A DNA stretch of 64,000 nucleotides, from positions 215,095 through 279,094 of the forward strand of contig NZ_OZ241836.1 in assembly GCF_965202595.1 (NCBI RefSeq). Direction: 5' to 3'. This document shows, one piece after another, positions 1 through 64,000 of the stretch. Within the stretch, counting starts at the first letter, position 1. Each line of letters opens with the position of its first letter. This stretch comes from Candidatus Poriferisocius sp. (GTDB taxonomy: Bacteria > Actinomycetota > Acidimicrobiia > Acidimicrobiales > Bin134). The translations under genes were made by a program, and so were the position numbers. The notes under the pieces are model-generated. The model worked only from the letters and a program-made list of their open reading frames with translations, was not told where the DNA came from and searched no databases.

Positions 1-258
1 CGGCCGGCCCCGCCGCCGCTTGCTGGTCAGCACCTTGCCGTTGCGGAACAGTTGACCACCCCACACTCCCCACGGCTCGCGCCGGGTGATGGCACCCTCC
101 AAGCACTGGGCCATCACCGGGCACCGGGCGCAGATGGCCTTGGCCTGCGAGATGTGCTGGAGTTCGTCGGAGAAGAAAATCTCCCCCAGTGAGGCGTCGT
201 CGGTGCGGCATGCGGCATCGAGCCTCCAGGGTGCGTTCTCGAAAAGCAGCGCCTCCAT
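1..258 (-). CDS. WhiB-family Fe-S transcriptional regulator; C-terminus runs off the window edge
   Basis: Not in the ORF track because it is truncated. Manual reverse translation from ATG 258-256 (AGGAG 6 nt upstream) gives MEALLFENAPWRLDAACRTDDASLGEIFFSDELQHISQAKAICARCPVMAQCLEGAITRREPWGVWGGQLFRNGKVLTSKRRRGRP. Four Cys (C-x25-C-x2-C-x5-C), the GVWGG turn and the basic tail are Wbl hallmarks. Confidence 0.85.
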   Translation of the reverse strand, partial: MEALLFENAPWRLDAACRTDDASLGEIFFSDELQHISQAKAICARCPVMAQCLEGAITRREPWGVWGGQLFRNGKVLTSKRRRGRP

Positions 259-580
259 GGACTTCTCCTTTCGGGGCGGTGGGATTGTTCGTCCCCATCG
301 GTTGGGATGGGGGCGGTCGTAAATTGAAAAAGCCGCCGGATTGTTCCGGCGGCCTGGAGGAAATTTGATCCTTGTAGGTGCTCTACGTGGATCCTCCCCG
401 AGACCTGATGCCGGTAGTCTTGTGACCGAACGTTCCCGGTGTGGGGTTGATGGCCCAGAAATACTGGCTGACACGGGCTATTTCAGGCATTGCTACGCGC
501 GCGTCGCGGCTGGAGCAGCCGGTAGCGAGGAAGCTCTTGCTGAACATGCCCAATACTCAACAGCCTATGAGCCGCGATGT

Positions 581-694
581 CAACTCATTTCCCGATCTGG
601 TTGTGCCGGTCGGCCTGGTTTGCCCGATCAACTCATTTCCCGATCGGCCTGGTTTGCCCGGTTTGCGCGATCGGTCTGATCTGGTTGTGCCGGT
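581..694 (-). repeat. Imperfect 48-bp duplication covering the 3' end and stop codon of the MBL-fold gene
   Basis: caactcatttcccgatc at 581 and 629; cggcctggtttgcccg at 611 and 645; gatctggttgtgccggt at 594 and 678. On the minus strand, GAAATGAGTTGA (with stop) occurs twice, 48 nt apart and in the same frame. Confidence 0.8.
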
Positions 695-1782
695 TCGAGC
701 TCGAAGGTCACCAGGCCATCGGGGGTGATGTCCCTGTGGGCCTCGCCGATCACGTTCAGATGCACGAGATGGGCGAAGGTCTCGCTGGCGGCCATGTCAC
801 CCCAGGCCCGTTCGCTGAACAGCACTCGCATGTAGTCCTCGACCGTGGCGCGGCCCAGCCGGGAGCCGGCCTGGCGCAGCACATCCAGACGTTCGTGATG
901 GTGCATGCAGATGTCGTCGGCCCTGGCCCCGATATCGGTGAACGGGTGCCCGTGGGCCGGCAGGGCCACGGTGGTGCTCCCCAGGGTATTCATCCGCTGC
1001 AAGGAGTCGAAGAACTCGGCCAGCGAGTCCTGGGTGTCGCTGCGCTTGTCGCTGCGGGTGTCGCTGCGCCCGGCAATATGGGGGGTGATGGTGGGCAGCA
1101 CGTGGTCGCCGGAGAACACCACCCCGTGAGCGGGGTCGTAGAGGCACAGGTGATCGCCGGTGTGGCCCGGAGTATGGAGCGCCACCCACTCCCGCCGGGC
1201 CAGGCGGATCATCTGACTGTCAACCACCGTCACGGTGGGGGTGGGGGTCCGGAACCAGCGGGCGTTGAAGTTGCCCATCCTGCGGAATCGCTGGATCTGT
1301 TCCCGGCGGGGCGGCGTTCGTCGGGTGCCCCAGGGGGTGGGTCGGCGGAAGGTCTCCTCGATTCGCTCCAGGATCTCCTCCTCCGACGCGCCGTCCTCGG
1401 CATCATGGGTTTCCGCGGCCTCCTCGCTATCCCACAGCGGGGCGAAGCTCTCGTGGGTCAAGATATCGGCCCCGGACTCCTCCCTCAGCCGCTCGGCCCC
1501 CCCGAAATGGTCGAAGTGGGAGTGGGTGATGATGGCGGTGTGGACATCGCCGATCTTGTAACCGGCCCGGTTCAGCCGGTCGACCAGGGCGTTCCAGGAG
1601 TCGGGGCCCGGTAGGCCGGGATCTACCACCGCCACCCCCCGCTCATCCTCCATGATGTAGCAGTTGACATGGCCCAGACCCGGCAGGTCCACCGGCAGCA
1701 TTGTGCGCAAAACCCCGGGTGCTACCTCGGCGATGTCGGTGGTGGCCTCCTCCTGCTCCTGCTTGCGGGGTTTGCCGGTCAT
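628..1782 (-). CDS. MBL-fold metallo-hydrolase
   Basis: 384-aa ORF with the HSHFDHFGG (HxHxDH) metallo-beta-lactamase motif. Its ATG overlaps the orn stop (ATGA at 1779-1782). Confidence 0.85.
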   Translation of the reverse strand: MTGKPRKQEQEEATTDIAEVAPGVLRTMLPVDLPGLGHVNCYIMEDERGVAVVDPGLPGPDSWNALVDRLNRAGYKIGDVHTAIITHSHFDHFGGAERLREESGADILTHESFAPLWDSEEAAETHDAEDGASEEEILERIEETFRRPTPWGTRRTPPRREQIQRFRRMGNFNARWFRTPTPTVTVVDSQMIRLARREWVALHTPGHTGDHLCLYDPAHGVVFSGDHVLPTITPHIAGRSDTRSDKRSDTQDSLAEFFDSLQRMNTLGSTTVALPAHGHPFTDIGARADDICMHHHERLDVLRQAGSRLGRATVEDYMRVLFSERAWGDMAASETFAHLVHLNVIGEAHRDITPDGLVTFELEPAQPDQTDRANRANQADREMS

Positions 1783-2363
1783 TGGCTGGTTCCTGCCTGT
1801 TCCTGCTTTTGAGGTTCGCCCGTTCCCGTTTGGGGGCGTAAAAAGTTGTCGCGGTAGTGGCGCAGCTCGGTCAGGCTCTCGCGGATGTCATCCAGGGCCC
1901 GATGGCCCTTGGCTTTTTTGGGGGCTCCCCGGTAAGCCGGCGGGTTCCACCGGCGGGCCAGCTCTTTGACGGTGGAGACATCTATTGAGCGATAGTGCAG
2001 GAAGTTCTCCACATCGGGAAGCTGGGCGGCCAGGAAGCGGCGGTCCACGCCGATGGAGTTGCCGCACAGCGGGACGGAGCGGGGTTTAGCTATGTGCATC
2101 TTGAAAAAGGCCAGGGTCATCTCACCGGCGGCTTCCAGGCTGAGTGTTGACGTTGTGATCTCCTCCAGTAGACCGCTTTTGGTGTGCATTTCCGCCACCA
2201 CTGGCTCCATGGATGCCAGAACTTCCGGGGGGGCCGACACCACCAGGTCGGGTCCTTCCGCCACCAGCTCCAGGTTGTCGTCGGTGATCAGGCTGGCGAT
2301 CTCCACGATCACGTCGCGGGTCGGGTCCAACCCTGTCATCTCCAGGTCGATCCATGCCAGCAT
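1779..2363 (-). CDS. orn: Oligoribonuclease
   Basis: 194-aa ORF. The N-terminus [22 protein letters not shown] is the DEDD exonuclease motif typical of Orn. Confidence 0.9.
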
Positions 2364-2869
2364 CCCGGGTTGACCCTAGAGCCTGGCCGGAGCCGAACCT
2401 GAGTCGGCGGGATTTAGCTAACCTCACCGCCGTGTTGGAGATACCCATTGTTCGCAGCAATCCCGATCTGCCTCTTCCCCGCTACGCCAACGAGGGCGAT
2501 GCCGGTGCCGACCTGGTGGCTTGTGAGGATGTGGAGTTGGCCCCGGGTGGGGGCCGGGGCCTCGTGCCCACCGGAACGTTCATTGCCATTCCCGAGGGCT
2601 ACGCCGGGTTCGTGCAGCCCCGAAGCGGTCTGGCCCTGCGTCACGGCGTTACCTGCTTGAACACTCCGGGGCTGATCGATTCCGGCTACCGGGGGGAGCT
2701 GAGGGTTCTGCTGGTCAACACCGATCCGACCGAGCCGTTCACCGTCCGCCGCGGCGAGCGGATCGCCCAGCTCGTGCTGCAAAAAGTGGAGCAGGCCAGC
2801 TTTGTCGAGGTGGAGGAACTGCCCCCGTCGTCACGAGGTTCGGGCGGGTTCGGTTCCACCGGCCGTTGA
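2354..2869 (+). CDS. dut: dUTP diphosphatase
   Basis: [24 protein letters not shown] and the C-terminal [10 protein letters not shown] are dUTPase motifs. Coordinates give the maximal ORF. GTG 2432 is a more likely start because it avoids a 5' overlap with divergent orn. Confidence 0.9.
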
Positions 2870-3310
2870 GGTTGTGGTTTTTGCGGGTGCAGGCGTTGAG
2901 GTTGTGGTTTTTGCGGTTGCGACTGTTGAGGTTGGTTGCGGGATGCAACCTGTGGTTTTCTGAAGCCAGAGGCGATGCCGGTCCGGGTCCAACTTCCATG
3001 AGTCCACCCGTAATCCGACCGTGGCCTCGAACCAGTCGATCCTGCCGGGGCGGATCGGGAAGTTGGGTTCAGGGTTGATCCGGGCCTGGATGGTCATGAT
3101 CCCGGCCTTGCCCCGATAGCTGAGGGTAATCGAGTCGCCGCTCCGCTCCGGATCCAGCAGCAGCACCATCGTTGCCTCCATGACCAGGCTCAGGTCGGAT
3201 ACCTCACCGGTAGCGAATCCCAGCAGTCGAGCAATGTGGGTGGCCGGGGTGCGAGCCATGGTGCTGTACTCGGGGGCCGCAGGCAACCGGACTCGCACGT
3301 CACCGTTCAC
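2831..3310 (-). CDS. Hypothetical protein with a Thr/Ala-rich repeat tail
   Basis: 159-aa ORF with good GC3 bias. I recognise no family with confidence. Confidence 0.4.
2864..2945. repeat. 30-bp tandem repeat (about 2.7 copies) starting at the dut stop codon
   Basis: cgttgaggttgtggtttttgcgg at 2864 and 2894, with a degenerate copy at 2924. On the minus strand it encodes the AKTTTST tail of ORF 2831..3310. Confidence 0.8.
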
Positions 3311-3372
3311 GGTTTTGAGTTTGCCACCTTTGTTGGGGGTTGTGGCGGGTTTTTTGTGGGGGGTACTTGCGC

Positions 3373-3387
3373 GGGGGGGGGGGGGGG
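3373..3387. repeat. Homopolymeric G15 tract in the divergent promoter region upstream of the Fn3 giant gene
   Basis: Counted directly: G at positions 3373-3387, 80 nt upstream of the GTG/ATG at 3467. Confidence 0.9.
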
Positions 3388-3466
3388 TGTGTGAGAGTGT
3401 AGTGGAGTAGTTATTCGTTTTGGCTGGGGCTTTGGGGTTCTGGTCGTTTCAGGAAAGGGTGGCTTC

Positions 3467-6400
3467 GTGATGGTTGACCGGTTTGGTTTCGGTTGGGTGG
3501 GGTTGCGCCGGTTTGGTGGGCCTCTGGTTGTTTTGGTGTTGTTGGGGTCGGTGTTGGTTTCGGTGGGGGGTGTGGTTGCGCAGGGGGGTGTGCCGGCGTA
3601 TCCGTTGTCGCCGAAGGTGGAGGTGTTGGGTGGTGGTCAGGTTCGGTTGTCGTGGGAATCACCGGGGTCGGGTGAGGTGCGTTATGAGTACATGTTTTCG
3701 CAATCGACTGATGCTGGGACCACGTGGGTTCCGCCGGTGGACAGGGTGGTGGATACTTCTACGGGGTTAGCGCCTGTTTCGGGGGATCGTAGTGGGGTTG
3801 TGTGGCGGCCGGTGCCCGGGGGTGGGGGTGCTCGGTCGGTGGTGGTGTCGGGTTTGACGGTTGGTAGCAGGTACCGGTTCTGGGTGCGGGCGGTGAACGC
3901 TGCGGGAGCGGGCAAAATTCGGGGTATTGGTCGGTCGGATGGGTATTTGATGTCTGGTGTTGCGCCGGTGCCGGCGGCTTTGCGGGCGGTTCCTGGGGAT
4001 TCCCAGGTGGAGTTGAAGTGGACCAAGGCTCGGGGTGAGGTGGTGGGGTCGGGGTTTGCTACTATTTTGCGGTACGAGTACGCGATCAAACAAGGTGATG
4101 GGGGTTGGTCGGCGTGGTCGCCGATACCGGATTTGATTTCGAACAATGCGGTTGTGGCGGCTGAGGATCGCGAGTCGTTCACGGTCACGGGTTTGACCAA
4201 CGATGTTGGGTATTCGTTCCGGGTGCGGGCGGTCAACAAGCATGGCAACGGTGCCACCGGTATGGTGGGGCCGGTGGTGGTAGCAGGCGTGCCGGGGGCT
4301 CCTCGTGGGTTTGTGGTGATGCCGGGGGATAAGTCGGCGTTGTTGTCGTGGCAGCCGCCGGGGGTGGTTGGCTCGCCGATAACGGGTTGGGAAGTCCGGT
4401 GGACGAGTTCGGGTTACAGCGATCTGGGTAGCGCGGCGTGGCAGAGGGTTCCTGGTGGGGCCGGGGCCAGGTCTTATTATGTGAGTGGTTTGGATAATAC
4501 CAAGAGTCATTTGTTTGAGGTGCGGGCTGTCAACGCGTTGGGTGGGGGTTTGGGGGCGCGTTCCGGGTTCGTGTATTTGGGTGCGCTGCTGGAGGTGCCT
4601 GGTGGGTTTAAGACGAGGAAGGTGATGGAGTCGTCGGTGACATTGGGGTGGGACCAGCCGGCTAATTTAGTTAGTGGTGGTGGTAGTGAGGGGTTTCGGC
4701 GTTATGAGTATTCGGTGTGGGCTGGTGATGGTGATTGGGGTGGTTGGGTGGCGATACCGGGTGACTACGCGACTAGTTCGTTCACGGTTCCGGGTTTGAT
4801 GGCGGGCACCGGGTACCGGTTCAGGTTGCGGGCGGTGAATAGTGTGGGTGCGGGTGCGGTGGCTGAGACGGGTGTTGTTTATCCGGGTACGGTGCCGCCG
4901 GCGCCGGCGGTGGTTGCGGAGGTGGTGTCGGATTACACTATAGGGTTGCATCAGGTGGTTTTGTCGTGGACGGGTTCCGATGGTGGTTCCCCGGTGACGA
5001 AGTGGCAGTTGAAACATGCGACAACGGTGGACGGGTTGACCAGCGCGTCGTGGCATGATTTGTGTGATAACACAGCGGGGGCGGATCCGACCTGTGGGGG
5101 GTTGTTGACGGTGACGCTGCCCAGGAATCGGACTTTTGATTACAAGAATGCAACTAGCTGTTTGGTTGTGTTGTGTGTGGGGAGTTTGAAGGTGGGGGAT
5201 CATTATTTCGTGTTGCGGGCGCAGAATGCCAGGGGTGTGGGTTTGGAGTCTGGGGTTGTGAGGGTGAATATCGCCAAGGGTGTTCCCTCTATGGCGACGA
5301 CGGCGGTTTTGAGGGGTTATACTGATGATCCCCGCACCAATGGTCGCCCTCACATGGGGGTAAGCTCTCCTGTGAGTTATCTTCATGGTGGTAAGCGTTT
5401 GCGGTTTGAGTATTCGTGGAAGGTCGGTGATGGGCCGTGGAGTGGATGGGCTACTCAACAGGGTAGCTTGAGTAGAGCTACCGAGACTTTCGATGAGGTC
5501 ACTTTCCGGGTTGGGGAGACTTACACGTTCAGGACCCGGACGGTGTCTGATTTGGGGGCGGGTTATGCGGTCGAGTCGGAACCGTTTGTGTTCGGGGCTC
5601 CGCCTTTGCCCGGTGCTGATGGTTGGACGGGTTTTGCTTTGACGCGTCCGGAAGTGTTGGCGGTGCCGGGTAATGGTCAGGTGAAGTTGAACATCGTCCG
5701 ACCCAAAGCGACGCTTGTAAGACGTGCTGATGGGTTTGTGGTTGGTTATGAGAATGCTTTCACCGATACCGATGGTACTTATGATGACACGGTTTGGGAG
5801 TATTCGTATCGTCCCGCCGGGGGTGAGTGGTCGCCGTGGGCGGTGTCCAATACGGGTCAAAGGTTCGCTGATCGGGCTGGGAACAGCGCCGATGTGGCTG
5901 GCGATGGGATCACGGTGTCGGGTTTGCGCAATGGGGTGGCTTATGAGTTCCGGGTTAGGGCGCTGAACCGGCACGGTACCGGTTGGTTGGTGGGTCCGGT
6001 GTTGTATTCCAACGGTGCCGGTTTGTACAACAAAGCCGGCGATGTTTACCCCGACAGGGTAGCCATACCAGGTGTGGCACCCCCCGCCCCCGCAGGGTTG
6101 ACGGCTGTTGGTGGTGATGGTCAGGTAACGCTGTCGTGGATGTCGGTGGGTTCGGGGGGTCCGCCGATCATCCGCTGGGAGTACATAAAACAGGAACGAA
6201 CCGCGGGTAGTACAACGTTCGGTGATTGGGATGGAAATTGGACTCCGGTTCCGGGTTCGGGGCCGTCTACGACTTCGGCGGTGATAAAGGGTTTGACCAA
6301 CGGCTCGACGTACCGGTTCCGCCTGCGGGCGGTGAACGCTTTGATGGCCTTCGACAGCGAGGGTGTTTTGGAGACTGTGACTACCTCTGTCAACAAGGGT

Positions 6401-7660
6401 GCGCAGGCGCAGTCGTTGCCGGTTACCCCTGGCAATACGCCCACTGCGCCTCGCCAGGTGCGGGTGGTGCCCGGTGATGGTGAGGTGAGGGTCTCTTTGT
6501 TGGCCCCGCAGAGTGGTTCTACGGTTTTGGGTTACGAGGTTCGGACGCGTCGCAGCGGTAGCAGCAGTTTTGATGCGTGGCAATCGCTGGGAGCTCGCAT
6601 CACCCCACCGGCCCGCCATTTGGCCGAATCAGTTGGTGTGCCGGTGCGGGGTTTGGTCAATGGGTTGGCCTATGACTTTGAGGTGCGGGCGGTGAACCAG
6701 TTCGGTGCCGGCCCCGCCGCAGGCGTGGTCGGCCCGGTAACACCAGTGGGCGCACCGACAGGCGGTTCGCTGCGAGCGGTTGCTGGTGATGGGCAGGTTT
6801 CGTTGTCGTGGGCTGCGGTGAACACGGGGGGTTCTGTGGTTACGGGTTGGCAGTACCGCATGAAAACCGATGGTGGGGGTTACGGTTCATGGACCGATGT
6901 CACCGGTGGAGCAGCAGCGCGCAGCCTGGTGGTGGATGGTTTGGGCAATGGGCGGGCCTATGCGTTTCAGGTGCGAGCCATAACCACCGATGTTCAGGTG
7001 ATTGGGGCGGCGTTCGAGTCCACCCCGGTCACCCCCTCAGCGGTGCCCCCCGCCCCCACAGTGAAAGCCACCGCTGCCAACACGATGCTTACTTTGAACT
7101 GGACCGCTGTTGATGGTGGGGCGGTGGGGGAGTCGTCGTGGGCTGCTGCGGTTACCGGGTGGCAGTACCGGATGAAAACCGGCACCGCTGGTTACGGGGC
7201 TTGGGTTGATGTGCCTGCCGCTACCACCACCCGCGACATCGATGGTCTCACCAACGGTGTTGCCTACACCTTTGAGGTCCGAGCGCTGAACAGGATTGGT
7301 GCTGGTACTGCCGTTACCGCCACGGCGACACCGGCGACGGTGCCTGATGCGCCGGCCGTTACCACCACGGCTGGTGACAAGACAGTGACAGTGAACTGGA
7401 CACCGGGTGGTGATGGGGGTTCTGTGGTGACGGGTTGGCAGTTGCGCACCGGCGATGCCGAGTGGGCCAACTACCCTGCGGGCACCACTTCGGTGCCGGT
7501 TCAGAATCTGACCAATGGCACTACCTACACCTTTCAGGTCAGAGCCCAAAACGATATGGGCAACGGTGCTGTTGGGGTTGCTACTGCAACCCCTGCTACC
7601 ACTCCCGCTGCACCCACGGTTACTACCATGCCTGGAGACGGCACCGTGACTTTGTCGTGA
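3467..7660 (+). CDS. Secreted multi-fibronectin-type-III repeat surface protein, N-terminal 1,397 codons, ending at an in-frame TGA
   Basis: N-terminal signal/anchor (LVVLVLLGSVLVSVGGVVAQG), then more than 12 repeats of roughly 90-100 aa with the pattern VxLxW...GGSPITGW.Y......W..V......Y.V.GL.NG..Y.F.VRA.N..G.G. Confidence 0.85.
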   Translation: MMVDRFGFGWVGLRRFGGPLVVLVLLGSVLVSVGGVVAQGGVPAYPLSPKVEVLGGGQVRLSWESPGSGEVRYEYMFSQSTDAGTTWVPPVDRVVDTSTGLAPVSGDRSGVVWRPVPGGGGARSVVVSGLTVGSRYRFWVRAVNAAGAGKIRGIGRSDGYLMSGVAPVPAALRAVPGDSQVELKWTKARGEVVGSGFATILRYEYAIKQGDGGWSAWSPIPDLISNNAVVAAEDRESFTVTGLTNDVGYSFRVRAVNKHGNGATGMVGPVVVAGVPGAPRGFVVMPGDKSALLSWQPPGVVGSPITGWEVRWTSSGYSDLGSAAWQRVPGGAGARSYYVSGLDNTKSHLFEVRAVNALGGGLGARSGFVYLGALLEVPGGFKTRKVMESSVTLGWDQPANLVSGGGSEGFRRYEYSVWAGDGDWGGWVAIPGDYATSSFTVPGLMAGTGYRFRLRAVNSVGAGAVAETGVVYPGTVPPAPAVVAEVVSDYTIGLHQVVLSWTGSDGGSPVTKWQLKHATTVDGLTSASWHDLCDNTAGADPTCGGLLTVTLPRNRTFDYKNATSCLVVLCVGSLKVGDHYFVLRAQNARGVGLESGVVRVNIAKGVPSMATTAVLRGYTDDPRTNGRPHMGVSSPVSYLHGGKRLRFEYSWKVGDGPWSGWATQQGSLSRATETFDEVTFRVGETYTFRTRTVSDLGAGYAVESEPFVFGAPPLPGADGWTGFALTRPEVLAVPGNGQVKLNIVRPKATLVRRADGFVVGYENAFTDTDGTYDDTVWEYSYRPAGGEWSPWAVSNTGQRFADRAGNSADVAGDGITVSGLRNGVAYEFRVRALNRHGTGWLVGPVLYSNGAGLYNKAGDVYPDRVAIPGVAPPAPAGLTAVGGDGQVTLSWMSVGSGGPPIIRWEYIKQERTAGSTTFGDWDGNWTPVPGSGPSTTSAVIKGLTNGSTYRFRLRAVNALMAFDSEGVLETVTTSVNKGAQAQSLPVTPGNTPTAPRQVRVVPGDGEVRVSLLAPQSGSTVLGYEVRTRRSGSSSFDAWQSLGARITPPARHLAESVGVPVRGLVNGLAYDFEVRAVNQFGAGPAAGVVGPVTPVGAPTGGSLRAVAGDGQVSLSWAAVNTGGSVVTGWQYRMKTDGGGYGSWTDVTGGAAARSLVVDGLGNGRAYAFQVRAITTDVQVIGAAFESTPVTPSAVPPAPTVKATAANTMLTLNWTAVDGGAVGESSWAAAVTGWQYRMKTGTAGYGAWVDVPAATTTRDIDGLTNGVAYTFEVRALNRIGAGTAVTATATPATVPDAPAVTTTAGDKTVTVNWTPGGDGGSVVTGWQLRTGDAEWANYPAGTTSVPVQNLTNGTTYTFQVRAQNDMGNGAVGVATATPATTPAAPTVTTMPGDGTVTLS

Positions 7661-7684
7661 ACACCGGGCACCGATGGGGGTTCG

Positions 7685-8776
7685 GTGGTGACGGGTTGGC
7701 ATTTGCGGGTTGATGATGGTGAGTGGGTGGATTTGACCGGGATGGGTTTGGGCGCTGATGCCACCTCGGTGCCGGTACCCAACCTGGTCAATGGCACCAG
7801 CTACACCTTCCACATACGAGCCCAAAACGCAATGGGTGCCGGTGCTGTGGCCTCGGTGTCGGCGACACCTGCTGCGGTACCGGCTGCTCCCAGCGTCACA
7901 GCGACGGCCACCGATGGGACCGTCACCGTCACTTGGATGGCGGGTGCCGATGGTGGTTCTGTGGTGACGGGTTGGCAGTGGCGCACACGGGTCGGGAGCG
8001 CCGGTTTCGGTGAGTGGGCCGATGTCGGTGCGGCCACGATGAGCACGGTCATAACCGGTACTAATACTGGTACCGGTCCGGTGACCTATACCTTTGAGGT
8101 GCGGGCCGTCAACGCAGTCGGTGCCGGTCCCGCGGGCACATCGTCCACCGTCACCTCCGGCGACGATGCTCCTGGTGGTGATACCCCCAGCGATGAGGTT
8201 TATTACTCCGGTCCGGTCACCGGTCCGAGTTTTTGTGCGGAGTTCTCTTTGGGTGGGGCCCGCTTGTTCGCTTTGGACAGCGATGGTGACGGGGTGGCCG
8301 ACACCTGCTCTTTGCCGTATACCCGGCGTGAGGCGATAGCCCGGAACAACGCGGTGATTACCCTGGCCAACCGGTATCCCGATTTGTACCGCCGACTCGT
8401 CAACGCCGAATGCGCCAACCAACCCGGTAGCGGGGCTTGTGGGGGTGATGAGTTGGCTGTGCCGGGGTTCCCGCCGCCCAATGACGGGGGCGCCTACTAC
8501 TCGGGGACCATCACCGGCCCCTCCTACTGCGCCAACCGCTCTTTGGGTGGGCCCACCACCTACCCGTTGGACAGCGATGGTGACGGTGTGGCCGATGTCT
8601 GCTCGTTGCCCTACACGCGGCGTGAGGCCATAGCCCGCCAAAAAGCCGGCGACACCCTGGCTGCCACCTACCGCGACGAGTACAGGGCCGCCCTTGCTGA
8701 GGAGTGCCGCCGCCTGGGTCGCGGCAACTATGGCGACAGCGTTGCCGATCTGAACAACGACATCTGCAACAACTAG
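7685..8776 (+). CDS. Continuation of the Fn3 repeat protein (same frame as 3467..7660) with a duplicated Cys/Asp-rich C-terminal module
   Basis: 7685-3467 is divisible by 3. The sequence right after the TGA (TPGTDGGSVVTGWHLR) continues the Fn3 repeat consensus. The C-terminus has 2 copies of DSDGDGVAD.CSLPYTRREAIAR. Confidence 0.8.
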   Translation: MVTGWHLRVDDGEWVDLTGMGLGADATSVPVPNLVNGTSYTFHIRAQNAMGAGAVASVSATPAAVPAAPSVTATATDGTVTVTWMAGADGGSVVTGWQWRTRVGSAGFGEWADVGAATMSTVITGTNTGTGPVTYTFEVRAVNAVGAGPAGTSSTVTSGDDAPGGDTPSDEVYYSGPVTGPSFCAEFSLGGARLFALDSDGDGVADTCSLPYTRREAIARNNAVITLANRYPDLYRRLVNAECANQPGSGACGGDELAVPGFPPPNDGGAYYSGTITGPSYCANRSLGGPTTYPLDSDGDGVADVCSLPYTRREAIARQKAGDTLAATYRDEYRAALAEECRRLGRGNYGDSVADLNNDICNN

Positions 8777-8827
8777 CCAACCAACCTCCACCGGCCCCTG
8801 CCGGGTAACCCGCCGGGGTAACCTGGT

Positions 8828-9610
8828 TTGGTGCTTCGTGTTGGCCTGATCGGCTGTGGTGCCATCGGATCGGTGGTGGCTCGGGAACTCTCGGCCGGAG
8901 CAGTTGGTGGGGTGGGGTTGACCGCGGTTTTGGATCCGGTCACTCAGCACCCGCTCAAGGTGGGTGATCTGGGTTCGCTGCTCTCCCTGTCGGATGTGGT
9001 GGTGGAGGCCGCCGGCCACGCCGCGCTCCGGGAGAACGGGGTGGCGGTGAGGGAGTCGGGTACCGATCTGCTGGTGGTGAGCATCGGTGCGTTGGCCGAT
9101 GAGGATCTTGAGGCCGAGTTGCGAGGAGCCGGGGGCGGTCACCTGTTCTTGAGTACCGGTGCCATCGGGGGCTTGGACATCCTGCGGGCGGCCATGCTCC
9201 TGGGGCCATTGGAGGAAGTGTTCATCACCAGCACCAAGCCTGCGGTGGCGCTGAGCCGGCCGTGGATGGATGCAGCCATGCGGGATGCTCTGGCCAGTGG
9301 GTCCGAGCCGGTCGAGGTGTTCAGCGGCACGGCCCGTGAGGCTTGTGGCCGCTTTCCCGAATCGGCCAACGTGACCGCCACCCTGGCGCTGGCCACCGTC
9401 GGTTTCGACCGGGTGCGGGTGCGCATAGTGGGCGACCCGGCAGTCACCGGAGTGCGTCATACCGTGGGCGCGGCGGGTGGGGCCGGCAGGTACGAGCTGT
9501 CGTTCGAGAACGCCGCTTCCCCCGGCAACCCTCGAACCAGCGCGGTCACCGCGTACTCGGTGCTTCGAGCCCTCGGCGACATTCGCCGCCCCGAGGTTTC
9601 ATTTCTCTGA
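8828..9610 (+). CDS. nadX: L-aspartate dehydrogenase
   Basis: 260 aa. VGLIGCGAIG Rossmann start, STGAIGGLD, FPESANVTATLALA and NPRTSAVTAYSVLRAL match the NadX pattern as I recall it from the Thermotoga enzyme. Confidence 0.8.
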   Translation: MVLRVGLIGCGAIGSVVARELSAGAVGGVGLTAVLDPVTQHPLKVGDLGSLLSLSDVVVEAAGHAALRENGVAVRESGTDLLVVSIGALADEDLEAELRGAGGGHLFLSTGAIGGLDILRAAMLLGPLEEVFITSTKPAVALSRPWMDAAMRDALASGSEPVEVFSGTAREACGRFPESANVTATLALATVGFDRVRVRIVGDPAVTGVRHTVGAAGGAGRYELSFENAASPGNPRTSAVTAYSVLRALGDIRRPEVSFL

Positions 9611-9754
9611 GCCACCGCCGGCGCGCTTTGTACCAAGTTCGCTACCAGGCTCGCCCCGGTATCAAAATCCAGTGGTTGCCGGTTTGATAAGGTGAGCCTG
9701 ATCACAGTCGTTTTATTGACTGCTCCCCCATGGGGTAGCGGCTGAGGAGGGGCC

Positions 9755-11038
9755 TTGCCTGGAATCGACCTTGAAACCCAATTTGTTTTCAACACCTTCG
9801 CGTTCTTGATCTGGGGAGCACTGGTCATGTGGATGTGCGCGGGCTTCACGATGCTGGAGTCCGGGGCAGTGCGCACCAAGAACGCCTCCATGATCTGCCT
9901 GAAGAACATAGGCGTATATTCCATTGCCGGATTGGCCTACTTCTTCATCGGCTACAACCTCATGTACGTGGATGTCGGCGACCTGATCGGCTCGTTGGAG
10001 TTTCTCTACAAGTCCAGCTCCGATGAGATCGCATTGCTGGGTGGCTCGGAGAGTGCAGTGGCCGATGTGGTGGATACGGGATATTCCAAGATGTCGTACT
10101 GGTTCTTCCAGATGGTTTTTGTAGCCACCACCGCCTCCATCGTCTCGGGTGCCATCGCGGAGCGGATCAAGTTGTGGTCGTTCTTCTTGTTCACCTTGAT
10201 CCTGACCGCGTTCATCTACCCGATTGTGGGTTCGTGGACCTGGGGCGGAGGATGGCTTGCTGAGGAGGGCTTCTATGACTTCGCCGGCTCATCCATAGTT
10301 CACGGCACCGGTGGTTGGGCCGCCCTGGCCGGCGTGATCGTGGTGGGGCCGCGGCTCGGCAAATTCAAGCGCGACGGCAGCGTGAAGGCCACCCCCCCCT
10401 CCAACGTTTTGGTGGTAACCCTGGGGGTGTTCATCCTGTGGTTCGGGTGGTTCGGCTTCAACGGTGGCTCCCAGCTTGCCCTGGGGAGCGCGTCCGACGC
10501 GGTGGCCATCAGCAACATACTGGTCAACACCAACCTGGCCGCGGCTGCGGGGGTTATCGCCGCCCTCTCCCTCTCGCGGCGCCTGCTTGGTCGCACCGAC
10601 CTGTTTGCCGGTCTGAACGGGGCAATCGCCGGGCTGGTGGCGATCACTGCGAGCCCGGAAATGGTCAACCACTGGTGGGCCGTTGTCATCGGCGCGGTTG
10701 GTGGGTTGCTGTGCACCATGGGCATCAAGCTCTTGGAGAAGCTCAAGCTGGACGATGTGGTTGGCGCGGTTCCTGCCCACCTCATCTCCGGCATCTGGGG
10801 CACCTTGGCGGTTACCATCAATGGCGACATCGGGGCCCGGTTCCACATACAGCTTCTGGGCATCGTTTCCATTGGGGCGTTCGTGTTCGTGGTTTCGTTC
10901 TTGGTGTGGAAGGTCTTGGATGTCCTGCTCGGGCTGCGGGTGTCACCCGAAGTCGAGCGCATGGGCCAAGATGTCGGGGAGCTCGGCCTCGAGGCCTACC
11001 CCGAGTTCGTGCTCATGCCCGAACCGTTCGACGAGTAG
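9755..11038 (+). CDS. amt: Ammonium transporter
   Basis: 427-aa polytopic ORF with Amt/MEP signatures (FTMLESGAVRTKN, DFAGSSIVHGTGGWAAL, VPAHLISGIWGTL). TTG start, preceded by GAGGAGGGG. Confidence 0.9.
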   Translation: MPGIDLETQFVFNTFAFLIWGALVMWMCAGFTMLESGAVRTKNASMICLKNIGVYSIAGLAYFFIGYNLMYVDVGDLIGSLEFLYKSSSDEIALLGGSESAVADVVDTGYSKMSYWFFQMVFVATTASIVSGAIAERIKLWSFFLFTLILTAFIYPIVGSWTWGGGWLAEEGFYDFAGSSIVHGTGGWAALAGVIVVGPRLGKFKRDGSVKATPPSNVLVVTLGVFILWFGWFGFNGGSQLALGSASDAVAISNILVNTNLAAAAGVIAALSLSRRLLGRTDLFAGLNGAIAGLVAITASPEMVNHWWAVVIGAVGGLLCTMGIKLLEKLKLDDVVGAVPAHLISGIWGTLAVTINGDIGARFHIQLLGIVSIGAFVFVVSFLVWKVLDVLLGLRVSPEVERMGQDVGELGLEAYPEFVLMPEPFDE

Positions 11039-11040
11039 CC

Positions 11041-11097
11041 CCTGGGTGGAAGACCGAAGCCTGGGTGGAAGGCTGAATCCTGGGTGGAAAACCGAAG
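11041..11097. repeat. 19-bp tandem repeat x3 in a convergent intergenic region
   Basis: cctgggtggaagaccgaag / cctgggtggaaggctgaat / cctgggtggaaaaccgaag. Confidence 0.85.
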
Positions 11098-11120
11098 CTA
11101 CCGGCCGGTAGGGCCGAGGC

Positions 11121-11873
11121 TCAGGTGCAGGGCTCAACCGGAGCCACGGTGGGGAGCCGGCCGGCTCTCATGGAGGTAACCGTGGTGCCGTTGGTTTCGA
11201 AGATTACCCGGTACTCGGCATCGGCCTCGTCAACGGGAACGTACTGGATCGAGTTGCCGTTGCCGTCAGGGTAAGGAGTTTTCAGCAGTCGAGCCCCGAA
11301 CAGCTCATCCAGTTCGGCCTCGGTTTTGCCCACTCCGGCTCCCGATCGGGTGGTGATGGTGGCGTTGGTTATGTCCACTCGCTCGATGGTGTTGTTGTGC
11401 ACCGTGAACACCACGCCCGAAGGTCCGTTGGCGGGGGCGACCAGGTAACAGGCACCCTCCTGGTCCCCCGTCCATTGGGTGGAGACGGCCTCGGCCGCGC
11501 TCTGCGGGGTCATGCCGAAGTAGAGCCCGCCGAGGCCCACGGTGCTGAGCTTTGACGAGCTACCGAAGGCCGGCTGGCTCAGGTCGATGGGCTCAGGCCG
11601 CTCCAACGGTTCTGGCGTTGCCTCGGGAATCGGTGTGGGCTCCTCGACCGGGGTGGGGGTGGGTTCCTCAATTGGGGCGGGGGTGGGTTCCTGCTCGTCG
11701 GGATCCTCGCCGGCCGGAGTTTGATCCACCGGTTCGGGGGTGGTCGCCGGTTCGGGTGCCTCCTCGGTACTGGTAGCGGTAGGGGTGGGCTCCTCCGCCG
11801 AGTCGTTGCCATCGCTGCCGCAGGCCATAAGCACGATAACCAGAAAAGCGAACAAAGCAATCGAACGACGCAT
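11121..11873 (-). CDS. Secreted lipoprotein with a Pro/Glu/Thr-rich linker
   Basis: Signal peptide with lipobox (FLVIVLMACGS), a PEPT-rich low-complexity region, then a globular C-terminal domain. Confidence 0.6.
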   Translation of the reverse strand: MRRSIALFAFLVIVLMACGSDGNDSAEEPTPTATSTEEAPEPATTPEPVDQTPAGEDPDEQEPTPAPIEEPTPTPVEEPTPIPEATPEPLERPEPIDLSQPAFGSSSKLSTVGLGGLYFGMTPQSAAEAVSTQWTGDQEGACYLVAPANGPSGVVFTVHNNTIERVDITNATITTRSGAGVGKTEAELDELFGARLLKTPYPDGNGNSIQYVPVDEADAEYRVIFETNGTTVTSMRAGRLPTVAPVEPCT

Positions 11874-11908
11874 AACTTCATCGTAGTAGCTGGAGTGACA
11901 TGTACGTG

Positions 11909-12002
11909 AGTAGGCCGCTTGGGACTCGAACAGGATGCCTTAGCGGTAGGCCGCTTGGGACTCGAGTGGAGCGCTTGAGAAGTAGGCCGCCTGGGACTCG
12001 AA
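11909..12002 (-). repeat. 36-bp tandem repeat: the 3' 22 nt of tRNA-Lys is present three times
   Basis: agtaggccgcttgggactcgaa at 11909, ggtaggccgcttgggactcgag at 11945, agtaggccgcctgggactcgaa at 11981. The last copy is the genuine T-arm/acceptor 3' half. Confidence 0.85.
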
Positions 12003-12055
12003 CCCAGCACCTTGAGATTAAAAGTCTCCTGCTCTACCTGATGAGCTAGCGGCCC
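11983..12055 (-). tRNA. tRNA-Lys (anticodon UUU)
   Basis: Manual cloverleaf on the minus strand: gggccgc ta gctc atcaggta gagc a ggaga cTTTTaa tctca aggtg ctggg ttcgagt cccag gcggcct a. It has GTTCGAGT in the T-loop, one mismatch at the base of the anticodon stem, and no encoded CCA. Confidence 0.85.
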
Positions 12056-12276
12056 ATCGTTACTGTATCGCCCCAGTGCGGTGATGGAATCGGTAATATG
12101 ACCGGGGTGGAAACCTGGGAGTCACTTTTGGGTGAGGTGGAGGGCGAAATTGTCGATGTGGAGGCGGTGCTTGCCGACCTGGACGACCTGGATGCCCTGC
12201 ACAACCGGGTTCGGGCCGCGGAGGACGATGGGAGCATCGACCACCGCCCCGTTCTGAAGAACTGCGCCGCCCGGCT

Positions 12277-12882
12277 TCACAGCAGGTCCGACACCGGAAC
12301 CTGAACATCCACGCCGTCGAGGGGGTGCACCCGTTCGCCGGCCACCAGCGAACCGGGGTGAGCCGTCACCCACCGGCCGCTCATGTTCGGAACCCGCCCG
12401 TTGGCGCAACCCAGGTGGGCTTCCAGGCAGTGGATAACCCCACCGTGGGTGACCACGATTGCCGACCGGGGGCCGATCACGGTGGCCAGCCGCCCGAGGC
12501 CGGCCATGATCCGAGCTGACAGGGCTTCGTCATCCTCCCAGCCCGGCGGTCGCCGACCGGTTTCCAGGTATCCGGGGTAGCGCTCTTCTATCTGGTTCCG
12601 GGTCAGCCCGGAGAACTCCCGGACATCTCGTTCGATCAATTCGGGGACCAGGATTGGCGGATCGCAGCCCCACGCCTGGGCGATGATCGCCGCGCTGGCG
12701 CGGGCCCGTTGCAGGGTGGATGTTGCCACCATGCCGGTCGGTTCGAGACGGGCGGCCGCCTCGGTTGCCTGCTGCCGGCCGAGGTCCGACAGCGGGGGAT
12801 CGGCTTGACCCTGCCAGCGCCGCATGGCGTTCCAGGTTGACTGCCCGTGCCGGAGCAAAAGAAGGCGAGCCACGCTATCCAC
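12277..12882 (-). CDS. Histidine phosphatase family protein (phosphoglycerate mutase-like)
   Basis: LLLLRHGQSTWN (RHG catalytic motif) and VVTHGGVI. Confidence 0.8.
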   Translation of the reverse strand: MDSVARLLLLRHGQSTWNAMRRWQGQADPPLSDLGRQQATEAAARLEPTGMVATSTLQRARASAAIIAQAWGCDPPILVPELIERDVREFSGLTRNQIEERYPGYLETGRRPPGWEDDEALSARIMAGLGRLATVIGPRSAIVVTHGGVIHCLEAHLGCANGRVPNMSGRWVTAHPGSLVAGERVHPLDGVDVQVPVSDLL

Positions 12883-12910
12883 GGTAGTGCCCGCCGCTCC
12901 GGGGTGACTC

Positions 12911-13010
12911 GACCAGGCCGGGGATTGGATTGCTCCGGGGCCACTTGACCAGGCCAGGGGATTCGACCCGGTTGGGTGTTATGCCCAGGCCGGGGGATTC
13001 GACCCGGTGG
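12911..13010. repeat. 36-bp imperfect tandem repeat x3 in a divergent intergenic region
   Basis: gaccaggccggggattgga (12911), gaccaggccaggggattcgacccgg (12947), gcccaggccgggggattcgacccgg (12983). Confidence 0.75.
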
Positions 13011-13044
13011 GGTCCCGGTGGGGTATTGCCGTAAACTTGGGCTC

Positions 13045-13281
13045 ATGGCCACGTTGCGGCTGTTTGCTCAGATCAGGGAAGCGGTGGGTACTGGGCGTGA
13101 CGAGGTTCCGGGGGCCACCGTCAACCAGGTGCTGGCCGCGGCGGTTGATCGCTACGGCCCGGCGTTTGCCGAGCAGCTTCAGATTTGCCGGGTATGGCTG
13201 AACGGCCAACCCGTCACCGGCTCCGAGCCAGTGAGCGATGGCGATGAGGTGGCTGTGCTGCCCCCTGTCTCGGGTGGGTAA
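13045..13281 (+). CDS. MoaD/ThiS-family sulfur-carrier protein
   Basis: MATLRLFAQIRE...GDEVAVLPPVSGG*: ubiquitin-like beta-grasp pattern with a C-terminal GG. The start is taken at the internal ATG of track ORF 12976..13281. Confidence 0.7.
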   Translation: MATLRLFAQIREAVGTGRDEVPGATVNQVLAAAVDRYGPAFAEQLQICRVWLNGQPVTGSEPVSDGDEVAVLPPVSGG

Positions 13282-13290
13282 CCTGATCCC

Positions 13291-14505
13291 ATGACCCGGC
13301 GGGTGGCGATCTTGTCCCTGCATACCTCCCCCCTGTCCCAACCCGGTGAGGGTGACAGCGGGGGCATGAACGTGTATGTCCGGGAGATGGCGGCGGCGCT
13401 GGCCCACTCCGGCAACGAGTGCCGGGTGTATGTGCGCCGCGGGCGCGGCGGCCAGGCCGATGAGGTGCCCATCGAGCCGGGGGTGACCGTGGTTCATGTG
13501 GACGCCGGGTCCCCCGATCTGGGCAAGGAGGAGCTTCACGAGGTGGTGGACCGGTTCGCCGATGGCGTGCTGGCCGATTTGCAGCGGCAGGGAGATCCCG
13601 ATGTGATCCATGCCAATTACTGGCTGTCCGGTGTGGCCGGTCACCGGATCAAGCACGCGCTGGAGGTACCTCTGGCCGTGACGTTCCACACGCTGGCCCG
13701 GGTGAAATCGGCTACCGGCGACGCTGAGTCCGAGCGCCGGGCCCGGGCCGAGACCGAGGTGATCGGTTGCGCCGATGTGGTTATAGCCTCCTGCGAGCCG
13801 GAGGCTCAGCAACTGCGGAGTTTCTACGACGCCCCGCCCGAGCGGATCGAACTGGCCGCCCCCGGAGTTGAGCATGCCCTGTTCTCGCCCGGTGATCGGG
13901 AGGGTGCTCGTAGAGCCCTCGGCCTGGGTAGCGGCCCGGTGCTGCTGTTCGTCGGCCGGATCCAGCCGCTGAAACGACCCCTTGTCGCGGTGGAGACCAT
14001 GGCCTGCCTGGCCCGTGAGGATGCTCGGCTGCTCATTGTGGGAGGCCCCAGCGGCCCGGAGGGCAACAACGAGTACCAGCGTCTGCGGGGCCGCATCCAG
14101 GCCCTGGGTTTGGAGGATCGGGTGACGTTGGTGCCCCCCTGCCCCCACCACTGGCTGTCCACTTACTACCGGGCCGCAGATGTAGTGCTGGTTCCCAGCC
14201 GGAGCGAGTCGTTCGGGTTGGTGGCTCTGGAGGCCGCGGCCTGCGGAACCCCGGTGGTGGCTGCCCCCGTCGGCGGCCTGCGCGCGGTGGTTGACGACGG
14301 TCGCACCGGTTTTCTCGTGGACGAGGCTGTGCCCGAAAACTTCGCCAACCGGGTGGCCGCGCTGGTGGACAACCCGCTGCTGGCGGCGGAGATGGCCATG
14401 AACGCGGCCGAGCGAGCCCGATCCTTCTCCTGGGCCGCCATGGCTCGGTCGTTGGGGGCCGTCTACCGAAGGGTCGAGTCCCGAGTACCCGTCTATTGCC
14501 AGTGA
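13291..14505 (+). CDS. mshA: D-inositol-3-phosphate glycosyltransferase (mycothiol biosynthesis), GT4
   Basis: The N-terminal VAILSLHTSPLSQPGEGDSGGMNVYV is the characteristic MshA signature. GT4 C-terminal motif: PSRSESFGLVALEAAACGTPVV. Confidence 0.8.
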   Translation: MTRRVAILSLHTSPLSQPGEGDSGGMNVYVREMAAALAHSGNECRVYVRRGRGGQADEVPIEPGVTVVHVDAGSPDLGKEELHEVVDRFADGVLADLQRQGDPDVIHANYWLSGVAGHRIKHALEVPLAVTFHTLARVKSATGDAESERRARAETEVIGCADVVIASCEPEAQQLRSFYDAPPERIELAAPGVEHALFSPGDREGARRALGLGSGPVLLFVGRIQPLKRPLVAVETMACLAREDARLLIVGGPSGPEGNNEYQRLRGRIQALGLEDRVTLVPPCPHHWLSTYYRAADVVLVPSRSESFGLVALEAAACGTPVVAAPVGGLRAVVDDGRTGFLVDEAVPENFANRVAALVDNPLLAAEMAMNAAERARSFSWAAMARSLGAVYRRVESRVPVYCQ

Positions 14506-14515
14506 TTTATTGCCA

Positions 14516-14648
14516 ATGACGCGGCCTGGTGGTGTTGATCTGTGGGGTTGTCGATGACGCGGCCTGGTGGTGTTGATGTGTGGGGTTGTCGATGACGCGG
14601 CCTGGTGGTGTTGATGTGTGGGGTTGTCGATGACGCGGCCTGGTGGTG
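14516..14648 (+). repeat. 38-bp tandem repeat (3 full units plus a partial one) encoding three ATGA-chained 13-codon mini-ORFs that lead into the next gene
   Basis: Mini-ORFs at 14516-14557, 14554-14595 and 14592-14633 (MTRPGGVD[L/V]WGCR*). Each stop overlaps the next ATG. The last ATG, at 14630, starts the downstream gene (MTRPGGDTGG...). Confidence 0.9.
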
Positions 14649-15118
14649 ATACCGGCGGCAATTTGGCGCTGACGGTTGAGGAGTTGGCTGCGCTGGGGTC
14701 GGCCATCGACGCGTGGCTGGACGATCAGCTCCGAACCAATCCGACCGTGTTGACGGTGGACCGGGGGGAACCCGGCCGGCACCGCTGGTACGTGCGGATG
14801 GTGGGGGAGGAGAAGGCGGTGTCAACCGTGTGGTTCACTCTCGGCCAACGCCAGTTGCACTGCGAGTGCTACTTCATGCCCGCCCCCGAGGAGAACGAGG
14901 GCCAACTGTACGAGTACCTGCTGCGCCGCAATCGTGATCTGGCCGGGTTGCGGTTCGCCATCGGTGTCGAGGATGCCGTGTTCCTGGTTACCGAGTTGCC
15001 GGTCCACGCGGTGACCGAGGCCGAGATGGATCGCATTCTGGGTTCGTTCTACGCCTACGTGGAGAGGTGGTTCCGTCCCTGCATGCGCATCGGCTACGAG
15101 TCACGGTTCAACCCTTAA
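14630..15118 (+). CDS. YbjN-like conserved hypothetical protein (the gene usually found next to mshA in actinobacteria)
   Basis: Track ORF 14618..15118; ATG 14630 is preferred. The family call rests on my recollection of the mshA neighbourhood and on sequence style only. Confidence 0.5.
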   Translation: MTRPGGDTGGNLALTVEELAALGSAIDAWLDDQLRTNPTVLTVDRGEPGRHRWYVRMVGEEKAVSTVWFTLGQRQLHCECYFMPAPEENEGQLYEYLLRRNRDLAGLRFAIGVEDAVFLVTELPVHAVTEAEMDRILGSFYAYVERWFRPCMRIGYESRFNP

Positions 15119-15127
15119 CATCTTTAG

Positions 15128-15156
15128 TTGATTTTCATGTATTTTCAGTATACAAT
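15128..15156 (+). promoter_or_regulatory. Candidate sigma-70-type promoter inside a ~55-bp AT-rich patch upstream of proC
   Basis: TTGATT (15128-15133), 17 nt spacer, TACAAT (15151-15156). The patch stands out in otherwise GC-rich DNA. Confidence 0.4.
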
Positions 15157-15234
15157 GATTATTCCTGGCCGGTGGGGGGATCGGGGAAGTCCTCCTGCCG
15201 GCCACTGTTACGGCTTGGGGATTTTTAAGTCCTG

Positions 15235-16104
15235 GTGATGAGGCCGCCCGCCTGCTATAGCAGTGAGGTGGCACTTCGGCTGCAATTGATTGGTGGCGGC
15301 CGCATGGGTGAGGCTCTGCTCGGTGGCTTGCTGGCCGGCGGGTGGGCACAGCCCGGCGAGCTGGCGGTGGTGGAACCGATCCCGGCCCGGCGAGCGGAGT
15401 TGGCGGGGCGGTTCCCTGGCCTGACCGTGGCCGAGCAGCCGATTGATGGGGTTGAGGATGTGGTTTTGGCGGTCAAACCGGATGATGCCGCCGGCGCGGC
15501 CACCCGTCTCCGGGAGGCCGGTGTCACCAGGGTGCTCAGCATCGTGGCCGGGGTCACAACTGCGGCTCTGGAGGCGGTTTGGGATGGCGGGGTCACCACT
15601 GCGGCTCTGGTGGGGGTTTGGGATGGCGAAGTCAGGGTTGTTCGAGCCATGCCCAACACACCGGCGCTGATCGGCACCGGGGCGGCGGCAATTGCTCCGG
15701 GGCGAGGGGCCACCGATGAAGACCTGGCGTGGGCCACCACCATCCTTGAGGCGGTGGGCACGGTGGCGGTGTGTGACGAGTCGATGCTGGACGCTGTCAC
15801 CGGGCTCTCGGGTTCGGGGCCGGCTTACGTGTTCTGGTTGGCTGAGACCTTGATGGCCGCGGGGGTGAAGGTCGGCCTTCCCGAGGCCATGGCTGATGCC
15901 CTCACCCGCCAGACCATTCTGGGGGCGGCCAAGCTGCTGGTGGAGTCCGGCGAGGCCCCTGCCGACCTGCGGGCCGCGGTGACCTCTCCGGGCGGCACCA
16001 CCGCTCGGGGAATCGCTGAACTGGAGGATCGCCGGGCCGGAGCGGCTTTCGTGGCCGCGGTGACCGCTGCCACCGAGCGTAGCCGGGAGCTGGGTAAATC
16101 CTGA
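15235..16104 (+). CDS. proC: Pyrroline-5-carboxylate reductase
   Basis: LIGGGRMGEALL Rossmann motif, VRAMPNTPA, and SPGGTTARGI near the C-terminus. GTG 15268 is a more likely start. Contains an in-frame 39-bp duplication at 15550-15627. Confidence 0.9.
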   Translation: MMRPPACYSSEVALRLQLIGGGRMGEALLGGLLAGGWAQPGELAVVEPIPARRAELAGRFPGLTVAEQPIDGVEDVVLAVKPDDAAGAATRLREAGVTRVLSIVAGVTTAALEAVWDGGVTTAALVGVWDGEVRVVRAMPNTPALIGTGAAAIAPGRGATDEDLAWATTILEAVGTVAVCDESMLDAVTGLSGSGPAYVFWLAETLMAAGVKVGLPEAMADALTRQTILGAAKLLVESGEAPADLRAAVTSPGGTTARGIAELEDRRAGAAFVAAVTAATERSRELGKS

Positions 16105-16249
16105 TCCTTGGGGCACTTGTGTCCTTGGGGCATTTGTGGAGGCGGGGGTGGATATTGATATTTGGGGTATTTGAGGGGACTGGGTGGCACCCGGTCGGCC
16201 ACTCGGCATAAGGTGATCGCCCTACCGCGGAGTTGAGGGGTATTTTGGT

Positions 16250-16444
16250 ATGGCAAAGCCTGAAGGACGGGAGCGACTCATGACCGTGGCCGAGGTTGCC
16301 ACTCTCATGAGAGTTTCGACGATGACGGTTTACCGGCTTATCAACGCGGGGGACCTTCCCTCCGTTCGGATTGGCAAGTCGTACCGATTGCGGGAGAGCG
16401 ATGTGGATCACTACCTGGCCAGCCGCTACACCCAGGCTGGTTGA
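16250..16444 (+). CDS. Excisionase/MerR-like helix-turn-helix DNA-binding protein
   Basis: MTVAEVATLMRVSTMTVYRLINAGDLPSVRIGKSYRLRESDVDHYL is the classic excisionase-family HTH. This is a conserved proC neighbour in actinobacteria. Confidence 0.75.
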   Translation: MAKPEGRERLMTVAEVATLMRVSTMTVYRLINAGDLPSVRIGKSYRLRESDVDHYLASRYTQAG

Positions 16445-16501
16445 GGGCGTGGATCGCTACCTGGTCGGCCGGTACTCCTGGGCCGGTTTGTACCGCCTCG
16501 G

Positions 16502-17389
16502 TTGATACCGCCTCGGGGCACTGGCGCAGCCTTGCGCTACGACACCGTCTCGTTCTTGTCCGATTACGGGCTGGGTGATGAATTCGTCGGGGTGGTGAAG
16601 TCGGTCATCCGGTCTCTGGCTCCCGAGGTGGTGGTGGTGGACATCACCCATGACATTGCTCCTCACGATGTCAGGGCCGGGGGCCTGGCCCTGGCTCGCA
16701 GCGCCCAGTACCTGGTACCCGGGGTGGTGCTGGCCGTGGTCGATCCCGGAGTGGGGGGCAAGCGGCGGGCCGTGGCGGTGGAAGTGGGAGGCGGAACCTC
16801 GGTGCTGGTCGGCCCCGACAACGGCCTGCTGGCCCCGGCGGTGGCCATGGTCGGGGGAGCGACCCGAGTGGTGGAGCTGACCGCCGAGAAATACCACCTT
16901 CGCTCTCCCGGCCCTACATTCGCGGGCCGCGACGTGTTCGCTCCGGTGGCCGCCCACCTGTGTTCGGGGGTCGGGCTCGAAGACGTGGGCACGCCGATCC
17001 CTATGCACTCCCTGACTCCGGGAGTCGTGCCGGTGAGCCGTACCGGCGGCGACCGGATCGATGCCGAGGTGCTTTGGATCGATCGATTCGGGAACTTGCA
17101 GCTCAACCTCGACCCCTCCGACATCGACCCTATGGGTGATGTGCTGAGGATCACCGCGGGCGGTGTGGGTCGCAACGCCCGCCGGGTCAACTGCTTCAGC
17201 GATGTGAGCACTGGTGATCTGGGGATACTGGTAGACTCCTACGGGTTGGCGGCCGTTGCGGTCAACCGAGGTTCGGCAGCGATGGAGTTGAACTGCAAGG
17301 AGGGTGACTCCATCATCGTCGAATCGGGGGAGTCCGCTTTGGCCACCCCGGTGCAACTTCAACCCAGACCCCCGGAGGTGCCGGCATGA
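16502..17389 (+). CDS. SAM hydroxide adenosyltransferase / SAM hydrolase family (DUF62)
   Basis: VSFLSDYGLGDEFVGVVKSVI, PGVVLAVVDPGVG, LVGPDNGLL and IDRFGNL match the fluorinase/chlorinase-like family. Confidence 0.75.
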   Translation: MIPPRGTGAALRYDTVSFLSDYGLGDEFVGVVKSVIRSLAPEVVVVDITHDIAPHDVRAGGLALARSAQYLVPGVVLAVVDPGVGGKRRAVAVEVGGGTSVLVGPDNGLLAPAVAMVGGATRVVELTAEKYHLRSPGPTFAGRDVFAPVAAHLCSGVGLEDVGTPIPMHSLTPGVVPVSRTGGDRIDAEVLWIDRFGNLQLNLDPSDIDPMGDVLRITAGGVGRNARRVNCFSDVSTGDLGILVDSYGLAAVAVNRGSAAMELNCKEGDSIIVESGESALATPVQLQPRPPEVPA

Positions 17390-17484
17390 GACCGGGAACC
17401 ACCATCGCTATCGCCGTGCCATGAGACCGGGAACCACCATCGTCATCGCCGTGCCATGAGACCGGGAACCACCATCGTCATCGC
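17386..17484 (+). repeat. 35-bp tandem repeat (2 units plus a partial one) encoding two ATGA-chained 12-codon mini-ORFs
   Basis: Mini-ORFs 17386-17424 (MRPGTTIAIAVP*) and 17421-17459 (MRPGTTIVIAVP*). The first ATG overlaps the upstream gene's stop (ATGA at 17386-17389). The last stop overlaps ATG 17456. Confidence 0.9.
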
Positions 17485-17545
17485 TGTTTTGCTGCTGGCC
17501 ATCCTGGTGGCGGCGGCGGTCCAATTGTTCGTGCTGGCTCGCTGA
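17456..17545 (+). CDS. 29-aa hydrophobic micro-protein
   Basis: MRPGTTIVIAVLLLAILVAAAVQLFVLAR*: a single predicted TM helix. It is the terminal member of the repeat chain and too short for the ORF track. Confidence 0.4.
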   Translation: MRPGTTIVIAVLLLAILVAAAVQLFVLAR

Positions 17546-17558
17546 TCGGTATTACCGG

Positions 17559-18200
17559 TTGACCGTTATGCCCATCGAGGAAGCCCTCTACCCGGTGAAC
17601 CTGCGGATCAGGGGTTACCGTTGCCTGGTGGTGGGGGGAGGCCAAGTGGCACTGGCCAAAACCGAAGGGCTGCTGGAAGCCGGGGCGAGGGTGGACGTGA
17701 TCGCCCCCGATCCGGTTCCCGATCTGGAGAACCGCGAGCGGGTTACCGTTCACCGCCGCCGTTACCGCTCCGGGGACGTGGTTGGTTACCGCCTCGTGGT
17801 GGCGGCCACCGGCAACCGGGAGATCAACGCTCAGGTGTACCGCGATGGCGAGTCGTCCGGGGTGTGGGTGAACAGCGCCGATGACCCCGAGAACTGCTCG
17901 TTCACCCTCCCCAGCAAGATGCGCCGGGGGCCGATCATGGTTACCTGCTCCACCGGCGGCCACAGCCCGGCCCTGTCCCGCTGGCTCCGCCGCCGTTTTG
18001 AGGAAGAGATCGGACCCGAGTACGAGACGCTGCTGGGTCTGCTCAGCGAGGCCCGGGAGCGGTTCCGGGCCGCGGGCGTGTCCACCGAGGACCTGGCTTG
18101 GCAACAGGCACTGGATTCGGGGATGCTGGAGATGATCCGCTCCGGTGAAACCCGACGAGCACGAGACATCGTCGACCGCCTGGTCGATAACCCCGGATGA
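17559..18200 (+). CDS. Precorrin-2 dehydrogenase / sirohydrochlorin ferrochelatase (siroheme synthase N-terminal domain type)
   Basis: CLVVGGGQVALAKTEGLLEAGARVDVIAP Rossmann motif and the overall CysG-N/SirC pattern. Sits upstream of hemA. Confidence 0.8.
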   Translation: MTVMPIEEALYPVNLRIRGYRCLVVGGGQVALAKTEGLLEAGARVDVIAPDPVPDLENRERVTVHRRRYRSGDVVGYRLVVAATGNREINAQVYRDGESSGVWVNSADDPENCSFTLPSKMRRGPIMVTCSTGGHSPALSRWLRRRFEEEIGPEYETLLGLLSEARERFRAAGVSTEDLAWQQALDSGMLEMIRSGETRRARDIVDRLVDNPG

Positions 18201-18204
18201 ACCA

Positions 18205-19455
18205 GTGTCAGTACTTGCCATAGGCCTCAACCATCGAACAGCGCCCCTCGGCCTGCTGGAGCAGATGACCATTGACGAGTCCCACCAACCCAAGGCGCTG
18301 ACCGACCTGATGGGGAGGGAGAACATATCCGAGGCGGTTGTGCTCTCCACCTGCAACCGCATCGAGGTTTACGCTTTTGCCGAGACCTTTCACGGGGCGT
18401 TCCAGAATGTGCGGGACTTTTTGTCCGAGACCGCTCATGTGCCCCCTGAGCGGTTCAGCGATGCTCTCTACGTCCACTACGAGGCCGATGCCGTGTCGCA
18501 CCTGTTCGCGGTGACCAGCGGTTTGGATTCCGCGGTACTGGGCGAGCATGAGATTCAGGGTCAGGTGAGGAACGCATGGGAGGCAGCCCGGCTGGAGGGC
18601 ACCTGCGGCACCACTCTGAATGCCCTGTTCCGTCATGCGGTGGAGGTTGGTAAGCGGGCCCGCTCCGAGACCGGCATCTCCCATCACATCACCTCGGTGT
18701 CCCACGCGGCCGTGGCTCTGGCCGGCGAGCGGCTGGGCGGGTTGGTCGGCCGTCGCATGATGGTGCTGGGAGCCGGGGACATGGGCGGGGGAATGGCCGC
18801 CGGCCTGGCCAACAGTGGGGTTGGAGAGGTTGTGGTGGCCAACCGCACCGCCGACCGGGCCGCGGAGCTGGCCCGCCGGGTGGGAGGCCGGTCGGTGGGT
18901 CTCGACGAGTTGGCCGCCGAGCTGGTGGCAGTGGATGTGCTTTTGACCTCCACCGGTGCGTCCTCGATGATTCTGGAGCACTGTGATGTGGCCGGGATCA
19001 TGGCCCGGCGGGGACACCGCCCGCTGCTGATCGTGGATGTGGCCGTACCCCGGGACGTGGATCCGACCGCGGGCAACCTGGACGGGGTAACCCTGCTGGA
19101 CATGGACGACCTGCGGGCCTTCGCCGACCGGGGCCTTCAGGAGCGTCGGGCCGAATCGGAACGGGTGCGAAACATCATCGGCCACGAGGTGAACCGCTAC
19201 ATGGATTACAGCTCGGCTCGGGAGGCGGCCCCCCTGGTAGCCGCGCTCCGGTCCCGGGCCGAGATCCTGCGCCGGGAGGAGCTGGATCGTCATGGCGGCG
19301 GGTTGTCGCCGGCCGAGCGGGAAGCAGCCGAGGCCGCCACCAGAAGGGTGGTGAACAAACTCCTGCACGAGCCCACCGTCAGGCTCAAGCAGGCTGCGGG
19401 GTCGCCGCGAGGTGATCGGTTGGCCGAAGCCCTACGGGATCTTTTCGATCTCTGA
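18205..19455 (+). CDS. hemA: Glutamyl-tRNA reductase
   Basis: GLNHRTAPL, STCNRIEVY and VLGAGDMG motifs. The start is set at GTG 18205, just after the upstream stop; the maximal ORF begins at 18145. Confidence 0.9.
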   Translation: MSVLAIGLNHRTAPLGLLEQMTIDESHQPKALTDLMGRENISEAVVLSTCNRIEVYAFAETFHGAFQNVRDFLSETAHVPPERFSDALYVHYEADAVSHLFAVTSGLDSAVLGEHEIQGQVRNAWEAARLEGTCGTTLNALFRHAVEVGKRARSETGISHHITSVSHAAVALAGERLGGLVGRRMMVLGAGDMGGGMAAGLANSGVGEVVVANRTADRAAELARRVGGRSVGLDELAAELVAVDVLLTSTGASSMILEHCDVAGIMARRGHRPLLIVDVAVPRDVDPTAGNLDGVTLLDMDDLRAFADRGLQERRAESERVRNIIGHEVNRYMDYSSAREAAPLVAALRSRAEILRREELDRHGGGLSPAEREAAEAATRRVVNKLLHEPTVRLKQAAGSPRGDRLAEALRDLFDL

Positions 19456-19459
19456 TCCA

Positions 19460-20434
19460 ATGCTGCGCGCCGCCACCCGAGGCAGCGCCTTGGCCCGCTG
19501 GCAAGCAGCCCACGTAGCCGATCTGCTGGGCGATGCCATCGACGTTCAACTGCTTGTTGTGACCACAACCGGCGACCGGCGAGCCGGCGAGCCCATATCG
19601 TCCATCGGCGGCAAGGGGGTGTTCGTCAAGGAGGTGCAGGCCGCGGTGCTGGACGGGCGGGCCGACCTGGCCGTCCACTCGGCCAAGGACCTGCCCGCCA
19701 CCACCCCCGATGGTCTGGTGGTGGCTGCGGTGCCCCCCCGGGCCGATCCTCGGGACGCGCTGGTGGGCAGCCGGTTGGACGACCTTCCCCCCAAAGGGTT
19801 GGTGGCCACCGGCTCGGCCCGCCGCCGGGTTCAGCTCCGCCGGCTCCGCCCCGATCTGCGGTTCGCCGAGTTGCGGGGCAACATTGACACCCGGCTGGCC
19901 AAGGTGCCCGACTACCACGCAGTGATCATGGCCAAAGCCGCCCTGGACCGGCTGGGCGAGCATCCGAGCGTTGTGGCGGCGCTGGGTCGGCGGGGCGAGC
20001 AACCGAGCGTTGTGGCCGCCCTGGAGCGGCTGGGCGAGCAACCGAACGTTGTGGATGTGTTGGGTCGGCGGCGCGAGCAGCCGGCCATCGTGGATGTGTT
20101 GGACTGCGAGGTTATGGTTCCTCAGGTGGGTCAAGGGGCCCTGGCGGTGGAGTGCCGGGAGGGCGATGATCGGGTCCGCTCCCTTCTGGCCGCCATCGAG
20201 GATCCAATGGCCCGGCGAGCGGTGGACGCCGAGCGGGCCTTTCTGTCCACCCTGGGCGGTGATTGCACCTTGCCCGCGGGAGCCCACGCCCGGATACTCG
20301 ACAACCGGGTGGTGATGCGGGCCGTGCTGGCCGGCGGTGTGGACGGCCGCTGCCACACCATGGTTGACGAGGGCAGCGACGGTGAATCCCTGGGCCAAGA
20401 CTTGGCCCGCCGGTTGCTTGCCGCGGCCCGATGA
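19460..20434 (+). CDS. hemC: Hydroxymethylbilane synthase (porphobilinogen deaminase) with a 39-bp x4 in-frame insertion
   Basis: LRAATRGSALARWQA, GKGVFVKE, RGNIDTRL and PQVGQGALAVECR motifs. ATG 19460 is preferred over the maximal ORF start at 19412. Confidence 0.9.
   Translation: MLRAATRGSALARWQAAHVADLLGDAIDVQLLVVTTTGDRRAGEPISSIGGKGVFVKEVQAAVLDGRADLAVHSAKDLPATTPDGLVVAAVPPRADPRDALVGSRLDDLPPKGLVATGSARRRVQLRRLRPDLRFAELRGNIDTRLAKVPDYHAVIMAKAALDRLGEHPSVVAALGRRGEQPSVVAALERLGEQPNVVDVLGRRREQPAIVDVLDCEVMVPQVGQGALAVECREGDDRVRSLLAAIEDPMARRAVDAERAFLSTLGGDCTLPAGAHARILDNRVVMRAVLAGGVDGRCHTMVDEGSDGESLGQDLARRLLAAAR
19955..20110 (+). repeat. In-frame 39-bp (13-aa) tandem repeat x4 inside hemC
   Basis: ggcgagca[t/a]ccgagcgttgtgg at 19955, 19994 and 20033, with a degenerate copy at 20072. 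Protein: GEHPSVVAALGRR GEQPSVVAALERL GEQPNVVDVLGRR REQPAIVDVLD. Confidence 0.9.
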
Positions 20435-20662
20435 CCGTTTATCCACGATGGCAGGGTTGATGGGCATGGCGTTGAACACTCGCCGGTTGCTTGCTGCGGC
20501 CCGATGACCGTTTATCCACGATGGCAGGGTTGATGGGCATGGCGTTGAACACTCGCCGGTTGCTTGCTGCGGCCCGATGACCGTTTATCCACGATGGCAG
20601 GGTTGATGGGCATGGCGTTGAACACCCGCCGGTTGCTTGCTGCGGCCCGATGACCGTTTACC
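20408..20662 (+). repeat. 73-bp tandem repeat (3 units plus a partial one) of the hemC-stop/cobA-start junction, encoding six chained mini-ORFs
   Basis: cgccggttgcttgc at 20408, 20481, 20554 and 20627. Mini-ORFs: 20431-20460, 20460-20507, 20504-20533, 20533-20580, 20577-20606, 20606-20653. They alternate between 9 aa (MTVYPRWQG) and 15 aa (MGMALNTRRLLAAAR), linked by ATGA and TGATG overlaps. Confidence 0.9.
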
Positions 20663-22170
20663 TGGTTGGTGCCGGGCCGGGCGATCCCGACCTTTTGACC
20701 CTGAGGGGGGCCGAGGTGTTGGCCGGTGCCGATGTGGTTGTGTACGACCGGCTCTCGGCCCCCTCGCTGCTGGATTTGGTTCCCGATGGGGCCGAGCGCG
20801 TATCAGTGGGCAAAACCCCCGGCGGTCCCCGCACTTCGCAGGAGGACATCAACGCCCTGTTGGTGGATCGGGGCCGAGCCGGCCGGCAAGTGGTGCGGCT
20901 CAAGGGGGGCGACCCTTTCGTGTTTGCTCGCGGTGGCGAGGAGGCCGCGGCGCTGGCTGCCGCGGGGGTTGCCTTTGAGATCGTGCCCGGTGTTACTGCC
21001 GCGGTGGCCGTTCCCGCCTATGCCGGGATCCCCGTGACCATGCGCTACTCCTCCACCTCCCTAACCGTGGTTACCGGTCACGAGGATCCGGCCAAGGGTG
21101 ATGTGTCGGGTGATGGGGAGGATCCGGCCAAAAGCGATGTGTCGGGTGATGGGGAGGACCTGGCCAAAAATGATGGGTCGGTCAATTGGGAAGCGGTGGC
21201 TGCTTTGGGGGGCACGGTTGTGGTGCTCATGGGGGCGGCTCGCTGCCGCGCCATCTGCGATCGGCTCATAGCGGCGGGCTTGGCCGCCGACACCCCGGCG
21301 GCTGCCGTTCAGTGGGGCACTCGCCCGGACCAGCGCACGCTACGAGCCACGGTGGGGACTCTGGCCGGTTTGAGCCCCGAACCGCCGAGCACCATTGTGA
21401 TCGGCGAGGTGGCAGCGGTGGATCTGGCCTGGTTCGAGAACCGGCCGCTGTTCGGGCGGCGCATCGTGGTGACCCGAGCCCAACCTCGGGCCTCGGCCCT
21501 GGCCGCTGAGCTGCGGCGGCGGGGAGCGGAAACCGTGGAGTTGCCGACCATCGCCTTCGAACCTCCCGACGACCTCGACCTCATGGCCCGGGCCGCGGCT
21601 CAGGTCGGTGGCTACGACTGGGTTGTGTTCACCTCGCCCACCGGGGTGGCCCGGTTCCTGGAGCAGCTTCGAGATGCTCGCGACCTGGGCGGGGTGCAGG
21701 TGGCAGCCATCGGGCCGGGGACGGCGGCCGCGCTGGCCGAGCGCAACGTCATTGCCGATCTGGTTCCGGGCCGGTTCGTGGCCGAGGCTCTGCTGGAGGC
21801 CATGCCCCGCGGGCCGGGACGGGTGCTCATCCCCCGAGCCGAGACCGCCCGCGACGTGCTGCCCGAGGGTTTGGCCGCCGCGGGTTGGGATGTGGATGTG
21901 GTTCCCGTGTACCGCACGGTGGCCCCGCCCCCCGATCCCACCGCCCCCGCCCGGCTGGCCGGGGCCGAGGTCATCACCTTCACCTCGTCCTCCACGGTGA
22001 CCAACTTCGTGGATATCCACGGCACCGGCGGGGTGCCCCCGGTGGTGGCCACCATTGGGCCGATTACCACCGCCACTGCCCGCAACCGGGGCCTGGAGGT
22101 AGCAGTGGAGGCCACCGAGCACACCATCGCCGGTTTGGTGGCCGCTCTGGAGGATTTCTTCACCCGCTGA
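20650..22170 (+). CDS. Fused uroporphyrinogen-III C-methyltransferase / uroporphyrinogen-III synthase
   Basis: N-terminal VYLVGAGPGDPDLLTLRG...VVRLKGGDPFVF (CobA/SUMT). The C-terminal half from about residue 270 is HemD-like (RIVVTR...VVFTSPTGV...ITFTSSSTV). Contains an in-frame 36-bp x2.8 repeat at 21082-21180. Confidence 0.9.
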   Translation: MTVYLVGAGPGDPDLLTLRGAEVLAGADVVVYDRLSAPSLLDLVPDGAERVSVGKTPGGPRTSQEDINALLVDRGRAGRQVVRLKGGDPFVFARGGEEAAALAAAGVAFEIVPGVTAAVAVPAYAGIPVTMRYSSTSLTVVTGHEDPAKGDVSGDGEDPAKSDVSGDGEDLAKNDGSVNWEAVAALGGTVVVLMGAARCRAICDRLIAAGLAADTPAAAVQWGTRPDQRTLRATVGTLAGLSPEPPSTIVIGEVAAVDLAWFENRPLFGRRIVVTRAQPRASALAAELRRRGAETVELPTIAFEPPDDLDLMARAAAQVGGYDWVVFTSPTGVARFLEQLRDARDLGGVQVAAIGPGTAAALAERNVIADLVPGRFVAEALLEAMPRGPGRVLIPRAETARDVLPEGLAAAGWDVDVVPVYRTVAPPPDPTAPARLAGAEVITFTSSSTVTNFVDIHGTGGVPPVVATIGPITTATARNRGLEVAVEATEHTIAGLVAALEDFFTR

Positions 22171-22280
22171 GAGGCGGCGGTTCCACCGGGGGCATTCGGA
22201 TTTCTTCGCCCGCTGAGATCCAATGGCTTTTCCCGCTCCTCACCGGGGGCGCTCGGATTTCTTTGCCCGCTGATATCCAA
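22151..22280 (+). repeat. The 3' end and stop of cobA/hemD is present three times (spacings 46 and 57 bp)
   Basis: ggatttctt[c/t][a/g]cccgctga at 22152, 22198 and 22255. The longer unit, caccgggggc..tcggatttctt.gcccgctga.atccaa, occurs at 22184 and 22241. Confidence 0.8.
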
Positions 22281-22339
22281 CCTTTCCGGGGCTTGCTCGC
22301 TGGTTGGCTGGGCCGATTTGAGTTCTAGGATCAGCCGGT

Positions 22340-23587
22340 ATGGCCACCAACCGGGATTTGTTCGAGCGGGCGCAGAGGGTCATTCCCGGGGGGGTCAACT
22401 CGCCGGTGCGCTCGTTCCGGTCGGTGGGGGGGACTCCCTACTTCGTGGCCCGGGCCGAGGGACCCTATGTGTGGGATGTGGAGGGGAACCGCTACATCGA
22501 CTACGTGCAGAGCTATGGCCCCGGCATTTTGGGCCATACCCATCCGGCGGTGACCGCGGCGATCGCCGAAGCGGCCGCGGGCGGTACCAGCTACGGGGCC
22601 CCCACCGAGCGCGAGGTGGTGCTGGCCGAGCTGCTGTGCGACCGGGTTCCCGGTTTGGCATGGACAAGGCTCACTTGCAGCGGTACCGAGGCGGCCATGG
22701 CTGCCGTCAGGCTGGCCCGGGGGGCAACCGGTCGCAGCAAGATCATCAAATTCGCCGGCTGCTACCACGGTCACAGCGACGCTCTTTTGGCGGCGGGGGG
22801 CAGCGGGGTGGCCAATCAGGGACTGGCCGGCTCGGCCGGGGTGACTCCCGGGGCGGTGGCCGACACCGTGGTGGCTCCTTACAACGAGATTCCCGAGATG
22901 GATGCCGAGGTGGCCGCAGTGCTGGTGGAACCGGTGGCGGCCAACATGGGGGTGGTGGCTCCGGCCCCCGGCTTTCTGGAGGGTTTGCGGGCGGCCTGTG
23001 ACCGATCCGGGGCCCTCCTGGTGTTCGATGAGGTGATAACCGGTTTCCGGCTGGCCCCCGGGGGGGCCACCGAGTGGTTCGGGGTCATCCCCGACCTGTG
23101 GTGCTTTGGCAAGGTGGTGGGGGGCGGCCTGCCCATCGGCGTTTTCGGGGGGCGATCCGAGCTGATGGACCACCTGGCCCCACTGGGTGGGGTGTACCAG
23201 GCCGGGACTCTGTCGGGGAACCCGCTGGCCACCGCGGCCGGTCTGGCCACGCTCGAGCTTTTGACCCCCGATGCCTACCGCACACTGGCCGGCACCGCCG
23301 CTCGGCTGGCCACTGGACTGGTGGCCGCTGCTGCTGCCGCCGGCGTGGCCTGCACGGTGCCCCGGGTGGGGTCGCTGCTCGGCCTGTTCTTCTGCGAGGA
23401 ACCCCCCTCGAACTTCGATCAGGCTCGGGCCGCCGCCGAGAACGGCATTTACCCCCGAGTGTTCCATGCCCTCCTGGATGCCGGCGTGTCGTTCGCCCCC
23501 GGCCCCTACGAGGCCCTGTTTCCAAGCCTGGCCCACACCGGTTCTCACTTAGATGCCACTGTTGAGGCTTTCGCGGCTGCTTTGTAG
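22340..23587 (+). CDS. hemL: Glutamate-1-semialdehyde 2,1-aminomutase
   Basis: RAQRVIPGGVNSPVRSF, YGP.ILGH, FDEVITGFR and GKVVGGGLPIG are canonical HemL motifs. Confidence 0.95.
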   Translation: MATNRDLFERAQRVIPGGVNSPVRSFRSVGGTPYFVARAEGPYVWDVEGNRYIDYVQSYGPGILGHTHPAVTAAIAEAAAGGTSYGAPTEREVVLAELLCDRVPGLAWTRLTCSGTEAAMAAVRLARGATGRSKIIKFAGCYHGHSDALLAAGGSGVANQGLAGSAGVTPGAVADTVVAPYNEIPEMDAEVAAVLVEPVAANMGVVAPAPGFLEGLRAACDRSGALLVFDEVITGFRLAPGGATEWFGVIPDLWCFGKVVGGGLPIGVFGGRSELMDHLAPLGGVYQAGTLSGNPLATAAGLATLELLTPDAYRTLAGTAARLATGLVAAAAAAGVACTVPRVGSLLGLFFCEEPPSNFDQARAAAENGIYPRVFHALLDAGVSFAPGPYEALFPSLAHTGSHLDATVEAFAAAL

Positions 23588-24789
23588 ATGTACTCGGCTG
23601 TTTTGGGGTTGTCGGGATCCATGAGGTTGGCCATGATGCGCAGGGCCCACTCCATGATCGGCCGGGATTGCATGCCGATCCGGGTTAGTTCCCGCAGCAG
23701 CGCCGGTTTGCCGATGAGCCGGGCAAACAGGCGGGCCACCCGAAAGTAATCCCCGTAGCATTCGTCCAGCAGGTTCGGGTACCGCCAGATCACCCCGCCG
23801 TCACCGGTGGCCAGGGCCTCGGCCACCAGATCGGCGGCCATCCGACCCGTCTCGTAGGCGTAGTCGATGCCCTCACCGTTGAACGGGTTGACCGACCCGG
23901 CCGCGTCCCCCACCACCAGGTGGTTGGGCCCCACCTTGGGGTTGACCGACCCGGCCATGGGCAGGCGCCCCCCCACCGGGTCCATCAGCGGCCGGTTGGG
24001 GTCGATCTCCCAGTGGGCGGGCAGGGTGGCCGCGAACTCCCGCATCAAGTGGGAGGTGTTGACCGAGGTGTAGTCACGAAACGTGGACAGCAGACCCACG
24101 CCCACGTTCACGCTCCCGTCGCCCACGGGGAAGATCCAGCCGTATCCCGGCAGTGAATTGCCGTTGCGGTCCCGCACATCCAGGGCGCTCTCGATCCAGG
24201 GGGTGTCGTGGAGCGGGCTCTCGAAGTATGTGCGGATGGCCATGCCCTGGGGGTAGGTCCGGTCCCGGGCCGTTCCCAGGGCCCGGCCGAACCGGGAGTT
24301 GGCCCCGTCGGCGACCACCACATAGCGGGCCCGTACCCGGTCGGTGCCGCCCGTTATGGTGTTCTTCACCTCGACCCCGTCCAGCAGCCCGTTGACCAGC
24401 AGCGGTCGGGTGGCTTCAACCCCGAGCCGGAGTTCGGCCCCCCCGGCTACCGCGTGGTCGGCCACCAGTTGGTCGAGCTCCCGCCTCCGCACCACATAGC
24501 CGTAGTCGGGGAATACCGGGTGGCGGGGCCAGGCCAATTCCATGGTCCGGCCATGGGCCACCGCCCGCAAACCCCGGTAACGGTGGTAGCGGATCATCCG
24601 GTGACCCAAACCCATGTCGTTCAGCGCCTTTACCGCCCGGGGGGTGAGTCCATCGCCGCACGTTTTGTCACGGGGGAACTGCTTGCGCTCCACCACCACC
24701 ACGTCCAGCCCGTGCCGGGCCGCCCAGTAGGCCGTGGCGGCTCCGGCCGGGCCACCGCCGACGACCAGAAGGTCGCGGGAAGTGGTCAG
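23545..24789 (-). CDS. Geranylgeranyl reductase family FAD-dependent oxidoreductase
   Basis: DLLVVGGGPAGAATAYWAARHG dinucleotide fold, RDKTCGDGLTPRA and GDAAGSVNPFNGEGI. No ATG or GTG lies near the fold. The start is inferred as CTG 24789, overlapping a TGA. The maximal ORF (to 24915) would overlap the upstream gene by about 100 nt. Confidence 0.75.
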   Translation of the reverse strand: MTTSRDLLVVGGGPAGAATAYWAARHGLDVVVVERKQFPRDKTCGDGLTPRAVKALNDMGLGHRMIRYHRYRGLRAVAHGRTMELAWPRHPVFPDYGYVVRRRELDQLVADHAVAGGAELRLGVEATRPLLVNGLLDGVEVKNTITGGTDRVRARYVVVADGANSRFGRALGTARDRTYPQGMAIRTYFESPLHDTPWIESALDVRDRNGNSLPGYGWIFPVGDGSVNVGVGLLSTFRDYTSVNTSHLMREFAATLPAHWEIDPNRPLMDPVGGRLPMAGSVNPKVGPNHLVVGDAAGSVNPFNGEGIDYAYETGRMAADLVAEALATGDGGVIWRYPNLLDECYGDYFRVARLFARLIGKPALLRELTRIGMQSRPIMEWALRIMANLMDPDNPKTAEYIYKAAAKASTVASK

Positions 24790-24829
24790 TTCTCCCCCAG
24801 AAGGTCGCGGGAAGTGGTCAGTTCTCCCC
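24765..24829 (-). repeat. 32-bp tandem duplication of the cytochrome-c-stop / reductase-start junction
   Basis: ccagaaggtcgcgggaagtggtcagttctccc at 24765 and 24797. On the minus strand this gives an 11-codon ORF (CTG 24821 to TGA 24786: LTTSRDLLGEN*) between the two genes. Confidence 0.8.
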
Positions 24830-25603
24830 GATCCCGGCCCCGGCGAGTAGGTTGCGCAGCGTGCTGGGGAAGACCTGCCCGATCTCGAAGTCCTCCGGTA
24901 ATGTTGCTCCGGCATCGAACAGCTCCTCCAGTTCGACCAGGTCGGCTTCCGAGGCTCCGCCGAGTTCGGCCCGCTCGAAGTAGGTAACCGCCAGTATCTC
25001 CCGGGCGCTCAGCTTGTCGCCGAAAGCGGGCATGCCGTTGGCGGCACCCACCGACAGATCACCGCCGTCGCCGTAGGGGGTGCCGGGTTCGGGCGGTGAG
25101 CCGTTGATCACCCAGATGACGTGGTCCTCCCAGTCGTTGAATGTTCGAATCACGTCGCCGTTGCTCAGCGCGGGGCCGACCCCACCTCCGCCCTCGGCCC
25201 CGTGGCAGCCGGCGCACCCGCCGTCGTTCTCGTAGACCTCGCGACCCAGGGCAACTATCTCGCTGTCCTGCTCCGGCGACTCCAGGGTACCGGCGAAGAT
25301 GATGGCCCAGAACGGCAGGAAGATCAGCACCGGTACCGCCCATACCGGGATCTTCTTGCGGGTCAGTGCGGCTTTGACCCAGGGCTTGATGGGTTCGGGT
25401 TGAGGCTTGGGATCCGGCTTCAGTTCGGGCAGTTCGGGTAGGGAGGGAGCCGTTGCCGCCGGGGTTCGGGTTTGGGCTACGGCGGGAGCGGCGGTGGTTT
25501 CCGAGGGGGGAACCGATGCGGCCGGTTCGCCGTCAACGGTCGCGCCGAGAGCCTTGCGGCGATCCTTCGATCGTTGCAGCAGATGCTCGGGTACCTCGGT
25601 CAA
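24818..25603 (-). CDS. Membrane-anchored monoheme class-I cytochrome c
   Basis: One CAGCH heme-binding motif, one TM helix (VWAVPVLIFLPFWAIIFAG), and an N-terminal MTEVPEHLLQRS motif. Confidence 0.75.
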   Translation of the reverse strand: MTEVPEHLLQRSKDRRKALGATVDGEPAASVPPSETTAAPAVAQTRTPAATAPSLPELPELKPDPKPQPEPIKPWVKAALTRKKIPVWAVPVLIFLPFWAIIFAGTLESPEQDSEIVALGREVYENDGGCAGCHGAEGGGGVGPALSNGDVIRTFNDWEDHVIWVINGSPPEPGTPYGDGGDLSVGAANGMPAFGDKLSAREILAVTYFERAELGGASEADLVELEELFDAGATLPEDFEIGQVFPSTLRNLLAGAGIGEN

Positions 25604-25678
25604 CGCTCCTCCGGTGTGCCTCCCGGCCGGCAGATCAGCCGACCCGGTGACACATTAGGCCCGCCCGGTGCCGGCGGC

Positions 25679-25753
25679 CCAACTATTCATCCCCCAAGTA
25701 TTCATCCCTCAAGTATTCATCCCCCAAGTATTCATCCCCCAACTATTCATGGC
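25679..25753. repeat. 15-bp direct repeat x5 (iteron-like) in the divergent control region of the respiratory cluster
   Basis: ccaactattcatccc, ccaagtattcatccc, tcaagtattcatccc, ccaagtattcatccc, ccaactattcatggc. Confidence 0.85.
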
Positions 25754-25876
25754 GTTCATAACCAACTGTTGCGGGGTCGCCTGGGCAAGGGGCATGGTTG
25801 GCGGGCACTTTGATGTGTAGTAGCGCGTGGCGCGGCTACTACTATCTTTGGCAACCGCACCCTTGAGGGGAGGAAC

Positions 25877-26461
25877 GTGGCCGCCAAGAGGCCCATAGAC
25901 AACGCTGTCACCAATTTCTACAAGGCCATGGGGGCGGTTTTTGCCCTGTTCATGGCCCTGTGGGCCTTTATTGCCGTTCACCAGTACGACGAGGGTCTGG
26001 GGGCTCCGTATTTCAATGTGGCCTTCACCGCCAGCTCGGTGGTGGCGGTTCTGGGTACGGTGGCCTTCCTGGAGTACGCCCGCCGCCGGCCGGTGGGGGC
26101 CTATCACACCTGGGGCGAGGCCATGCTGGCGGCAGCGGCGGTGTTCTTCCTGCTGTTCTGGGTCTACGGCGTGGTGCCCCATCAGTGGCTGGTGTACGCC
26201 GACAGCGAGCTGGGCTGGCGCAAGGACCGTCTCATCGAGGGCTACCATGTGGGTGGTCAGGGCATCATTGCCTGGGCTCTGCCGTTCGACCTTCCCTACC
26301 TGGTGCTGCGAGATGTTGTGGCGGTGCTGATCTACGGCGTGGGTCTGGCCGGGAACGTGGCCGGTTGGATGGTGTGGCAGAACCGGGGCAAGACCGCCCC
26401 GGTGGAGGTGGAGAAGTCCGAGTACGGGCGACCGATCGTGAAAAAGGGGGTAACGGTCTGA
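25877..26461 (+). CDS. Integral membrane protein of unknown function; first gene of the Rieske/cytochrome b cluster
   Basis: 194-aa ORF with about 4-5 hydrophobic segments. Its stop overlaps the next ATG (TGATG at 26459-26463). Confidence 0.5.
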   Translation: MAAKRPIDNAVTNFYKAMGAVFALFMALWAFIAVHQYDEGLGAPYFNVAFTASSVVAVLGTVAFLEYARRRPVGAYHTWGEAMLAAAAVFFLLFWVYGVVPHQWLVYADSELGWRKDRLIEGYHVGGQGIIAWALPFDLPYLVLRDVVAVLIYGVGLAGNVAGWMVWQNRGKTAPVEVEKSEYGRPIVKKGVTV

Positions 26462-26952
26462 TGGCCGACGGCGATACCAACCCCCCCGAACCGGGGGTCA
26501 GTGAGCAGGAGTACGAGAAGTTCGACACGCTGTGGACGACGATTGCCAACGCCAACCCCCCCATGCCGGAGTTCCGGGACGACTACGTGCTGGTTGAGGT
26601 GGACAACGAGTACCTCCAGAGCCAGGTGAAGCCCAAGCAGTTCATCCACATCGATCAGTCCGAATGCATCATGTGCGAGGGTTGTGTGGACATCTGCCCG
26701 TGGAAGTGCATTCACATGGTGACCCCGGATGCGGTGGACATGGCGGTGGGGGCCGAGCAGCCCGGTGTGGACCCCAGCGACCATGTGATCTTCACCATCG
26801 ACGAGGATGCCTGTACCCGCTGCGCCCTGTGTGTGGATCGGTGCCCCACCGGTGTGATTACCCTGGGCCGGCTGGGCGATCCGGGGGGAGACGGCGACCC
26901 CCACCAGCGTATGACCAGCTACGGCTACGGCTACGGGATGAGATTGGCCTAG
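26461..26952 (+). CDS. 2x[4Fe-4S] dicluster ferredoxin-domain protein
   Basis: CIMCEGCVDICP and CTRCALCVDRCP motifs. The ATG is internal to the long track ORF 25960..26952. Confidence 0.8.
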   Translation: MADGDTNPPEPGVSEQEYEKFDTLWTTIANANPPMPEFRDDYVLVEVDNEYLQSQVKPKQFIHIDQSECIMCEGCVDICPWKCIHMVTPDAVDMAVGAEQPGVDPSDHVIFTIDEDACTRCALCVDRCPTGVITLGRLGDPGGDGDPHQRMTSYGYGYGMRLA

Positions 26953-26992
26953 AACTAGGCCCGGACGAACGCAACAGGACACGGGGAGAAAC

Positions 26993-27778
26993 GTGGCAAA
27001 ACAGCCCAGACCACCGGCGAGCGAGCGGGCCAAGCAGGCCGTCAGCGGCATGCTGAGCGATGTTCAGGGGTCGCAGGCCTGGTCGTCCATATTCCGTCCG
27101 GGTTCCATCTTCAGGAAGGGCTACAGCGACAGCCCCCGGAACCGCAGCTACGTCATCATGAACAGCGTGCTCTACCACCTTCATCCGGTGAAGGTGAAGC
27201 GTCACGCGGTGAAGGTCAGCTACACCTTGTGCCTGGGCGGCCTCAGCTTCTTCCTGTTCATCCTGCTCACGGTGACCGGTATCTTCTTGATGTTCTTCTA
27301 CCGGCCCACCGCCGCCCAGGCCTGGGACGACATCTACAACCTCCAGACCTCGGTCACCTTCGGGCTTCTGGTGCGGAACATGCACCGGTGGGCCGCGCAC
27401 CTCATGGTGATAACCGTGTTTTTGCACATGGCCCGGGTTTTCTACCACGGGGCCTACAAGCCGCCCCGGGAGTTCAACTGGGTCATAGGGGTCATCCTTT
27501 TGACCCTCACCCTGCTGCTGTCGTTCACCGGCTACCTGCTTCCCTGGGACCAGTTGGCCCTGTGGGCGGTGACGGTGGGAACCAACATGATGGGCTTCAC
27601 CCCGGTATTCGGCGATCAAGTGCGCTTCGTGCTGCTCGGCGGGGTGGAGATCGGCACTGACACCTTGCTGCGATGGTATGTGTTGCACGTGCTGATGTTG
27701 CCCTTCGTGATCGTCATTTTCATGGCTATCCACTTCTGGCGAGTTAGAAAGGACGGAGGTATTTCCGGGCCCCTCTAA
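26993..27778 (+). CDS. Cytochrome b, N-terminal (b6-like) subunit
   Basis: 261 aa, four TM helices, with conserved His pairs (NMHRWAAHLMV, and LRWYVLHVL...AIHFWRVRKDG). Confidence 0.85.
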   Translation: MAKQPRPPASERAKQAVSGMLSDVQGSQAWSSIFRPGSIFRKGYSDSPRNRSYVIMNSVLYHLHPVKVKRHAVKVSYTLCLGGLSFFLFILLTVTGIFLMFFYRPTAAQAWDDIYNLQTSVTFGLLVRNMHRWAAHLMVITVFLHMARVFYHGAYKPPREFNWVIGVILLTLTLLLSFTGYLLPWDQLALWAVTVGTNMMGFTPVFGDQVRFVLLGGVEIGTDTLLRWYVLHVLMLPFVIVIFMAIHFWRVRKDGGISGPL

Positions 27779-27784
27779 GGAGCG

Positions 27785-28621
27785 ATGCCACCACGCCGCT
27801 CCGGCCCCACCCCAAAGCCCATGGCCGAAGTTCCCGAACATCTCCTGAAGCGGGCCCAGCAGGCTCGCGAGCGCGCCGAGGCCCAGCAGGGCAGTGCCGG
27901 TTCCGACGCGCCCGGTTCCGACGCGCCCGGTTCTGCCGATGCCCCGTCCGGGGAATCCTCGGGTGGTCCCCGGATTCCCGATCACCTGCTGGACCGGTCC
28001 CGGTCGGCTCGCGAGCAGGCCGCCTCCGGGGGGTCCGGGGGGTTGGCCCCCGCACCGGCCACCGGTGCCGCCACCGCAGTGGCCGCCGCCCCGGCGGTGG
28101 CTCAGCCGGCGGCCACCGGACCGGGAGGCGGTACCCAGCGGTTGCTCACCGTGGTCAAGTCGGGCTCGATCCAAGATGTCAAGGCCATGCCCGCCGACAA
28201 GGTCCATGTCTGGCCCCACCTGCTGGTGGTGGAGTTCGTGGCTGCGCTGGTCTTCACCGCCTTCACCTTGATCTTCTCGATCTTCGTGAACGCCCCGCTG
28301 CTGGAGCTGGCCAACTTCAACGAGACCCCCAACCCGTCCAAGGCCCCCTGGTACTTCCTCGGCCTTCAGGAGCTGCTCACCATGTTCCACCCGATGGTGG
28401 CCGGGGTGACCATTCCCGGAATCGGGTTGTTCCTGCTGATTTTGGCCCCCTACATCGACCGCAATCCCAGCAAGCGACCCGAGGATCGCAAGTTCGCCAT
28501 CTCGATCATGACCATTCACCTGATGTTCTGGGCCACGCTGGTTCTCATCGGCTCGTTCTTCCGGGGCCCCGGCTTCAACTTCGTCTTCCCGTGGGAAGCC
28601 GGTCTCTTCTTCGATCTCTAG
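27785..28621 (+). CDS. Cytochrome b C-terminal domain / subunit-IV-like protein with a long low-complexity N-terminus
   Basis: PNPSKAPWYFLGLQELL corresponds to the PEWYFL motif of the cytochrome b C-terminal half/PetD. The N-terminus carries two [VI]P[ED]HLL.R motifs. Confidence 0.7.
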   Translation: MPPRRSGPTPKPMAEVPEHLLKRAQQARERAEAQQGSAGSDAPGSDAPGSADAPSGESSGGPRIPDHLLDRSRSAREQAASGGSGGLAPAPATGAATAVAAAPAVAQPAATGPGGGTQRLLTVVKSGSIQDVKAMPADKVHVWPHLLVVEFVAALVFTAFTLIFSIFVNAPLLELANFNETPNPSKAPWYFLGLQELLTMFHPMVAGVTIPGIGLFLLILAPYIDRNPSKRPEDRKFAISIMTIHLMFWATLVLIGSFFRGPGFNFVFPWEAGLFFDL

Positions 28622-28624
28622 GAA

Positions 28625-29497
28625 TTGCCCGTGGGTATTGCACTCTCCATCGCCATACCGATCATCGTGGTGGCCGCCGCGATCATGCTGGTGGCCGCGG
28701 CCCGCCGCCGGGAGACCATGGCCGCCGAGGGGCACCTGAACCGGGAGACCCGCCGCCGGGATCGCGGCCGGGTGGCCGTCGACGGCGAACCCGTTGCCGG
28801 CCCCACCGGCCGGGAGGTGGAGAGGGCCGCGGTGGTGGCTCGCCAATCCGCCGGCACCGAGGTGGTGGAGGCGGTGGATGCGTCGGTCGAGGAGTGGACC
28901 CCGCCCCATCCCGAGATGGTCGGGGTGAGCCGCCGCCAGTTCCTGAATCGCAGCACGGTGGCCATGATGGGTTTTGGCCTCAGTGGTTTCGGTGCCGCTT
29001 GCATAGCCTTCTTGTGGCCGCCGTTCGTCACCGGTTTCGGTGCCGACGTGAACGTGGGCCTGGTGGACGATGTGAAGTCCCGCATCAAGGATGAGAACGG
29101 TTTCCTTTATATTCCCGAGGGTCGCGCCTGGGTGACGGAGTACCCGCAAGCCGCCTTGCAGAAGGCGCAGAACGTGTACAGCGCTCCGGAGTTGGCGGGG
29201 ATCGAGTCCGGGCTGATTGCCTTGTTCCAGAAGTGCCCCCATCTGGGGTGCCGGGTGCCGTCGTGTTTGACCTCGCAGTGGTTCGAGTGCCCGTGCCACG
29301 GATCCCGCTACAACCAGGTGGGCGAGAAGCGGGGTGGGCCCGCTCCCCGGGGCATGGACAGGTTCGCCATGTCGGTCAACTCCAAGGGGGAGTTCATCAT
29401 CCGCACCGGCACCATTATCCAGGGGCCCCCCATCGGGGTGAACACCACCGGCCAGGAGCCCGAGGGGCCGAGCTGTCTTGGGGGAGCATCGCACTGA
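28625..29497 (+). CDS. Rieske [2Fe-2S] subunit
   Basis: CPHLGC and CPCHGS boxes. Confidence 0.85.
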   Translation: MPVGIALSIAIPIIVVAAAIMLVAAARRRETMAAEGHLNRETRRRDRGRVAVDGEPVAGPTGREVERAAVVARQSAGTEVVEAVDASVEEWTPPHPEMVGVSRRQFLNRSTVAMMGFGLSGFGAACIAFLWPPFVTGFGADVNVGLVDDVKSRIKDENGFLYIPEGRAWVTEYPQAALQKAQNVYSAPELAGIESGLIALFQKCPHLGCRVPSCLTSQWFECPCHGSRYNQVGEKRGGPAPRGMDRFAMSVNSKGEFIIRTGTIIQGPPIGVNTTGQEPEGPSCLGGASH

Positions 29498-29573
29498 TGT
29501 TCGAGTATCCCCGCCGATTCGATGCTCCAACCTGGTGGGGGCCGAGCTGTCTTGGGGGAGCATCGCACTGATG
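29466..29573 (+). repeat. 74-bp duplication of the Rieske-stop / cytochrome-c-start junction, encoding one 24-codon bridging mini-ORF
   Basis: ggccgagctgtcttgggggagcatcgcactgatg at 29466 and 29540. Mini-ORF 29497-29571 (MFEYPRRFDAPTWWGPSCLGGASH*). TGATG overlaps at both ends. Confidence 0.9.
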
Positions 29574-30917
29574 CCCCTGCTTGCCGCTTCTACCCAGCGC
29601 AATCTGGGCATGGCCATCGCGGTTGTCGCCATTGTTGGCTTTGCCATCTACCTCATCTACAACGTGTTGTGGGCGGGTCGGGAGGAGAGGGGATCGGAGC
29701 TGGAGCTGGCCCCCAACCGCAAGCCCTACATGAACGATCAGGAGCTGGAGACCAGAAGGTTGGACCTGGCCCTGGCCGGGGGGCTGGCAACCCTGGTCAT
29801 CATCGGCGTGGCCCTGCCCCTGTACTGGTTGGGGGAGCCGGGCCGCCAGCAGGGCTACGTGGAGGACTCCCGGAGGCAGTTCACCAGCCGGGGGGGCGAG
29901 ATGTTCGAGGAGCAATGCTCGGACTGTCACGGCGGCGGCGGTTTGGGTGGCTCCACCGCCACGACGATCGTGGACGACAGCGGCAATTTCGTGACCCCGG
30001 TCCAGTGGGAGGTTCCCGCGCTCACCACCACGCTGTACCGCTTCTCCGAGGACGAGGTGCGTCACATCCTCAATTACGGCCGCCCCCCCACCCCCATGCA
30101 AGCGTGGGGGGCACCCGGCGGAGGTCCTTTGACCACCCAGCAGGTTGACGAGCTCATCCAGTACATTCAGAGCATCCAGCTCTCCCCCGAGGAGGTGGAG
30201 CAAGAAGTGCTGGACGGCCTCATCCTTCAAGTTCGCGGGGACGTGTTGGAGGCCAACCCCGAGCTGGGGGCGCGATTGGCCGAGGCCAACGATGCGGTGA
30301 GGCAGGCGGGGGCCGACGAGGCCGCGGCCGAGGCTGCCGCCCGCAACCTGGCCGCGGTCGAGCAGGAGATTCGCGAGACCAGCGAGCAGTACATACGTGA
30401 TCTGCCCGGGGTGGATGGGGCATCGGCGGCCCGGGGGGAGCTGCTGTTCAACAACGGGGTTTACGGCTGCGCCCGCTGCCACACCCCGAGGGACTCGTGG
30501 CGGTTCACCGTACCCGAGGAAGCGCCCGGGGAGGATCCGAAGACCTACGAACAGGGTTCCCCCGAGGAGGCCGAGGTCGTCGCCCGGTTGGGGTCGCTGA
30601 TCCCCGAGCGGGAACCCGGCGGGGGTGCGTTCGGCCCCAACCTCACCAACGGGTCCACCAAGCGCCAGTTCGACACCGCCGGTGACCATGCCGGCTTCGT
30701 CGCCGAGGGTTCCCAGGAGGGGAAGGCTTTCGGCAACTTCGGCCAGGGCGACGGTGGGGGTCAGATGCCGGCCTTTGGTGTTTGCGTGGGTGACCGGGAC
30801 TCGGGTGAGCGCAGCCCGATCCACGGTTTCTGCACCTTGACCGACGGCAGTCCCCGACCCGGGATGTTGACCCCCGAACAAATCGACGACATCGTGGCTT
30901 ACGAGCGGGGGTTGTAG
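29571..30917 (+). CDS. Membrane-anchored diheme cytochrome c
   Basis: Two heme motifs (CSDCH, CARCH) and an N-terminal TM helix. The start is set at ATG 29571 (MPLLAAST...), within track ORF 29478..30917. Confidence 0.8.
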   Translation: MPLLAASTQRNLGMAIAVVAIVGFAIYLIYNVLWAGREERGSELELAPNRKPYMNDQELETRRLDLALAGGLATLVIIGVALPLYWLGEPGRQQGYVEDSRRQFTSRGGEMFEEQCSDCHGGGGLGGSTATTIVDDSGNFVTPVQWEVPALTTTLYRFSEDEVRHILNYGRPPTPMQAWGAPGGGPLTTQQVDELIQYIQSIQLSPEEVEQEVLDGLILQVRGDVLEANPELGARLAEANDAVRQAGADEAAAEAAARNLAAVEQEIRETSEQYIRDLPGVDGASAARGELLFNNGVYGCARCHTPRDSWRFTVPEEAPGEDPKTYEQGSPEEAEVVARLGSLIPEREPGGGAFGPNLTNGSTKRQFDTAGDHAGFVAEGSQEGKAFGNFGQGDGGGQMPAFGVCVGDRDSGERSPIHGFCTLTDGSPRPGMLTPEQIDDIVAYERGL

Positions 30918-30994
30918 GCAAGCATGGGAGAATTGTTCAGCTTCATTCCGGCCCCGTACCTGGCTTACGAGTGGGGGTTGTAGGCAAGCATGGG
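30896..30994 (+). repeat. 66-bp duplication of the cytochrome-c-stop / next-gene-start junction with a 19-codon mini-ORF
   Basis: ggcttacgag.gggggttgtaggcaagcatggg at 30896 and 30962. Mini-ORF 30924-30983 (MGELFSFIPAPYLAYEWGL*). The 6-nt stop-to-ATG spacing is preserved in both copies. Confidence 0.85.
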
Positions 30995-32126
30995 CTCGGT
31001 TATTTCCTTGCTGGTTGCACCCGCAGCCATCTCGTTCGACAACGAGGTGCGCGGCCTGCTGGTGGTGTTGCTGGGCTCGGCCATCCTCATGGGATCGGTG
31101 TGGCTCATCGTGTCCACCAACACCGGCTTTCGCCTGGGGTCCCTCATCGCCATATCGGCCATATTCGGGTGGACGGCCATCATGTCGTTGATCTGGGCCC
31201 TCTACGGCATCGGCCTCCAGGGAGCCCGCCCCACCTGGGAGGTCCAGGCCATCCATATCGGCAACCCATCGGTGACGGCCAATGAGGCCAACCCCCCTCC
31301 CGGGATTCTGGATGACCTGCCCAACCCGGTGACCTGCGACCGGCTCGGCGATCAGGACTGCCTGCCCCGGGCCATCGAAATCGTCAGGACCCTGGGTAGC
31401 AGCGAGGTGCGGGCCGAGTTGGACTCCATTGATGGTGAGACCATCAGGGCCGAGGTCTCCGCATTCCACGCCGCTCTGGCCGGCAACGACTCCCGCAAGC
31501 TCACCGGGGCCGAACTCGAGGCCGACATCGAGCGCCTGATCGACCAGCAGCGCATCCGCAACGAGGATCTGACCCTGAGCGAGTTGAAGGGCATCGCTCC
31601 CGGGTTGATCGACGAGGCCCAGAGCCGAGGCTGGCTGGAGCTGGGCGACTGGAATCTGGAGGCCACCCAGGCCGCCGGGGAGGCCATAACCGAGGCCGGC
31701 GACTACCTGACCCAGGCCGATCTGGGATTCGGGCCCACCGATGACCAGAGCAACAGCTTCGTGGTGCTGGATGCCTTCCAGCAGGGTGGCAAACCTCCAC
31801 GGCTGAGCGATGGGGTTTGGGAGCGGGTCAGCAACAAGGTGATCACCAGCGCCATGCCCCGCCATCCCACCAACTACACGGTGGTGCAGGTGCAGCGGTC
31901 GCTGTACAAGCCGACCGTGGCTGGCCAGGCCCCTCCCCCCGTCGAGGTGGATACCGGCGAGCCGGTCATCTCGGTGCTTTTACGCCGCAACCTGGGCCGT
32001 TTCCGCCTACCCGGCATTTTGGTGGCCATAGGTTCCGGGTTGCTGTTTTTGGCATCCCTGCTGATGCTCCACACCCGCGACCTGGAGGTTCGCCGCCGCT
32101 TGGAGGGCGGGAGCGCGGCCCCGTGA
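30990..32126 (+). CDS. Membrane protein of unknown function (last gene before nuoA)
   Basis: 378-aa ORF with N-terminal TM helices, a large soluble domain and a C-terminal TM helix. Confidence 0.5.
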   Translation: MGSVISLLVAPAAISFDNEVRGLLVVLLGSAILMGSVWLIVSTNTGFRLGSLIAISAIFGWTAIMSLIWALYGIGLQGARPTWEVQAIHIGNPSVTANEANPPPGILDDLPNPVTCDRLGDQDCLPRAIEIVRTLGSSEVRAELDSIDGETIRAEVSAFHAALAGNDSRKLTGAELEADIERLIDQQRIRNEDLTLSELKGIAPGLIDEAQSRGWLELGDWNLEATQAAGEAITEAGDYLTQADLGFGPTDDQSNSFVVLDAFQQGGKPPRLSDGVWERVSNKVITSAMPRHPTNYTVVQVQRSLYKPTVAGQAPPPVEVDTGEPVISVLLRRNLGRFRLPGILVAIGSGLLFLASLLMLHTRDLEVRRRLEGGSAAP

Positions 32127-32146
32127 TCGACCGGGGGTAGATCGCG

Positions 32147-32680
32147 ATGACCGGCCAGTACCTGCCGATCCTCGCCCTCGGGGTGCTGGCCGTGTTGTTT
32201 GCCGCCCTCAGCTTCGGTGCATCCCGCCTGCTGGCTCCCCGGCGGCAGACCCGGGCCAAGCTGGCTCCCTACGAGTGCGGGGTCGCCGAGAGCGGTGATG
32301 TCCCGGAGCGGTTCGGGGTGCGGTTCTTTCTCATCGCCATGATCTTCATAGTCTTCGACATCGAGATCATCTTCTTGTACCCCTGGGCGGTGTCCTACCG
32401 GGGGTTGGGTCTGTTCGGCCTGGTGGCCATGGGGGTGTTCGCCCTGGTGGTGTTCGAGTCCTTCGTCTATCTCATAGGCAACGGGGCTCTGGACTGGGGG
32501 CCGGCGCGGTCCTCGTGGCGGCGCGACCCCCGGGTGTTGGCCCACCGCACCAGCGACACCACCATCCGCCGGGTTGGTTTGGACGGTCGCGGTTCTGCGG
32601 GTGGGGTTGGTTTGGATGGTCGCGGTTCTGCGGGTGGGGTTGGTTTGGATGGTCGCGGTTCTGCGGGGGAGGCGGCGTGA
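32147..32680 (+). CDS. nuoA: NADH-quinone oxidoreductase subunit A with a repeat-expanded C-terminal tail
   Basis: PYECG, and [21 protein letters not shown]. The tail carries [11 protein letters not shown] x3. Confidence 0.9.
32571..32669 (+). repeat. In-frame 33-bp tandem repeat x3 at the nuoA 3' end
   Basis: gggttggtttgga[c/t]ggtcgcggttctgcgggtg at 32571, 32604 and 32637. Confidence 0.9.
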
Positions 32681-33297
32681 AGTTGCCGCTTCTGGGCGAT
32701 TCCGAGGCCATCGCCGGCCGGGGCCTGGAGGGATTGGACCACAATTTTTTGACCGGCAGGATCGAGGATCTGGTCAAGTGGTCCCGGGCCCGAAGCTGCT
32801 GGCCCGCCACCTTCGGCTTGGCTTGCTGCGCCATAGAGATGATGGCCACCGGTGGGGCCCACTACGACCTGGCCCGTTACGGCATGGAGGTGTTCAGAGC
32901 CTCTCCCCGCCAGGCCGATCTGATGATCGTGGCCGGCCGCGTCTCGCAGAAGATGGCTCCCATACTGCGCCGCATATACGACCAGATGATGGAGCCCAAG
33001 TGGGTGATCTCCATGGGGGTATGCGCTTCCAGCGGCGGCATGTTCAACAACTACGCCATCGTGCAGGGGGTGGATCAGATCGTGCCGGTGGATGTGTACG
33101 CCCCCGGCTGCCCGCCCGGCCCGGAGACGCTCATGCACGCCATCTTGACCCTCCACGACAAGATCCTCAGCGGGGAGATCACCCGCCGCCGGGATCAAAC
33201 CGGGGCTGGGGCCAACCTGACGGTGAGCGAGAGCGGGGGGCCCGGTACCACGGGGGGTGCCAAAGGTAGTACCACGGGTGTGGTTATTCGCGCATGA
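32677..33297 (+). CDS. nuoB: NADH-quinone oxidoreductase subunit B
   Basis: [20 protein letters not shown] and GCPPGPE motifs. GTG start overlaps the nuoA stop (GTGA). Confidence 0.9.
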
Positions 33298-33728
33298 GCG
33301 ATTCGGTGCTGCATGTGCCTCGTGAGCAGCTCATCGAAACGGTGAGCCGCTTGCGGGATGGTGGCTACGTGATGGTTTTGGACGTGACCGCGGTGGACTA
33401 CCTTCAGCATCCGGGCCGCGACGACCTGCCCCCCGAGGTGACCGCCGAGCGGTTCGAGGTGGTGGTCACCCTCATCTCCCACGCCGAGTTGGCCCGGATC
33501 AGGCTGCGGGTGCAGGTGCCCGCCGAGGATCCCACCGTGCCCACCCTGTTCGACCTCTTTCCCGGTACCGAGGCCCTGGAGCGGGAGGTGGCCGACATGT
33601 TCGGCATAGTTTTCGAGGGCCATCCCGATCCCACCCGCATCCTTATGCCCCCCGACTGGGACGGTCACCCGCTGCGCAAGGACTTCTCGGTCGGTCGCAT
33701 ACCGGTTCAGTTCAAGGCAACCCGATGA
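33294..33728 (+). CDS. nuoC: NADH-quinone oxidoreductase subunit C
   Basis: [17 protein letters not shown] and HPLRKDF motifs. ATGA overlap with nuoB. Confidence 0.9.
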
Positions 33729-35104
33729 GCGCCAGCGCTCCCGGTGCTGTGGTTGATGCCGGTGCTGCCGGTGCCGGTGCTGTGATTGATGCCGGTGCTG
33801 CCGCCCCTGGCACCGTGGTTGATGCCGGTGCTGCCGGTGCCGCGGACACGGCCGAAGCCGTTTGCCGGCGGGAGGGTAGCGCGGTGCTCAGGATCGGTGA
33901 GGACGACGGTGAGCGTTTGGAGGCCGAGGCCGGCACCAGCGCCACCAGCATGGTCATGAACATGGGGCCCCAGCATCCCAGTACCCACGGTGTGCTGCGG
34001 CTCATGCTGGAGATGGATGGGGAGACCGTGATGCGGTCCAAGCCGGTCATCGGCTACCTCCACACCGGTATGGAGAAGACCGCCGAAACCCTCACCTACC
34101 TCCAGGGCCCCACCAACGTCACCCGCATGGATTACGCCTCGCCGCTGTTCAGCGAGCTGGCCTTCTCGATGGCCACCGAGGCGTTGCTGGGCCTGGAACT
34201 GCCCCCCCGAGCCGTATGGATCAGGATGCTCATGTGCGAGTTGAACCGCATCAGCTCGCACCTGCTGTTCCAGGCCACCAACGGCATGGACATCGGGGCG
34301 GTGTCGATGATGCTGTACGGCTGGCGGGAGCGGGAGGAGGTTCTCCGGCTGCTGGAGAAGATCACCGGGCTGCGGATGAACCACAACTACATCCGGCCCG
34401 GCGGGGTGGCTGCTGACCTTCCCGATGGCTGGCGGGACGGCGTGCTTTCCCTGATCGACACCCTGCCCGCCCGGCTCGACGAGTTCGACACCCTGCTCAC
34501 CGGCCAGCCCATCTACCGGCAAAGGTTGCAGGGCGTGGGGGTGATCAACCCCGCCGAGTGCCTGGCCCTGGGGGTGACCGGGCCCATCCTGCGCTCCACC
34601 GGCTACGCCTGGGACCTGCGGCGCGACATGCCCTATCTGGCCTATGACCAGGTGGATTTCGACGTGGTGGTGGGCACCTACGGGGACTGCTTCGACCGCT
34701 ACGCCATCCGGTTGAACGAGATAAGGGAATCGATTCGCATAGTGGCTCAGATCCTCGACCGGATGCCCGCCGGTGACTACCGGGTACAGGACAAGAAGGT
34801 CACCCCGCCGCCCCGGGCCCGTATTGATGAGTCGATGGAGGCCCTCATCCACCACTTCAAGATCTTCACCGAGGGGTTCAAGGTGCCGGCCGGTGAGGTG
34901 TATGCCGCCGTGGAATCCCCCCGGGGCGAGCTGGGCTGTTACATGGTGTCCGATGGCTCGGCGGTGCCCTACCGCATGCACATCCGCGGCCCCAGCTTCG
35001 TGAACCTGCAAACCCTGCCTCACCTGATGCGGGGGGGCCTGGTGGCCGACGCGGTGGCCATCATCTCCTCGGTGGATCCCATTATGGGAGAGGTGGACCG
35101 GTAG
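33725..35104 (+). CDS. nuoD: NADH-quinone oxidoreductase subunit D with a repeat-expanded N-terminus
   Basis: MNMGPQHPSTHGVLRL, and ESPRGELG near the C-terminus. Confidence 0.95.
   Translation: MSASAPGAVVDAGAAGAGAVIDAGAAAPGTVVDAGAAGAADTAEAVCRREGSAVLRIGEDDGERLEAEAGTSATSMVMNMGPQHPSTHGVLRLMLEMDGETVMRSKPVIGYLHTGMEKTAETLTYLQGPTNVTRMDYASPLFSELAFSMATEALLGLELPPRAVWIRMLMCELNRISSHLLFQATNGMDIGAVSMMLYGWREREEVLRLLEKITGLRMNHNYIRPGGVAADLPDGWRDGVLSLIDTLPARLDEFDTLLTGQPIYRQRLQGVGVINPAECLALGVTGPILRSTGYAWDLRRDMPYLAYDQVDFDVVVGTYGDCFDRYAIRLNEIRESIRIVAQILDRMPAGDYRVQDKKVTPPPRARIDESMEALIHHFKIFTEGFKVPAGEVYAAVESPRGELGCYMVSDGSAVPYRMHIRGPSFVNLQTLPHLMRGGLVADAVAIISSVDPIMGEVDR
33743..33841 (+). repeat. In-frame 33-bp tandem repeat x3 at the nuoD 5' end
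   Basis: ggtgctgtggttgatgccggtgctgccggtgcc at 33743, with copies at 33776 and 33809. Protein: GAVVDAGAAGA GAVIDAGAAAP GTVVDAGAAGA. Confidence 0.85.
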
Positions 35105-35106
35105 CC

Positions 35107-35745
35107 ATGGCCCGCCTGAACGCGGCCAACCTGCCGGTGGCCCGGGAGATAATCAGCCGGTACCCGGTTGCCCGGTCGGCGCTCATCCCACTTCTTCACC
35201 TGGCCCAGGAGCAGGACGGCTACGTCACCGAGGAGGCCATGGTCCACATTGCCGAGTTGGTGGGGGTCACCCCGGCCGAGGTCATGGGCACGGGCAGCTT
35301 TTACGAGATGCTCAAGCGGGCTCCGGTGGGTGATTACGTGGTCAACATATGTCACGGCATCTCCTGCCACCTGCTCGGCGCGGCCGATCTGATCCATCAC
35401 GCCGAGGCCACCCTGGGGGTGAAGCCCGGCGGGACCACCGGCGACGGCAGGATCACCCTGGAAGCGGTTGAGTGCATCGCCGCCTGCACCGAGGCCCCCT
35501 GCTTGCAGGTGAACTACCGGTACCGCAACCGGGTCACCCCCGAAGCCTTCGACCGGTTGGTGGCCGAACTGCGGGCCGGTACCTCCGGGGTTGCCCCCCA
35601 TGGCAAGCTGGCCAATGTCCGCCAGCACGTGAGCAATGACCGCCGGGCCGGGGTGTCACCCCCCGATGGCCAGGGCGAGCCCGCCTGGATGGCCCGCAAC
35701 CCCTCCGACAATGTGGATGGTTCCAACAACGGGGGTGTTTCGTGA
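35107..35745 (+). CDS. nuoE: NADH-quinone oxidoreductase subunit E
   Basis: [2Fe-2S] thioredoxin-like pattern (ICHGISCHL ... CIAACTEAP). Confidence 0.9.
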   Translation: MARLNAANLPVAREIISRYPVARSALIPLLHLAQEQDGYVTEEAMVHIAELVGVTPAEVMGTGSFYEMLKRAPVGDYVVNICHGISCHLLGAADLIHHAEATLGVKPGGTTGDGRITLEAVECIAACTEAPCLQVNYRYRNRVTPEAFDRLVAELRAGTSGVAPHGKLANVRQHVSNDRRAGVSPPDGQGEPAWMARNPSDNVDGSNNGGVS

Positions 35746-37166
35746 TGGTGGTGGATGGGGGTGTGCGGATTGTTACGTCCCGCTTCGATGTGTCCGACGG
35801 GCACACAATGGCTGGCTATCAGCGTACTGGGGGGTATGAAGGGTTGCGGCGGGCGCTGGGGATGACCCCGGAGCAGGTCCACGACGAGGTTCGTGCCGCC
35901 AGCCTGCTGGGCCGGGGCGGGGCCGGGTTCCCCGCCGGGGTCAAGTGGGGGTTCTGCCCGCCCGGGGTCTGGCCCCGCTACCTGGTGGTGAACGGTGACG
36001 AGTCGGAACCCGGCACCTACAAGGATCGCCTCCTCATGGAGCGTGACCCCCACCAGCTCATCGAGGGTTGCCTGATCGCCTGCTACGCCCTCGGCCTCTC
36101 CCAGTGCTTCCTGTACGTGCGGGGCGAGATGGCCCATGCCCAGGAGCGGCTGGCCGCCGCTCTCAACGAGGCCTACGAGGCCGGGTACGTGGGCCGCAAC
36201 GTGCTCGGTGCCGGCGACTTCTCGGTGGACATCACCCTGCACTGGGGGGCCGGGGCCTACATCGTGGGGGAGGAGACCGCCCTGATCGAGAGCCTGGAGG
36301 GCAAGCGGGGTATGCCCCGATTGAAACCGCCCTACTTCCCGGCTTCCATAGGTCTCTACGGCAAACCCACCATCGTCAACAACGTGGAAACCCTGTCCAA
36401 CCTGCCGTGGATCTTGGCCAAAGGGGGAGCGGCCTTCGCCGCGATGGGGGCGGACGGCTCCACCGGTACCCGGGTGTTCGCAGTGTCGGGCCACGTGGTT
36501 TCCCCCGGCGTGTTCGAGGTTCCCTTCGGCACCACCACATTTCGCGACATCATCTTCGATCCCCGGTACGCCGGTGGCCTCCACCCCGGCCGTACCCTCA
36601 AGACGTTCATCCCCGGCGGGGCGTCGGCTCCCTGGTTCTTCGAGGAGCACCTTGACTTGCCCCTGGAGAAGACCACGGTGGACAAGGCCGGCTCGATGCT
36701 CGGCTCGGGAGCCATCGTGGTCATGGACGACACCACCGACGTGGTGAGGGCCTGCCACAACGTGGTGCGCTTCTTCGCCCGGGAATCCTGCGGCAAGTGC
36801 ACCCCGTGCCGGGAAGGCACCTCGTGGATGGAGAAGATCCTCAGCCGCATCCTGGACGGTCAGGGCCGACCCGATGACCTGGAACTACTGATCGACGTGG
36901 GCGACAACATCAGCCCGGGCGGGCACTGGCCCCCCCGCCAGACCACCATATGCCCGCTGGGCCCATCGGCGGTCTCACCAATCGCCTCCGCGCTGGGCCG
37001 GTTCCGCGACGAGTTCGAGGCCTACCTGCCCGCTGATGCTGTTGTGCCCGCTGACGCTGTTGTGCCGGCTGACGCTGTGATGCCCGCTGACGCTGTTGTG
37101 CCGGCTGATGCTGTGATGCCGGCCACTTCGGTGACCATAACTGCGAGTTCGGGAGCGGCACCGTGA
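35742..37166 (+). CDS. nuoF: NADH-quinone oxidoreductase subunit F with a repeat-expanded C-terminus
   Basis: GRGGAGFPAG, YLVVNGDESEPG and ESCGKCTPCREG motifs. Confidence 0.95.
   Translation: MMVVDGGVRIVTSRFDVSDGHTMAGYQRTGGYEGLRRALGMTPEQVHDEVRAASLLGRGGAGFPAGVKWGFCPPGVWPRYLVVNGDESEPGTYKDRLLMERDPHQLIEGCLIACYALGLSQCFLYVRGEMAHAQERLAAALNEAYEAGYVGRNVLGAGDFSVDITLHWGAGAYIVGEETALIESLEGKRGMPRLKPPYFPASIGLYGKPTIVNNVETLSNLPWILAKGGAAFAAMGADGSTGTRVFAVSGHVVSPGVFEVPFGTTTFRDIIFDPRYAGGLHPGRTLKTFIPGGASAPWFFEEHLDLPLEKTTVDKAGSMLGSGAIVVMDDTTDVVRACHNVVRFFARESCGKCTPCREGTSWMEKILSRILDGQGRPDDLELLIDVGDNISPGGHWPPRQTTICPLGPSAVSPIASALGRFRDEFEAYLPADAVVPADAVVPADAVMPADAVVPADAVMPATSVTITASSGAAP
37029..37118 (+). repeat. In-frame 18-bp tandem repeat x5 at the nuoF 3' end
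   Basis: cc[c/g]gctga[t/c]gctgt[t/g][g/a]tg at 37029, 37047, 37065, 37083 and 37101. Protein: PADAV[V/M] x5. Confidence 0.9.
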
Positions 37167-39790
37167 ACCGGCCGGAAACCGTGGTCAACATCACCGTCAA
37201 CAACCGGTCGGTGCAAGCCACCCCCGGAGAGTGGGTGATTGCCGCTGCCGAACGGGCCGGGGTGTACATCCCCCACTTTTGCTACCACCCCCGCATGAAC
37301 TCGGTGGGCATGTGCCGCATGTGCATCGTGGACATCGACACCGGGCGCGGCCCCGCCCTGCAACCCTCCTGCATGGTGCCGGTCAGCGAGGGAATGGTGG
37401 TGGACACCACCTCCGAGCAGACCCGCAAGGCTCAGGAGGGGGTGCTGGAGTTCCTGCTGTTGAACCACCCGCTGGACTGCCCGGTGTGCGACAAGGGCGG
37501 CGAGTGCCCCCTCCAGGACCAAACCATGTCCCACGGCCCCGGCGAGAGCCGCTTGGTGGAGGAGAAGCGCCATTTCGAGAAGCCCATCCCGGTGAACGAT
37601 CTGGTTTATCTGGACCGGGAGCGCTGCATCCTCTGCGATCGCTGCACCCGGTTTGCCGATGAGGTGGCTGGGGACCCGCTCATCACGTTCCAGGATCGGG
37701 GGGATCGGACTCAGGTCAACACCTTCCCCAATCTGCCCTTCTCCTCGTACTTCAGCGGCAACACCGTGCAGATCTGCCCGGTGGGGGCCCTCACCGCTCG
37801 ACCCTACCGGTTCAAGGCCCGCCCCTGGGACCTCACCGAGGTGGAGTCCACCTTCCCCAACCCCATGGGTGATCGGGTGGTGGTGCAGGCCTCTCGCGAC
37901 CAGGTGCTGCGCTACCAGGGAGTGGACAGCGACGCGGTCAACTGGGGGTGGCTCACCGACAAGGATCGGTTCGCATTCGAAGCTCTTGATCGGGGGCCAC
38001 GGCTGACGGTGCCGCTGGTTCGGGGCTCCTCGATGAGTGGCTCCGACCCCGGCGGCCAGGAGCTGGTGGAGTCCTCCTGGCATCAAGCCCTCAACCGGGC
38101 CGCGGAGGCCATCCGGGCTGCGGTGGCCGACCGGGGTCCGGGGTCGGTGGCGATACTGGGTGGGGCCCGCTCGACCAACGAGGACCAGTACGCCTGGGCT
38201 CGCCTGGCCAAGGGGGTTATCGGCACCGACCATGTTGACGCTCAGCTCGACGACGGCCTGCCCGCCGATGTCGTGCTCGGCCTGCCTCGGGCCACCATCA
38301 ATCGGGCCTGCACCCCCGGCGGCACCGTGATCTTGATGGCACCCGATCCCAAGGAGGAACAAGGCACCCTCTACCTGCGGCTCCGCCACGCCGTGACCAA
38401 CGACGGCGTGCAGCTCATCGAGCTGACCCCCCGAGCCACCGGTTTGAGCCATCTCGCCGCCCACCGGCTGCACCACCGCCCCGGTGAGGTTGCCGCGGTG
38501 GCGGCGGCCCTGGTGGGCGGCGATATCGATGTCGGACCCGCCGGTGAGATCGGCGGGGTTCCCGGTCCGGTGCTGGCCGCTGCGGCGGCCGGGCTGGTGG
38601 CCCGAGCCGATCAACCCATAACCGTGATCCTGGGTCGCCCTTCGCTGGCCGAGTCGGCCGCCCCTACGGTGGAGGCCGCCGCCGAACTGTCCAAGCTGGC
38701 CCGGCTGCTCGCCGCGGGCGGGCGACCCGGCATGAGTTTCCTGCCCGTACTGCACCGGGGCAACGTGTTCGGCGCGCTCGACATGGGTCTGGCTCCCGGT
38801 CTGCTGCCGGGCCGGGTGTCCCGGGCCGATGGTGGCTCGGCGGTGGCCGAGTTTTGGGGTTCGTTACCGGCGGACCCGGGCGCTGGGGCCGGCATCGCCA
38901 CCGGCGCTGCCACCGGCGCTGGGGCTGGTGCTGTCACCGGCGCTGCCACCGGCGCTGCCACCGGCGCTGGGGCCGGCGGGATCCTGGAAGCGGCCGCAGG
39001 GGGACGAATCGAGGTGCTGATCCTTTTGGGGGCCGATCCTTTGGGCGACGTTCCCAACGCCAAGCTGGCCGAGACCGCTCTGGCCGGGGTGGGCACCATC
39101 ATTGCCTCCGACTTGTTCCTGAACCCCTCCGCGGCCCGGGCCGACATCGTTTTCCCGGTCACGGCGTTCGGTGAGCATCGGGGTACCCACACCAACCTGG
39201 AGGGTCGGATCACCCGGCAGCGCCAGATTGTCACCCCTCCGGGTACGGCCCGGACCAACTGGTCCATCGCCACCGATCTGGCTCGGTTGCTGGGCACCGA
39301 TTTCGGGTTTGCCGACCCCGAGGCGGTGTGGTCCGAGATCACCCGGGTGGCCCCGTCGCACCGGGACCTGACCCTGGAGGCCGTGGAAGCCGAAACCGAT
39401 GGCGTGGTGGTTGCCGGTAGCTCCATCGTGTTCACCCCGCCCGGCGAACCGGTGCCGGTACCCCCGGCCGATGCCTACGGCCTGCGGTTGGTGTCGTCGC
39501 GCCGCATGTACGACCGGGGCACGCTGCTTCAGCACTCCCCCTCCCTGGCCGGTTTGGCTCCCACGGCGGTGCTGGCCGTGAACCCCTCCGACTTTCAGGG
39601 TGTCGGGGTGGATCCCGGTACCGAGGTTCAGGTCGTCTCCCCGGTCGGTGAGATGACCGTGCCGCTGGTGGTCGACCCCGGTGTGCCCCGAGGGACCGCA
39701 GCTTTTGGCTACAACCACCCCGACCGCGATGTACGAGAACTCATCGACCCGGCCGCGGTGGTTACCGATGTGAGGATTCAGACCCGATGA
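37163..39790 (+). CDS. nuoG: NADH-quinone oxidoreductase subunit G
   Basis: N-terminal 2Fe-2S/4Fe-4S Cys clusters (CYHPRMNSVGMCRMC, HPLDCPVCDKGGECPLQD, CILCDRC) and a molybdopterin-like domain. A GA/T-rich low-complexity insertion lies around 38870-38990. Confidence 0.95.
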   Translation: MNRPETVVNITVNNRSVQATPGEWVIAAAERAGVYIPHFCYHPRMNSVGMCRMCIVDIDTGRGPALQPSCMVPVSEGMVVDTTSEQTRKAQEGVLEFLLLNHPLDCPVCDKGGECPLQDQTMSHGPGESRLVEEKRHFEKPIPVNDLVYLDRERCILCDRCTRFADEVAGDPLITFQDRGDRTQVNTFPNLPFSSYFSGNTVQICPVGALTARPYRFKARPWDLTEVESTFPNPMGDRVVVQASRDQVLRYQGVDSDAVNWGWLTDKDRFAFEALDRGPRLTVPLVRGSSMSGSDPGGQELVESSWHQALNRAAEAIRAAVADRGPGSVAILGGARSTNEDQYAWARLAKGVIGTDHVDAQLDDGLPADVVLGLPRATINRACTPGGTVILMAPDPKEEQGTLYLRLRHAVTNDGVQLIELTPRATGLSHLAAHRLHHRPGEVAAVAAALVGGDIDVGPAGEIGGVPGPVLAAAAAGLVARADQPITVILGRPSLAESAAPTVEAAAELSKLARLLAAGGRPGMSFLPVLHRGNVFGALDMGLAPGLLPGRVSRADGGSAVAEFWGSLPADPGAGAGIATGAATGAGAGAVTGAATGAATGAGAGGILEAAAGGRIEVLILLGADPLGDVPNAKLAETALAGVGTIIASDLFLNPSAARADIVFPVTAFGEHRGTHTNLEGRITRQRQIVTPPGTARTNWSIATDLARLLGTDFGFADPEAVWSEITRVAPSHRDLTLEAVEAETDGVVVAGSSIVFTPPGEPVPVPPADAYGLRLVSSRRMYDRGTLLQHSPSLAGLAPTAVLAVNPSDFQGVGVDPGTEVQVVSPVGEMTVPLVVDPGVPRGTAAFGYNHPDRDVRELIDPAAVVTDVRIQTR

Positions 39791-39840
39791 CGGCTGACCC
39801 GGCTGCGGTGGTTACCGATGTGAGGATCCGGACCCGATGA
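39746..39840 (+). repeat. 50-bp duplication of the nuoG/nuoH junction with a 17-codon bridging mini-ORF
   Basis: gacccggc.gcggtggttaccgatgtgaggat.c.gacccgatga at 39746 and 39796. Mini-ORF 39787-39840 (MTADPAAVVTDVRIRTR*). ATGA overlaps at both ends. Confidence 0.9.
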
Positions 39841-41063
39841 ACGTCGCCCCGGCGCTTTTGGGTCCGACCGTGTTCGGCCTCGACCCGCTCTACATCGGGG
39901 GGGTGGGCCTGGCCGAGGTTCTCATCACCCTGCTCAAGGTGGGGGTGGCTTTTGCTCTTCTGCTGATGGCGGTCATGCTGATGATCTGGTTCGAACGCAA
40001 GTTGATCGGCGACATGCAGAACCGTATCGGGCCTGCGCTGGCCGGGCCGTTCGGCATCTTCCAGACCCTGGCCGACGGGATCAAGCTGTTCTTCAAGGAG
40101 GACCTGATCCCCGACCGCTCCGACCGGTTGGTGTTCAAGCTGGCCCCCTACCTGTCGCTGGTGCCTGCCTTTTTGGTGTTCGCCGTGATCCCCGTGGGCG
40201 GCGATTTCAGCGGTGGCAACGGGCGGGTCAGCCTGTTCGGTCACGAGACCTTCCTCCAGGTGTCCGACCCGCCGGTGGGCATCCTGCTGGTGCTGGCCAT
40301 GTCGTCGGTGGCCGTTTACGGGGTGATGCTGGCCGGGTGGTCGTCGGGCTCCAAGTATCCCCTGCTGGCGTCGGTGCGGGCCTCGGCCCAGATGGTTTCC
40401 TACGAGGCCGCACTGGGTTTGTCGCTGGCCGCGGTGCTGCTGAAATCGGGCAGCCTGTCCACCCACCTGATCGTTTCCGAGCAGTCGGTGTGGAACTGGA
40501 ACCTGTGGGTTACATGGGTGGTGCCCATGGTCGTCTTCTTGATCGCTGCCACCGCCGAACTGAACCGGCCCCCCTTCGACCTGGTGGAGGCCGAGCAGGA
40601 GCTGGTCGGCGGCTTCCACACCGAGTACAGCTCCATCCGGTTCGCCCTGTTCTACCTGGCCGAGTTCATGAACACCATCACGATGTCGGCCATCGTGGTG
40701 ACCCTGTTCCTGGGCGGGCCCAACGGTCCCGACTTCACCTCGGTGGGCTGGCTGTCGGGGTTGCTGTGGTTCTTGGGCAAGCTGCTGATCCTGCTGTTCA
40801 CCTTTGTGTGGTTGCGGGCCACCCTGCCCCGCTTCCGCTACGACCAGCTCATGGACCTGGGTTGGAAATTGCTCATCCCCCTGTCGCTGGGGTGGCTGCT
40901 GGTGCTGGCCTCCTACGACGTGGCCGGGGATCGGGGCTGGAACCGCTTCGCCACCGTGCTGGCGGTGATGGCGGTGATGGCCGCTCTGGCCGGGTTGTTG
41001 AGCCTGGCCCTGCGAAATGCCCGCCGCCACCGGGAGTTGGATCCCCAAGGTGGTTTTGCCTGA
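39837..41063 (+). CDS. nuoH: NADH-quinone oxidoreductase subunit H
   Basis: WFERKLIGDMQNRIGP and EAEQELVGGFHTEYS motifs. Confidence 0.95.
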   Translation: MNVAPALLGPTVFGLDPLYIGGVGLAEVLITLLKVGVAFALLLMAVMLMIWFERKLIGDMQNRIGPALAGPFGIFQTLADGIKLFFKEDLIPDRSDRLVFKLAPYLSLVPAFLVFAVIPVGGDFSGGNGRVSLFGHETFLQVSDPPVGILLVLAMSSVAVYGVMLAGWSSGSKYPLLASVRASAQMVSYEAALGLSLAAVLLKSGSLSTHLIVSEQSVWNWNLWVTWVVPMVVFLIAATAELNRPPFDLVEAEQELVGGFHTEYSSIRFALFYLAEFMNTITMSAIVVTLFLGGPNGPDFTSVGWLSGLLWFLGKLLILLFTFVWLRATLPRFRYDQLMDLGWKLLIPLSLGWLLVLASYDVAGDRGWNRFATVLAVMAVMAALAGLLSLALRNARRHRELDPQGGFA

Positions 41064-41130
41064 TGGGATACCTTGAGTTCACCCGATGGTGGCTGGATCC
41101 CCAAGGTGGTTTTGCCTGATGGGATACCTT
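41039..41130 (+). repeat. 56-bp duplication of the nuoH/nuoI junction with an 18-codon bridging mini-ORF
   Basis: ggatccccaaggtggttttgcctgatgggatacctt at 41039 and 41095. Mini-ORF 41063-41119 (MGYLEFTRWWLDPQGGFA*). TGATG overlaps at both ends. Confidence 0.9.
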
Positions 41131-41775
41131 CAGGGCTTTGCCGTCACCCTTCGCAAGTTGTTCAAGGGCACCGAGACCGGTCGGGTGGTCACCAGCCAGT
41201 ACCCCGACGAGAAGCGTCCCAAACCCGAGCGCTTCCACGGCCGCCACGTGCTGAACCGCTACGAGGACGGCATGGAGAAGTGCATCGGGTGCGAGCTGTG
41301 CGCCGGGGTCTGCCCGGCCCGGTGCATTTATGTTCGGGGGGCCGACAACCAGCCCGATGATCCGGTTTCGCCCGGCGAGCGATACGGCTATGTCTACGAG
41401 ATCAACTACCTGCGGTGCATCCACTGCGACCTGTGCGTGGAGGCCTGCCCCACCGAGGCCATAACCGAGTCGAAACTGTTCGAGTTCTCGTTCACCGACC
41501 GGGCCGATGCCATCTACACCAAGGACGAGCTGGTGGTGGATGACGATGGCCGCCCCCAGCAGCTTCCCTGGGAACACTGGAATCCCGGTGACGATCAGCA
41601 CACCTCGGCCTGGGTCCGGGCCACATCCCCCTCGGGGCGGGCCGACTACGAGGGTCGGGTGGCCTGGTCGGGCGAGCTGGGCTACGGCATCCGCGCCCCC
41701 GAGCGGGGTCAGTCGGCCGGCGACGAGTCCCCCGCCGATTATGACCAGGAAGATCTTGGCGGGGGTCACCACTGA
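41119..41775 (+). CDS. nuoI: NADH-quinone oxidoreductase subunit I
   Basis: CIGCELCAGVCP and CIHCDLCVEACP motifs. The start is at the second junction copy (MGYLQGFAVTLRK). Confidence 0.95.
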   Translation: MGYLQGFAVTLRKLFKGTETGRVVTSQYPDEKRPKPERFHGRHVLNRYEDGMEKCIGCELCAGVCPARCIYVRGADNQPDDPVSPGERYGYVYEINYLRCIHCDLCVEACPTEAITESKLFEFSFTDRADAIYTKDELVVDDDGRPQQLPWEHWNPGDDQHTSAWVRATSPSGRADYEGRVAWSGELGYGIRAPERGQSAGDESPADYDQEDLGGGHH

Positions 41776-41818
41776 TGGAGACAGCGGTTCGCAAAGCCCA
41801 TGGCGGGGGTCACCACTG

Positions 41819-41826
<8 letters not shown>
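41758..41826 (+). repeat. 44-bp duplication of the nuoI/nuoJ junction with a 14-codon bridging mini-ORF
   Basis: ggcgggggtcaccactgatggagac at 41758 and 41802. Mini-ORF 41775-41819 (METAVRKAHGGGHH*). Confidence 0.9.
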
Positions 41827-42356
<530 letters not shown>

Positions 42357-42370
<14 letters not shown>

Positions 42371-42461
42371 TGGTCACCGCATTCTGGTATGTCCGTTGCC
42401 GGCCACCGCGGGGGCTGCGACCGGCCCCCGGTGAAGACTGATGGTCACCGCATCCTGGTAT
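42357..42461 (+). repeat. 71-bp duplication of the nuoJ/nuoK junction with a 23-codon bridging mini-ORF
   Basis: ccggtgaagactgatggtcaccgcat.ctggtat at 42357 and 42428. Mini-ORF 42370-42441 (MVTAFWYVRCRPPRGLRPAPGED*). Confidence 0.9.
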
Positions 42462-42743
42462 CTGGTGCTGGCTGGCGCGCTGTTCACCATCGGGGCGGTG
42501 GGCCTGCTGGTGCGGCGGAACCCGCTGATCATGTTCATGTGCGTGGAGCTGATGCTCAACGCGGTCAACCTCACCTTCATCACCTTCGGGCGGGAGCTGA
42601 ATGACATCGGGGGGCAGGTGTCGGTGTTCTTCGTGCTGGTGGTGGCCGCGGCCGAGGTGGTGGTGGGTCTGGCCATCGTGGTGGCCATCAAGCGCCACCA
42701 ACCCCGGGCCACCGCCGACGACCTTGCGGCCCTGAAGGGTTAG
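42441..42743 (+). CDS. nuoK: NADH-quinone oxidoreductase subunit K
   Basis: 100 aa: LVLAGALFTIGAVGLLVRRNPLIMFMCVELMLNAVNL. Confidence 0.95.
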   Translation: MVTASWYLVLAGALFTIGAVGLLVRRNPLIMFMCVELMLNAVNLTFITFGRELNDIGGQVSVFFVLVVAAAEVVVGLAIVVAIKRHQPRATADDLAALKG

Positions 42744-42843
42744 TGGGTACATGAGCATGCTCGTGGATGCTGAAGGGTTAGTGGGTACATGAGCACCCTC
42801 GTGGATGCTGAAGGGTTAGTGGGTACATGAGCACGCTCGTGGA
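42732..42843 (+). repeat. 38-bp tandem repeat x3 of the nuoK/nuoL junction with two chained 13-codon mini-ORFs
   Basis: ctgaagggttagtgggtacatgagca..ctcgtggat at 42732, 42770 and 42808. Mini-ORFs 42751-42792 (MSMLVDAEGLVGT*) and 42789-42830 (MSTLVDAEGLVGT*), ATGA-chained to the nuoL ATG at 42827. Confidence 0.9.
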
Positions 42844-44722
42844 TCTGGTGTGGCTGATCCCCGCCTTCCCGCTGGCCGGGGTTCTGATCCTCGTGGTTTC
42901 GGGGCGCAGGCTGGGCGAACCCCGGGCCGGCTGGCTGGCCACCGCCATGATGGGCGGATCGTTCGTGACCACGCTGCTGGTGTTCATCGGGCTCCTGGGC
43001 CACGACGGTGAGGAGCGTCAAAAGGTGCTCACCCTGTTCGAGTGGGTACCCGCGGGGCGGCTGGCGGTGGACATCGGCTTTCTGGCCGACCCGCTGGCCA
43101 TCACCATGGCCTTGTTCGTGACCGGGGTCGGAGCTCTCATCCACCTTTACTCCATCGGCTACATGCACGGCGACGAGGGGTTCTCCCGGTTCTTCGTGTA
43201 CCTCAACCTGTTCGCCTTCTCCATGCTCATGCTGGTGCTGGGCGACAACCTCCTGCTCACCTTCCTGGGCTGGGAGGGGGTGGGGGCCTGCTCCTACCTG
43301 CTCATCTCGTTCTGGTTCACCGACGAAACCAACGCCACCGCGGGCAAGAAGGCGTTCGTCACCAACCGGGTGGGCGACTGGGGCTTCTTGGTGGCCATGT
43401 TCCTGGCGTTCTTGACCTTCGGGTCGCTCCAGTACGGCGAGATCTTCTACGACCTGGAGTCCAACGGGGTGGCCGCTGGCACCGCGTCGGCCATCGTGGT
43501 GCTGCTGCTGGTGGGCGCGGCCGGCAAATCAGCCCAGTTCCCGCTGCACATCTGGCTGCCCGATGCCATGGCCGGCCCCACCCCGGTGTCGGCGCTCATT
43601 CACGCCGCCACCATGGTCACCGCCGGGGTTTACCTGCTGATCCGCATGAACCCGATCATTGCCGAGGCCCACGGGTGGGTGCCCGACCTGATCATGTGGT
43701 TGGGTCTGGGGACCGCGCTGATGGCCGCCACCATCGCGGTGGCCCAGAACGACATCAAGAAGGTGCTGGCCTACTCCACGGTCAGCCAGCTCGGGTTCAT
43801 GTTCGTGGCGGTGGGGTCGGGGGCCTACGTGGCCGCCATCTTCCACATGGTAACCCACGCCTTTTTCAAGGCCCTCCTGTTCCTGGGGGCCGGGTCGGTG
43901 ATCCACGCCATGCACGGCGATCAGGATCTTCGCCGCTACGGCGGTCTGGCCCGATTTCTGCCCGTTACCTCGATGACCTTCGTGGCCGGCTGGCTGGCCA
44001 TTGCCGGCGTTCCCCCGTTCTCCGGTTTCTGGTCCAAGGACGAGATCCTGGTTTACGCCTATGGCGAGAACAAGCTGCTGTGGCTGCTGCTGCTGGTGAC
44101 CGCGGTGCTCACCGCCTTCTACATGACCCGGCTGGTGCTCATGACGTTCTTCGGCCCCCGCCGCTGGGCGGGCGAAGCAGCCGATCCCCACGAGTCGCCG
44201 TGGACGATGACCGCTCCCCTGGTGGTTCTGGCCGCCCTGGCCGTGGTGGCCGGGGTGGTGAACCTGCCGTTTGCCTCCAGCACCCACTTCTTGGGGAACT
44301 GGCTGGATCCGGCCTTTTTCGGCAATGCCTCTCACCTGAGCCTCGGCGGGGGCACCAAATGGGTGCTGGCCGCCGTTGCCATCGTGGGCAGCCTTCTGGG
44401 AGTCTCGGCCGGGGCCGCGGTGTACGCCCGGCGCCGGGTGGATCCGGCTCGCCTCGAGCACCCCTTCCTGGCCCGGGCCTGGCGCATCGATGAGCTGGTC
44501 ACCGCCTTCATGGGTGGTCCCGGCCGCCGGGCGTTCGAGCGCACCACCCGGTTTGATGAGCAGGTGGTGGACGGCGCGGTCAACGCCACCGGCGCTTTGA
44601 TCCGCCGGGCCGGAACCAAACTGCGGGTGTCGCAAACCGGCCTGGTGCGCAGTTACGCCCTGGGTATCGCCGCCGGGGCAGTGGCACTTTTGGCCTGGTT
44701 CCTGTCGCGGGCGGGGTTGTGA
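42827..44722 (+). CDS. nuoL: NADH-quinone oxidoreductase subunit L
   Basis: 631 aa, with antiporter-like motifs (WEGVGACSYLLISFW, KSAQFPLHIWLPDAMAGPTPVSALIHAATMVTAG). Confidence 0.95.
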   Translation: MSTLVDLVWLIPAFPLAGVLILVVSGRRLGEPRAGWLATAMMGGSFVTTLLVFIGLLGHDGEERQKVLTLFEWVPAGRLAVDIGFLADPLAITMALFVTGVGALIHLYSIGYMHGDEGFSRFFVYLNLFAFSMLMLVLGDNLLLTFLGWEGVGACSYLLISFWFTDETNATAGKKAFVTNRVGDWGFLVAMFLAFLTFGSLQYGEIFYDLESNGVAAGTASAIVVLLLVGAAGKSAQFPLHIWLPDAMAGPTPVSALIHAATMVTAGVYLLIRMNPIIAEAHGWVPDLIMWLGLGTALMAATIAVAQNDIKKVLAYSTVSQLGFMFVAVGSGAYVAAIFHMVTHAFFKALLFLGAGSVIHAMHGDQDLRRYGGLARFLPVTSMTFVAGWLAIAGVPPFSGFWSKDEILVYAYGENKLLWLLLLVTAVLTAFYMTRLVLMTFFGPRRWAGEAADPHESPWTMTAPLVVLAALAVVAGVVNLPFASSTHFLGNWLDPAFFGNASHLSLGGGTKWVLAAVAIVGSLLGVSAGAAVYARRRVDPARLEHPFLARAWRIDELVTAFMGGPGRRAFERTTRFDEQVVDGAVNATGALIRRAGTKLRVSQTGLVRSYALGIAAGAVALLAWFLSRAGL

Positions 44723-44795
44723 TGTTCCGTAGCCGATCATCTGGCCCATTCCGGCAACTTTTGGCCTGGTTCCTGTCGCGGGCGGGGTTGTGATG
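44686..44795 (+). repeat. 71-bp duplication of the nuoL/nuoM junction with a 23-codon bridging mini-ORF
   Basis: acttttggcctggttcctgtcgcgggcggggttgtgatg at 44686 and 44757. Mini-ORF 44722-44793 (MFRSRSSGPFRQLLAWFLSRAGL*). Confidence 0.9.
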
Positions 44796-46382
44796 GACGG
44801 ATCCAGCATTTTGGCGGCCATAATCTTTTTGCCCCTGGTGGGTGCGGTTGCCCTCGCGCTGGTGGCCCCGTCCCGCTCGACGGTGCTCAAACCGGTGGCA
44901 GTGGCCACCTCGTCGGCCACCGGGGCCCTCACCCTCTGGCTGATGGCCGCCTTCGACAGCGGTGACAGCGGCTTCCAGTTCACCCAGGTGGCCGGGTGGA
45001 TCGATTCGGCCGGCATCTCCTGGCATGTGGGGGTGGACGGCATCTCGCTGTTCCTGGTCGTGCTCACCGGGGTGCTGTTCCCCATTGCCATCGTGGCCTG
45101 TGACCCACCCCATAACGCCAAGGCCTACTACGTCTGGCTGCTGGTGCTGGAGACCGGCTGCCTCGGGGTGTTCCTGGCGCTGGATCTGGTGCTGTTCTTC
45201 CTGTTCTTCGAGATCGTGCTGGTGCCGATGTACTTCCTCATCGGCTCCTGGGGTCACGACAACCGCCGCTACGCCGCCACCAAGTTCTTCCTCTTCACCA
45301 TGCTGGGCTCGGCCCTGATGCTGGTGGGAATGCTCACCCTGGCTCTGCTCACCGCCCACCACACCGGCAACGCCGTCACGTTCAACGTCGTAGAGCTGGC
45401 CCAAAGCGCCGGTGAGCTGCCCACCATCACCGCCCGCTGGGTGTTCCTGTCGTTCGTTTTGGCCTTTGCGGTGAAGGTTCCCATGTTCCCGGTGCATACC
45501 TGGTTGCCCGATGCCCACACCGAGGCCCCCACCGCCGGCTCGGTGATCCTGGCCGGGGTCATGCTCAAGCTGGGTACCTACGGTCTGGTCCGTTTCGGCC
45601 TGTACCTGTTTCCCGAGGCCACCCGCTACTTCGCTCCGCTCATGTTCACCCTGGGGGTGATCGGCATCCTCTACGGCGCGGTGGTGGCCACCATGCAGCG
45701 TGACCTGAAGCGCCTGGTGGCCTACTCATCGGTGGCCCACCTCGGTTTCATCGTGCTGGGCATATTCGCCCTCAACACCGAGGGACTGGAGGGCGGCCTG
45801 CTCCAGATGGTCAACCACGGGCTGTCCACCGGGGCGTTGTTCCTGCTGGTGGGGTTCATCTACGAGCGTCGCCACACCCGCCGGATCTCCGAGCTGGTGG
45901 GTCTGCAAAAGGCCGCCCCGGTTCTGGCCGCGGTGTTCACCGTGGTGATGCTGTCGTCGGTGGGGCTCCCCGGGCTCAACGGCTTCGTCGGCGAGTTCCT
46001 CATCCTGACCGGGGCGTTCGTGGCTCACCGCTGGTGGGCGGTGGTGGCCACCGCCGGGGTGATTCTGGCCGCGCTCTACCTGTTGTGGGCCTACCAGAGG
46101 GTGTTTCACGGCACCCCCGACGGCAAGAACGCGTCCACGCCCGACCTCACATGGCAGGAGAAGCTGGTGATGCTGCCGCTGGTGGGCCTCATCGTGTTCT
46201 TGGGGGTGTACCCCAAACCGGTGATAGAGAGGATGGAACCAGCGGTGAACGCCCTGATCGAGCACATGGAACGGGTCGAGGGGTTCGAGTCGCCCACGGT
46301 GGGTGATCGACCCGGCGGCAGCTTCGAGGAGCTGCGCGACCTCCGGGTGGATCACGATGACACCGGGGAGGGTCACCACTGA
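44790..46382 (+). CDS. nuoM: NADH-quinone oxidoreductase subunit M
   Basis: FAVKVPMFPVHTWLPDAHTEAPTAGSVILAGVMLKLGTYG. Start is GTG 44790 or ATG 44793. Confidence 0.95.
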   Translation: MMDGSSILAAIIFLPLVGAVALALVAPSRSTVLKPVAVATSSATGALTLWLMAAFDSGDSGFQFTQVAGWIDSAGISWHVGVDGISLFLVVLTGVLFPIAIVACDPPHNAKAYYVWLLVLETGCLGVFLALDLVLFFLFFEIVLVPMYFLIGSWGHDNRRYAATKFFLFTMLGSALMLVGMLTLALLTAHHTGNAVTFNVVELAQSAGELPTITARWVFLSFVLAFAVKVPMFPVHTWLPDAHTEAPTAGSVILAGVMLKLGTYGLVRFGLYLFPEATRYFAPLMFTLGVIGILYGAVVATMQRDLKRLVAYSSVAHLGFIVLGIFALNTEGLEGGLLQMVNHGLSTGALFLLVGFIYERRHTRRISELVGLQKAAPVLAAVFTVVMLSSVGLPGLNGFVGEFLILTGAFVAHRWWAVVATAGVILAALYLLWAYQRVFHGTPDGKNASTPDLTWQEKLVMLPLVGLIVFLGVYPKPVIERMEPAVNALIEHMERVEGFESPTVGDRPGGSFEELRDLRVDHDDTGEGHH

Positions 46383-47881
46383 TGCTCCCGATGCCGGCCC
46401 AGGTGGTTTCCCCCGACACCCCCGACATCGAGTGGTTGGCCCTGACCCCCCATCTGGTGATGGCTGGGGCCGCGGTGGTGCTGCTGACCATCGTTTCGGT
46501 GGCCGGCCGCCGGCTGCCGGGTTGGTTCGCGGCGGCGTGGACGGTGGCGGCCGGGGTGGCGGTGCTGATCACCGCCGTGCCGGTATGGCTGCGGGTACAC
46601 GACCAGGGGCCGTCCTCGGCGGTGGCGGGAGCCATTGGCGTGGACAAGTTCTCGGTGTTCTTGATCGTGCTGCTGGCCGGGGTTGTGGTGCTGGCCGCCC
46701 TGGTGGCCGATGGCTTCCTGCGCCGGGAGAGTCTGGATGGTCCCGCCTTCTATGCATTGTTGATGTTGTCGGCGGCCGGGGGCATGACCATGGCCTCGGG
46801 CAACGACCTGATCGTGCTGTTCCTGGGGCTGGAGATCCTGTCGCTGGCGGTTTACGTCCTGGTGGCCATGCACCTGCGCCGATCCGAATCCCAGGAGGCG
46901 GGCATAAAGTACTTCGTGCTGGGAGCGTTCGCGTCGGCGTTCTTGCTGTACGGAATTGCCCTGGTTTACGGGGCCACCGGGTCGACCAACCTGGTGGACA
47001 TCCAGGAGTCGGTGACGGGCCAACCCGGTAGTGACGGCGCGCTGCTGATGGCCGGGCTGGCCATGCTGCTGGTGGGGTTCGGCTTCAAAGTGGCTGCGGT
47101 GCCGTTCCACGCCTGGACCCCCGATGTGTACCAGGGGGCACCGTCACCGGTGGTGTCGTACATGGCCGCCGGGGTGAAAGCGGCCGGGTTTGCCGCCCTG
47201 ACCCGGGTGTTCGTGGCTGCCTTCGGGGCGCAGGCCGGGGACTGGAAGCCGGTGATCCTCGGCCTGGCCGTGGCCAGTCTGGCCGTGGGATCGCTGCTGG
47301 CCATCGTGCAGGCCGACGTGAAGCGAATCCTGGCCTACTCCTCGATCAGCCACGCCGGTTTCATCCTCGTGGGGGTGCAGTCCGCCACCGACGCCGGGAC
47401 GGCTGCGGTGCTGTTCTATCTGGCGGCCTACGCGGCCATGGCCCTGGGCAGCTTCGCGGTGGTGACCCTGGTCAGCGCCCCCGGCGACGAGGGGGTCAGC
47501 ATTGGTGATCTGCGGGGCCTGGCCGCCCGCCGCCCGGTGCTCGCCGGTGCCTTCACCCTGCTGCTGCTGTCGCAGGCCGGCATACCGTTCACTGCCGGCT
47601 TCTGGGCCAAGTTCGAGGTTATCGCCGCCGCCGTGGATGCTCGATCCTTCTGGCTGGCGGTGATAGCCATGCTGGCCGCGGTGGTAGCGGCGTTCCTGTA
47701 CCTGCGGATCGTGGTGTCCATGTACCTGGAGGCTCCCGACCCCGATGCCCCCCGCATCAGCATCCCCCGCGGCCCCGCCCTGGCCATCGCCATCGTGGTG
47801 CTGTTCACGGTGGTTATAGGTGTCTACCCCGAGCCCCTCACCAACCTGGCCGGCGACGCACTGCCCATCATCATGGACTAG
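46382..47881 (+). CDS. nuoN: NADH-quinone oxidoreductase subunit N
   Basis: FGFKVAAVPFHAWTPDVYQGAPSPVVSYMAAGVK. TGATG overlap with nuoM (not duplicated). Confidence 0.95.
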   Translation: MLPMPAQVVSPDTPDIEWLALTPHLVMAGAAVVLLTIVSVAGRRLPGWFAAAWTVAAGVAVLITAVPVWLRVHDQGPSSAVAGAIGVDKFSVFLIVLLAGVVVLAALVADGFLRRESLDGPAFYALLMLSAAGGMTMASGNDLIVLFLGLEILSLAVYVLVAMHLRRSESQEAGIKYFVLGAFASAFLLYGIALVYGATGSTNLVDIQESVTGQPGSDGALLMAGLAMLLVGFGFKVAAVPFHAWTPDVYQGAPSPVVSYMAAGVKAAGFAALTRVFVAAFGAQAGDWKPVILGLAVASLAVGSLLAIVQADVKRILAYSSISHAGFILVGVQSATDAGTAAVLFYLAAYAAMALGSFAVVTLVSAPGDEGVSIGDLRGLAARRPVLAGAFTLLLLSQAGIPFTAGFWAKFEVIAAAVDARSFWLAVIAMLAAVVAAFLYLRIVVSMYLEAPDPDAPRISIPRGPALAIAIVVLFTVVIGVYPEPLTNLAGDALPIIMD

Positions 47882-50371
47882 TTGACAACTTCAACACTGT
47901 TATAAAATTTGAAAAATACACTGTTCAAGTAAGTGACTTCTTCTGAAATACTGTCACAATTTTTTCAAATTACTACTGTAGTTGAGTTTACCAATATAGG
48001 ACTCCATGAAATCCCAATCCGGTAATCCGGGTTTTATTACAGGCAAAGGTATCCGTGATCGTTCCAAGCGGGCTTTCACAAGGGCATATCCGTAGTTGTA
48101 GGTGCCCTTGTGAGCGAAATCCATCACAGTCACTAGAAAGATGCCAATACCTGCGCTCATTCTCTCGTGCCTGATAATGTTTACCTTGTTACCCTTCAAG
48201 AACTCATCTGGCTGATAGAAGGCCACTACTCCCTCTGCTCCTATCGTTATACAGTTCCCCTCATAGGATGTGTCATGCCTACCGAAGCCGTCCACCCCGT
48301 TGTTAGACGCGGTACGCGTGATGTACGGCAGGCTGCCTTCAATAAGCTCTCTCTTATCGGTGTAAGGTCCAAGGGTAACAGCGAACGTTTCTCCGATATT
48401 GAAATACTCCCATTCCCTGTCAGTGAGCCGAAGATCAGATTCAGATATGGGTTGTGAATGTACGGCGTTAAGCTTACCCTGAGAAAACATAGCTCCTGTG
48501 AGTAATCTCAAAGAATACTGGAAGTCTTCCTGTGTCAACTGCCGGTAATCTCGCGTAATACAGGCCTCTGCGCACCACTCATCAGCTGGGTTAAGCTCTC
48601 TCATTTCACTGAAATATGGGACTTCATCTCTGTTGAGGAAATGCCTTACCCACTGATCTCGAATGGAAGGCCACTTGTTGTCCGGATCTACTCGACCCTT
48701 GTGCATCTCCACCACATAGCCGTCATCTTTGGCAAGTGCCAGCCAGACTTTTTTACCTTTTGGATGTGGGCGATGGGCTATAATCACCATGACGCAGGTA
48801 ACAGCGCTAGCTTTGGAGTTAAAAAACAGTTGATTTGGCATGGACAACACTGCTTCCAGCGTGTGTTTTTTCATCAACTTTGACTTGAAGTTGATGATCT
48901 TGTCACTTGTGGATAGAGCTGACTGCATGGGAATGATGGCAATACAGATGCCTCCATCACCTAAAATATCAAGGTTATTGAGTACAAACTCCCACTCTTC
49001 TTTGTCGTGTCTTTTGTTCGATTTATATGGAGGGTTGAGCATTCCTACAGTGGGCCGTTTAATTTTCATTCTTGCAATAATATCGGTATCGAAACAACTT
49101 GCTTGCTCTATATTGGATTTGCCATCTTGATGTATAAACATGTTGGAGACAGCCAGTGGAAAAATGTCAGCCTGTAGTTCAACTCCGAAAAGCTGGCTGT
49201 TCTTTATACGGGTTTCTAGTTCTTCCGATCCCTTAGCATCTGTAATCATACGTTTCATAGCGCTGATCAGGAATCCCCCAGTACCTGCACAATTATCGTA
49301 GACTATGGAGGACTTATTCACCTGGGCTAGATCTGCAAATAACTCGGTTATATGCGGTGGTGTAAGAACTATACCCAGGCCCTTATCCTTGTTGGCATAT
49401 CTCAGGAACTCAACGTACAGTTCGCCTAGGACATCCCGGTATTCATGGTTTTTGATGAAGGAGTTTATTTCGCTATCTATCTGCTGTACTAACTCTCTCA
49501 GTTCCCCATCCTTTTGAATCAAAGCTGTCTCGTGTTCAATGAATGAGAACTTCTGTTCCAGCAATCTAAGTTTTTCCTCATCCAAGTCGGCCTTCAACTC
49601 TGCTAGGACTCGTTTCTGAATATCCTTTGCCAATTCTACCGAGTCGTTTTCCGCGCCATATGATCTTTTGAAGGACGGATTCTCCAAAGCTATTAGTATA
49701 GCACTTATCAAGAGTGCTCTGTTGCTTTCAGCGACTTTGTTTCTATGTAAACGCTCATTCAATATACGAAGAAAACTCTTCAAAGAATCGTAGTCTTGCC
49801 TGTACTTATCAGGATTATTGTAGTAGCCCCGAATATAATCTGACGGAGAAAGCAAAGTTTCATCAAATATTGGAGTCGGGCACGCAACTCCTTTGAGGTG
49901 TAGAAAATGGGAAATTCTGGCATCTGTGTGAGTTTCTCCACTGATACCTATACAAATCACGTCGAATTCTTTTGATAGGTAAGACGAGTAATGCATGGCA
50001 CCATCAACCGCAAATTCGATGGGACGGTCCCGGTCAGGACTCTCATGTTTGTTCCGGTCAGCCTTGCACTCGATCACGATTAAAAGATCGGGTTCGTCTT
50101 TCAAAGTAACCAGGAACTCGGGATAACCTCGTCCTGCCCCTCCTTTCGATGCCGATGCCAGCAGTTTTTCGATTCGGCGGTGCTTGGATTTTTGCTCTTC
50201 CACTTCTACCTGGTCGGCGTACTGCCTGAAGTGGGATCGAACTATTTCCTCTGTGTTTCTCTCGTTAGGCACTGTTCGTTACTGGCTTCCTTGAGAGCGG
50301 TCGACCGGAGCACTCCATTTCACTTTCTCCATGAGCACATAGTACAGGTGGTGCGTGACAATTTGTGTGAT
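47882..50371. other. AT-rich islet 1 (about 2.5 kb), filling the space between the stop codons of convergent nuoN and the PQQ dehydrogenase gene
   Basis: An abrupt compositional switch is visible in the raw sequence at both edges. Hand counts on a few 60-nt lines give roughly 30-50% G+C, against roughly 65-70% in the flanks. No integrase or transposase is present. Confidence 0.8.
47954..50272 (-). CDS. Single-chain Type IIG-like restriction-modification enzyme (PD-ExK nuclease + gamma N6-adenine methyltransferase + HsdS-like target recognition domain)
   Basis: 772 aa. The N-terminus has PDLLIVIECK (D...ExK). The centre has VLTPPHITELFADL, DNCAGTGGFL (motif I) and MLNPPY (motif IV). The C-terminal ~270 aa show the HsdS TRD pattern ending in IPLPV. 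Confidence 0.7.
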   Translation of the reverse strand: MPNERNTEEIVRSHFRQYADQVEVEEQKSKHRRIEKLLASASKGGAGRGYPEFLVTLKDEPDLLIVIECKADRNKHESPDRDRPIEFAVDGAMHYSSYLSKEFDVICIGISGETHTDARISHFLHLKGVACPTPIFDETLLSPSDYIRGYYNNPDKYRQDYDSLKSFLRILNERLHRNKVAESNRALLISAILIALENPSFKRSYGAENDSVELAKDIQKRVLAELKADLDEEKLRLLEQKFSFIEHETALIQKDGELRELVQQIDSEINSFIKNHEYRDVLGELYVEFLRYANKDKGLGIVLTPPHITELFADLAQVNKSSIVYDNCAGTGGFLISAMKRMITDAKGSEELETRIKNSQLFGVELQADIFPLAVSNMFIHQDGKSNIEQASCFDTDIIARMKIKRPTVGMLNPPYKSNKRHDKEEWEFVLNNLDILGDGGICIAIIPMQSALSTSDKIINFKSKLMKKHTLEAVLSMPNQLFFNSKASAVTCVMVIIAHRPHPKGKKVWLALAKDDGYVVEMHKGRVDPDNKWPSIRDQWVRHFLNRDEVPYFSEMRELNPADEWCAEACITRDYRQLTQEDFQYSLRLLTGAMFSQGKLNAVHSQPISESDLRLTDREWEYFNIGETFAVTLGPYTDKRELIEGSLPYITRTASNNGVDGFGRHDTSYEGNCITIGAEGVVAFYQPDEFLKGNKVNIIRHERMSAGIGIFLVTVMDFAHKGTYNYGYALVKARLERSRIPLPVIKPGLPDWDFMESYIGKLNYSSNLKKL

Positions 50372-51805
50372 CTAACCCGCTGCGTCCAGCCGGTACACGG
50401 TGCCGTCGAAGCTCAGCGCGTACAGCTCCCCACCGGCATCCTCACCGAATGAGACCAGGGAGACGGGTGGGACGGAGACCCCCAGTTCGATCCGGGTGAA
50501 CATCCCCTGGTCGTCAACGCTCAGCCCCCACAGGTGGCCGGCGCAGTAGTCCCCGAACACGTAGGTTCCCACCAGGTCGGGAATGGCCGATCCCCGGTAG
50601 ACATGGCCGCCGGTGATCGAGCAGCCGTCCTCATGGCTGTACACGTGGATGGGTGGCACCAGGTCATCGGGGGTTGCGGTGCCGGAGAACCGCTCGTTTC
50701 CCTCGAACAGCGGCCACCCCAGGTTGGTCCCCGGCTCCCAGCCGTCGCCGGCCGCCAGCCTGTGAATCTCTTCCCACTCGTTCTGCCCGACATCGGCGAT
50801 CCACAGGTCGCCGGTGGTCCGGTCGAATGAGAACCGCCATGGGTTGCGGGCCCCGTAGGCCCAGATCTCGGGGCGGGCCCCGCCATCGGTGAAGGGGTTG
50901 CCGGGGGGAATGGTGTAGCCGGTTCCACCGCCGGCTTCGGGGTCGATGCGGATCATGGCCCCCAGAACCGAGTTCAGGTTCTGGCCGTGTCCGAAGGTGT
51001 CGTTGGCCCCACCCCCGTCCCCTAATCCGATCCAGAGGTGGCCGTCGGGTCCGAAGACCAGGTGGCCGCCGTTGTGGTTGCAAGCCGGTTGGGTCACGTC
51101 CAGCACCCTCCGGCCCCCATCCTCCAGAACCCGTTGCCCGGCCATGGGATACTCCACAACCTGGTTGTTGCCCTCCAGGTCGGTGTAGTGGGCGTAGAGT
51201 TTCGATCCGTCGGGGGAGAAGGCGATGCCCAGCAGTCCCATTTCGCATCTATTGGTGGTCAGATCGCCGATGTCCAGCACCGTTAGGGGAGGCTCATCAC
51301 CGCCGGCGGCCAGGAGCCACACCTGCCCGCCACGGGAGGCCACGTAAAGATCGCCCGGATCGCCGGTGCCCGGCCGGGCAACCAGGGCAATAGGTTCGGT
51401 CAGCGACACCACCGGGGCCAGCATCAGCAATGGCGCATTGGGTTGGTTGGGGTCGTTGGGTGTTGGCGGATTGGGTTGGTTGGGGTCGTTGGGTGTTGGC
51501 GGATTGGGTTGGTCGGGGGTTGCTGGTTGTGTTGGCTGCTGGGGTGGGGTTGATGTTGGGGTTGGTTCTGGGGGTTGGTTGGTGGTTGCTGGTTGTGTTG
51601 GCTGCGGGCGTGGGGTCGCATTGGTGGTTTCGGGGTCTCCGATACCTTCGTCGTTACCGCCCCCGCAGGCACCGGCCACCAGGCATACCCCGGCGATGAC
51701 CACCACCATTTGGCCCCGGGAGTTCGCGATCAAGTTCGCAGCAAGCCGGCTCGCTGACCGCAACCTGATGTGAGTAAGCATTCGGATCAGGAAGCTCGCG
51801 ATCAA
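50372..51805 (-). CDS. PQQ-dependent sugar (glucose/sorbosone) dehydrogenase, secreted or lipoprotein, with a Pro-rich repeat linker
   Basis: NHNGGHLVFGPDGHLWIGLGDGG, GNPF, EIWAYGARNPWRFSFD and GWPLFEG motifs. The N-terminal 24 codons lie in a 72-bp junction duplication, so TTG 51733 may be the ancestral start. A 33-bp in-frame repeat lies at 51437-51515. Confidence 0.8.
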   Translation of the reverse strand: MIASFLIRMLTHIRLRSASRLAANLIANSRGQMVVVIAGVCLVAGACGGGNDEGIGDPETTNATPRPQPTQPATTNQPPEPTPTSTPPQQPTQPATPDQPNPPTPNDPNQPNPPTPNDPNQPNAPLLMLAPVVSLTEPIALVARPGTGDPGDLYVASRGGQVWLLAAGGDEPPLTVLDIGDLTTNRCEMGLLGIAFSPDGSKLYAHYTDLEGNNQVVEYPMAGQRVLEDGGRRVLDVTQPACNHNGGHLVFGPDGHLWIGLGDGGGANDTFGHGQNLNSVLGAMIRIDPEAGGGTGYTIPPGNPFTDGGARPEIWAYGARNPWRFSFDRTTGDLWIADVGQNEWEEIHRLAAGDGWEPGTNLGWPLFEGNERFSGTATPDDLVPPIHVYSHEDGCSITGGHVYRGSAIPDLVGTYVFGDYCAGHLWGLSVDDQGMFTRIELGVSVPPVSLVSFGEDAGGELYALSFDGTVYRLDAAG

Positions 51806-52641
51806 GTTCGCAGGGGTCTCATCAACCCCTCCTGTACCACCGAGGCCACCAGATCACCGCTGCGGGTCCAGGCCGTACCCCAGGCCAAACCTCGGGCGTT
51901 GGATGCCGAATTCGACACTTGATCCAGAAAGATCCAGTCGTTCATGCTCAGCGGCCGGTGGAACCACATGGCGTGGTCCAAGCTGGCCATCTGCATGTCC
52001 ACATCGTTGCCCTGCACCGGGTGGGGGCGGGTGGCGGTGTCCAGAACCGTCAGGTCGCTGGCGTAGGTGAACATGCAGGTGTGCAGTACCGGGTCGTCGG
52101 GTAGGGTGCCGGTCGCCCGCAACCACACCTGAAGCCGGGGTTCCCGGCTCTCGGATCGTTTCGCCGGCGACCCGGTCGCATAGCGCAGCTCGATCGGGCG
52201 TTTCATCCGGCCCTGGTCATCCACCGGGAAACCGGGCCATACGAAAGGTTCCAGCTCCTCGGGATCGGGTATCCCGGTGGGGAAGTGGGTTTGGTGTTCG
52301 AAGCCGTCCTCCCGGCTCTGGAAGGAGGCCGACATGGCGAAGATGGGTTTGCCGTGCTGGATGGTGGTCACCCTGCGGGTGGTGAACGAGCGGCCGTCCC
52401 GCACCCGCTCCACCAGGTACACCAGGGGAGCCATAACATCGCCGGGACGGATGAAGTAGGCGTGAAGGCTGTGGACCGCCCGGCTCTCCACGGTGCGAGC
52501 TGCGGCCACCAGGGCCTGGCCGGCTACTTGACCGCCGAACACCCGCTGGCGGTCCTCTGTGGGGCTGACCCCCCGGAAGATGTCCTTCTCGATGGGTTCC
52601 AGATCCAGTAGCTCGACCAGATCATCCACCTCCGACTGCAT
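51802..52641 (-). CDS. tesB: Acyl-CoA thioesterase II
   Basis: LLDLEPIEKDIFRG....RQRVFGGQVAGQAL...HSLHAYFIRPGD parallels the E. coli TesB N-terminus. Double hot-dog length (279 aa). Confidence 0.9.
   Translation of the reverse strand: MQSEVDDLVELLDLEPIEKDIFRGVSPTEDRQRVFGGQVAGQALVAAARTVESRAVHSLHAYFIRPGDVMAPLVYLVERVRDGRSFTTRRVTTIQHGKPIFAMSASFQSREDGFEHQTHFPTGIPDPEELEPFVWPGFPVDDQGRMKRPIELRYATGSPAKRSESREPRLQVWLRATGTLPDDPVLHTCMFTYASDLTVLDTATRPHPVQGNDVDMQMASLDHAMWFHRPLSMNDWIFLDQVSNSASNARGLAWGTAWTRSGDLVASVVQEGLMRPLRT
52472..52551. repeat. Left copy of an 80-bp direct repeat (inside intact tesB)
   Basis: 76/80 identical to 54530-54609 by manual alignment. Confidence 0.85.
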
Positions 52642-52835
52642 GACCGGCTCATTCTACCGCCTTGAACCCGTGGCTGATGCATCTATCTGAAAATGTCCAC
52701 GTCTAACGGCCAAATAATCGGCTACCCACAAGTTCATGTCTGTAACAAACTCGTCAAACCACTCTGGTGGCATCTCATATGCTTTCTGTTTCCCTCTGGA
52801 AGTGTCCGTTTTCTACTCTAATGCATCAACATTTT

Positions 52836-53555
52836 TTAGAAGGGTAGGCGGTTGTTATAAGAAGCTTTGATTAACCGATTCTCAGCAGCAGTGAAATAGG
52901 CTTGGTCCAATTCAGCACCTAGGAAGCGTCGTTTCAGGTTTAGCGCTGCTACACCAGTTGATCCGACACCCATAAATGGATCATAAACAAGATCACCTTC
53001 TAGGGTGGCCAAATTTATTATATGTTCCAACACACGTACTGGTTTCTGCGTTGGGTGTTTAGGGTCTTTCAATCGTTCCCTGCCCATGCAGATAGGAGTT
53101 TCAATAAAGTTGTGCATATCAGACTGTTTCCCGAAGTTCCAGGTATGCCCTTTGTTCCACACACAAATAATTAGTTCACATGAGTTGAGAAATCCTGCTT
53201 TTCTGATCTTGGGTGCAGGGTTAGTTTTGTGCCAGACCATAAACTGAAACGTGTCAAACTCTGGGTCGAAAGCGTCATGCCACTGTCCCAACAAGTTATA
53301 ACTAGTGAAGGCAAAAATGTTTCCAGTTGGTTTCAAAATGCGTGTGAATTCATGTAACCACTTGGCTGGTATGAACTCTTCTCTATCCCATTCTGCTAGA
53401 TCATTGTTGAGATCAGAACGCCAGTTAAATTTCATGTTGCCAGTCGAATATGGGCTGAGATTGTATGGAGGGTCTGTGAGGATAAGGTCAACGGTGTGGT
53501 CAGGTATTGTTTTGATGTGCTCAGCGCTGTCAGCCCACACTGTTTCATATTCCAT
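52836..53555 (-). CDS. Beta-class N4/N6 DNA methyltransferase
   Basis: DLILTDPPYN (motif IV) lies near the N-terminus and DPFMGVGSTGVAA (motif I) near the C-terminus. That order and the 239-aa size fit the N6_N4_Mtase family. Confidence 0.85.
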   Translation of the reverse strand: MEYETVWADSAEHIKTIPDHTVDLILTDPPYNLSPYSTGNMKFNWRSDLNNDLAEWDREEFIPAKWLHEFTRILKPTGNIFAFTSYNLLGQWHDAFDPEFDTFQFMVWHKTNPAPKIRKAGFLNSCELIICVWNKGHTWNFGKQSDMHNFIETPICMGRERLKDPKHPTQKPVRVLEHIINLATLEGDLVYDPFMGVGSTGVAALNLKRRFLGAELDQAYFTAAENRLIKASYNNRLPF

Positions 53556-53556
53556 A

Positions 53557-54396
53557 TTATTCTCCCAAGTAGGTGTTTCGTATAGAGTCTAAAGCTAGTC
53601 GGATATAGTGTGCACTGTCCCTGTATGCTTTCAATACCCATTCATAACCGTTGTCTGATTGGCACACAAAGTTCCAAAAGTCTTGACCTATCAATAGTTC
53701 TTCGTCTGCAAAAAATTGTCGTACTCTTTCTTGTGCCCACGGTTGGCCTTCTCCAAATCTGTTATAGGCAGTAGCGAAGAAAGTACGGACTGTGGCATCC
53801 TCGGAAAGCTGATTGGTCAGTATCGTATATTGTTCCATAATAGCTTCTTTTTCAGAGCGTGCCTTCTTGTTGTCCAGGTCACCGCCTATCTTTAGTTCTA
53901 TCAGGTAGTGTTTGTTAGCTGCTCTGTCAATCAGATAATAGTCAGACCCGTGCTGTTTTATGATAGGTGAACCTTTTACTGATTTGTGCAGCTTTCTGTA
54001 GTCAGATAGAGATGGTGTTGCCCGTCGGCTTTTATAACTTTCTAATATCGCAGCGATGGTCGATATTTGATCTTCACTTATAAAGCCAGATATATTATTG
54101 TGAACCTCAAACGAGAGTTCTGCAATTTGGATTGCTAGTTTTTCTAACATGTTGCCTAGCGAACTGTCTAGTGATCGAACTAAAGCAGTATAGTATCGTA
54201 TTTCCGGCCCTAAAGCTTCAATAAAAATATTGTGTATTTTCATGTTTATCACGCCATTAGGGTTGTTTACTTCACTTTCGTGGCGCAGCTTAAACCCTTC
54301 CGCGTATGCCATCACACAGCCGCGTACAAGCGTTTCAACTGCCAGTTGCTTGGGTGTGTTGTCGTGCGTCATGCGGCCCCTGTTTCCAATTTTCAT
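53557..54396 (-). CDS. Probable Type II restriction endonuclease, partner of the adjacent methyltransferase
   Basis: 279-aa AT-rich ORF ending 1 nt before the methyltransferase start. It has a candidate PD-(D/E)xK-like core (DYYLIDRAANKHYLIELKIGGDLDNKK). It resembles the TdeIII-type family from memory only; this is unverified. Confidence 0.5.
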   Translation of the reverse strand: MKIGNRGRMTHDNTPKQLAVETLVRGCVMAYAEGFKLRHESEVNNPNGVINMKIHNIFIEALGPEIRYYTALVRSLDSSLGNMLEKLAIQIAELSFEVHNNISGFISEDQISTIAAILESYKSRRATPSLSDYRKLHKSVKGSPIIKQHGSDYYLIDRAANKHYLIELKIGGDLDNKKARSEKEAIMEQYTILTNQLSEDATVRTFFATAYNRFGEGQPWAQERVRQFFADEELLIGQDFWNFVCQSDNGYEWVLKAYRDSAHYIRLALDSIRNTYLGE

Positions 54397-54529
54397 TGCT
54401 GGTATTGTGTCAGACAGGAGTGACAGTTTTGCATTTTACCTGGTCAGATGTGATTTTGTTCATATTTGGTATAAACCTATAATAGGCCGAGCGGAGTAAG
54501 TCAAGAAGAAATACGCTGGGACAATCCTG

Positions 54530-54609
54530 GACCGCCCGGCCCTCCACGGTACGAGCCGCGGCCACCAGGGCCTGGCCGGCCACTTGACCGCCGAACACCC
54601 GCTGGCGCA
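54530..54609 (-). pseudogene. Orphan 80-bp fragment of tesB (codons ~31-57); right copy of the direct repeat bounding islet 2
   Basis: Encodes RQRVFGGQVAGQALVAAARTVEGRAVQ, versus RQRVFGGQVAGQALVAAARTVESRAVH in tesB. Homology stops abruptly on both sides. Confidence 0.8.
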
Positions 54610-54692
54610 CCAGCGTCGGCGCCGGGTGGTGGGGTGGGGCTGGCTTCGCCTACCCTCGGTTCAGGGGGTCTGGGCTACGCTTTCCTTCTCCC

Positions 54693-55322
54693 ATGTCGCT
54701 TCTTGTTTCGGCCCGCGCCCACTTGGTGGACTACAGGCACCGCCTGCTGCGTTACGGCGGGGCATCGGCGGTGGGGGTGGTGTTGGGGCAGACCATCCTG
54801 CGAGTGTGCTACGACCTGCTGGGATGGTCGGCGTTGGTGGCCAACCTGGTGGCGTTCCTTATAGCCAACATCCCCGTGTACCACCTGAACCGGTCATGGG
54901 TGTGGGACCGATCGGGTCCCAGTAGCTGGAGGCGCGAGGTGCTGCCCTTCTGGCTGGTTTCCTTCGCGGGGCTGGCCCTGTCGTCGCTTGCCGTGGGTTT
55001 GATCGACCGGGTGACCGGCAACGGCTGGTTGATCACCGTGGCATCGGTGGGGGCGTTCGGCACGGTATGGCTGGTGAAGTACGCGGTGTGCGACCAGTAC
55101 CTGTTCGGCCCCCCAGGCCAAAGCGGCGACCATGACGGTCCCAATCGGGAGATGGCAGGGGATCACAACGATCCCAATCGGGAGATGGCTGGGGATCACG
55201 ACAGCTCCAATCGGGGAATGGCTGGGGATCACGACAGCTCCAACCGGGGGATGGCAGGGGATCACAACAGCTCCAATCGGGGAATGGCAGGCGATGGAGC
55301 CCGACCGGCGGGCGTTCGCTGA
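54693..55322 (+). CDS. GtrA-family membrane protein with a repeat-expanded C-terminal tail
   Basis: GASAVGVVLGQ, FLIANIPVYHLNRSWVW and VKYAVCDQYLF fit the GtrA pattern. The tail is GDH[DN]..NR[EG]MA x5. Confidence 0.75.
   Translation: MSLLVSARAHLVDYRHRLLRYGGASAVGVVLGQTILRVCYDLLGWSALVANLVAFLIANIPVYHLNRSWVWDRSGPSSWRREVLPFWLVSFAGLALSSLAVGLIDRVTGNGWLITVASVGAFGTVWLVKYAVCDQYLFGPPGQSGDHDGPNREMAGDHNDPNREMAGDHDSSNRGMAGDHDSSNRGMAGDHNSSNRGMAGDGARPAGVR
55125..55295 (+). repeat. In-frame 33-bp tandem repeat x5 at the GtrA 3' end, abutting the next gene's start
   Basis: Units encode GDHDGPNREMA, GDHNDPNREMA, GDHDSSNRGMA, GDHDSSNRGMA and GDHNSSNRGMA. Confidence 0.9.
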
Positions 55323-55923
55323 GGCCGCCCGGGGTTTCATGCCCCCCGACGAGGGGTTGGCTCTGAACCGGGCCGCGTGCGGCCTGGGCGTGGATGGGCC
55401 GCTTTTGGAGGTGGGCAGCTATTGCGGCAAGTCCTCGGTCTATTTGGGTGATGCCGCCCAGTCCCAGGGGCGGCTGCTTTTCGCTCTGGATCATCACCGG
55501 GGATCGGAGGAGAACCAGCCCGGTTGGGAGTGGCACGAGCCCGACCTGGTGGACCCCGAGGTGGGCCTGATCGACACCCTGCCCCATTTCCGCCGCACTG
55601 TTAACCGGGCCGGGCTGGAGCCGTGGGTGGTGGCGGTGGTGGGTGACTCGGTGACCATCGCCCGGAACTGGTCCACCCCGCTGGCCTTTCTGTTCATCGA
55701 CGGCGGTCACGGCCCCGAGCCGGCCCACGCCGACTACGAGAACTGGGTGCCCCACGTGGCCATCGGGGGCCGGTTGGCCATCCACGATGTGTTTCCCGAT
55801 CCCGCCGACGGTGGCCGCCCGCCCTACGAGATCTACTGCCGGGCCATGGACTCGGGAGCGTTCACCGAACTGGCCGCCACCGGCTCGCTGCGGATACTCA
55901 CCCGCCACGCCCCCGGAATCTGA
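55294..55923 (+). CDS. Class I SAM-dependent methyltransferase (Methyltransf_24-like)
   Basis: LLEVGSYCGKSSVYL and FLFIDGGH motifs. The start is set at ATG 55294. The longer track ORF from 55132 only reads the GtrA repeat in another frame. Confidence 0.7.
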   Translation: MEPDRRAFAEAARGFMPPDEGLALNRAACGLGVDGPLLEVGSYCGKSSVYLGDAAQSQGRLLFALDHHRGSEENQPGWEWHEPDLVDPEVGLIDTLPHFRRTVNRAGLEPWVVAVVGDSVTIARNWSTPLAFLFIDGGHGPEPAHADYENWVPHVAIGGRLAIHDVFPDPADGGRPPYEIYCRAMDSGAFTELAATGSLRILTRHAPGI

Positions 55924-55980
55924 CCGGGTTCGAGGGATGAACCTCCCAGGCCGGTCCCAGACTTCAACCCAACGCCTTTA

Positions 55981-57255
55981 GTGCACAGTGCCGAGCCAGT
56001 GGTTGGCCGGGTTCGTTACGGTGACAGGCGTACCTGGTTATCCGCTTGTGGCCCGGTTCGTTACGGTGATGGGGTGGACAATGAGGAGAGGCTGGCATCG
56101 GGCGAGGCGTGGAGGGAGTTCTGCGAACGGCTCAAAGCGTCGGGTGACCGCCTGCTGGGCCCTGACTTCCCCGGCGGGGCGAGGGAGCGAGCCGAGGGGT
56201 ACCGCCACCTGAGCCGGCTTCTCATGCAGGGGTTGCTGGAGCAGGTGGAGATGAGCGATCGGGACTTTCCGGTCATGTACCGTCACAACGACGACATCAT
56301 GCGTTGGGGTGGGCCCAACGTGGACAACACCTACTGGCGGGCTCCTGTCAGCGCTCAACACACCTACCGGGTCACCGGTTGGCTGCCACCGGGGGCGCTG
56401 TTCGTGATTCAGAGCGCCCACGGTGAGATGCACCAGAACCGGCCGGGCATATGCGCCGAGCGTTCCAACGACGACTTCGCCGTGGACCCCGATGGCAGCT
56501 TCACCTTCGTGGTCAGCTCCGCTCCTCATGACGGCAACTGGCTTCCCATCGACGAGGATACCGATCGCATCTCCATACGGGAGTACAACGTTGAATGGGG
56601 TGCTGCCCAACCGGGCCGGTTCTTCATCGAGCGGGTGGGCAATGAGGGTGGGCATCCCGCACCCCTGAATCCTGCCGGTTTCGTCGGTGCCCTGGACCGA
56701 GCCATGACCTGGGCCGACGACGCTCTGGTGTTCTGGAACCGGTGGATGGATCAAAGCCGCGGATCCGCGCCGCCCAACGTGTTCTACGGCCCGCGCTCGG
56801 TACCGGGCGGGGCCGCCGCCATCGGCTACGGCGGTTGTTCCTACCAGTTGGCTCCCGACGAGGCCATGATCGTGACCTGCGACATACCCCAGGCCCGGTA
56901 CTGGTCGTTCATGATCTACAGCTACGCCTGGTTCGAGTCGCTGGACTTCGCCAACCGCACGGTCAGCCTGAACAACGCCCAGATTGCCACCGACCCCGAC
57001 GGCCGTTTCCGGCTGGTGGTGGCCCACACAGACCCCGGTGTGCAGAATTGGCTCGATACCGAGGCCCGCCCCGAAGCCCTAATTTCCTTCCGCTGGGTGC
57101 AAAGCACCACCATGCCCACTCCCGAGGCCCAGGTAGTCCCCTTCTCCCAGCTAGGCCAATATCTACCCGATTTCATCACCCGAACCACCCCCGCCCAACG
57201 CATCGACCAAATAAACCTCCGTCGCCACTCCCGAGCCCTCCGCTTCCGCTGCTAA
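55981..57255 (+). CDS. Conserved hypothetical protein (DUF1214-like, from memory)
   Basis: 424-aa maximal ORF with host-like codon bias. GTG 56074 is a plausible start. A 45-bp duplication (ggcc.ggttcgttacggtga at 56005 and 56050) lies at the 5' end. Confidence 0.45.
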   Translation: MHSAEPVVGRVRYGDRRTWLSACGPVRYGDGVDNEERLASGEAWREFCERLKASGDRLLGPDFPGGARERAEGYRHLSRLLMQGLLEQVEMSDRDFPVMYRHNDDIMRWGGPNVDNTYWRAPVSAQHTYRVTGWLPPGALFVIQSAHGEMHQNRPGICAERSNDDFAVDPDGSFTFVVSSAPHDGNWLPIDEDTDRISIREYNVEWGAAQPGRFFIERVGNEGGHPAPLNPAGFVGALDRAMTWADDALVFWNRWMDQSRGSAPPNVFYGPRSVPGGAAAIGYGGCSYQLAPDEAMIVTCDIPQARYWSFMIYSYAWFESLDFANRTVSLNNAQIATDPDGRFRLVVAHTDPGVQNWLDTEARPEALISFRWVQSTTMPTPEAQVVPFSQLGQYLPDFITRTTPAQRIDQINLRRHSRALRFRC

Positions 57256-58600
57256 TCCTATAGTTGTTCTCTGAGCACTCGAAGAAGGCGGTCATGCTCT
57301 GTATCCAAAAGTTCCTTTTGTGCTTCAAATTCTTCCAGTGCCTCAAAAAACTCTTTAACCATCTCTCTCTGGTTATCAATGGGTATAACTGGAATGGGAA
57401 TACATTCAATATGTTTTTTGTAAATGTGAGGCTGCCCTGTCCCTTGTTGTCTACTGTAAATTTCATTTTGGCGGCTTTTTACGCAAGCATAAAGGTATCC
57501 AGTTAGAAATTTAAATTCATCCCTACTATATACTACAATACTATCTGATGCCCATATAGGCCCACTGTGCCACCAAACATAGCATGAGTAGGCACCGCTC
57601 TTGCTTATAGTAAAGCAATTTCCGCGGTGTGTAAAATTTTTGTGGTTGTACGGACTGGACCCACCGCCAGCAATAACAGGTATATTTCCTGGGAGTATCT
57701 CCTGCTTTGTGATTGATTTCCCATTCTCTAAATAAGCAACATTTTTTAGTAATACATAGTCGACACTTTCAGGAACAGGCCATAGTGAATTGGTTAGTGC
57801 AGCAAACACGTTTTTCATGTTACGGGTTTTGACGACAGAGACTGAGCGATTCATATCCTCAGGAATCGGGTCAGGTTCATCCTGGTATGATAACTGCCAT
57901 ACTTCCTCCTTCTGACAAAGAGTTGAAACACCGTAGCAAACAGGCTTCATCAGCGTCCTTCGCATCACTGTCAACCAGGCGAATCTCACCCCTGCTGAGA
58001 CTTTGGGAAAATGGAATGTTGGAGAAGACAACTTGGAATTTGTTCTCTGGAGGGTTGTTTATGCTGTTAATTTGAGTCACACCTGAGTGGCCATCTCCGA
58101 ACAGAATCATATTCATTTTCGCTATTCGTGCGTTGCTAGTTATTTCTTGCCCAAATATGGTTTTGGTTTGAAGAATCTCTATATCCCGAGGTGACCTCCC
58201 AGCTTTGAAGCTAAGGTGTTTGTATGATTCTACTAGAAATCCACCTGTGCCACAGAAGAGATCGAATACTGTCTGCCTAAACTCTGGATCAACAAGTTTT
58301 ACCATAAATCGGACAATATGTCTGGGTGTGAAGTATTCACCAAGGTCATTCTGAATGGTTGTACGCTGAATAAAATGCTCAAATGCAACTCCTTTTATGT
58401 CTTCATCAACACTTGACAAACTTAAAGGGTTCAATTCTAATATAATTTTCTTTAGTACTTTTCCATCCTTAATTTTGGTTTCAGAAATAACCTCACTAGC
58501 ACCGTATCGACATCTGCGACAGTTACCCCTGAACCACAAAACACCAGGTCAGAAGGGGTGTCTTTAGCGCCGTACATAAGTCGTGTTCTGGTCAGATCAA
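57256..58600. other. AT-rich islet 3 (about 1.3 kb) between two convergent host genes
   Basis: A sharp compositional switch follows the stop at 57255. The right edge is fuzzier, around 58550-58660. Confidence 0.7.
57258..58539 (-). pseudogene. Decayed Type I/IIG-like methyltransferase-specificity (M-S) gene: frameshifted and truncated
   Basis: ORF 57877..58539 has the YFTPRHIVRFMV, DLFCGTGGFL and SNIPFS N6-MTase motifs, but lacks the N-terminal domain and ends early. The overlapping ORF 57258..58031, in another frame, encodes one HsdS-type TRD plus a conserved helix. A further frame break lies near 58540-58590. Confidence 0.7.
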
Positions 58601-58664
58601 GTCAACACCCGATGAGCAAGCGAGTTTGGCGACCCCGGCGCTCCCTTGAACACGGGGGGAAGGG

Positions 58665-59744
58665 TTAGCCGATGGTGATTAGTTCGGGTAGGGATTGGTG
58701 GTTGGAAAAGATGGTGGCGGCGGGGGAGCCTCCGGCTAGGGCGTCGGCGGCCAGGATGACGGCGGCGGCGGTGTAGGTGGAGCGCTCGGCGGCGGGGAAG
58801 TGGGTTCGCTCGGGGTGGACCATGCCGGTGAAGTAGGAGCCGTCGTCGGCCCGCAGATCCTGCACCCATTCGAACATCTCGGTAGCGATGTCCCGCCGGC
58901 CCACGCCCAGGTGGGCGATGATGCACTCGCAGGTTTCCGCTGCGGTGACCCACGGTCGGTCCGAAACGCAGCGCACCCCGTGGCCGTCCATCACGAACTG
59001 GTCGAAGCGGGAGGCCAGCATGCTCCGACCGGCCTGCCCGGTGACCACCCCGGACAGAACCGGGTAGTACCAGTCCATGGCCCAGCGGTGCTTGGGCGCA
59101 AAAGCACCGGGCTGGGTACGGATCACATCGGCCAACCGGGCGGCACTCAACTCCCAGTCGGGGCGCTCGTGGCCCAGCTCCTCACCAATGGCGATGGCCG
59201 CCCTCAGGCTGTGACAGATACTGGACGATCCGGTCAGAAGGGCGAACGACCACGGCGTGCCGTCGGCGTGGCGGGCCCAGCGGATCTCCCCCCGGGGCAG
59301 TTGCAGATCGAGCACGAAATCCACCGCCGGTTCCACCACCGTCCACATCGTCTCCAAGAAGCCCCGATCGCCGGTACACAGGTAGTGGTGCCACACCCCG
59401 GTGGCCACGTAGCCCACGCAGTTGGCATCCAGCTTGTCCTGTTCCACGCCGTCGGCCAGGTAGTACTGGTGCCAGGCTCCGTCGGACCGCTGGTTGTCCA
59501 CCAGCCACTGGTAGGCCCGCTCGGCCTCGGCCCGAAACCCCATAACCATGAGAGCCATGGCCGCCTCCACGTGGTTCCACGGATCGGCATGACCGCCGGG
59601 GAACCAGGGGATCATCCCGCTGGGCAGTTGCCAGGCGGCAATGCTGCTCGCGGTCAACTCCAGTTCGGCTGAAGACAGAACCCCGGCCACCTGAGGGACA
59701 AAAAGCCCTGCCTCTTTATGGTTATGGGGTTCAGGCGGCGACAC
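58665..59744 (-). CDS. Alpha/alpha-barrel protein (prenyltransferase / terpene-cyclase-like repeat family)
   Basis: 359 aa with recurrent aromatic-rich DGxW/GGW-like repeats (QRSDGAWHQYY, RADDGSYFTG). The family assignment is tentative. Confidence 0.4.
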   Translation of the reverse strand: MSPPEPHNHKEAGLFVPQVAGVLSSAELELTASSIAAWQLPSGMIPWFPGGHADPWNHVEAAMALMVMGFRAEAERAYQWLVDNQRSDGAWHQYYLADGVEQDKLDANCVGYVATGVWHHYLCTGDRGFLETMWTVVEPAVDFVLDLQLPRGEIRWARHADGTPWSFALLTGSSSICHSLRAAIAIGEELGHERPDWELSAARLADVIRTQPGAFAPKHRWAMDWYYPVLSGVVTGQAGRSMLASRFDQFVMDGHGVRCVSDRPWVTAAETCECIIAHLGVGRRDIATEMFEWVQDLRADDGSYFTGMVHPERTHFPAAERSTYTAAAVILAADALAGGSPAATIFSNHQSLPELITIG

Positions 59745-60483
59745 TCTTGGCCTCCTTCAAATGGCTGGAACCTGATTTCCGGCTGTAAAGCACCAGGCTC
59801 TTGCCCAGGACCGGACTCAGAACCCGGTCAGCAATTCGGGTAATTCTGGGTTGGTCAACAATATCCCATTCCAGGAGTCGGCGGTAAGCCGCAACCAGCC
59901 GGTGGTTATCGTTGTTCGGACCCACCGCGCACCGCAACCACCAGTAGGGGCTGTGCAGCCCATGAGCGTGGTGGCTGGAGAACGGGGTGAGGCCGGCGCA
60001 CCGGAGCCGACCGCGGAGCTGTCCGTGCCGGTAGATGCGCACGTGGCCGCCCACCGCTCGGGGGGCGTGGTACTCGTCCGACAGGGCCCAGCAGATCTTC
60101 TCGGGTAGCCAGGTGGGTACGGTCACGGCCAGGACCCCGCCGGGTCGCAGCACCCGGGCCAGCTCGGTCAGGGCCTGCTCGTCGGAGTGCACGTGCTCGA
60201 GCACCTCCGAGGCGATGATCCGGTCGAATACCCGGTCGGCAAAAGGTAGGCGGGTGGCATCGCCCCGGACGGTTTGGCAGGTTCCGCGGTACCGCTCGCC
60301 GGCCTCCGACATGGCGGCAAAGGTGGCCCTCACCTGGGCCAGCTCTGTCGATGCCAGATCGCAGGCCACCACGTGCGCCCCCAATCGAGCAGCCTCATAG
60401 GCGTGGCGCCCGAAACCGCACCCCAGATCCAGGAGCTGCTCGCCGGGTTTCAACCCCAGCCGGTTGTAGTCAACGGTCAGCAC
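59731..60483 (-). CDS. Class I SAM-dependent methyltransferase
   Basis: LLDLGCGFGRHA (motif I), VVACDL and RVLRPGGVLAV. GTG start at 60483. Confidence 0.8.
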   Translation of the reverse strand: MLTVDYNRLGLKPGEQLLDLGCGFGRHAYEAARLGAHVVACDLASTELAQVRATFAAMSEAGERYRGTCQTVRGDATRLPFADRVFDRIIASEVLEHVHSDEQALTELARVLRPGGVLAVTVPTWLPEKICWALSDEYHAPRAVGGHVRIYRHGQLRGRLRCAGLTPFSSHHAHGLHSPYWWLRCAVGPNNDNHRLVAAYRRLLEWDIVDQPRITRIADRVLSPVLGKSLVLYSRKSGSSHLKEAKSVAA

Positions 60484-60647
60484 CTGCTGTCCAGCAGTAC
60501 CCGGTAGTGCTCCGCTGGGGAGGAGGGCCGTATTCTCACCGTCACGCGTGCCATTCGTTGAGCAGTACCCGGTAGTGCTCCGCTGGGGATGCGGTTTGGG
60601 TTCTCACCGTCACGCGTGCCATTCGTTGAGCAGTACCCGGTAGTGCT
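60477..60647 (-). repeat. 68-bp tandem repeat (2 units plus a partial one) of the GT4-stop / methyltransferase-start junction, with two chained mini-ORFs
   Basis: The tca (stop) recurs at 60610 and 60542. Minus-strand mini-ORFs: 60613-60542 (VTVRTQTASPAEHYRVLLNEWHA*) and 60545-60477 (VTVRIRPSSPAEHYRVLLDSRC*). They are GTGA-chained, and the last overlaps the methyltransferase GTG by 7 nt. Confidence 0.85.
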
Positions 60648-61869
60648 CAACGGTCTTTTCCGCAGTGTGGTGCCAACTCCAGCGGCTCCTCACCCGTTCC
60701 CGCCCGGCTTGGCCTATCCGAGCGGCCATGGCCGGATTGTCCAGAATCCGAACGAGCGCCCCGGCCAATGCCTCGCTGTCTGCGGGGGGCACCAGCAGGC
60801 AGGTCTCGCCGCTGGTGCCGGCCACCTCGGGCAGCGCCCCGCCGGTGGTGGCCACCAGCGGTGTGGCGCTGGACATGGTTTCGATGGCCGGCAGCGAGAA
60901 CCCCTCGTACAGCGAGGGCACCACTGCCACTGAGCTGGTGGCGTACAGCTCCACAATGCGGTCATCGGGCACCCCCGACACGAACTCCACCACCTCGCCC
61001 AGTCCCAGGCTGTTGATGGTGGAGGAGGATGCACCCCCCTCGCGGGGTTTTCCGATCACGATCAGCCGCACATCCCGCTCGGTGCGCAACTTGGCCACCG
61101 CCTCCAGCAGGTAGCGCAGGCCCTTCATGGGCACATCCGCGCTGGCGGTGGTGATGATCTGCCCCGGCCGGCGGTCCACGCCGGGAAGCGGGCGGAACAG
61201 CTCGGTATCCACCCCCACCGGTACCACATGCATCCGGCCATGGGGTACCCGCTGGTCCCGGGCTATGTCGTCGAGGGACGACTCCGACACGGTGATGATG
61301 CGCCGCAAGCGGCGGGCCACCCGGGCCTGCATCCGGATGAAGGAGTACCAGCGTCGCTTGCCGAAACGATCCATCATCCCCCGGGCGTGCTCGAGCTCCA
61401 GTTGGCGGTCCACGGTGATGGGATGGTGGATGGTGGCCAGTACCGGTAGCCCGTCCCGCTCCATGCCCAAAAGCCCGTAGCCCAATGACTGGTTGTCGTG
61501 CACGATATCGAATTCCCCGGCTCGGGAGCGCAGTGCCTGCCAGGCCCGGAGCGAGAAGGCCAGCGGTTCGGAGAAGGCTCCGGTCATGAACGAGCCCACC
61601 TCGGCGGCATCGGCCCACGATTTGATCTCCCAGAATCCGGGTAACCGGCCCGGGTAGGCATCGTTGAAGATATCCAGGCTGGGAAGCCGGTGAAGCGGTA
61701 CCCGAGGGTCCAGAACCGGGTAGGGCTGCCCGCTCAGCACCTCCACGTGGTGCCCCAGATCGGTCAGCGCCCGACTCAGGTGATGGACGTACACGCCCTG
61801 GCCCCCGCAATGGGGTTTGCCCCGGTACGAAAGCAGGGCAATCCTGAGGGATCGATCCTCCGGGGCCAT
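60610..61869 (-). CDS. GT4-family glycosyltransferase
   Basis: IALLSYRGKPHCGGQGVYVHHLSRAL, and PSLYEGFSLPAIETMSSATPLV (EX7E region). Confidence 0.85.
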   Translation of the reverse strand: MAPEDRSLRIALLSYRGKPHCGGQGVYVHHLSRALTDLGHHVEVLSGQPYPVLDPRVPLHRLPSLDIFNDAYPGRLPGFWEIKSWADAAEVGSFMTGAFSEPLAFSLRAWQALRSRAGEFDIVHDNQSLGYGLLGMERDGLPVLATIHHPITVDRQLELEHARGMMDRFGKRRWYSFIRMQARVARRLRRIITVSESSLDDIARDQRVPHGRMHVVPVGVDTELFRPLPGVDRRPGQIITTASADVPMKGLRYLLEAVAKLRTERDVRLIVIGKPREGGASSSTINSLGLGEVVEFVSGVPDDRIVELYATSSVAVVPSLYEGFSLPAIETMSSATPLVATTGGALPEVAGTSGETCLLVPPADSEALAGALVRILDNPAMAARIGQAGRERVRSRWSWHHTAEKTVEHYRVLLNEWHA

Positions 61870-61875
61870 GACCTA

Positions 61876-61981
61876 CAAGGTTCTCGGAATCAGGTTGGTT
61901 GGGTCAAATATCAGTTGTTGAGGGGTTTGGTGGAGCAGGTGGGCAAGGTTCTCGGAATCAGGTTGGTTGGGTCAAATATCA
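61876..61981 (-). repeat. 68-bp duplication of the lnt 3' end/stop region upstream of the GT4 gene
   Basis: caaggttctcggaatcaggttggttgggtcaaatatcag at 61876 and 61944. Confidence 0.85.
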
Positions 61982-63456
61982 GGCTTTGGGGGTTTGGGGG
62001 TTATGGTTCGCGAGCGGAAAGCCCAGGCGGCAACCCCGATTGCCAGGGCCAGGGCAACCATGGGCCAGGGGCCGGCTCGGGTGGCGAGGGTTTGGCCGGT
62101 CCGCAGCTCGACGGGAGCTTGGATCACTGCTTGTTCGGAAACGCCGGTGCGCTGGTAAACGTTTCCGCCGGGGTCCACGAACGCGCTGAAACCGGTTGGA
62201 GATGCCTGCGCCACCCACCGCCCCGTCTCCAGGGCCCGCAACCGGGAGCTGGCAACCTGCTGGGTCTGCACGATGGTGAGCCAGTAGCTGGACCCGTTGG
62301 TGGGGTTCAACAGCACCTCACCACCGTTGCCGATGGCATCCCGAGCCCGATCCTCGAAGAAGACCTCCCAGCTTATTGATACCCCCAGGCGACCCGCGGG
62401 GGTGTCCAGCACCGCGGGGGCGTTCCCCCGCCGCATGTCCTGGGCCGGTAGGTAGTCGGGGGCCAGCGGCTCGATGAGCCACCGCAGCGGCACGTACTCC
62501 CCGAACGGCACCAGCCGCACCTTGTCGTAGCGGCCCGCCGGGGTTCCCTCAGGGGTGAACACCGCAACGAAGTTGGCTCCTGCGCCGCCGGGCAGGTCTT
62601 CGATCACCCCGGCCACCAGGGTGGTGTTCAGTTCCTGGGCCAGCTCGGCCAACCGTTGCTGCTGGGGGCTGGCGGCGAACAGGCCCTGCACGTCCACCAC
62701 GTCCTCGGGCCACACCACCAGATCCACCGGTGGTTGCACCAGTTGGCTGGCTTCCCAGTGCCGTTCGAACACCACGGCCGGGTCGGTGTTCGCGGCTCGG
62801 GTCCGCTGGGGTCCTCCCCCCTGCACCAGGGCCACGTCGATGGTGCCGAGCGCCGAACCCTGGGGGGCTACCGCGGCCCAGCCCCAGAATCCCACCACCA
62901 CCACCGCCAGAACCAGTGCGGTCTGCCAATGGCGGTGCAAAGCTGCGGCCACAACCATGGCCACCGCTACCGCCACCCCCACCAGTAGCAACGGGCCCAG
63001 CACCCGAACGGTGATGGCCCATGGGCTGTCCACCTGGCTCATGGGCAGGGTGGACAGTGGCACCCCGCCGAAGGGCCACCGCCACCGTATCGCTCCGGCC
63101 AGCACGAACAGGCCGGGCAGGGCAACCCACCGGCCGATCCCCGGTGGGCAAGCCACCCCCACCGAGCCGTAAAGAATCGAGAACACCACGCCAACGGCCA
63201 GGTAACCGGGAAGGGTGAAATCGACCATCCACAATGTGGAGGGAAACAACCAGCCGGCCCCGAATCCCAACCCCCGCCAGGCCCGGGCCCATAAGGGTTG
63301 ATCGGCCAGCAGGCGCTCCAGAACCACCAGCGCCACCAGCGCGAGGGGCCACCATCCCCAGGGTGGCATCGACAGGGCAACCAGTCCCCCAGCCCCCAAG
63401 GAGCCCACCGCCGGCACCCCGCTGGTGCGAGCCCAAAGCCCGGGTGCGAAGTTCAC
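61972..63456 (-). CDS. lnt: Apolipoprotein N-acyltransferase
   Basis: N-terminal polytopic membrane domain plus a C-terminal CN-hydrolase domain (VVWPED..., FGEYVP, ISWEVFF). GTG start at 63456. Confidence 0.8.
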   Translation of the reverse strand: MNFAPGLWARTSGVPAVGSLGAGGLVALSMPPWGWWPLALVALVVLERLLADQPLWARAWRGLGFGAGWLFPSTLWMVDFTLPGYLAVGVVFSILYGSVGVACPPGIGRWVALPGLFVLAGAIRWRWPFGGVPLSTLPMSQVDSPWAITVRVLGPLLLVGVAVAVAMVVAAALHRHWQTALVLAVVVVGFWGWAAVAPQGSALGTIDVALVQGGGPQRTRAANTDPAVVFERHWEASQLVQPPVDLVVWPEDVVDVQGLFAASPQQQRLAELAQELNTTLVAGVIEDLPGGAGANFVAVFTPEGTPAGRYDKVRLVPFGEYVPLRWLIEPLAPDYLPAQDMRRGNAPAVLDTPAGRLGVSISWEVFFEDRARDAIGNGGEVLLNPTNGSSYWLTIVQTQQVASSRLRALETGRWVAQASPTGFSAFVDPGGNVYQRTGVSEQAVIQAPVELRTGQTLATRAGPWPMVALALAIGVAAWAFRSRTITPKPPKPDI

Positions 63457-63524
63457 TGGTATCTCATTGCCACGGGCATCTCATCGCCACTGGCATCTCA
63501 TCGCCGCGGGTATCTCATCGCCAA
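63453..63524 (-). repeat. 17-bp tandem repeat x4 encoding four ATGA-chained 4-6-codon mini-ORFs, ending on the lnt GTG
   Basis: tcat at 63464, 63481, 63498 and 63515; tcac at 63453. Minus-strand ORFs, verified base by base: MRYPRR* (63518-63498), MRCQWR* (63501-63481), MRCPWQ* (63484-63464), MRYQ* (63467-63453). Confidence 0.9.
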
Positions 63525-63543
63525 AGGATGCACCAGGTGCCGG

Positions 63544-64000
63544 CTACCGGGGGCCCGGGGCACCATTTGTGGCGGCAAGGGCTGCCTGGCGACCCTGATG
63601 GATGCAGGCCGGGATGCCCAATCCTCGGGCCCACGCCCCGGTGACCTGTACCCAGGGCGCGTCTTTGGACAACGCTTGTTCGATGGTGGTCACCAACTCC
63701 AGGTGGCCGGGGAAATACTGCGGCAGGGAGTGCTCCCAGCGGCTGATGCGCACATGCTGGGGCGTGGCGTTCAGCCCCATCGTCGTTTCCAAGTCCGACA
63801 TCACCACCCCCAGCAGGGCCTCGTCGCTCAGGTACAGCAGCTCGTTGTCGCCGTACCGGCCCAGGGACACTCTCATTATCACGGTGTTCGGCGATGCCAG
63901 GTGGGCCCACTTGCTTGAGGCCCATGAGCAGGCGGTGATGCTGAGGCCCTCCACGGCCGGTACCAGAAAACCCGATCCGGCCAGGGGGTGTTTCACGGCG
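63544..64000 (-). CDS. hemY: Protoporphyrinogen/coproporphyrinogen III oxidase, C-terminal part (5' end outside the window)
   Basis: GFLVP, SSKWAH, RWEHSLPQYFPGH and GLGIPACI match the HemY/CgoX C-terminal pattern. Confidence 0.75.
   Translation of the reverse strand, partial: AVKHPLAGSGFLVPAVEGLSITACSWASSKWAHLASPNTVIMRVSLGRYGDNELLYLSDEALLGVVMSDLETTMGLNATPQHVRISRWEHSLPQYFPGHLELVTTIEQALSKDAPWVQVTGAWARGLGIPACIHQGRQAALAATNGAPGPR

Follow-up and report, generated by a model that had tools for sequence, protein, structure and literature searches.

A 44-bp gain at the nuoI/nuoJ overlap as one of many reading-frame-filtered repeat scars, with a possible origin in off-array CRISPR integration

The 1-nt overlap between nuoI and nuoJ has gained 44 bp, which consist of a 26-34 bp copy of the junction and a filler of 10-18 bp. 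The first copy retains the stop codon of nuoI and the second the start codon of nuoJ, and a 14-codon mini-ORF bridges the two genes. On balance, we favour the explanation that the gain is a neutral scar that was filtered for translational coupling and probably arose by off-target Cas4/Cas1-Cas2 integration. The junction lies in a 64,000-nt stretch of DNA (the window, to which the positions refer unless a contig is named) from a sponge-associated, Candidatus Poriferisocius-like genome of the Acidimicrobiia (G000), which comprises 3.1 Mb in two contigs at 63% GC.

The nuoI/nuoJ junction and its counterparts in related species

The features of the junction are listed in Table 1, and their layout in the region 41700-41880 is ...GAAGATCT TGGCGGGGGTCACCACTGATGGAGAC AGCGGTTCGCAAAGCCCA TGGCGGGGGTCACCACTGATGGAGAC CGCTGTGTTCATC.... 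The exact repeat of 26 nt begins with TGGCGG and recurs with a period of 44. Within the window, the 25-mer GGCGGGGGTCACCACTGATGGAGAC has two exact occurrences (41758-41782 and 41802-41826), and its chance expectation there was 0 matches (100 shuffles, up to 3 mismatches). The first copy contains an SD-like GGGGG (41761-41765), the nuoI stop codon and a decoy ATG (41775-41777), and it can be extended to 41755-41788 if 3 mismatches are allowed. The second copy carries the true nuoJ start and its native upstream context, including a GGGGG at 41805-41809. In each copy, the GGGGG precedes the ATG by 9 nt and is a plausible Shine-Dalgarno element.

Table 1. Features of the nuoI/nuoJ junction (window positions)
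Feature	Position	Strand	Basis or remark
nuoI, NADH dehydrogenase subunit I, 218 aa	41119..41775	+	Pfam Fer4 and Fer4_7; gene call; congeners 85-94% identical
R1, first (original) junction copy TGGCGGGGGTCACCACTGATGGAGAC	41757..41782	+	exact 26-nt repeat
14-codon bridging mini-ORF, METAVRKAHGGGHH and stop	41775..41819	+	translation
S, filler between the copies, AGCGGTTCGCAAAGCCCA, 18 nt	41783..41800	+	strict reading, M=26, S=18
R2, second junction copy	41801..41826	+	exact 26-nt repeat; single junction of the relatives, ...GGGGGCCACCACTGATGGAGACCGC..., aligns here
nuoJ, NADH dehydrogenase subunit J, 183 aa (METAVFIV...)	41819..42370	+	Pfam Oxidored_q3, E 2.5e-39; tblastn to 19 congeners from residue 1

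The extent of the duplication depends on how the copies are read. The strict reading gives copies of 26 nt and a filler of 18 nt, and the generous one gives copies of 34 nt, identical at 31/34 positions, and a filler of 10 nt (41789-41798, TCGCAAAGCC). When the full 44-nt units were compared (41750-41793 with 41794-41837), 36/44 positions were identical (0.82), and all 8 mismatches fell outside the 26-nt core. The 10-18 nt between the copies displayed no clear homology to either flank, a weak match at most. A search for a source of the filler elsewhere in the genome gave nothing significant; a 13-nt match to a ligA-like gene was at chance level (approximately 1 expected). Since non-homologous filler separates the copies, the locus was not reported by TRF. 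An earlier note on this DNA had described a 44-bp unit. This description holds for the period but overstates the homology, and the gain is better described as a junction copy of 26-34 nt with a filler of 10-18 nt.

NuoI ends in ...DQEDLGGGHH, and its authentic stop codon is the TGA at 41773-41775. The mini-ORF begins with the ATG at 41775-41777, which has one base in common with this TGA, and it ends with the TGA at 41817-41819, the last base of which is the first base of the nuoJ ATG (41819-41821). TGATG is thus present at both ends of the mini-ORF (41773-41777 and 41817-41821), in each case as a -1 stop/start overlap between co-oriented ORFs, and the chain-following script returned (14, 183) at this locus. 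Translation bore out the earlier view that the mini-ORF is chimeric, with an N-terminus like that of NuoJ and a C-terminus like that of NuoI, and the stop/start overlaps are intact at both ends. The placement of the nuoJ start at 41819, instead of the start of the long ORF from 41507, was likewise upheld: NuoJ begins with METAVFIV at a TGATG overlap in all 19 congeners, the Oxidored_q3 domain spans residues 16-166 of the 183 aa, and the gene caller based on codon usage picks 41819.

The junction was compared with that of other members of the genus. It was single-copy in 19/19 same-genus species (80-84% identical over the stretch), with the sequence ...CAT GGG GGC CAC CAC TGATGGAGACCGCGGTCTTC..., and the 44 extra bases therefore constitute a lineage-specific insertion, which arose after this lineage and that of the sister species G008 had separated. 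Deleting S and R2 restores the ancestral colinear arrangement, and no target bases have been lost. Across the 4-kb nuoH-nuoL region of the 19 relatives, no exact repeats of at least 16 nt within 130 nt were found except for a duplication in the NuoI tail of G008.

Because 44 is 2 mod 3, the mini-ORF follows the nuoI frame through the duplicated nuoI tail and ends on the TGA that overlaps the nuoJ ATG. The phase statistics given below suggest that ribosomes leaving nuoI would start again at the decoy and, after 14 codons and termination, once more at nuoJ, and the 14-codon peptide would then be a functionless by-product whose phase, and not its sequence, matters. The intact start, the SD-like element and the precise stop/start overlaps could also be expected of a selected regulatory leader or micro-protein that controls the expression of nuoJ-N. 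The sequence, however, is merely a NuoJ head, a filler and a NuoI tail, and approximately 66 similar chains exist at unrelated junctions. The mini-ORF was absent in 19/19 congeners and the peptide is not conserved; a regulatory leader peptide was rejected on these grounds, and we find such a role scarcely credible.

The anatomy of the junction also bears on another alternative, an ordinary 44-bp tandem duplication produced by replication slippage or unequal recombination, the edges of which later diverged. Such a duplication would have passed the same survival filter without any CRISPR involvement, and the identity of its centre would be due to chance, gene conversion or selection acting on the stop/start context. 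Consistent with this, the period is constant, the positions outside the core match at 11/19 as compared with approximately 30% expected, and the ancestral GCGGT and CAT of the relatives survive in copy 1 and copy 2, respectively. On the other hand, 0 mismatches in the 26 positions of the core against 8/18 between the cores is a very uneven distribution for simple decay.

Neighbouring junctions and the genome-wide phase rule

The nuoI/nuoJ event is one of six nuo junction events, whose periods are 50, 56, 44, 71, 38 and 71, all of them 2 mod 3. Its repeat-filler-repeat build is common to neighbouring nuo junctions: the copy and the filler measured 37 and 19 nt at nuoH/I, 34 and 37 nt at nuoJ/K, and 39 and 32 nt at nuoL/M, and two upstream junctions had copies of 36 and 34 nt with fillers of 38 and 32 nt, respectively. 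TRF detected none of these nuo junction repeats. Unlike its neighbours, the nuoK/nuoL junction (42732-42845) is a pure tandem array of three 38-nt units with no insert, and it is absent from G008.

Some further variation was seen in this region. At the nuoH/nuoI junction (41038-41133), G000 and G008 have undergone separate events, with periods of 56 and 65, respectively; the copies in G008 have diverged and their insert is unlike that of G000. In G017, nuoH and nuoI are separated by a non-overlapping spacer of approximately 57 nt, which probably also reflects an event, and a single TGATGGG was present in the remaining relatives in which the motif search located the junction (5/17). As separate events have taken place at nuoH/nuoI in different species, the junctions are recurrent survivors. 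The C-terminal tail of NuoI (41640-41775) is hypervariable, acidic and His-rich in the genus and differs in length in almost every species; the duplication in the G008 tail is in frame and 54 nt long. The minus-strand gene after nuoN (47954-50272) has a low codon-usage score, which fits a foreign AT-rich restriction-modification islet.

We scanned the whole G000 genome with our own scripts for exact seeds of at least 18 nt at a distance of 20-150 nt. The scan yielded 959 short-range repeat clusters, or approximately 320 per Mb, which we refer to as scars. Their periods are sharply bounded at 30 and 75 and peak at 33/36, 66 and 71-73. Inside genes, the numbers of scars with periods of 0, 1 and 2 mod 3 were 237, 2 and 3, respectively (n=242). 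At same-strand overlapping junctions the corresponding numbers were 15, 13 and 57 (n=85), and for clusters containing only a stop codon they were 84, 71 and 109. The results showed that 57/85 junction events fall into the 2-mod-3 class (p 4e-10 in a binomial test and p 4e-5 in a Fisher test against the clusters with only a stop codon), and the period classes obviously show selection. In 55/57 of these 2-mod-3 junction events, an unbroken stop/start chain leads to the downstream gene.

These classes differ in what they do to an ATGA or TGATG overlap. Only a period of 2 mod 3 keeps the decoy in the frame of the upstream gene through the duplicated tail and lets it terminate at the true start. 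If the period at an overlapping junction were 0 mod 3, the protein would be extended, and if it were 1 mod 3, ribosomes would cross the true start out of frame. The bias of 57/85 towards 2 mod 3 lends indirect support to the prediction that the translation of nuoJ depends on that of nuoI. The insertion at nuoI/nuoJ would then persist because it is almost neutral, and comparable events that lie within genes or have another phase would be purged.

The repeat could conceivably also be an error of the long-read metagenome assembly, in which a local segment was falsely duplicated, and a second assembly of the locus with which to compare it was not found: there were 0 matches when metagenome contigs were scanned for the exact pattern and when NuoJ and NuoK were looked up as exact proteins. 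The scar class, however, obeys reading frames, both inside genes (237/2/3) and at junctions (2 mod 3), which assembly errors would not do. Moreover, the two copies at nuoI/nuoJ differ in their flanks, and the independently assembled G008 gives the same period spectrum. An assembly artefact is thus very unlikely.

Scar geometry and the CRISPR array

The two ends of the period range differ in build. Units with an identity of at least 0.9 mostly have periods of 30-39, and those with an identity below 0.75 have periods of 61-75. Within the 71-73 class, 110/123 scars are duplications with a median length of 36 nt (IQR 32-37) around an unrelated insert of approximately 36 nt. None of the 123 clusters was a plain two-copy tandem with a matched length equal to the period, and the class therefore represents a repeat-insert-repeat structure, not tandem duplication. 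Genome-wide, the duplicated segment has its mode at 36-37 nt and the insert at 35-36 nt. A separate class of approximately 400 events, with periods of 30-39, is purely tandem and free of inserts. The period peaks, 33/36 on one side and 66/71-73 on the other, are bimodal with an apparent 1:2 relation, of which the peak at 66 is unaccounted for by the origin proposed below.

G000 possesses a type I-G CRISPR-Cas system with Cas2, a Cas4-Cas1 fusion (E 2.6e-89), Cas3, GSU0054 and GSU0053. Cas2 and Cas4-Cas1 adjoin an array with an AT-rich leader, an arrangement that speaks for an adaptation module active in acquisition. The array has 75 identical repeats of 36 nt, and its spacers are of 36 nt (32), 37 nt (25), 35 nt (7), 38 nt (7) and 39 nt (3), corresponding to periods of 71-75. 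If a chance extension of approximately 1 nt is allowed for, the ectopic units have the geometry of the array, including the upper limit of 75.

The inserts themselves were unrelated to their flanks and had no inverted local copies, and there were 0 mutual matches among the inserts of 242 units. They were not prone to form hairpins (MFE -7.2, as compared with -6.8 for shuffles). A near-full-length source elsewhere in the chromosome was found for 4/188 inserts, and comparison of the inserts with the array spacers gave no matches outside the array itself. Logos of 75 clean repeat-insert-repeat units revealed no motif at the integration boundary (information content at most 0.17 bit), and no PAM could be derived. 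The real array spacers show no terminal-base bias, so such a bias is uninformative for the inserts.

Two observations concern a low-GC (36-41%) island at C1:2844000-2852000 and its surroundings. Spacer 16 of the array is self-targeting, as it matches C1:2849915-2849951 at 37/37 positions. The insert of an ectopic unit (36+34+36, C1:2209083-2209188) is a 33/34 copy of C1:2855001-2855034, located 5 kb from the protospacer of spacer 16. An insert copied from such a distance is what primed acquisition would give, with n=1.

The sizes of the scars point to the cell's own adaptation integrase. Its staggered cuts, made approximately one repeat length apart, would duplicate the target, and a full-length spacer, a short one or none would be put between the copies. 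On this circumstantial evidence, we rate an off-array origin from the type I-G Cas4/Cas1-Cas2 integrase as slightly the better bet for the scar class as a whole. For the nuoI/nuoJ locus taken by itself, the same origin falls a little short of an even chance. The duplication there has an exact copy of 26 nt, or 31/34 to 31/36 identical positions with mismatches, as compared with the 36-nt host repeat, and the insert of 10-18 nt is shorter than the array spacers of 35-39 nt. Since the exact copy is shorter than 36 nt and the filler is below spacer length, a diverged 44-nt tandem duplication is a live rival at nuoI/nuoJ. With regard to the insert-free class (period 30-39), we suggest that it could result from fill-in of the staggered cuts followed by joining; we know of no Cas1-Cas2 mechanism described for this class.

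The sister species provides further evidence. G008 has the identical CRISPR repeat and the same scar period spectrum as G000. In its canonical array, leader-proximal spacers are only 10, 12 and 23 nt long, giving periods of 46, 48 and 59, and its duplicated segment measures approximately 36.5-37 nt for all periods between 40 and 75. The short array spacers and the constant length of the duplication link the short-insert class, including the 44-nt event at nuoI/nuoJ, to the adaptation machinery. The stretch G008:C1:2764996-2765184 (L203) contains three short-spacer units, then a 56-nt spacer with a repeat fragment and then spacers of 35-39 nt.

The same array weighs against the tandem duplication considered above, as it shows that 36-nt duplications with 10-23-nt inserts have been made in the clade. 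G000 has many pure tandem repeats in the period range 30-50, in agreement with a tandem origin, but plain two-copy tandems fade above a period of approximately 50 and are absent at 71-73, where repeat-insert-repeat units dominate. Taking these points together with the anatomy of the junction, we regard a simple tandem duplication as rather unlikely, and integration by the Cas4/Cas1-Cas2 complex as the preferred source.

The distribution of the repeat and of the scars in the genus was also compared. Among 40 genus members, large arrays of the G000 repeat occur only in G000 (75 copies) and G008 (113 copies), and G046 has 4 copies at 3 mismatches. The scar density per 100 kb was 32 in G000 and 27 in G008, as compared with 0-11 in the others (19 genomes sampled). 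As G000 and G008 are sisters, this association between the CRISPR repeat and scar density is effectively one observation. Orthologous Cas4-Cas1 is present in six sampled congeners with few or no scars (G048, G015, G010, G013, G054 and G050).

The existence of Cas4-Cas1 carriers without scars is more easily understood if an undescribed process other than Cas1-Cas2 adds approximately 36 or 72 nt, in the form of a target duplication with templated or untemplated filler, e.g. when staggered breaks are filled in and their ends joined. In that case, the agreement with the CRISPR geometry would be coincidental. Such a process would also suit the lack of a target motif, the second peak at 66, the large insert-free class and the finding that the period is more constant than the length of the repeat or the insert separately. 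It requires, however, that the repeat (36), the insert (35-37) and the upper limit of 75 all coincide with the cell's own array. It also leaves unexplained why the two genomes that share the repeat in large arrays are the richest in scars, and why there are short spacers inside the G008 array. We consider it improbable, somewhat more so than the tandem duplication. The broadest form of our preferred reading, in which the type I-G integrase of this sponge-symbiont clade acts chromosome-wide and makes on the order of a thousand repeat-length duplications, containing a full spacer, a short one or none, of which selection on the ribosome hand-over decides which persist, is put forward tentatively, as a possibility that we hold with less confidence than the integrase origin of the single locus.

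Significance and comparison with known systems

Taken alone, the nuoI/nuoJ locus is a harmless scar; together with the rest of the genome, it forms part of a natural experiment on two questions. The first concerns translation. The phase rule, with 2 mod 3 at junctions and 0 mod 3 in genes, would provide genome-scale evidence for dependence on termination-reinitiation in multi-subunit complexes such as Nuo, and it would indicate that a decoy start can be tolerated only where the frame that it opens terminates at the true start. The second concerns the mutagen, as the sizes of the scars suggest that it is the cell's own CRISPR integrase. If this origin is true, many of the mini-ORFs at operon junctions and of the in-frame insertions in proteins would in nature stem from CRISPR adaptation, as a major source of both, and potential new CRISPR arrays could come into being in the same way. 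To our knowledge, no other wild genome would then have off-array integration at a frequency sufficient to shape its genes.

Off-target spacer integration by Cas1-Cas2, which generates neo-CRISPR units, has been described (Nivala 2018, as cited in passages of PMC7054753, PMC6698737 and bioRxiv 10.1101/148544). As in those passages, the G000 units consist of a target duplication of approximately repeat length around a short insert, located off the array in a cell with an intact adaptation module, and the genome-wide class has the 36+36 geometry of the host array. The known case, as these passages present it, is that of E. coli over-producing Cas1-Cas2, the cases from the wild being circumstantial, whereas G000 carries approximately 950 natural scars. 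Unlike the off-target units, many G000 scars have short inserts or none, and the enzyme is here a putative agent; the nuoI/nuoJ event itself is a duplication of 26-34 nt with an insert of 10-18 nt.

[quoted passage not shown] They also insert with minimal impact on expression, as is predicted for nuoI/nuoJ (PMC12548453). MIRUs, however, form a dispersed family, whose members have a consensus in common and are thought to be mobile (PMC12548453), whereas the G000 units are built from local sequence. Membership of the MIRU family was rejected, as the core was found only at the nuoI/nuoJ locus in the window and the inserts share no sequence.

Coupling by termination-reinitiation at overlapping gene pairs that encode subunits of heteromeric complexes is treated in parts of PMC10666635 and PMC12548453. 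The pairs dealt with there and the nuo genes have in common the TGATG (-1) overlap between consecutive subunit genes, and such an overlap is kept at the ancestral nuoI/nuoJ junction as well as at both of the new ones. The G000 junction differs from these pairs in the interposed 14-codon ORF, presumably non-functional, owing to which ribosomes would pass from nuoI to nuoJ in two re-initiation steps instead of one.

Follow-up and report, generated by a model that had tools for sequence, protein, structure and literature searches.

A 71-bp insertion lies exactly at the overlap of the nuoJ stop and the nuoK start in this genome of Candidatus Poriferisocius sp., and it was acquired in the lineage of this species. 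It consists of 35-37 bp of DNA that is foreign to the locus and of a 34-36-bp duplication of the target. Judging from the sequence, the insertion seems to have survived through its length, which would let ribosomes read a decoy frame that ends on the nuoK start. As for its source, we give about an even chance to off-target integration of a prespacer by the cell's own type I-G Cas4/Cas1-Cas2.

Structure of the nuoJ/nuoK junction

A pattern search of the window (the whole stretch of DNA that was analysed, 64,000 nucleotides) found two occurrences of the 34-mer CCGGTGAAGACTGATGGTCACCGCAT[T/C]CTGGTAT, both at the nuoJ/nuoK junction and with one mismatch between them, against 0.00 expected from 100 shuffles. 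The copies are spaced 71 bp from start to start, and allowing two mismatches extends the duplication to 36 bp. The 3' end of nuoJ reads ...GCCGGTGAAGACTGATGGTCACCGCATTCTGGTAT; after 37 unrelated bases comes CCGGTGAAGACTGATGGTCACCGCATCCTGGTAT, which runs into nuoK (Table 1). Since the duplicated target spans the TGATG, copy 1 leaves the end of nuoJ intact and copy 2 leaves the start of nuoK intact. NuoI, NuoJ, NuoK, and NuoL are all confirmed by NCBIfam, and the nuoJ start at 41819 was deduced from the structure of the nuoI/nuoJ junction.

The nuoJ stop codon (TGA, 42368-42370) and the start codon of a bridging mini-ORF (ATG, 42370-42372) have their A in common, as do the stop codon of the mini-ORF (TGA, 42439-42441) and the start codon of nuoK (ATG, 42441-42443). 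According to the ORF list and its translation, the mini-ORF encodes MVTAFWYVRCRPPRGLRPAPGED* in 23 codons, the middle 13 of which derive from the filler. An earlier note, made from the letters alone, had described a 23-codon frame bridging the two genes, with a start like that of NuoK, an end like that of NuoJ, and a TGATG overlap at each end. The frame is indeed present in the sequence and in its translation, the overlaps are seen at 42368-42372 and 42439-42443, and the resemblance to both neighbours is explained by the duplicated junction. The '71-bp unit' of which the same note spoke is misleading, since only 34 bp (36 bp with two mismatches) are repeated; the rest is unrelated DNA, and there is no tandem unit.

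Table 1. Features of the nuo operon and its surroundings, in positions of the window.
Feature	Positions	Strand	Description
nuoJ (NADH-quinone oxidoreductase subunit J)	41819..42370	+	NCBIfam NF005165, E 4.4e-50; stop TGA 42368-42370
target copy 1	42357..42390	+	real nuoJ stop and decoy nuoK start (ATG 42370)
filler	42391..42427	+	37 bp, or 35 bp with a 36-bp duplication; GTCCGTTGCCGGCCACCGCGGGGGCTGCGACCGGCCC; unrelated to the locus
target copy 2	42428..42461	+	decoy nuoJ stop (the mini-ORF stop, TGA 42439-42441) and real nuoK start (ATG 42441)
bridging mini-ORF	42370..42441	+	23 codons; probable by-product of the insertion
nuoK (subunit K)	42441..42743	+	NCBIfam NF004320, E 3.6e-34, above cut-off
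nuoG/nuoH junction	39746..39845	+	tandem duplication, period 50 (2 mod 3)
nuoH/nuoI junction	41038..41130	+	37-bp copies and 19-bp filler, period 56 (2 mod 3)
nuoI/nuoJ junction	41757..41826	+	26-bp copies and 18-bp filler, period 44 (2 mod 3)
nuoK/nuoL junction	42732..42845	+	three tandem copies, period 38 (2 mod 3)
nuoL/nuoM junction	44686..44795	+	39-bp copies and 32-bp filler, period 71; same class as the nuoJ/nuoK scar
scar upstream of the nuo operon	29464-29573		36-bp duplication and 38-bp filler, period 74
scar upstream of the nuo operon	30895-30994		34-bp duplication and 32-bp low-GC filler, period 66

Comparison with relatives

In an alignment with 11 genomes of the same genus, the junction ...GACGACTGATGGTCACCGCCTCCTGGTATCTG... 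is present once in every relative, the insert of this genome faces a clean gap of 71 bp, and all of the aligned relatives have the ancestral TGATG overlap of nuoJ and nuoK. In a DNA search, both halves of the query map to one overlapping site in each of the other genus genomes that hold the locus (37/37), and the mini-ORF is missing from all of these 37 species. The orthologous nuoH-nuoL segment of about 3.1 kb carries four local duplications in this genome, every one of them at a gene junction; among 29 relatives the same segment is without a local duplication in 28, and none has a repeat at nuoJ/nuoK. The exception, G008 (L178), has an unrelated 54-bp tandem in this segment.

The sole difference between the two copies is a T in copy 1, where copy 2 and all of the aligned relatives have C. 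Therefore, the difference arose in copy 1, the decoy copy. With regard to other alleles of the species, no record has the exact NuoK protein; the joined-flank (empty-site) pattern had no match in metagenome contigs, and the junction pattern had none in genome contigs. Two relatives, G003 (L004) and G007 (L006), have an in-frame 18-bp addition of their own (CCAAGCCCAGGAAGCCSC) in the variable C-terminal tail of NuoJ.

Census of local duplications in the genome

The assembly comprises 3.1 Mb in two contigs with 63% GC, in which TRF reported 1456 tandem arrays. A census of short-range direct repeats, from which the CRISPR array was excluded and harmonics were removed, gave 692 copy-filler-copy pairs (scars, such as that at nuoJ/nuoK) and 694 filler-less pairs. 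Outside the array, the copy-filler-copy periods number 56 at 71 bp, 53 at 72 bp, 23 at 73 bp, 11 at 74 bp, and 5 at 75 bp, and then 0 at both 76 and 77 bp, while a tail of shorter units lies at 60-68 bp (n = 78). The duplicated length of the scars has its mode at 36-37 bp. Duplications of 33-39 bp have either no filler (n = 260) or a filler of 32-40 bp (n = 93), with few between. Altogether 124 scars have a period of 69-76 bp, 62 of them with perfect copies and 44 with one mismatch, and they are spread evenly along the chromosome. Two more clean scars, of the same class as those at nuoJ/nuoK and nuoL/nuoM, lie in the window upstream of the nuo operon (Table 1).

The filler-less duplications form a class at periods of 30-39 bp, in which each of the three mod-3 series peaks at 33-36 bp; those of 33-39 bp outnumber the scars about threefold. 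In the whole-genome TRF results, tandem arrays with a period of 30-40 bp have exactly three copies in 116 cases and two copies in 123, whereas the ratio of three-copy to two-copy arrays is about 0.3 for other periods (15-29 and 41-60 bp). A three-copy array of 36 bp adds 72 bp, which is the same as a copy-filler-copy scar adds.

Phase of the insertions and translational coupling

Translational coupling in operons can rest on overlapping stop and start codons (ATGA, TGATG). The nuoJ/nuoK insertion resembles this arrangement in recreating the ancestral TGATG overlap twice; it differs in that, as read from the sequence, it would add one termination-reinitiation step by way of a meaningless 23-codon frame. 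At a TGATG or ATGA overlap, phase 2 is the only phase in which the frame of the decoy start ends on the real start. An insertion in phase 0 would lengthen the N-terminus of the protein, and one in phase 1 would carry ribosomes over the real start out of frame. The decoy start in copy 1 opens the 23-codon frame, and since 71 is 2 mod 3, this frame ends at the TGATG that holds the real nuoK start. It may be proposed that ribosomes finishing nuoJ would restart at the decoy start, translate its frame, terminate at its stop, and begin again on nuoK, and that selection retained insertions with a phase of 2 mod 3 and purged the others.

The 124 scars were sorted by the content of the duplicated part into those that hold the stop of one long coding frame together with the start of the following one (stop+start), those in intergenic DNA, and those inside a gene. 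The stop+start scars are in phase 2 mod 3 in 16 of 18 cases, the intergenic scars are distributed 7:8:8 over phases 0, 1, and 2 mod 3 (8/23 in phase 2), and the gene-internal scars are in phase 0 mod 3 in 11 of 14 cases. The phase of the stop+start scars differs from that of the intergenic ones (Fisher p = 5.6e-4), and a difference is also seen against the CRISPR array, in which units of 71 and 74 bp make up 19% (p = 3e-10). The filler-less duplications have the same phase bias (22/29). Within the nuo operon, all six of the duplicated junctions are 2 mod 3, namely G/H 50, H/I 56, I/J 44, J/K 71, K/L 38, and L/M 71 (p = 0.0014). The process that generates the scars thus takes no account of phase, and the survival of the insertion is explained by purifying selection.

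The mini-ORF is thus probably a tolerated by-product, and its peptide would be without function. An evolved element, in which the mini-ORF or its RNA tunes the ratio of nuoJ to nuoK or in which the frame encodes a small membrane peptide, might be suggested by the preserved frame, the exact stop-start overlaps, and the run of six consecutive nuo junctions with such frames. Yet the mini-ORF is missing in all 37 other species that hold the locus, its peptide has no match among the NCBIfam families, the RNA of the junction does not fold more stably than shuffles (z = -0.55), an Rfam search of the insertion gave no match, and purifying selection against harmful phases fully accounts for the phase bias. 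We therefore regard such an element as very improbable. An artefact of assembly is scarcely credible, even though no second assembly of the species was found: the filler is unique, hence there is no repeat that could have been collapsed or expanded, a single base distinguishes one copy from the other, and an assembler cannot create about 124 scars with context-dependent phase selection.

Whatever their origin, the scars constitute a natural insertion screen. The phase bias, with 16/18 genome-wide and 6/6 in nuo, can be taken as population-genetic evidence that termination-reinitiation coupling matters for the genes of complex I subunits, or, in a weaker form, that at least the avoidance of frames running over the next start matters.

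Nature and sources of the filler DNA

Compared with its shuffled versions, the nuoJ/nuoK filler has no extra similarity either to the 1.3 kb around it or to 88 kb of the nuo loci of 28 relatives. It has no second match in its own genome, and none in about 3 Mb of relatives' DNA, in viral contigs, or in metagenome contigs. Three further fillers, the one at nuoL/nuoM and two of low GC, have no match in viral contigs. In the genome as a whole, 116 of the 124 fillers are without another match, and some are 25-42% GC in a genome of 63% GC. For eleven fillers the source is a distant site on the chromosome; where these self-derived fillers are cleanest, the match stops exactly at the filler ends, with 34/34 (one mismatch), 28/28, and 25/25 bases aligned. 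The fillers have no sequence in common with each other or with the spacers of the array. On the basis of these sequence matches, they appear to behave like captured DNA. Template switching driven by microhomology was rejected as the origin of the fillers, since the ends of the self-derived fillers have no consistent microhomology.

At one scar (C1:2695211) the filler is 25% GC (TGCTGTAAGAAATGATGAATTGAAATCAAAATTGTT) and clearly foreign DNA, again with no match in viral contigs. A low-GC island at C1:2820000-2855000 (37-50% GC) contains, at C1:2849915-2849951, a perfect 37/37 match to one spacer of the type I-G array; the target of this spacer is therefore an integrated element of the cell itself. 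One of the filler sources lies at the edge of this island, and two others lie about 20 kb before it.

The unrelatedness of the filler also bears on the similarity to mycobacterial interspersed repetitive units (MIRUs). The insertion could have begun as a MIRU-like 71-bp tandem duplication, made by slippage or unequal exchange, in which either the half away from the junction later diverged or gene conversion kept the junction cores alike. Neighbouring junctions do have pure tandem duplications (nuoG/H with period 50, and nuoK/L with period 38 and three copies), and MIRUs are intergenic units of 40-100 bp with ORFs that overlap the flanking genes (PMC3184786). The likeness extends to the position within an operon, cotranscription, and a small ORF overlapping the flanking stop and start (PMC3184786). 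MIRUs, as described by Supply et al. 1997 to the extent that PMC3184786 relates it, form a dispersed family, with about 40-50 copies that are related to each other and have short direct repeats. The scars here, in contrast, are locus-specific, with a local junction duplicated and a unique filler, rather than a dispersed sequence family, and nuoJ/nuoK has one copy-filler-copy unit and no tandem array. Moreover, the copies are identical at 33 of 34 positions while the filler is no nearer to either flank than shuffles, a contrast that ordinary divergence cannot give, and in other scars of the same class the filler reproduces a distant locus exactly. Overall, a duplication of the MIRU kind appears improbable.

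The resident type I-G CRISPR system

Cas1 and Cas2 are each present once in the genome, in an intact type I-G locus with Cas4g/Cas1g (765.7 bits, cut-off 560), Cas2, Cas3 with an extension, Csb2, and Csb1. The only array of the genome adjoins these cas genes and has 75 repeats of 36 bp and 74 spacers; the spacers are 35 (7), 36 (32), 37 (25), 38 (7), or 39 bp (3) long, which gives units of 71-75 bp. The cas locus (C1:2239800-2250000) is 47% GC within the 63% GC genome and thus looks horizontally acquired.

The scars match this array in repeat length, in spacer length, in the modal unit, and in the upper limit of 75 bp. At nuoJ/nuoK, the target duplication is 34 bp (one mismatch) or 36 bp (two mismatches) and the resident repeat is 36 bp, while the filler is 35-37 bp and the spacers of the array are 35-39 bp. 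Off-target integration by Cas4/Cas1-Cas2 would duplicate a target of repeat length (36 bp) and insert a fragment of spacer length (35-39 bp). We know of no enzyme but Cas1-Cas2 that pairs a staggered target duplication of repeat length with an insert of spacer length.

The type I-U/I-G Cas4/1-Cas2 module makes mainly 36-bp spacers, and the published type I-G PAM is TTN (PMC6547450). Off-target integration by Cas1-Cas2 was shown in E. coli overproducing both proteins, with circumstantial cases in the wild, as far as the work of Nivala 2018 is related in PMC7054753, PMC6698737, and bioRxiv 10.1101/148544. In P. furiosus, off-target sites resemble the leader-repeat junction or the repeat (PMC6698737). 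The nuoJ/nuoK scar shares the repeat-spacer-repeat geometry of the neo-CRISPR seeds of Nivala, Shipman and Church 2018, in the form in which these sources present them; it is placed outside the array, and the intact adaptation module of its genome has matching dimensions. The published seeds were rare events in E. coli with type I-E and over-produced Cas1-Cas2, whereas here more than 100 scars are found in a wild type I-G genome. The scars here also differ in being without a repeat-like target motif, a visible PAM, or array growth, and they are only weakly linked to the presence of cas genes among relatives. A coupling-phase filter at operon junctions is not mentioned where PMC7054753, PMC6698737, and bioRxiv 10.1101/148544 cite Nivala 2018.

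Several features of the scars speak against an origin by Cas1-Cas2, among them the lack of a source for the nuoJ/nuoK filler in the DNA compared. The duplicated targets share 13.3 identities with the CRISPR repeat against 13.1 for random 36-mers, and no motif is seen at their boundaries. No scar in the genome has a second repeat-spacer unit; a CRISPR array needs at least three repeats, different spacers, and a leader, whereas the nuoJ/nuoK site has two copies and one filler. A protospacer search with 287 spacers from the arrays of this genome and six relatives found only one protospacer, from which no PAM is derivable. A TTN flank is absent at the three cleanest sources of self-derived fillers and present at two less clean ones, and the only array spacer with a known target is also without TTN. 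Many fillers are 25-34 bp long and therefore shorter than any spacer of the array. The filler-less duplications of 33-39 bp are not explained by spacer integration alone.

These observations can be accommodated by a Cas-independent process with a ruler of about 36 bp, which would duplicate a target of that length either alone or together with a captured short fragment. It would cover the scars, the filler-less duplications that are about three times as many, the excess of three-copy arrays, which equal two-copy arrays only at periods of 30-40 bp (116 vs 123), and the scars in relatives without cas genes. The targets without a repeat-like or leader-like motif, the lack of a PAM and of neo-CRISPR growth, and the existence of fillers of 25-34 bp, for which the array has no counterpart, all point in this direction. 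Against it, Cas1-Cas2 is the sole enzyme known to us with this kind of duplication and insert, and both the mode of the scar period (71-73 bp) and its hard upper limit (75 bp) equal those of the resident array. Under a Cas-independent process, the match to the CRISPR unit would be either a coincidence or a hint of shared ancestry or of a shared host factor. We consider such a process the main rival, less likely than off-target integration but a serious possibility.

If off-target integration by the resident Cas4/Cas1-Cas2 is true, more than 100 such events stand recorded in a natural genome, and CRISPR adaptation would have a real mutagenic cost and be a source of new linkers, tails, and mini-ORFs. 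Such integration has so far been documented mainly for E. coli overproducing Cas1-Cas2.

Scar load across relatives

The scar load was compared between 380 kb of this genome (G000) and 400 kb from each of six relatives (Table 2). The filler-less duplications and the scars of 71-75 bp rise together in G000, about tenfold over the six relatives (54 and 14 per 380 kb vs 0-9 and 0-4), and this parallel rise favours the Cas-independent process. So does the scarcity of scars in relatives with the same type I-G module, which have about ten times fewer than G000: clean scars number 2 per 400 kb in both G043 and G015, against about 16 in G000. In addition, G040, which has neither cas1 nor the type I-G repeat, has one clean, perfect 36+32 scar. 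Overall there are 7 clean scars in 1.6 Mb of relatives with cas1 and 1 in 0.8 Mb of relatives without it, a difference that is not significant (p = 0.2).

Table 2. Filler-less duplications and scars in samples of G000 (380 kb) and six relatives (400 kb each).
Genome	CRISPR-Cas	Filler-less duplications of 30-39 bp	Scars of period 71-75
G000	type I-G	54	14
G043	type I-G	9	3
G015	type I-G	6	4
G018	another type, 37-bp repeat	3	2
G044	type II-like, 66-bp unit	0	2
G040	no cas1	4	0
G001	no cas1	6	0

Ku (PF02735) was found in none of the 40 genomes of the genus; therefore, classical non-homologous end joining (NHEJ) appears to be absent from the genus. For this reason, the filler-less class is unlikely to stem from staggered breaks repaired through NHEJ, and a Cas-independent process in the form of a staggered break, fill-in, and NHEJ is unlikely as well. 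Loss of NucS mismatch repair was rejected as the cause of the high scar load, since NucS is present. The array of G044 (L029/L030), with a 36-bp repeat, 30-bp spacers, and a unit of 66-67 bp, looks type II-like.

Follow-up and report, generated by a model that had tools for sequence, protein, structure and literature searches.

A probably recent tandem triplication at the nuoK/nuoL junction of an acidimicrobial sponge symbiont that leaves both flanking proteins intact

Introduction

The window analysed here, a 64,000-nucleotide stretch of DNA from Candidatus Poriferisocius sp., includes an essential 14-gene respiratory operon (nuo) in which six consecutive gene junctions are bridged by short open reading frames. 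At one of them, between nuoK and nuoL, a 38-bp unit is found three times in tandem and creates two 13-codon frames between the genes. The question raised by this locus is where the extra copies came from, and how they can be carried at the start of a respiratory gene. We consider it likely that the junction was triplicated in tandem recently and within this lineage alone, by a process of short duplication with unusual activity in this genome and in its sister species; the array would persist since it is harmless, with ribosomes probably relayed through the small frames. On the evidence, the array is best seen as a local duplication that has passed a selection filter, with no dedicated element involved.

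Results

Structure of the nuoK/nuoL array

The features of the junction are the following.

42441..42743, + strand, nuoK (NADH-quinone oxidoreductase chain 4L), from the ORF list; Pfam PF00420 Oxidored_q2, E = 5e-28
42732..42769, + strand, repeat copy 1, holding the genuine nuoK end (TRF, unit layout)
42734..42739, again at 42772-42777 and 42810-42815, + strand, putative SD-like GAAGGG (direct reading)
42751..42792, + strand, mini-ORF 1, MSMLVDAEGLVGT and stop, 13 codons, TGA overlapping ATG 42789
42770..42807, + strand, repeat copy 2 (extra), from TRF; missing in 12 single-copy congeners and in the sister genome G008
42789..42830, + strand, mini-ORF 2, MSTLVDAEGLVGT and stop, 13 codons, TGA overlapping the nuoL ATG 42827
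42808..42844, + strand, repeat copy 3, holding the genuine nuoL start (TRF, unit layout)
42827..44722, + strand, nuoL (chain 5), 631 aa, from the ORF list; Pfam PF00662 Proton_antipo_N and PF00361 Proton_antipo_M

TRF described positions 42732-42844 as a 38-bp unit in 3.0 copies with 96% matches and a score of 212, and direct reading of the sequence located ATG codons at 42751, 42789 and 42827. The three-copy array noticed in the sequence-only reading was thus borne out by both approaches, and direct reading likewise confirmed that the nuoK TAG (42741-42743) is followed after 7 nt by ATG 42751. Each unit holds the last three nuoK codons with the TAG, the SD-like GAAGGG, the 7-nt spacer, and an ATG with five nuoL codons. 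The first GAAGGG (42734..42739) lies 11 nt ahead of ATG 42751, and relatives have GAGGGGA at this position. Only three substitutions are present in the whole array, and the copies differ at just two adjacent unit positions, such that codon 3 reads ATG, ACC and ACG.

The TGA that closes each mini-ORF overlaps with the following ATG, giving ATGA stop/start overlaps at 42789-42792 and 42827-42830, while the nuoK TAG is followed by the 7-nt gap. The sequence-only reading, in which two 13-codon ORFs were chained through ATGA to the nuoL start at 42827, was correct in this respect. It was also correct in stating that they use the nuoK 3' end in a different frame: the copied nuoK tail is read with a shift of one base, so that the copied TAG is out of frame. 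The NuoL N-terminus, MSTLVDLVWLIP, agrees with the N-termini of relatives, and nuoG, nuoH, nuoJ, nuoK, nuoL and nuoM around the array are supported by Pfam. Outside the array, the 38-bp unit was not found by blastn anywhere in the 3.1-Mb genome, and with a single copy at the junction of congeners the repeat cannot be put down to chance. The RNA fold of the array was unremarkable (z = -0.17) and there was no Rfam match near threshold, and a structured RNA at this junction was rejected on these grounds.

Other junctions of the nuo operon

A tie between K/L and the other nuo junctions, implied in the earlier description, held up, as the six distal junctions from G/H to L/M are fully bridged by mini-ORFs. 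All six carry gapless chains of chimeric frames, in each of which the N-terminus of the downstream gene is joined to the C-terminus of the upstream gene.

G/H, bridging ORF 39787-39840, start-to-start distance 50 nt
H/I, bridging ORF 41063-41119, start-to-start distance 56 nt
I/J, bridging ORF 41775-41819, start-to-start distance 44 nt
J/K, bridging ORF 42370-42441, start-to-start distance 71 nt
K/L, bridging ORFs 42751-42792 and 42789-42830, start-to-start distance 38 nt (twice)
L/M, bridging ORF 44719-44793, start-to-start distance 71 nt

Every one of these distances is 2 mod 3. The G/H, H/I, I/J, J/K and L/M junctions each have a single bridging mini-ORF of 14-24 codons, with a stop/start overlap at both ends. 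Nearly all congeners are without the H/I (+56), J/K (+71) and K/L (+76) inserts. Three near-identical tandem copies are visible at K/L only, with about two at G/H, and the K/L array is the youngest of the six.

A separate array is present at nuoC/nuoD (33741-33842, 33 bp x 3.1; about 2.3 copies in G008). It is in frame with nuoD, and a start at the upstream ATG 33725 would add a repeated N-terminal extension of the VVDAGAAGA type, which places it in the 'fusion' class.

Origin of the array and the junction in relatives

The junction was compared in 19 congeners, by genome search, and in further public relatives. The single-copy form, consisting of TAG, 7 nt and ATGAGCAC, was found in twelve congeners read at sequence level. 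Interval length indicates a single copy in the sister genome G008 too, whose nuoL is about 91% identical, and in a few relatives the spacer measures 9-16 nt and an ordinary SD is present. Given the twelve single-copy congeners and the single-copy G008, the K/L array is a young, lineage-specific local duplication. Copy number differs between these close genomes in the way of a VNTR or minisatellite, with three copies in the source genome (G000) and one in G008, and the triplication postdates their split.

The base preceding CTGAAGG is C in the source genome and G in relatives, where it belongs to a GCG or GTG codon. If this base was G at the time of the event, the duplication would have been blunt and of exactly 38 nt; the extra G at the joint is compatible with such a duplication given an ancestral GCG codon, as in relatives. 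Boundary microhomology at K/L amounts to at most 3 nt (CTG) and possibly to 0.

Insertions at the same place were also found in other genomes. L083 (JAJEEH010000285.1; L083:556-600) has one extra 38-nt unit of unrelated sequence, which forms a 13-codon ORF with an ATGA ending. An older insert of 47-48 nt is common to G010, G023, G018, G011 and L081, and forms a 15-16-codon ORF that begins 6-12 nt past the nuoK TAG and has an ATGA ending on nuoL. A length change of 1 nt has put the peptide of the G011 insert into another frame, which closes with a new TGA directly against the nuoL ATG. Identity among the K/L inserts of the congeners is only 70-94%, but their start, length class and stop position have been kept. 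Inserts that form mini-ORFs ahead of nuoL also occur in L081, L087 and L002-L005, where the frames end on or against the nuoL ATG. In the more distant L089 (L089:520-600, JAPOTT010000045.1; 74% NuoL identity) nuoK and nuoL are separated by a 94-nt spacer with two copies of a 15-nt direct repeat, gatcaggcttgcgat, and no obvious relay ORF was seen in this spacer. An exact-protein look-up gave no other assembly with an identical NuoK, and the duplication-specific joint was not found in the independent public genome and metagenome contigs scanned.

Tandem arrays across the genome

The source genome (3.1 Mb, 63% GC, two contigs) contains 1068 TRF arrays, 783 of which have a period of at least 20 bp, corresponding to 252 per Mb. 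The arrays are located on the 3.04-Mb bacterial chromosome and show a mean match of about 90%. When units of 28-80 bp were compared, the unit was unique to its own locus in 624 of 635 arrays (98%); together with the single-locus K/L unit, this led to the rejection of a mobile or interspersed element.

G008 has 391 arrays per Mb and shares an upper cut-off near 74 bp. A stricter count gave 175-350 arrays per Mb for G000 and G008; the 17 further congeners sampled had 0-36 per Mb and the same-order genome G030 had none. Eight of the repeat-poor congeners are represented by complete genomes. The burst is restricted to G000 and G008 (20 other genomes sampled: 19 congeners and one of the same order). 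Six sites could be aligned with G008, of which three are single-copy there, including K/L and G/H, and three are shared with differing copy numbers.

The window holds further high-identity arrays at or near gene ends, namely 14516-14648 (38 bp x 3.5), 17385-17484 (35 bp x 2.9), 20408-20660 (73 bp x 3.5), 55141-55295 (33 bp x 4.7) and 60493-60648 (68 bp x 2.3).

Unit lengths are quantised at 33-38 and 63-74 bp, and the ranges of 19-29 bp and above 74 bp are nearly empty. The spectrum was obtained twice, with TRF and with an independent exact-periodicity count. Perfect duplications of at least two copies in the source genome are distributed as follows.

Unit 24-29 bp, 5 loci
Unit 30-32 bp, 14 loci
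Unit 33-38 bp, 145 loci
Unit 39-50 bp, 59 loci
Unit 57-62 bp, 3 loci
Unit 63-74 bp, 30 loci
Unit 75-89 bp, 0 loci

The whole of G000 and the G008 samples L023, L024 and L041-L060 displayed a block at 30-39 bp, with its mode at 33-38, and a minor bump at 47-50 bp. That the units of about 70 bp are dimers of units of about 35 bp was considered and holds for only 12% of them. In clean young arrays the microhomology at the boundaries is 0-4 bp, with a distribution flatter than chance. Many arrays run on into older decayed copies, identity past the first mismatch being 47% versus 26% in the control. Non-integer copy numbers were discarded as a mechanistic clue, as they are explained by perfect cores within such older decayed copies.

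The gap at 24-29 bp, the modes at 33-38 and 63-74 bp, the abrupt end of the spectrum and the low proportion of dimers suggest a physical ruler of about 35 and 70 nt. The G000/G008 lineage might run a length-measuring duplication process of a kind not described in bacteria, a proposal that is made tentatively and regarded as rather improbable. The classical site sizes of SSB are about 35 and 65 nt, and it can be speculated that flaps or gaps of single-stranded DNA held under one SSB tetramer, in its ~35- or 65-nt mode, are spared by flap nucleases.

Repair and replication genes

Gene content was compared between the repeat-rich G000 and G008 and the repeat-poor G001, G010 and G015. Among 14 repair and replication families, no difference tracking the repeats was detected in these five genomes. 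All five possess the PolA 5'-nuclease and a stand-alone FEN, SSB, NucS, ExoVII and DinB, as well as DnaE1, RNase HI, RNase HII and UvrD-type helicases. Ku and reverse transcriptase were not found in any of the five. DHHA1 matches occurred in four of them (none in G008), confined to long frames of about 870-940 aa that we take to be possibly AlaRS. Alignments showed that the catalytic motifs of the flap nucleases and the SSB tip are intact in the repeat-rich genomes.

An adjacent pair of a second IMS (ImuB-like) and a second DnaE-type polymerase (DnaE2-like) is encoded in G001 (G001:C1:34235-37358) and G010 (G010:C1:270509-273634). Loss of this pair was examined as a cause and rejected: it is missing from G000 and G008, yet also from the repeat-poor G015, and its loss therefore does not cleanly track repeat density.

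In the source genome, ssb (G000:C1:2719621-2719926) encodes a glycine/arginine-rich linker longer than in relatives, and in G008 the open frame upstream of polA (G008:C1:280091-281800) has a PEAPANPATPDAPE-type low-complexity repeat immediately ahead of the conserved start. Both features could have arisen in frame through the duplication process that made the arrays.

Selection on arrays at gene boundaries

The 994 arrays with units of at least 15 bp were classified against our own rough gene calls (2240 genes, 72% of the genome), and unit lengths were sorted by their remainder modulo 3 (0/1/2).

Inside genes, n = 305, 290/7/8 (95% in frame)
Over the stop codon only, n = 225, 82/65/78 (uniform, p = 0.35)
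Over the start codon only, n = 91, 44/8/39
Spanning a co-directional stop and start junction, n = 80, 22/10/48

The stop-only class served as the mutational null, from which the junction class differs (chi-square p = 2e-4). Stop codons are covered four times more than under random placement, and arrays inside genes occur at half the expected frequency. Mutational targeting of gene ends is not needed to account for this, since by our reasoning the ratio of stop-covering to intergenic arrays fits a uniform input followed by selection.

The fate of the extra start codons was assessed by a simulation in which start-spanning arrays were collapsed to one copy and duplications were drawn from the neutral length spectrum. 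The frame opened by the extra start ends in a 4-nt overlap of the ATGA type in 25 of 53 junction arrays (47%), against an expected fraction of 0.21 (p = 2e-5). Out-of-frame overrun of the real start is depleted about three-fold (6/53 against 0.31 expected, p = 7e-4), and in-frame fusion was found in 9/53 against 0.32 expected. Start-only arrays behave in a similar way. Thus, decoy starts that overrun or extend the real gene are removed. Within the harmless outcomes there is no significant preference for the tight ATGA overlap relative to a stop that comes early or leaves a gap (p ~0.15), so that avoidance of interference is backed more firmly than a positive need for a relay; a positive requirement for ribosome hand-over is plausible. 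The phase filter is statistical, a strong genome-wide bias and no rule, with in-frame fusion or overrun making up 28% of the junction class and 35% of the start-only class.

Persistence of the array and translation of nuoL

At K/L, the unit length of 38 nt leaves a remainder of 2 modulo 3 and nuoL begins with ATGA, so that an extra ATG opens a 13-codon frame that stops on the next ATG. With the frames stopping there, ribosomes would not run out of frame over the start of nuoL, nor would NuoL gain an N-terminal extension; both proteins are left intact, which is probably why the array persists.

In the explanation favoured here, local head-to-tail copies would be made genome-wide, mostly of 33-38 or 63-74 bp and with 0-4 bp of boundary microhomology, and selection would retain the harmless ones. 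Each K/L unit would then be a complete re-initiation module that offers an SD-like site together with a stop and an ATGA-type start. After the end of nuoK, ribosomes would most likely resume 7 nt further on at 42751, the spacing of the ancestral junction; they would stop at 42789 and begin again there, do so once more at 42827, and from that last start translate nuoL, with the mini-ORF peptides as by-products. De novo initiation at each SD-like site may be an alternative step. From the sequence, we infer both that the mini-ORFs are translated and that ribosomes are handed over between them.

The alternative that survives best, although we think it unlikely, is that the array is neutral junk: nuoL would initiate from its own SD-like site, the mini-ORFs would be little translated or untranslated, and the phase bias would reflect only the harm done by decoy starts. 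The presence of the SD-like GAAGGG in every unit, the lack of a significant preference for tight overlaps among harmless outcomes and the unremarkable fold of the array RNA are in line with this view. It does not account well for the first mini-ORF start holding the ancestral 7-nt distance from the nuoK stop exactly, for the older K/L inserts that maintain start, length class and stop position despite sequence drift, or for the gapless bridging of six consecutive nuo junctions.

Much less probable is an adaptive tuner, in which the copy number at the junction would set the ratio of NuoL-N to NuoA-K in the manner of a VNTR-type rheostat. Array copy numbers do differ between G000 and G008, and loss of ribosomes at each extra re-initiation step is plausible by inference. 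Such arrays, however, also occur at hundreds of unrelated genes and over bare stop codons, where there is nothing to be tuned, and the subunits of complex I are required in fixed stoichiometry.

Slightly less credible still is an artefact of assembly or polishing on a genome that is truly single-copy, even though the array is present in one assembly only. Copy-specific substitutions (ATG, ACC, ACG) are not expected of artefactual copies, arrays of this class are also present in the independently assembled G008, in part at orthologous sites with other copy numbers, and decayed duplications of this type are seen at neighbouring junctions.

A mobile or interspersed element of the MIRU type, inserted at the start codon of nuoL, would have a matching architecture, since in MIRUs a small ORF is coupled to the following start at -4 (PMC12548453). 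This reading can be dismissed, as the unit is local nuoK tail plus nuoL head with no other genomic copy and 98% of the arrays are locus-specific.

Discussion

A local tandem triplication passed by the selection filter, with a probable ribosome relay, is the reading retained here, and its interest extends beyond the single junction. Hundreds of random local duplications in one lineage amount to a natural experiment on the changes tolerated at gene starts. The survivors at operon junctions are those in which a decoy start leads to a frame ending on the real start, and on a population scale this supports the view that stop/start geometry matters for translational coupling. The quantised lengths in two sister species point to a possibly new mutational mechanism; if the ruler is real, the junction arrays represent a natural mutagenesis screen, indicating that operon genes of this organism do not tolerate decoy starts that fail to terminate on the real start. 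For annotation, such arrays yield spurious small ORFs and ambiguous start codons.

A full-text search under the organism name gave unrelated coral papers only, and the array was compared with systems known from other hosts. Coupling by termination and re-initiation at overlapping stop and start codons (ATGA, TGATG) is reviewed in PMC12548453. Both mini-ORF junctions at K/L are ATGA overlaps, and the first step is the ancestral 7-nt gap. The coupled partners are usually two real genes, whereas in the presumed coupling here two meaningless 13-codon frames lie between them.

MIRUs (mycobacterial interspersed repetitive units; Supply et al. 1997) are described in the review PMC12548453 as tandem units of tens of bases at the intercistronic junctions of operons, each containing a small ORF with a 4-nt overlap between its stop and the next start, an arrangement believed to preserve translational coupling; their sequences belong to one family with copies at numerous loci, and mobility is presumed. 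The K/L array resembles them in having tandem units at an intercistronic junction and small ORFs overlapping the flanking stop and start. It differs in that the arrays are built from their own local gene ends, without a shared family sequence, and in that the host is an acidimicrobial sponge symbiont and not a mycobacterium.

Microhomology-mediated tandem duplication (MTD), as presented in a preprint (bioRxiv 10.64898/2026.02.28.708716) and a PNAS article (PMC13167724), involves local single-copy segments that are duplicated head to tail, may expand into arrays, and are purged from coding sequence by purifying selection. K/L likewise is a head-to-tail duplication of a segment that was single-copy in the ancestor. 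Clean arrays throughout the genome have 0-4 bp of microhomology, and K/L itself has at most 3 nt and possibly none. The density here is extreme in comparison, with 252-391 arrays per Mb in one lineage only, and the quantised 33-38/63-74 bp spectrum goes unmentioned in the passages of the preprint that were searched (10.64898/2026.02.28.708716).

Borg repeats, according to PMC9879509, comprise many locus-specific and fast-evolving arrays, with units always divisible by three within ORFs and not so in intergenic regions; some arrays begin within gene ends, and a related host genome is nearly free of repeats. They are perfect and A-rich, and are carried by an archaeal extrachromosomal element (PMC9879509). 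The arrays described here are similarly locus-specific, with 290 of 305 in-gene units divisible by 3 as opposed to 82/65/78 in the stop-only class. They differ in being on a bacterial chromosome, in their identity of about 90%, in the 33-38/63-74 bp spectrum, and in a start-codon phase rule, of which there is none in the passages of PMC9879509 that were searched. Host, density, length quantisation and the start-codon phase filter thus set the K/L array apart from MIRU, MTD and Borg repeats.

Follow-up and report, generated by a model that had tools for sequence, protein, structure and literature searches.

A 71-nt repeat–filler–repeat unit with a bridging mini-ORF at the nuoL/nuoM junction of a Candidatus Poriferisocius genome

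The MIRU loci of Mycobacterium are units of tens of bases at intra-operon junctions, with a small ORF that overlaps both neighbouring genes. According to the part of PMC12548453 that relates Supply et al. (1997), insertion of a MIRU barely disturbs expression, as the start and stop of its ORF overlap the neighbours; it has also been proposed for MIRUs that a short ORF may have no role other than passing ribosomes on to the following gene (PMC12548453). Termination–reinitiation coupling is described at overlapping stop and start codons (Huber et al. 2019 and 2023; PMC6728339, PMC10666635), collapses from an intergenic distance of about 20 nt onwards and occurs preferentially among the subunits of complexes (PMC10666635); synthetic bicistronic designs, mentioned in a passage of PMC12548453, are a further parallel. 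Concerning CRISPR adaptation, the spacers inserted by a Cas4/1-Cas2 of type I-U, which is related to type I-G, are mostly 36 bp long (PMC6547450). Off-target integration in vivo is documented by Nivala et al. (2018), whose work is cited for the ‘spontaneous CRISPR loci generation’ by Cas1-Cas2; in the sections of PMC7054753 and PMC6698737 that report it, the known off-array cases are rare, were obtained in vitro or in E. coli over-producing Cas1-Cas2, and lie at repeat-like sites.

The stretch analysed here (64,000 nt, referred to as the window) belongs to the genome of an uncultured Acidimicrobiia sponge symbiont, G000. Its nuoL/nuoM junction contains the direct repeat ACTTTTGGCCTGGTTCCTGTCGCGGGCGGGGTTGTGATG in two copies at a spacing of 71 nt, identical at 39/39 positions; two matches of this repeat were found in 0/100 shuffles. 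The coordinates of the features are presented in Table 1. The original prediction described an identical 39-nt core in both copies and a mini-ORF whose last 11 residues copy the NuoL C-terminus; the alignment confirms the former, and by translation the mini-ORF does end like NuoL, in AVALLAWFLSRAGL followed by the stop.

Table 1. Features of the nuoL/nuoM junction (positions in the window)
Feature	Coordinates	Strand	Description	Basis
nuoL	42827..44722	+	631 aa, C-terminus intact	ORF list and C-terminal translation
Repeat copy 1 (X1)	44686..44724	+	last 37 nt of nuoL including TGA, plus overlapping ATG	
Filler (U)	44725..44756	+	32 nt, non-homologous DNA: TTCCGTAGCCGATCATCTGGCCCATTCCGGCA	
Repeat copy 2 (X2)	44757..44795	+	39/39 identical to X1	
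Bridging mini-ORF	44722..44793	+	23 codons plus stop, MFRSRSSGPFRQLLAWFLSRAGL	translation
nuoM	44793..46382	+	529 aa, N-terminus normal, MDGSSILAAIIFLPL	ORF list and translation

The second repeat copy gives the mini-ORF its C-terminal 11 codons and TGA, and also gives nuoM its G-rich upstream context and ATG. The TGA of nuoL (44720-44722) and the ATG of the mini-ORF have one A in common, and the same holds for the TGA of the mini-ORF (44791-44793) and the ATG of nuoM (44793-44795), which places a TGATG overlap at both ends of the mini-ORF (44720-44724 and 44791-44795, same strand). The name ‘bridging ORF’, given to it in the original prediction, is therefore apt, since its phase puts the start on the nuoL stop and the end on the nuoM start. 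Coupled gene pairs characteristically have stop and start codons that overlap, on one strand, by 1 or 4 nt, and such an overlap is present here. The locus resembles described coupled systems in having TGATG on both sides, a leader cistron that ends on the start of the gene it serves, and flanking genes that encode subunits of one complex. Bicistronic and leader systems, however, are designed or evolved, whereas the bridge at this junction would be an insertion by-product that survives by restored overlap.

MIRUs are among the closest known parallels. As in those loci, an ORF at the junction overlaps co-oriented flanking genes, and tandem copy number can vary (two units are found at this site in the sister species, G008). 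MIRUs form a dispersed family with a consensus, whereas each unit in this genome is locus-specific and consists of a local junction copy and a unique filler; a shared family consensus was not found. The host also differs, Mycobacterium in one case and an uncultured Acidimicrobiia sponge symbiont in the other. The MIRU-like architecture, with its internal ORF overlapping the flanking genes (PMC12548453), could suggest a dispersed mobile repeat of a true MIRU, REP or MITE-like kind which targets start codons. We give this explanation hardly any credence, as there is no common sequence: the filler is single-copy, the fillers are mutually unrelated and each repeat reproduces its own local junction.

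Leaving aside which enzyme was involved, we consider it probable that the unit is a recent insertion scar in which stop/start coupling was kept. In the proposed sequence of events, approximately 36-39 nt of the ancestral junction (X) would have been duplicated, with 32-35 nt of DNA foreign to the locus (U) placed between the copies. X1 appears to be the original nuoL/nuoM junction, which is single-copy in relatives. Both genes would thereby be preserved: X1 ends nuoL, and X2 restores the nuoM start codon together with 36 nt upstream. As the unit measures 2 mod 3, a ribosome restarting at the copied ATG would traverse U and X2 in a frame that ends at the TGA overlapping the genuine nuoM start codon. 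The hand-over from nuoL to nuoM would in this way be preserved by a translated 23-codon ‘bridge’; at these sites, inserts of other lengths would uncouple the genes and be purged by selection. Translation of the bridge and the importance of coupling are both presumed here. The sharp contrast between core and filler would arise because unrelated DNA was inserted and is flanked by a fresh target duplication. The scar is probably recent, since X1 and X2 agree at 39/39 and the insert of G008 differs from U; the unit is already present in a strain diverged by 0.24%.

The lengths of other units follow the same phase. Six consecutive nuo junctions in the window carry units of 50, 56, 44, 71, 38 and 71 nt, all of them 2 mod 3. 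Genome-wide, a length of 2 mod 3 is seen in 68/113 units that copy a junction (binomial p=5e-9); a period of 71 was seen 22 times, as against 2 times each for periods of 72 and 73. Selection seems to act on how long the unit is and in which phase it lies, not on the sequence of its core; the bridge peptide appears to have no function of its own.

The junction was compared with that of other strains and species. The identical two-copy unit is present in an independent ENA metagenome contig (ERZ26693861 ctg136893, here L206), for which a 6,590-nt comparison with the window shows 15 substitutions and 1 indel (99.76% identity). In L206 nuoL is called as a gene with PF00662 and PF00361, and PF00361 is found on its NuoM protein, which is identical to that of the window. 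The original prediction named a single copy on resequencing as the outcome that would speak against it; the two-copy state is retained in L206 and a single copy was not seen. The source of the window is a MAG, which might raise the suspicion of an assembly or sequencing artefact. That explanation is next to negligible, as the identical unit occurs in an independent contig from another assembly and another strain, and analogous inserts are found at the same site in related species.

Across the genus, a plain single-copy T[GA]ATG junction is found in 27/35 Poriferisocius species. G008 has another insert here, of 2 x 62 nt and unlike U. With regard to a VNTR or minisatellite locus, where copy number varies between strains, the strain at 99.76% identity has one unit, identical to that of the window, and the sister species has two units of a different 62-nt sequence. 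Six further species have in common a 62-nt mini-ORF (20 codons), also unlike U. Every insert at nuoL/nuoM across species has a length of 2 mod 3. Concerning the mini-ORF of the six species, its length is constant and its frame is never lost, while the variable columns number 13/12/11 at codon positions 1/2/3 and up to 14/19 residues differ between species; its peptide is without constraint. An origin of this insert as an old duplication of the junction was considered and rejected: only the G046 mini-ORF contains a patch like the nuoL 3' end (17/28, p=0.0014), and the other five do not resemble it. Clean empty sites are also found in G008 for other G000 units, for example at C1:2583650 (X37/U37 vs one 37-nt X) and C1:1515344.

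These comparisons bear on whether the mini-ORF encodes a functional micro-protein, for instance a small complex I-associated membrane peptide. Its location within the nuo operon, a C-terminal half that copies the hydrophobic NuoL tail, and the keeping of a 20-codon ORF at the same site in six other species are consistent with such a role. The G000 peptide, however, is unconserved even in the sister species, the ORF of the six species shows no third-position excess and as many as 14/19 of its residues differ, and 27/35 species have no ORF at the site; a micro-protein is in our view very improbable.

The original prediction attributed the unit to a 71-nt tandem duplication of the nuoL 3' and nuoM 5' ends, in which 32 nt diverged and the 39-nt core was kept by conversion or selection; it had also described a weak similarity between the 32 nt and the nuoM 5' end, which did not hold. 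Local alignment of U with the nuoM 5' end was no better than with shuffled sequence (p=0.84), ungapped identity was just 8/32 by manual count, and the similarity of U to the nuoL 3' end, the G008 insert and the six-species insert was likewise at chance level. No second copy of U was found in the G000 genome; two short matches on contig C2 were dismissed as chance motifs. Concerted-evolution-like loci do exist elsewhere, with the same boundaries in G000 and G008 and identity within species, and the G046 patch could be taken in the same sense. Such a history would nevertheless need an abrupt conversion-tract edge, with 39 adjacent and largely unconstrained nt remaining 100% identical, and the filler is wholly absent in the sister species. 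With the site empty in most relatives, we regard the duplication-and-conversion account as very unlikely and close to refuted: its repeat, mini-ORF and bridging stand, while the nuoM-derived filler, and conversion or selection on the core as the cause, do not. Conversion may act at other loci or in other species (the G046 patch; species-specific, internally identical repeats), but it is unneeded here.

Several collections were searched for a source of the filler. Copying from the genome or from the local flanks on either strand was rejected, as no source was found for this unit. For the 26-nt core of U (CCGTAGCCGATCATCTGGCCCATTCC), neither IMG/VR nor the JGI metagenome contigs contained an exact match, and metagenome contigs searched with a degenerate pattern of the junction gave none either. 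Class-wide, 81/83 fillers are without another genomic copy, and these are unrelated to each other and to their +-400-nt flanks on either strand; the remaining 2/83 are copies of ~33-35 nt from distant chromosomal DNA. Comparison of the fillers with real CRISPR spacers (G000, G008, G046, G015, G048, G052 and G011) showed no identity beyond chance, the best matches being 12-15 nt perfect or 17-22 nt imperfect (91-95%). Neither fillers nor real spacers matched the INPHARED cultured phages, so this comparison says nothing for or against a phage source. A search of concatenated fillers and spacers against 40 genomes of the genus, of low sensitivity as 7 candidates were scored per genome, gave few matches; among the candidates scored, one real spacer matched G008 and G005, and one self-derived filler matched G052 and G017. 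In the collections searched, no protospacer or PAM was found for the fillers. No TTN motif was seen directly flanking the one self-matching real spacer.

The junction unit has many counterparts in the genome. Approximately 370 (371) spaced repeat–filler–repeat units are found in G000, of which 50 fall in a block with repeats of 35-38 nt and fillers of 34-37 nt, and many lie outside it, with 12-30-nt fillers or 20-55-nt repeats. Apparent repeat lengths of 36, 37, 38 and 39 nt occur in 21, 14, 6 and 3 units, respectively, with the peak of the class at 36-37 nt, a distribution which fits a true duplication of 36 nt extended by chance matches; for 39 nt, the 3 units observed compare with 2.2 expected under that model. 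There are also about 430 arrays of pure tandem duplications of 30-42 nt, with a peak at 33-36 nt. We infer that the junction unit comes from a genome-wide class made by a duplicative insertion process that measures length.

The lengths recall the resident CRISPR system. The G000 array has 75 repeats of 36 nt and spacers of 35-39 nt (mode 36-37; 7/74 spacers are 35 nt long), and it adjoins Cas2 (99 aa), a Cas4-Cas1 fusion (546 aa), Cas3, GSU0054 and GSU0053. Judged by these genes, the system is of type I-G and its Cas4/1-Cas2 adaptation module appears intact. The junction repeat measures 39 nt vs 36 nt for the CRISPR repeat, and the apparent filler 32 nt, or 35 nt given a true duplication of 36 nt, vs 35-39 nt for real spacers. 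Cas4/1-Cas2 would duplicate 36 nt and insert ~35 nt, the 39-nt identity then comprising these 36 nt and 3 further matches due to chance or selection. Off-array, spacer-sized integration by this type I-G enzyme is the best single candidate for the origin of the unit, though we would put it at somewhat less than an even chance. The likeness to off-array Cas1-Cas2 integration would lie in a target duplication of about repeat length around a non-local insert of about spacer length. The differences are that dozens to hundreds of fixed natural candidates are found here, at sites unlike the repeat, in one lineage and together with many tandem duplications. As for what a neo-CRISPR unit should possess, the intact adaptation module is there, whereas a leader or repeat-like target site is not.

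Several observations speak against the Cas enzymes. The 36-37-nt repeats resemble the CRISPR repeat no more than random genome 36-mers do (best identity 10.8/36 vs 10.7/36), and no positional motif was found at repeat boundaries. The 62-nt inserts of G008 and the six species do not fit the array periods of those species (71-76 nt). Abundant tandem duplications and diffuse sizes of repeat and filler are not expected from canonical spacer integration; repeats unlike the CRISPR repeat, and few or no scars in species with the same system, are also against it.

The distribution across genomes shows where the units accumulate. Tandem and spaced units together number 164 per 400 kb in G000 and 385 in G008, compared with 38 in G015, 27 in G010 and 58 in G048, three genomes whose Cas1 is likewise of the I-G type, and with 27 and 11 in the cas-less G022 and G047. 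The units of G048 are mostly LRR gene repeats. Short local duplications of every kind are 5-15x denser in G000 and G008. Spaced scars number 0 in G010, 0 in G048 and 1-2 in G015 per 400 kb. Cluster units per 400 kb are 3, 5, 1, 0 and 0 in genomes with cas1 vs 0 and 0 where cas1 was not found, a sample too small and too confounded by lineage to bear on Cas dependence. At some loci the repeat boundaries are common to G000 and G008, and the repeats are identical within species and diverged between them.

A rival explanation is a Cas-independent, lineage-specific and hyperactive short-duplication process that makes both tandem and spaced units, the match to CRISPR geometry (~36 nt) being coincidental; replication slippage, unequal exchange, or filled-in staggered breaks followed by NHEJ with captured filler DNA are candidates. 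We give such a process nearly an even chance. Both kinds of unit become frequent in G000 and G008 and are rare in same-Cas1 and cas-less genomes, the tandem class itself peaks at 33-36 nt, repeats are unlike the CRISPR repeat, many units have sizes outside the block, and two repeat–filler–repeat units occur in 400 kb of G022, which lacks cas1. On the other hand, no known slippage or end-joining route leads to a tight cluster of 36-nt duplications with 35-36 nt of non-local DNA, and the two fillers copied from distant loci are of spacer size. The share of fillers that match their own genome also resembles that of real spacers (2/83 vs 2/74; the spacer matches are one perfect 37-nt and one 18-nt). 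A Cas-independent origin would leave the reading of the bridging ORF and of the phase filter unchanged.

The fuller Cas reading, which we hold tentatively and again at less than even, is that in G000 and G008 Cas4/1-Cas2 integrates chromosome-wide and has left dozens to hundreds of fixed scars, that selection filters them by frame and hand-over, and that the nuoL/nuoM bridge is a domesticated neo-CRISPR unit. If Cas4/1-Cas2 made the scar, this would be, to our knowledge, the first natural genome in which off-array integration contributes greatly to structural mutation. It would show how new CRISPR-like loci might form in nature, and the operon junctions of a natural symbiont would be shaped to a significant degree by mutation through CRISPR adaptation. 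The question of origin outweighs that of coupling in importance.

Concerning coupling, if the scar reading is true, the locus is a natural experiment: an essential complex I junction would have been struck at least twice, and probably 3 times, in one genus, and all surviving inserts would be of the one length class, 2 mod 3, in which a dispensable mini-ORF can pass ribosomes on from nuoL to nuoM. This would be direct evolutionary evidence for selection on termination–reinitiation coupling in operons of multi-subunit complexes. The identical solution is shown by six consecutive nuo junctions in G000. Units of this kind also fool gene callers, and nuoK in L206 is called with a 24-residue N-terminal extension.

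The nuoL/nuoM junction carries a perfect 39-nt direct repeat (44686-44724 and 44757-44795; spacing 71 nt, chance expectation nil), and the resulting 71-nt unit contains a 23-codon ORF bridging the two genes, with stop/start overlaps at both ends that can be read directly. The ORF runs through 32 unique nt and then through the second repeat copy; its final 11 residues, as seen in translation, copy the NuoL C-terminus. nuoL and nuoM are identified by the Pfam matches of these proteins in a contig 99.76% identical to the window. An independent ENA metagenome contig (ERZ26693861 ctg136893, 110 kb) encodes exactly this NuoM protein and carries an identical 71-nt unit; over 6,590 nt, 15 substitutions and one indel separate that contig from the window. 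The mini-ORF, the copied residues and the identical core of the original prediction are confirmed as real; a single copy on resequencing was to speak against the unit, and the independent contig therefore speaks for two.

Features of the nuo region and the CRISPR-Cas locus of the source genome (window coordinates unless a contig is named)
Feature	Position	Size	Remarks
nuoG/H junction duplication	39755-39840	50 nt	
nuoH/I junction duplication	41038-41130	56 nt	
nuoI/J junction duplication	41757-41826	44 nt	
nuoJ/K junction duplication	42357-42463	71 nt	
nuoK/L junction duplication	42732-42835	38 x 3 nt	
nuoL	42827-44722		A of terminal TGA is first base of the next ATG
nuoL/M junction duplication	44686-44795	71 nt	
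Bridging ORF	44722-44793	23 codons	MFRSRSSGPFRQLLAWFLSRAGL, then stop; begins at ATG on nuoL stop
nuoM	44793-46382		First base is A of the mini-ORF's terminal TGA
Type I-G CRISPR-Cas locus	C1:2234444-2249000		Outside the window; Cas2, Cas4-Cas1 fusion, Cas3, GSU0054, GSU0053

The 32-nt filler was also proposed to be weakly similar to the nuoM 5' end, with conversion or selection acting on the 39-nt core. Neither proposal is supported: the similarity is no higher than for shuffled sequence (p=0.84), the nuoL 3' end and the inserts of the sister species and of six further species likewise score at the shuffled level, and the 3.1-Mb genome has no second copy of the 32 nt. The results thus give no support to a decayed tandem duplication whose core was kept by conversion.

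Concerning the whole genome, about 1,700 local perfect repeat pairs were found, with a bimodal spacing (30-42 and 65-75 nt). After extension these gave 371 repeat-filler-repeat units; plain tandem repeats of 30-42 nt form about 430 arrays, mostly of 2-3 copies. Units are present at six consecutive nuo junctions in the window, all six with a period of 2 mod 3 and all six copying a TGATG or ATGA overlap; the five besides L/M yield chained bridging mini-ORFs, such as 42370-42441 (23 aa) between nuoJ and nuoK. Genome-wide, units that copy the stop/start overlap of two long ORFs, one upstream and one downstream, mostly have a period of 2 mod 3 (68 units, against 30 with 0 mod 3 and 15 with 1 mod 3; p=5e-9); a period of 71 is seen in 22 units, and periods of 72 and 73 in two each. 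In experiments, termination-reinitiation coupling is lost at intergenic distances from about 20 nt (PMC10666635), which together with the phase rule supports a functional role: only inserts rebuilding the stop/start hand-over through a translated bridge would survive. Judged from the sequence, the bridging-ORF reading of the nuoL/nuoM mini-ORF holds. The closest described analogue of the bridging units is MIRU (PMC12548453); the nuoL/nuoM feature may work like MIRU or a bicistronic leader but, unlike MIRU, belongs to no repeat family.

In L206, the independent strain contig, the run of C shortly before the nuoK start is one base longer (window position 42437, about 74 in L206). The J/K unit is 72 nt there, its mini-ORF is fused in frame to nuoK, and the called NuoK has 124 aa rather than 100; either a genuine phase variant or a homopolymer error at low coverage may explain this.

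The genus is 'Candidatus Poriferisocius' of the Acidimicrobiia, with genomes that are sponge-associated MAGs. Both flanks of the junction were recovered in 35 of 40 species genomes, 27 of which have a plain junction (single core copy, T[GA]ATG). In the sister species G008 the junction has a different insert, a likely VNTR: a 62-nt unit (MVDLLLPVRSSHVLCSRAGL) in two perfect copies, with a 21-nt core that occurs three times. A homologous 62-nt insert is common to six species (G011, G003, G046, G052, G048 and G015) and encodes a 20-codon ORF (MPAIAIPVA...); its ATG lies on the nuoL stop, and it overlaps nuoM at TAATG. The insert lengths seen at this junction (71, 62 and 2 x 62 nt) are all 2 mod 3. 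In the six-species ORF, variable columns are equally spread over codon positions (13/12/11), with as many as 14 differences in 19 residues; the length is never altered and a stop is never acquired. The constraint is on a correctly phased ORF and not on the peptide. In the tree of the flanking 2.6 kb, G008 and the source genome (G000) are sisters (100/100) and the six carriers are scattered, requiring at least five state changes; an AU test rejects them as a monophyletic group (p=1e-6, for a group named only after the tree was seen). The scatter therefore implies either several precise losses, which recombination between the two copies would make easy, or exchange between species. Only the G046 copy of the mini-ORF has a patch like the nuoL 3' end (17/28, p=0.0014), which suggests that the adjacent gene end was the donor in a local conversion.

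Several G000 units have clean empty sites in G008, and the units are therefore insertions with target duplication. Fillers are non-local: for 81 of 83 the genome contains no further copy, fillers are not similar to one another, and neither strand has a template within 400 nt. Two are copies of 33-35 nt of distant chromosomal DNA, so at least some fillers are captured fragments. The nuoL/nuoM feature is best read as a recent insertion scar, selected for phase and of a type abundant in the G000/G008 lineage. Some orthologous junctions (e.g. G000 C1:2733198, C1:276970 and C1:1105731) have units in both species with the same boundaries; repeats are identical within and diverged between species and fillers are unrelated, which points to filler turnover or recurrent insertion at the same site.

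A candidate source of the insertions is the resident type I-G system, in whose array a 36-nt repeat (GTTCGGGGGTTCAATAGAGCCCCCCTTCATTGAAGC on the transcribed strand) occurs 75 times, with 35-39-nt spacers. Counting repeat length against filler length places 50 units in the block 35-38/34-37 over a diffuse background. Apparent repeat lengths of 36, 37, 38 and 39 nt (21, 14, 6 and 3 units) fit a true 36-nt duplication lengthened by chance matches; on this basis the 39+32 of the nuoL/nuoM unit is compatible with 36+35. The related type I-U Cas4/1-Cas2 inserts mainly 36-bp spacers (PMC6547450), and off-array integration is documented (Nivala 2018, as cited in PMC7054753 and PMC6698737). Against this origin, the unit repeats are unlike the CRISPR repeat, no integration-site motif was found at the units and no protospacer for the fillers, and the 62-nt inserts of other species in the genus misfit the 71-76-nt period of those species' own arrays. 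Equal 400-kb samples of seven genomes contain 164 local repeats in G000 and 385 in G008, 38, 27 and 58 in the cas1-positive G015, G010 and G048, and 27 and 11 in the cas1-negative G022 and G047 (units of the 35-38/34-37 cluster: 3, 5, 1, 0, 0, 0 and 0). Given the low counts in G015, G010 and G048, the load follows the G000/G008 lineage rather than possession of a CRISPR system; it also takes in plain tandem duplications, which are not a product of canonical integration. For these reasons we put off-array type I-G spacer integration as the origin of the units somewhat below an even chance, and no higher. Either integration is deregulated by an additional, lineage-specific factor, or the units stem from a different process whose characteristic length is about 36 nt.

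One G000 spacer perfectly matches 37 nt of its own chromosome (C1:2849915-2849951). Two further units of CRISPR-like size lie in the window, at 20423-20660 (period 73, about 2.8 copies) and 29464-29575 (period 74, 36-nt repeat ending in CTGATG). Also, the G008 400-kb sample (L166-L185) contains 71 repeat pairs with a 111-nt period, which points to a large gene or gene family with a 37-residue repeat.
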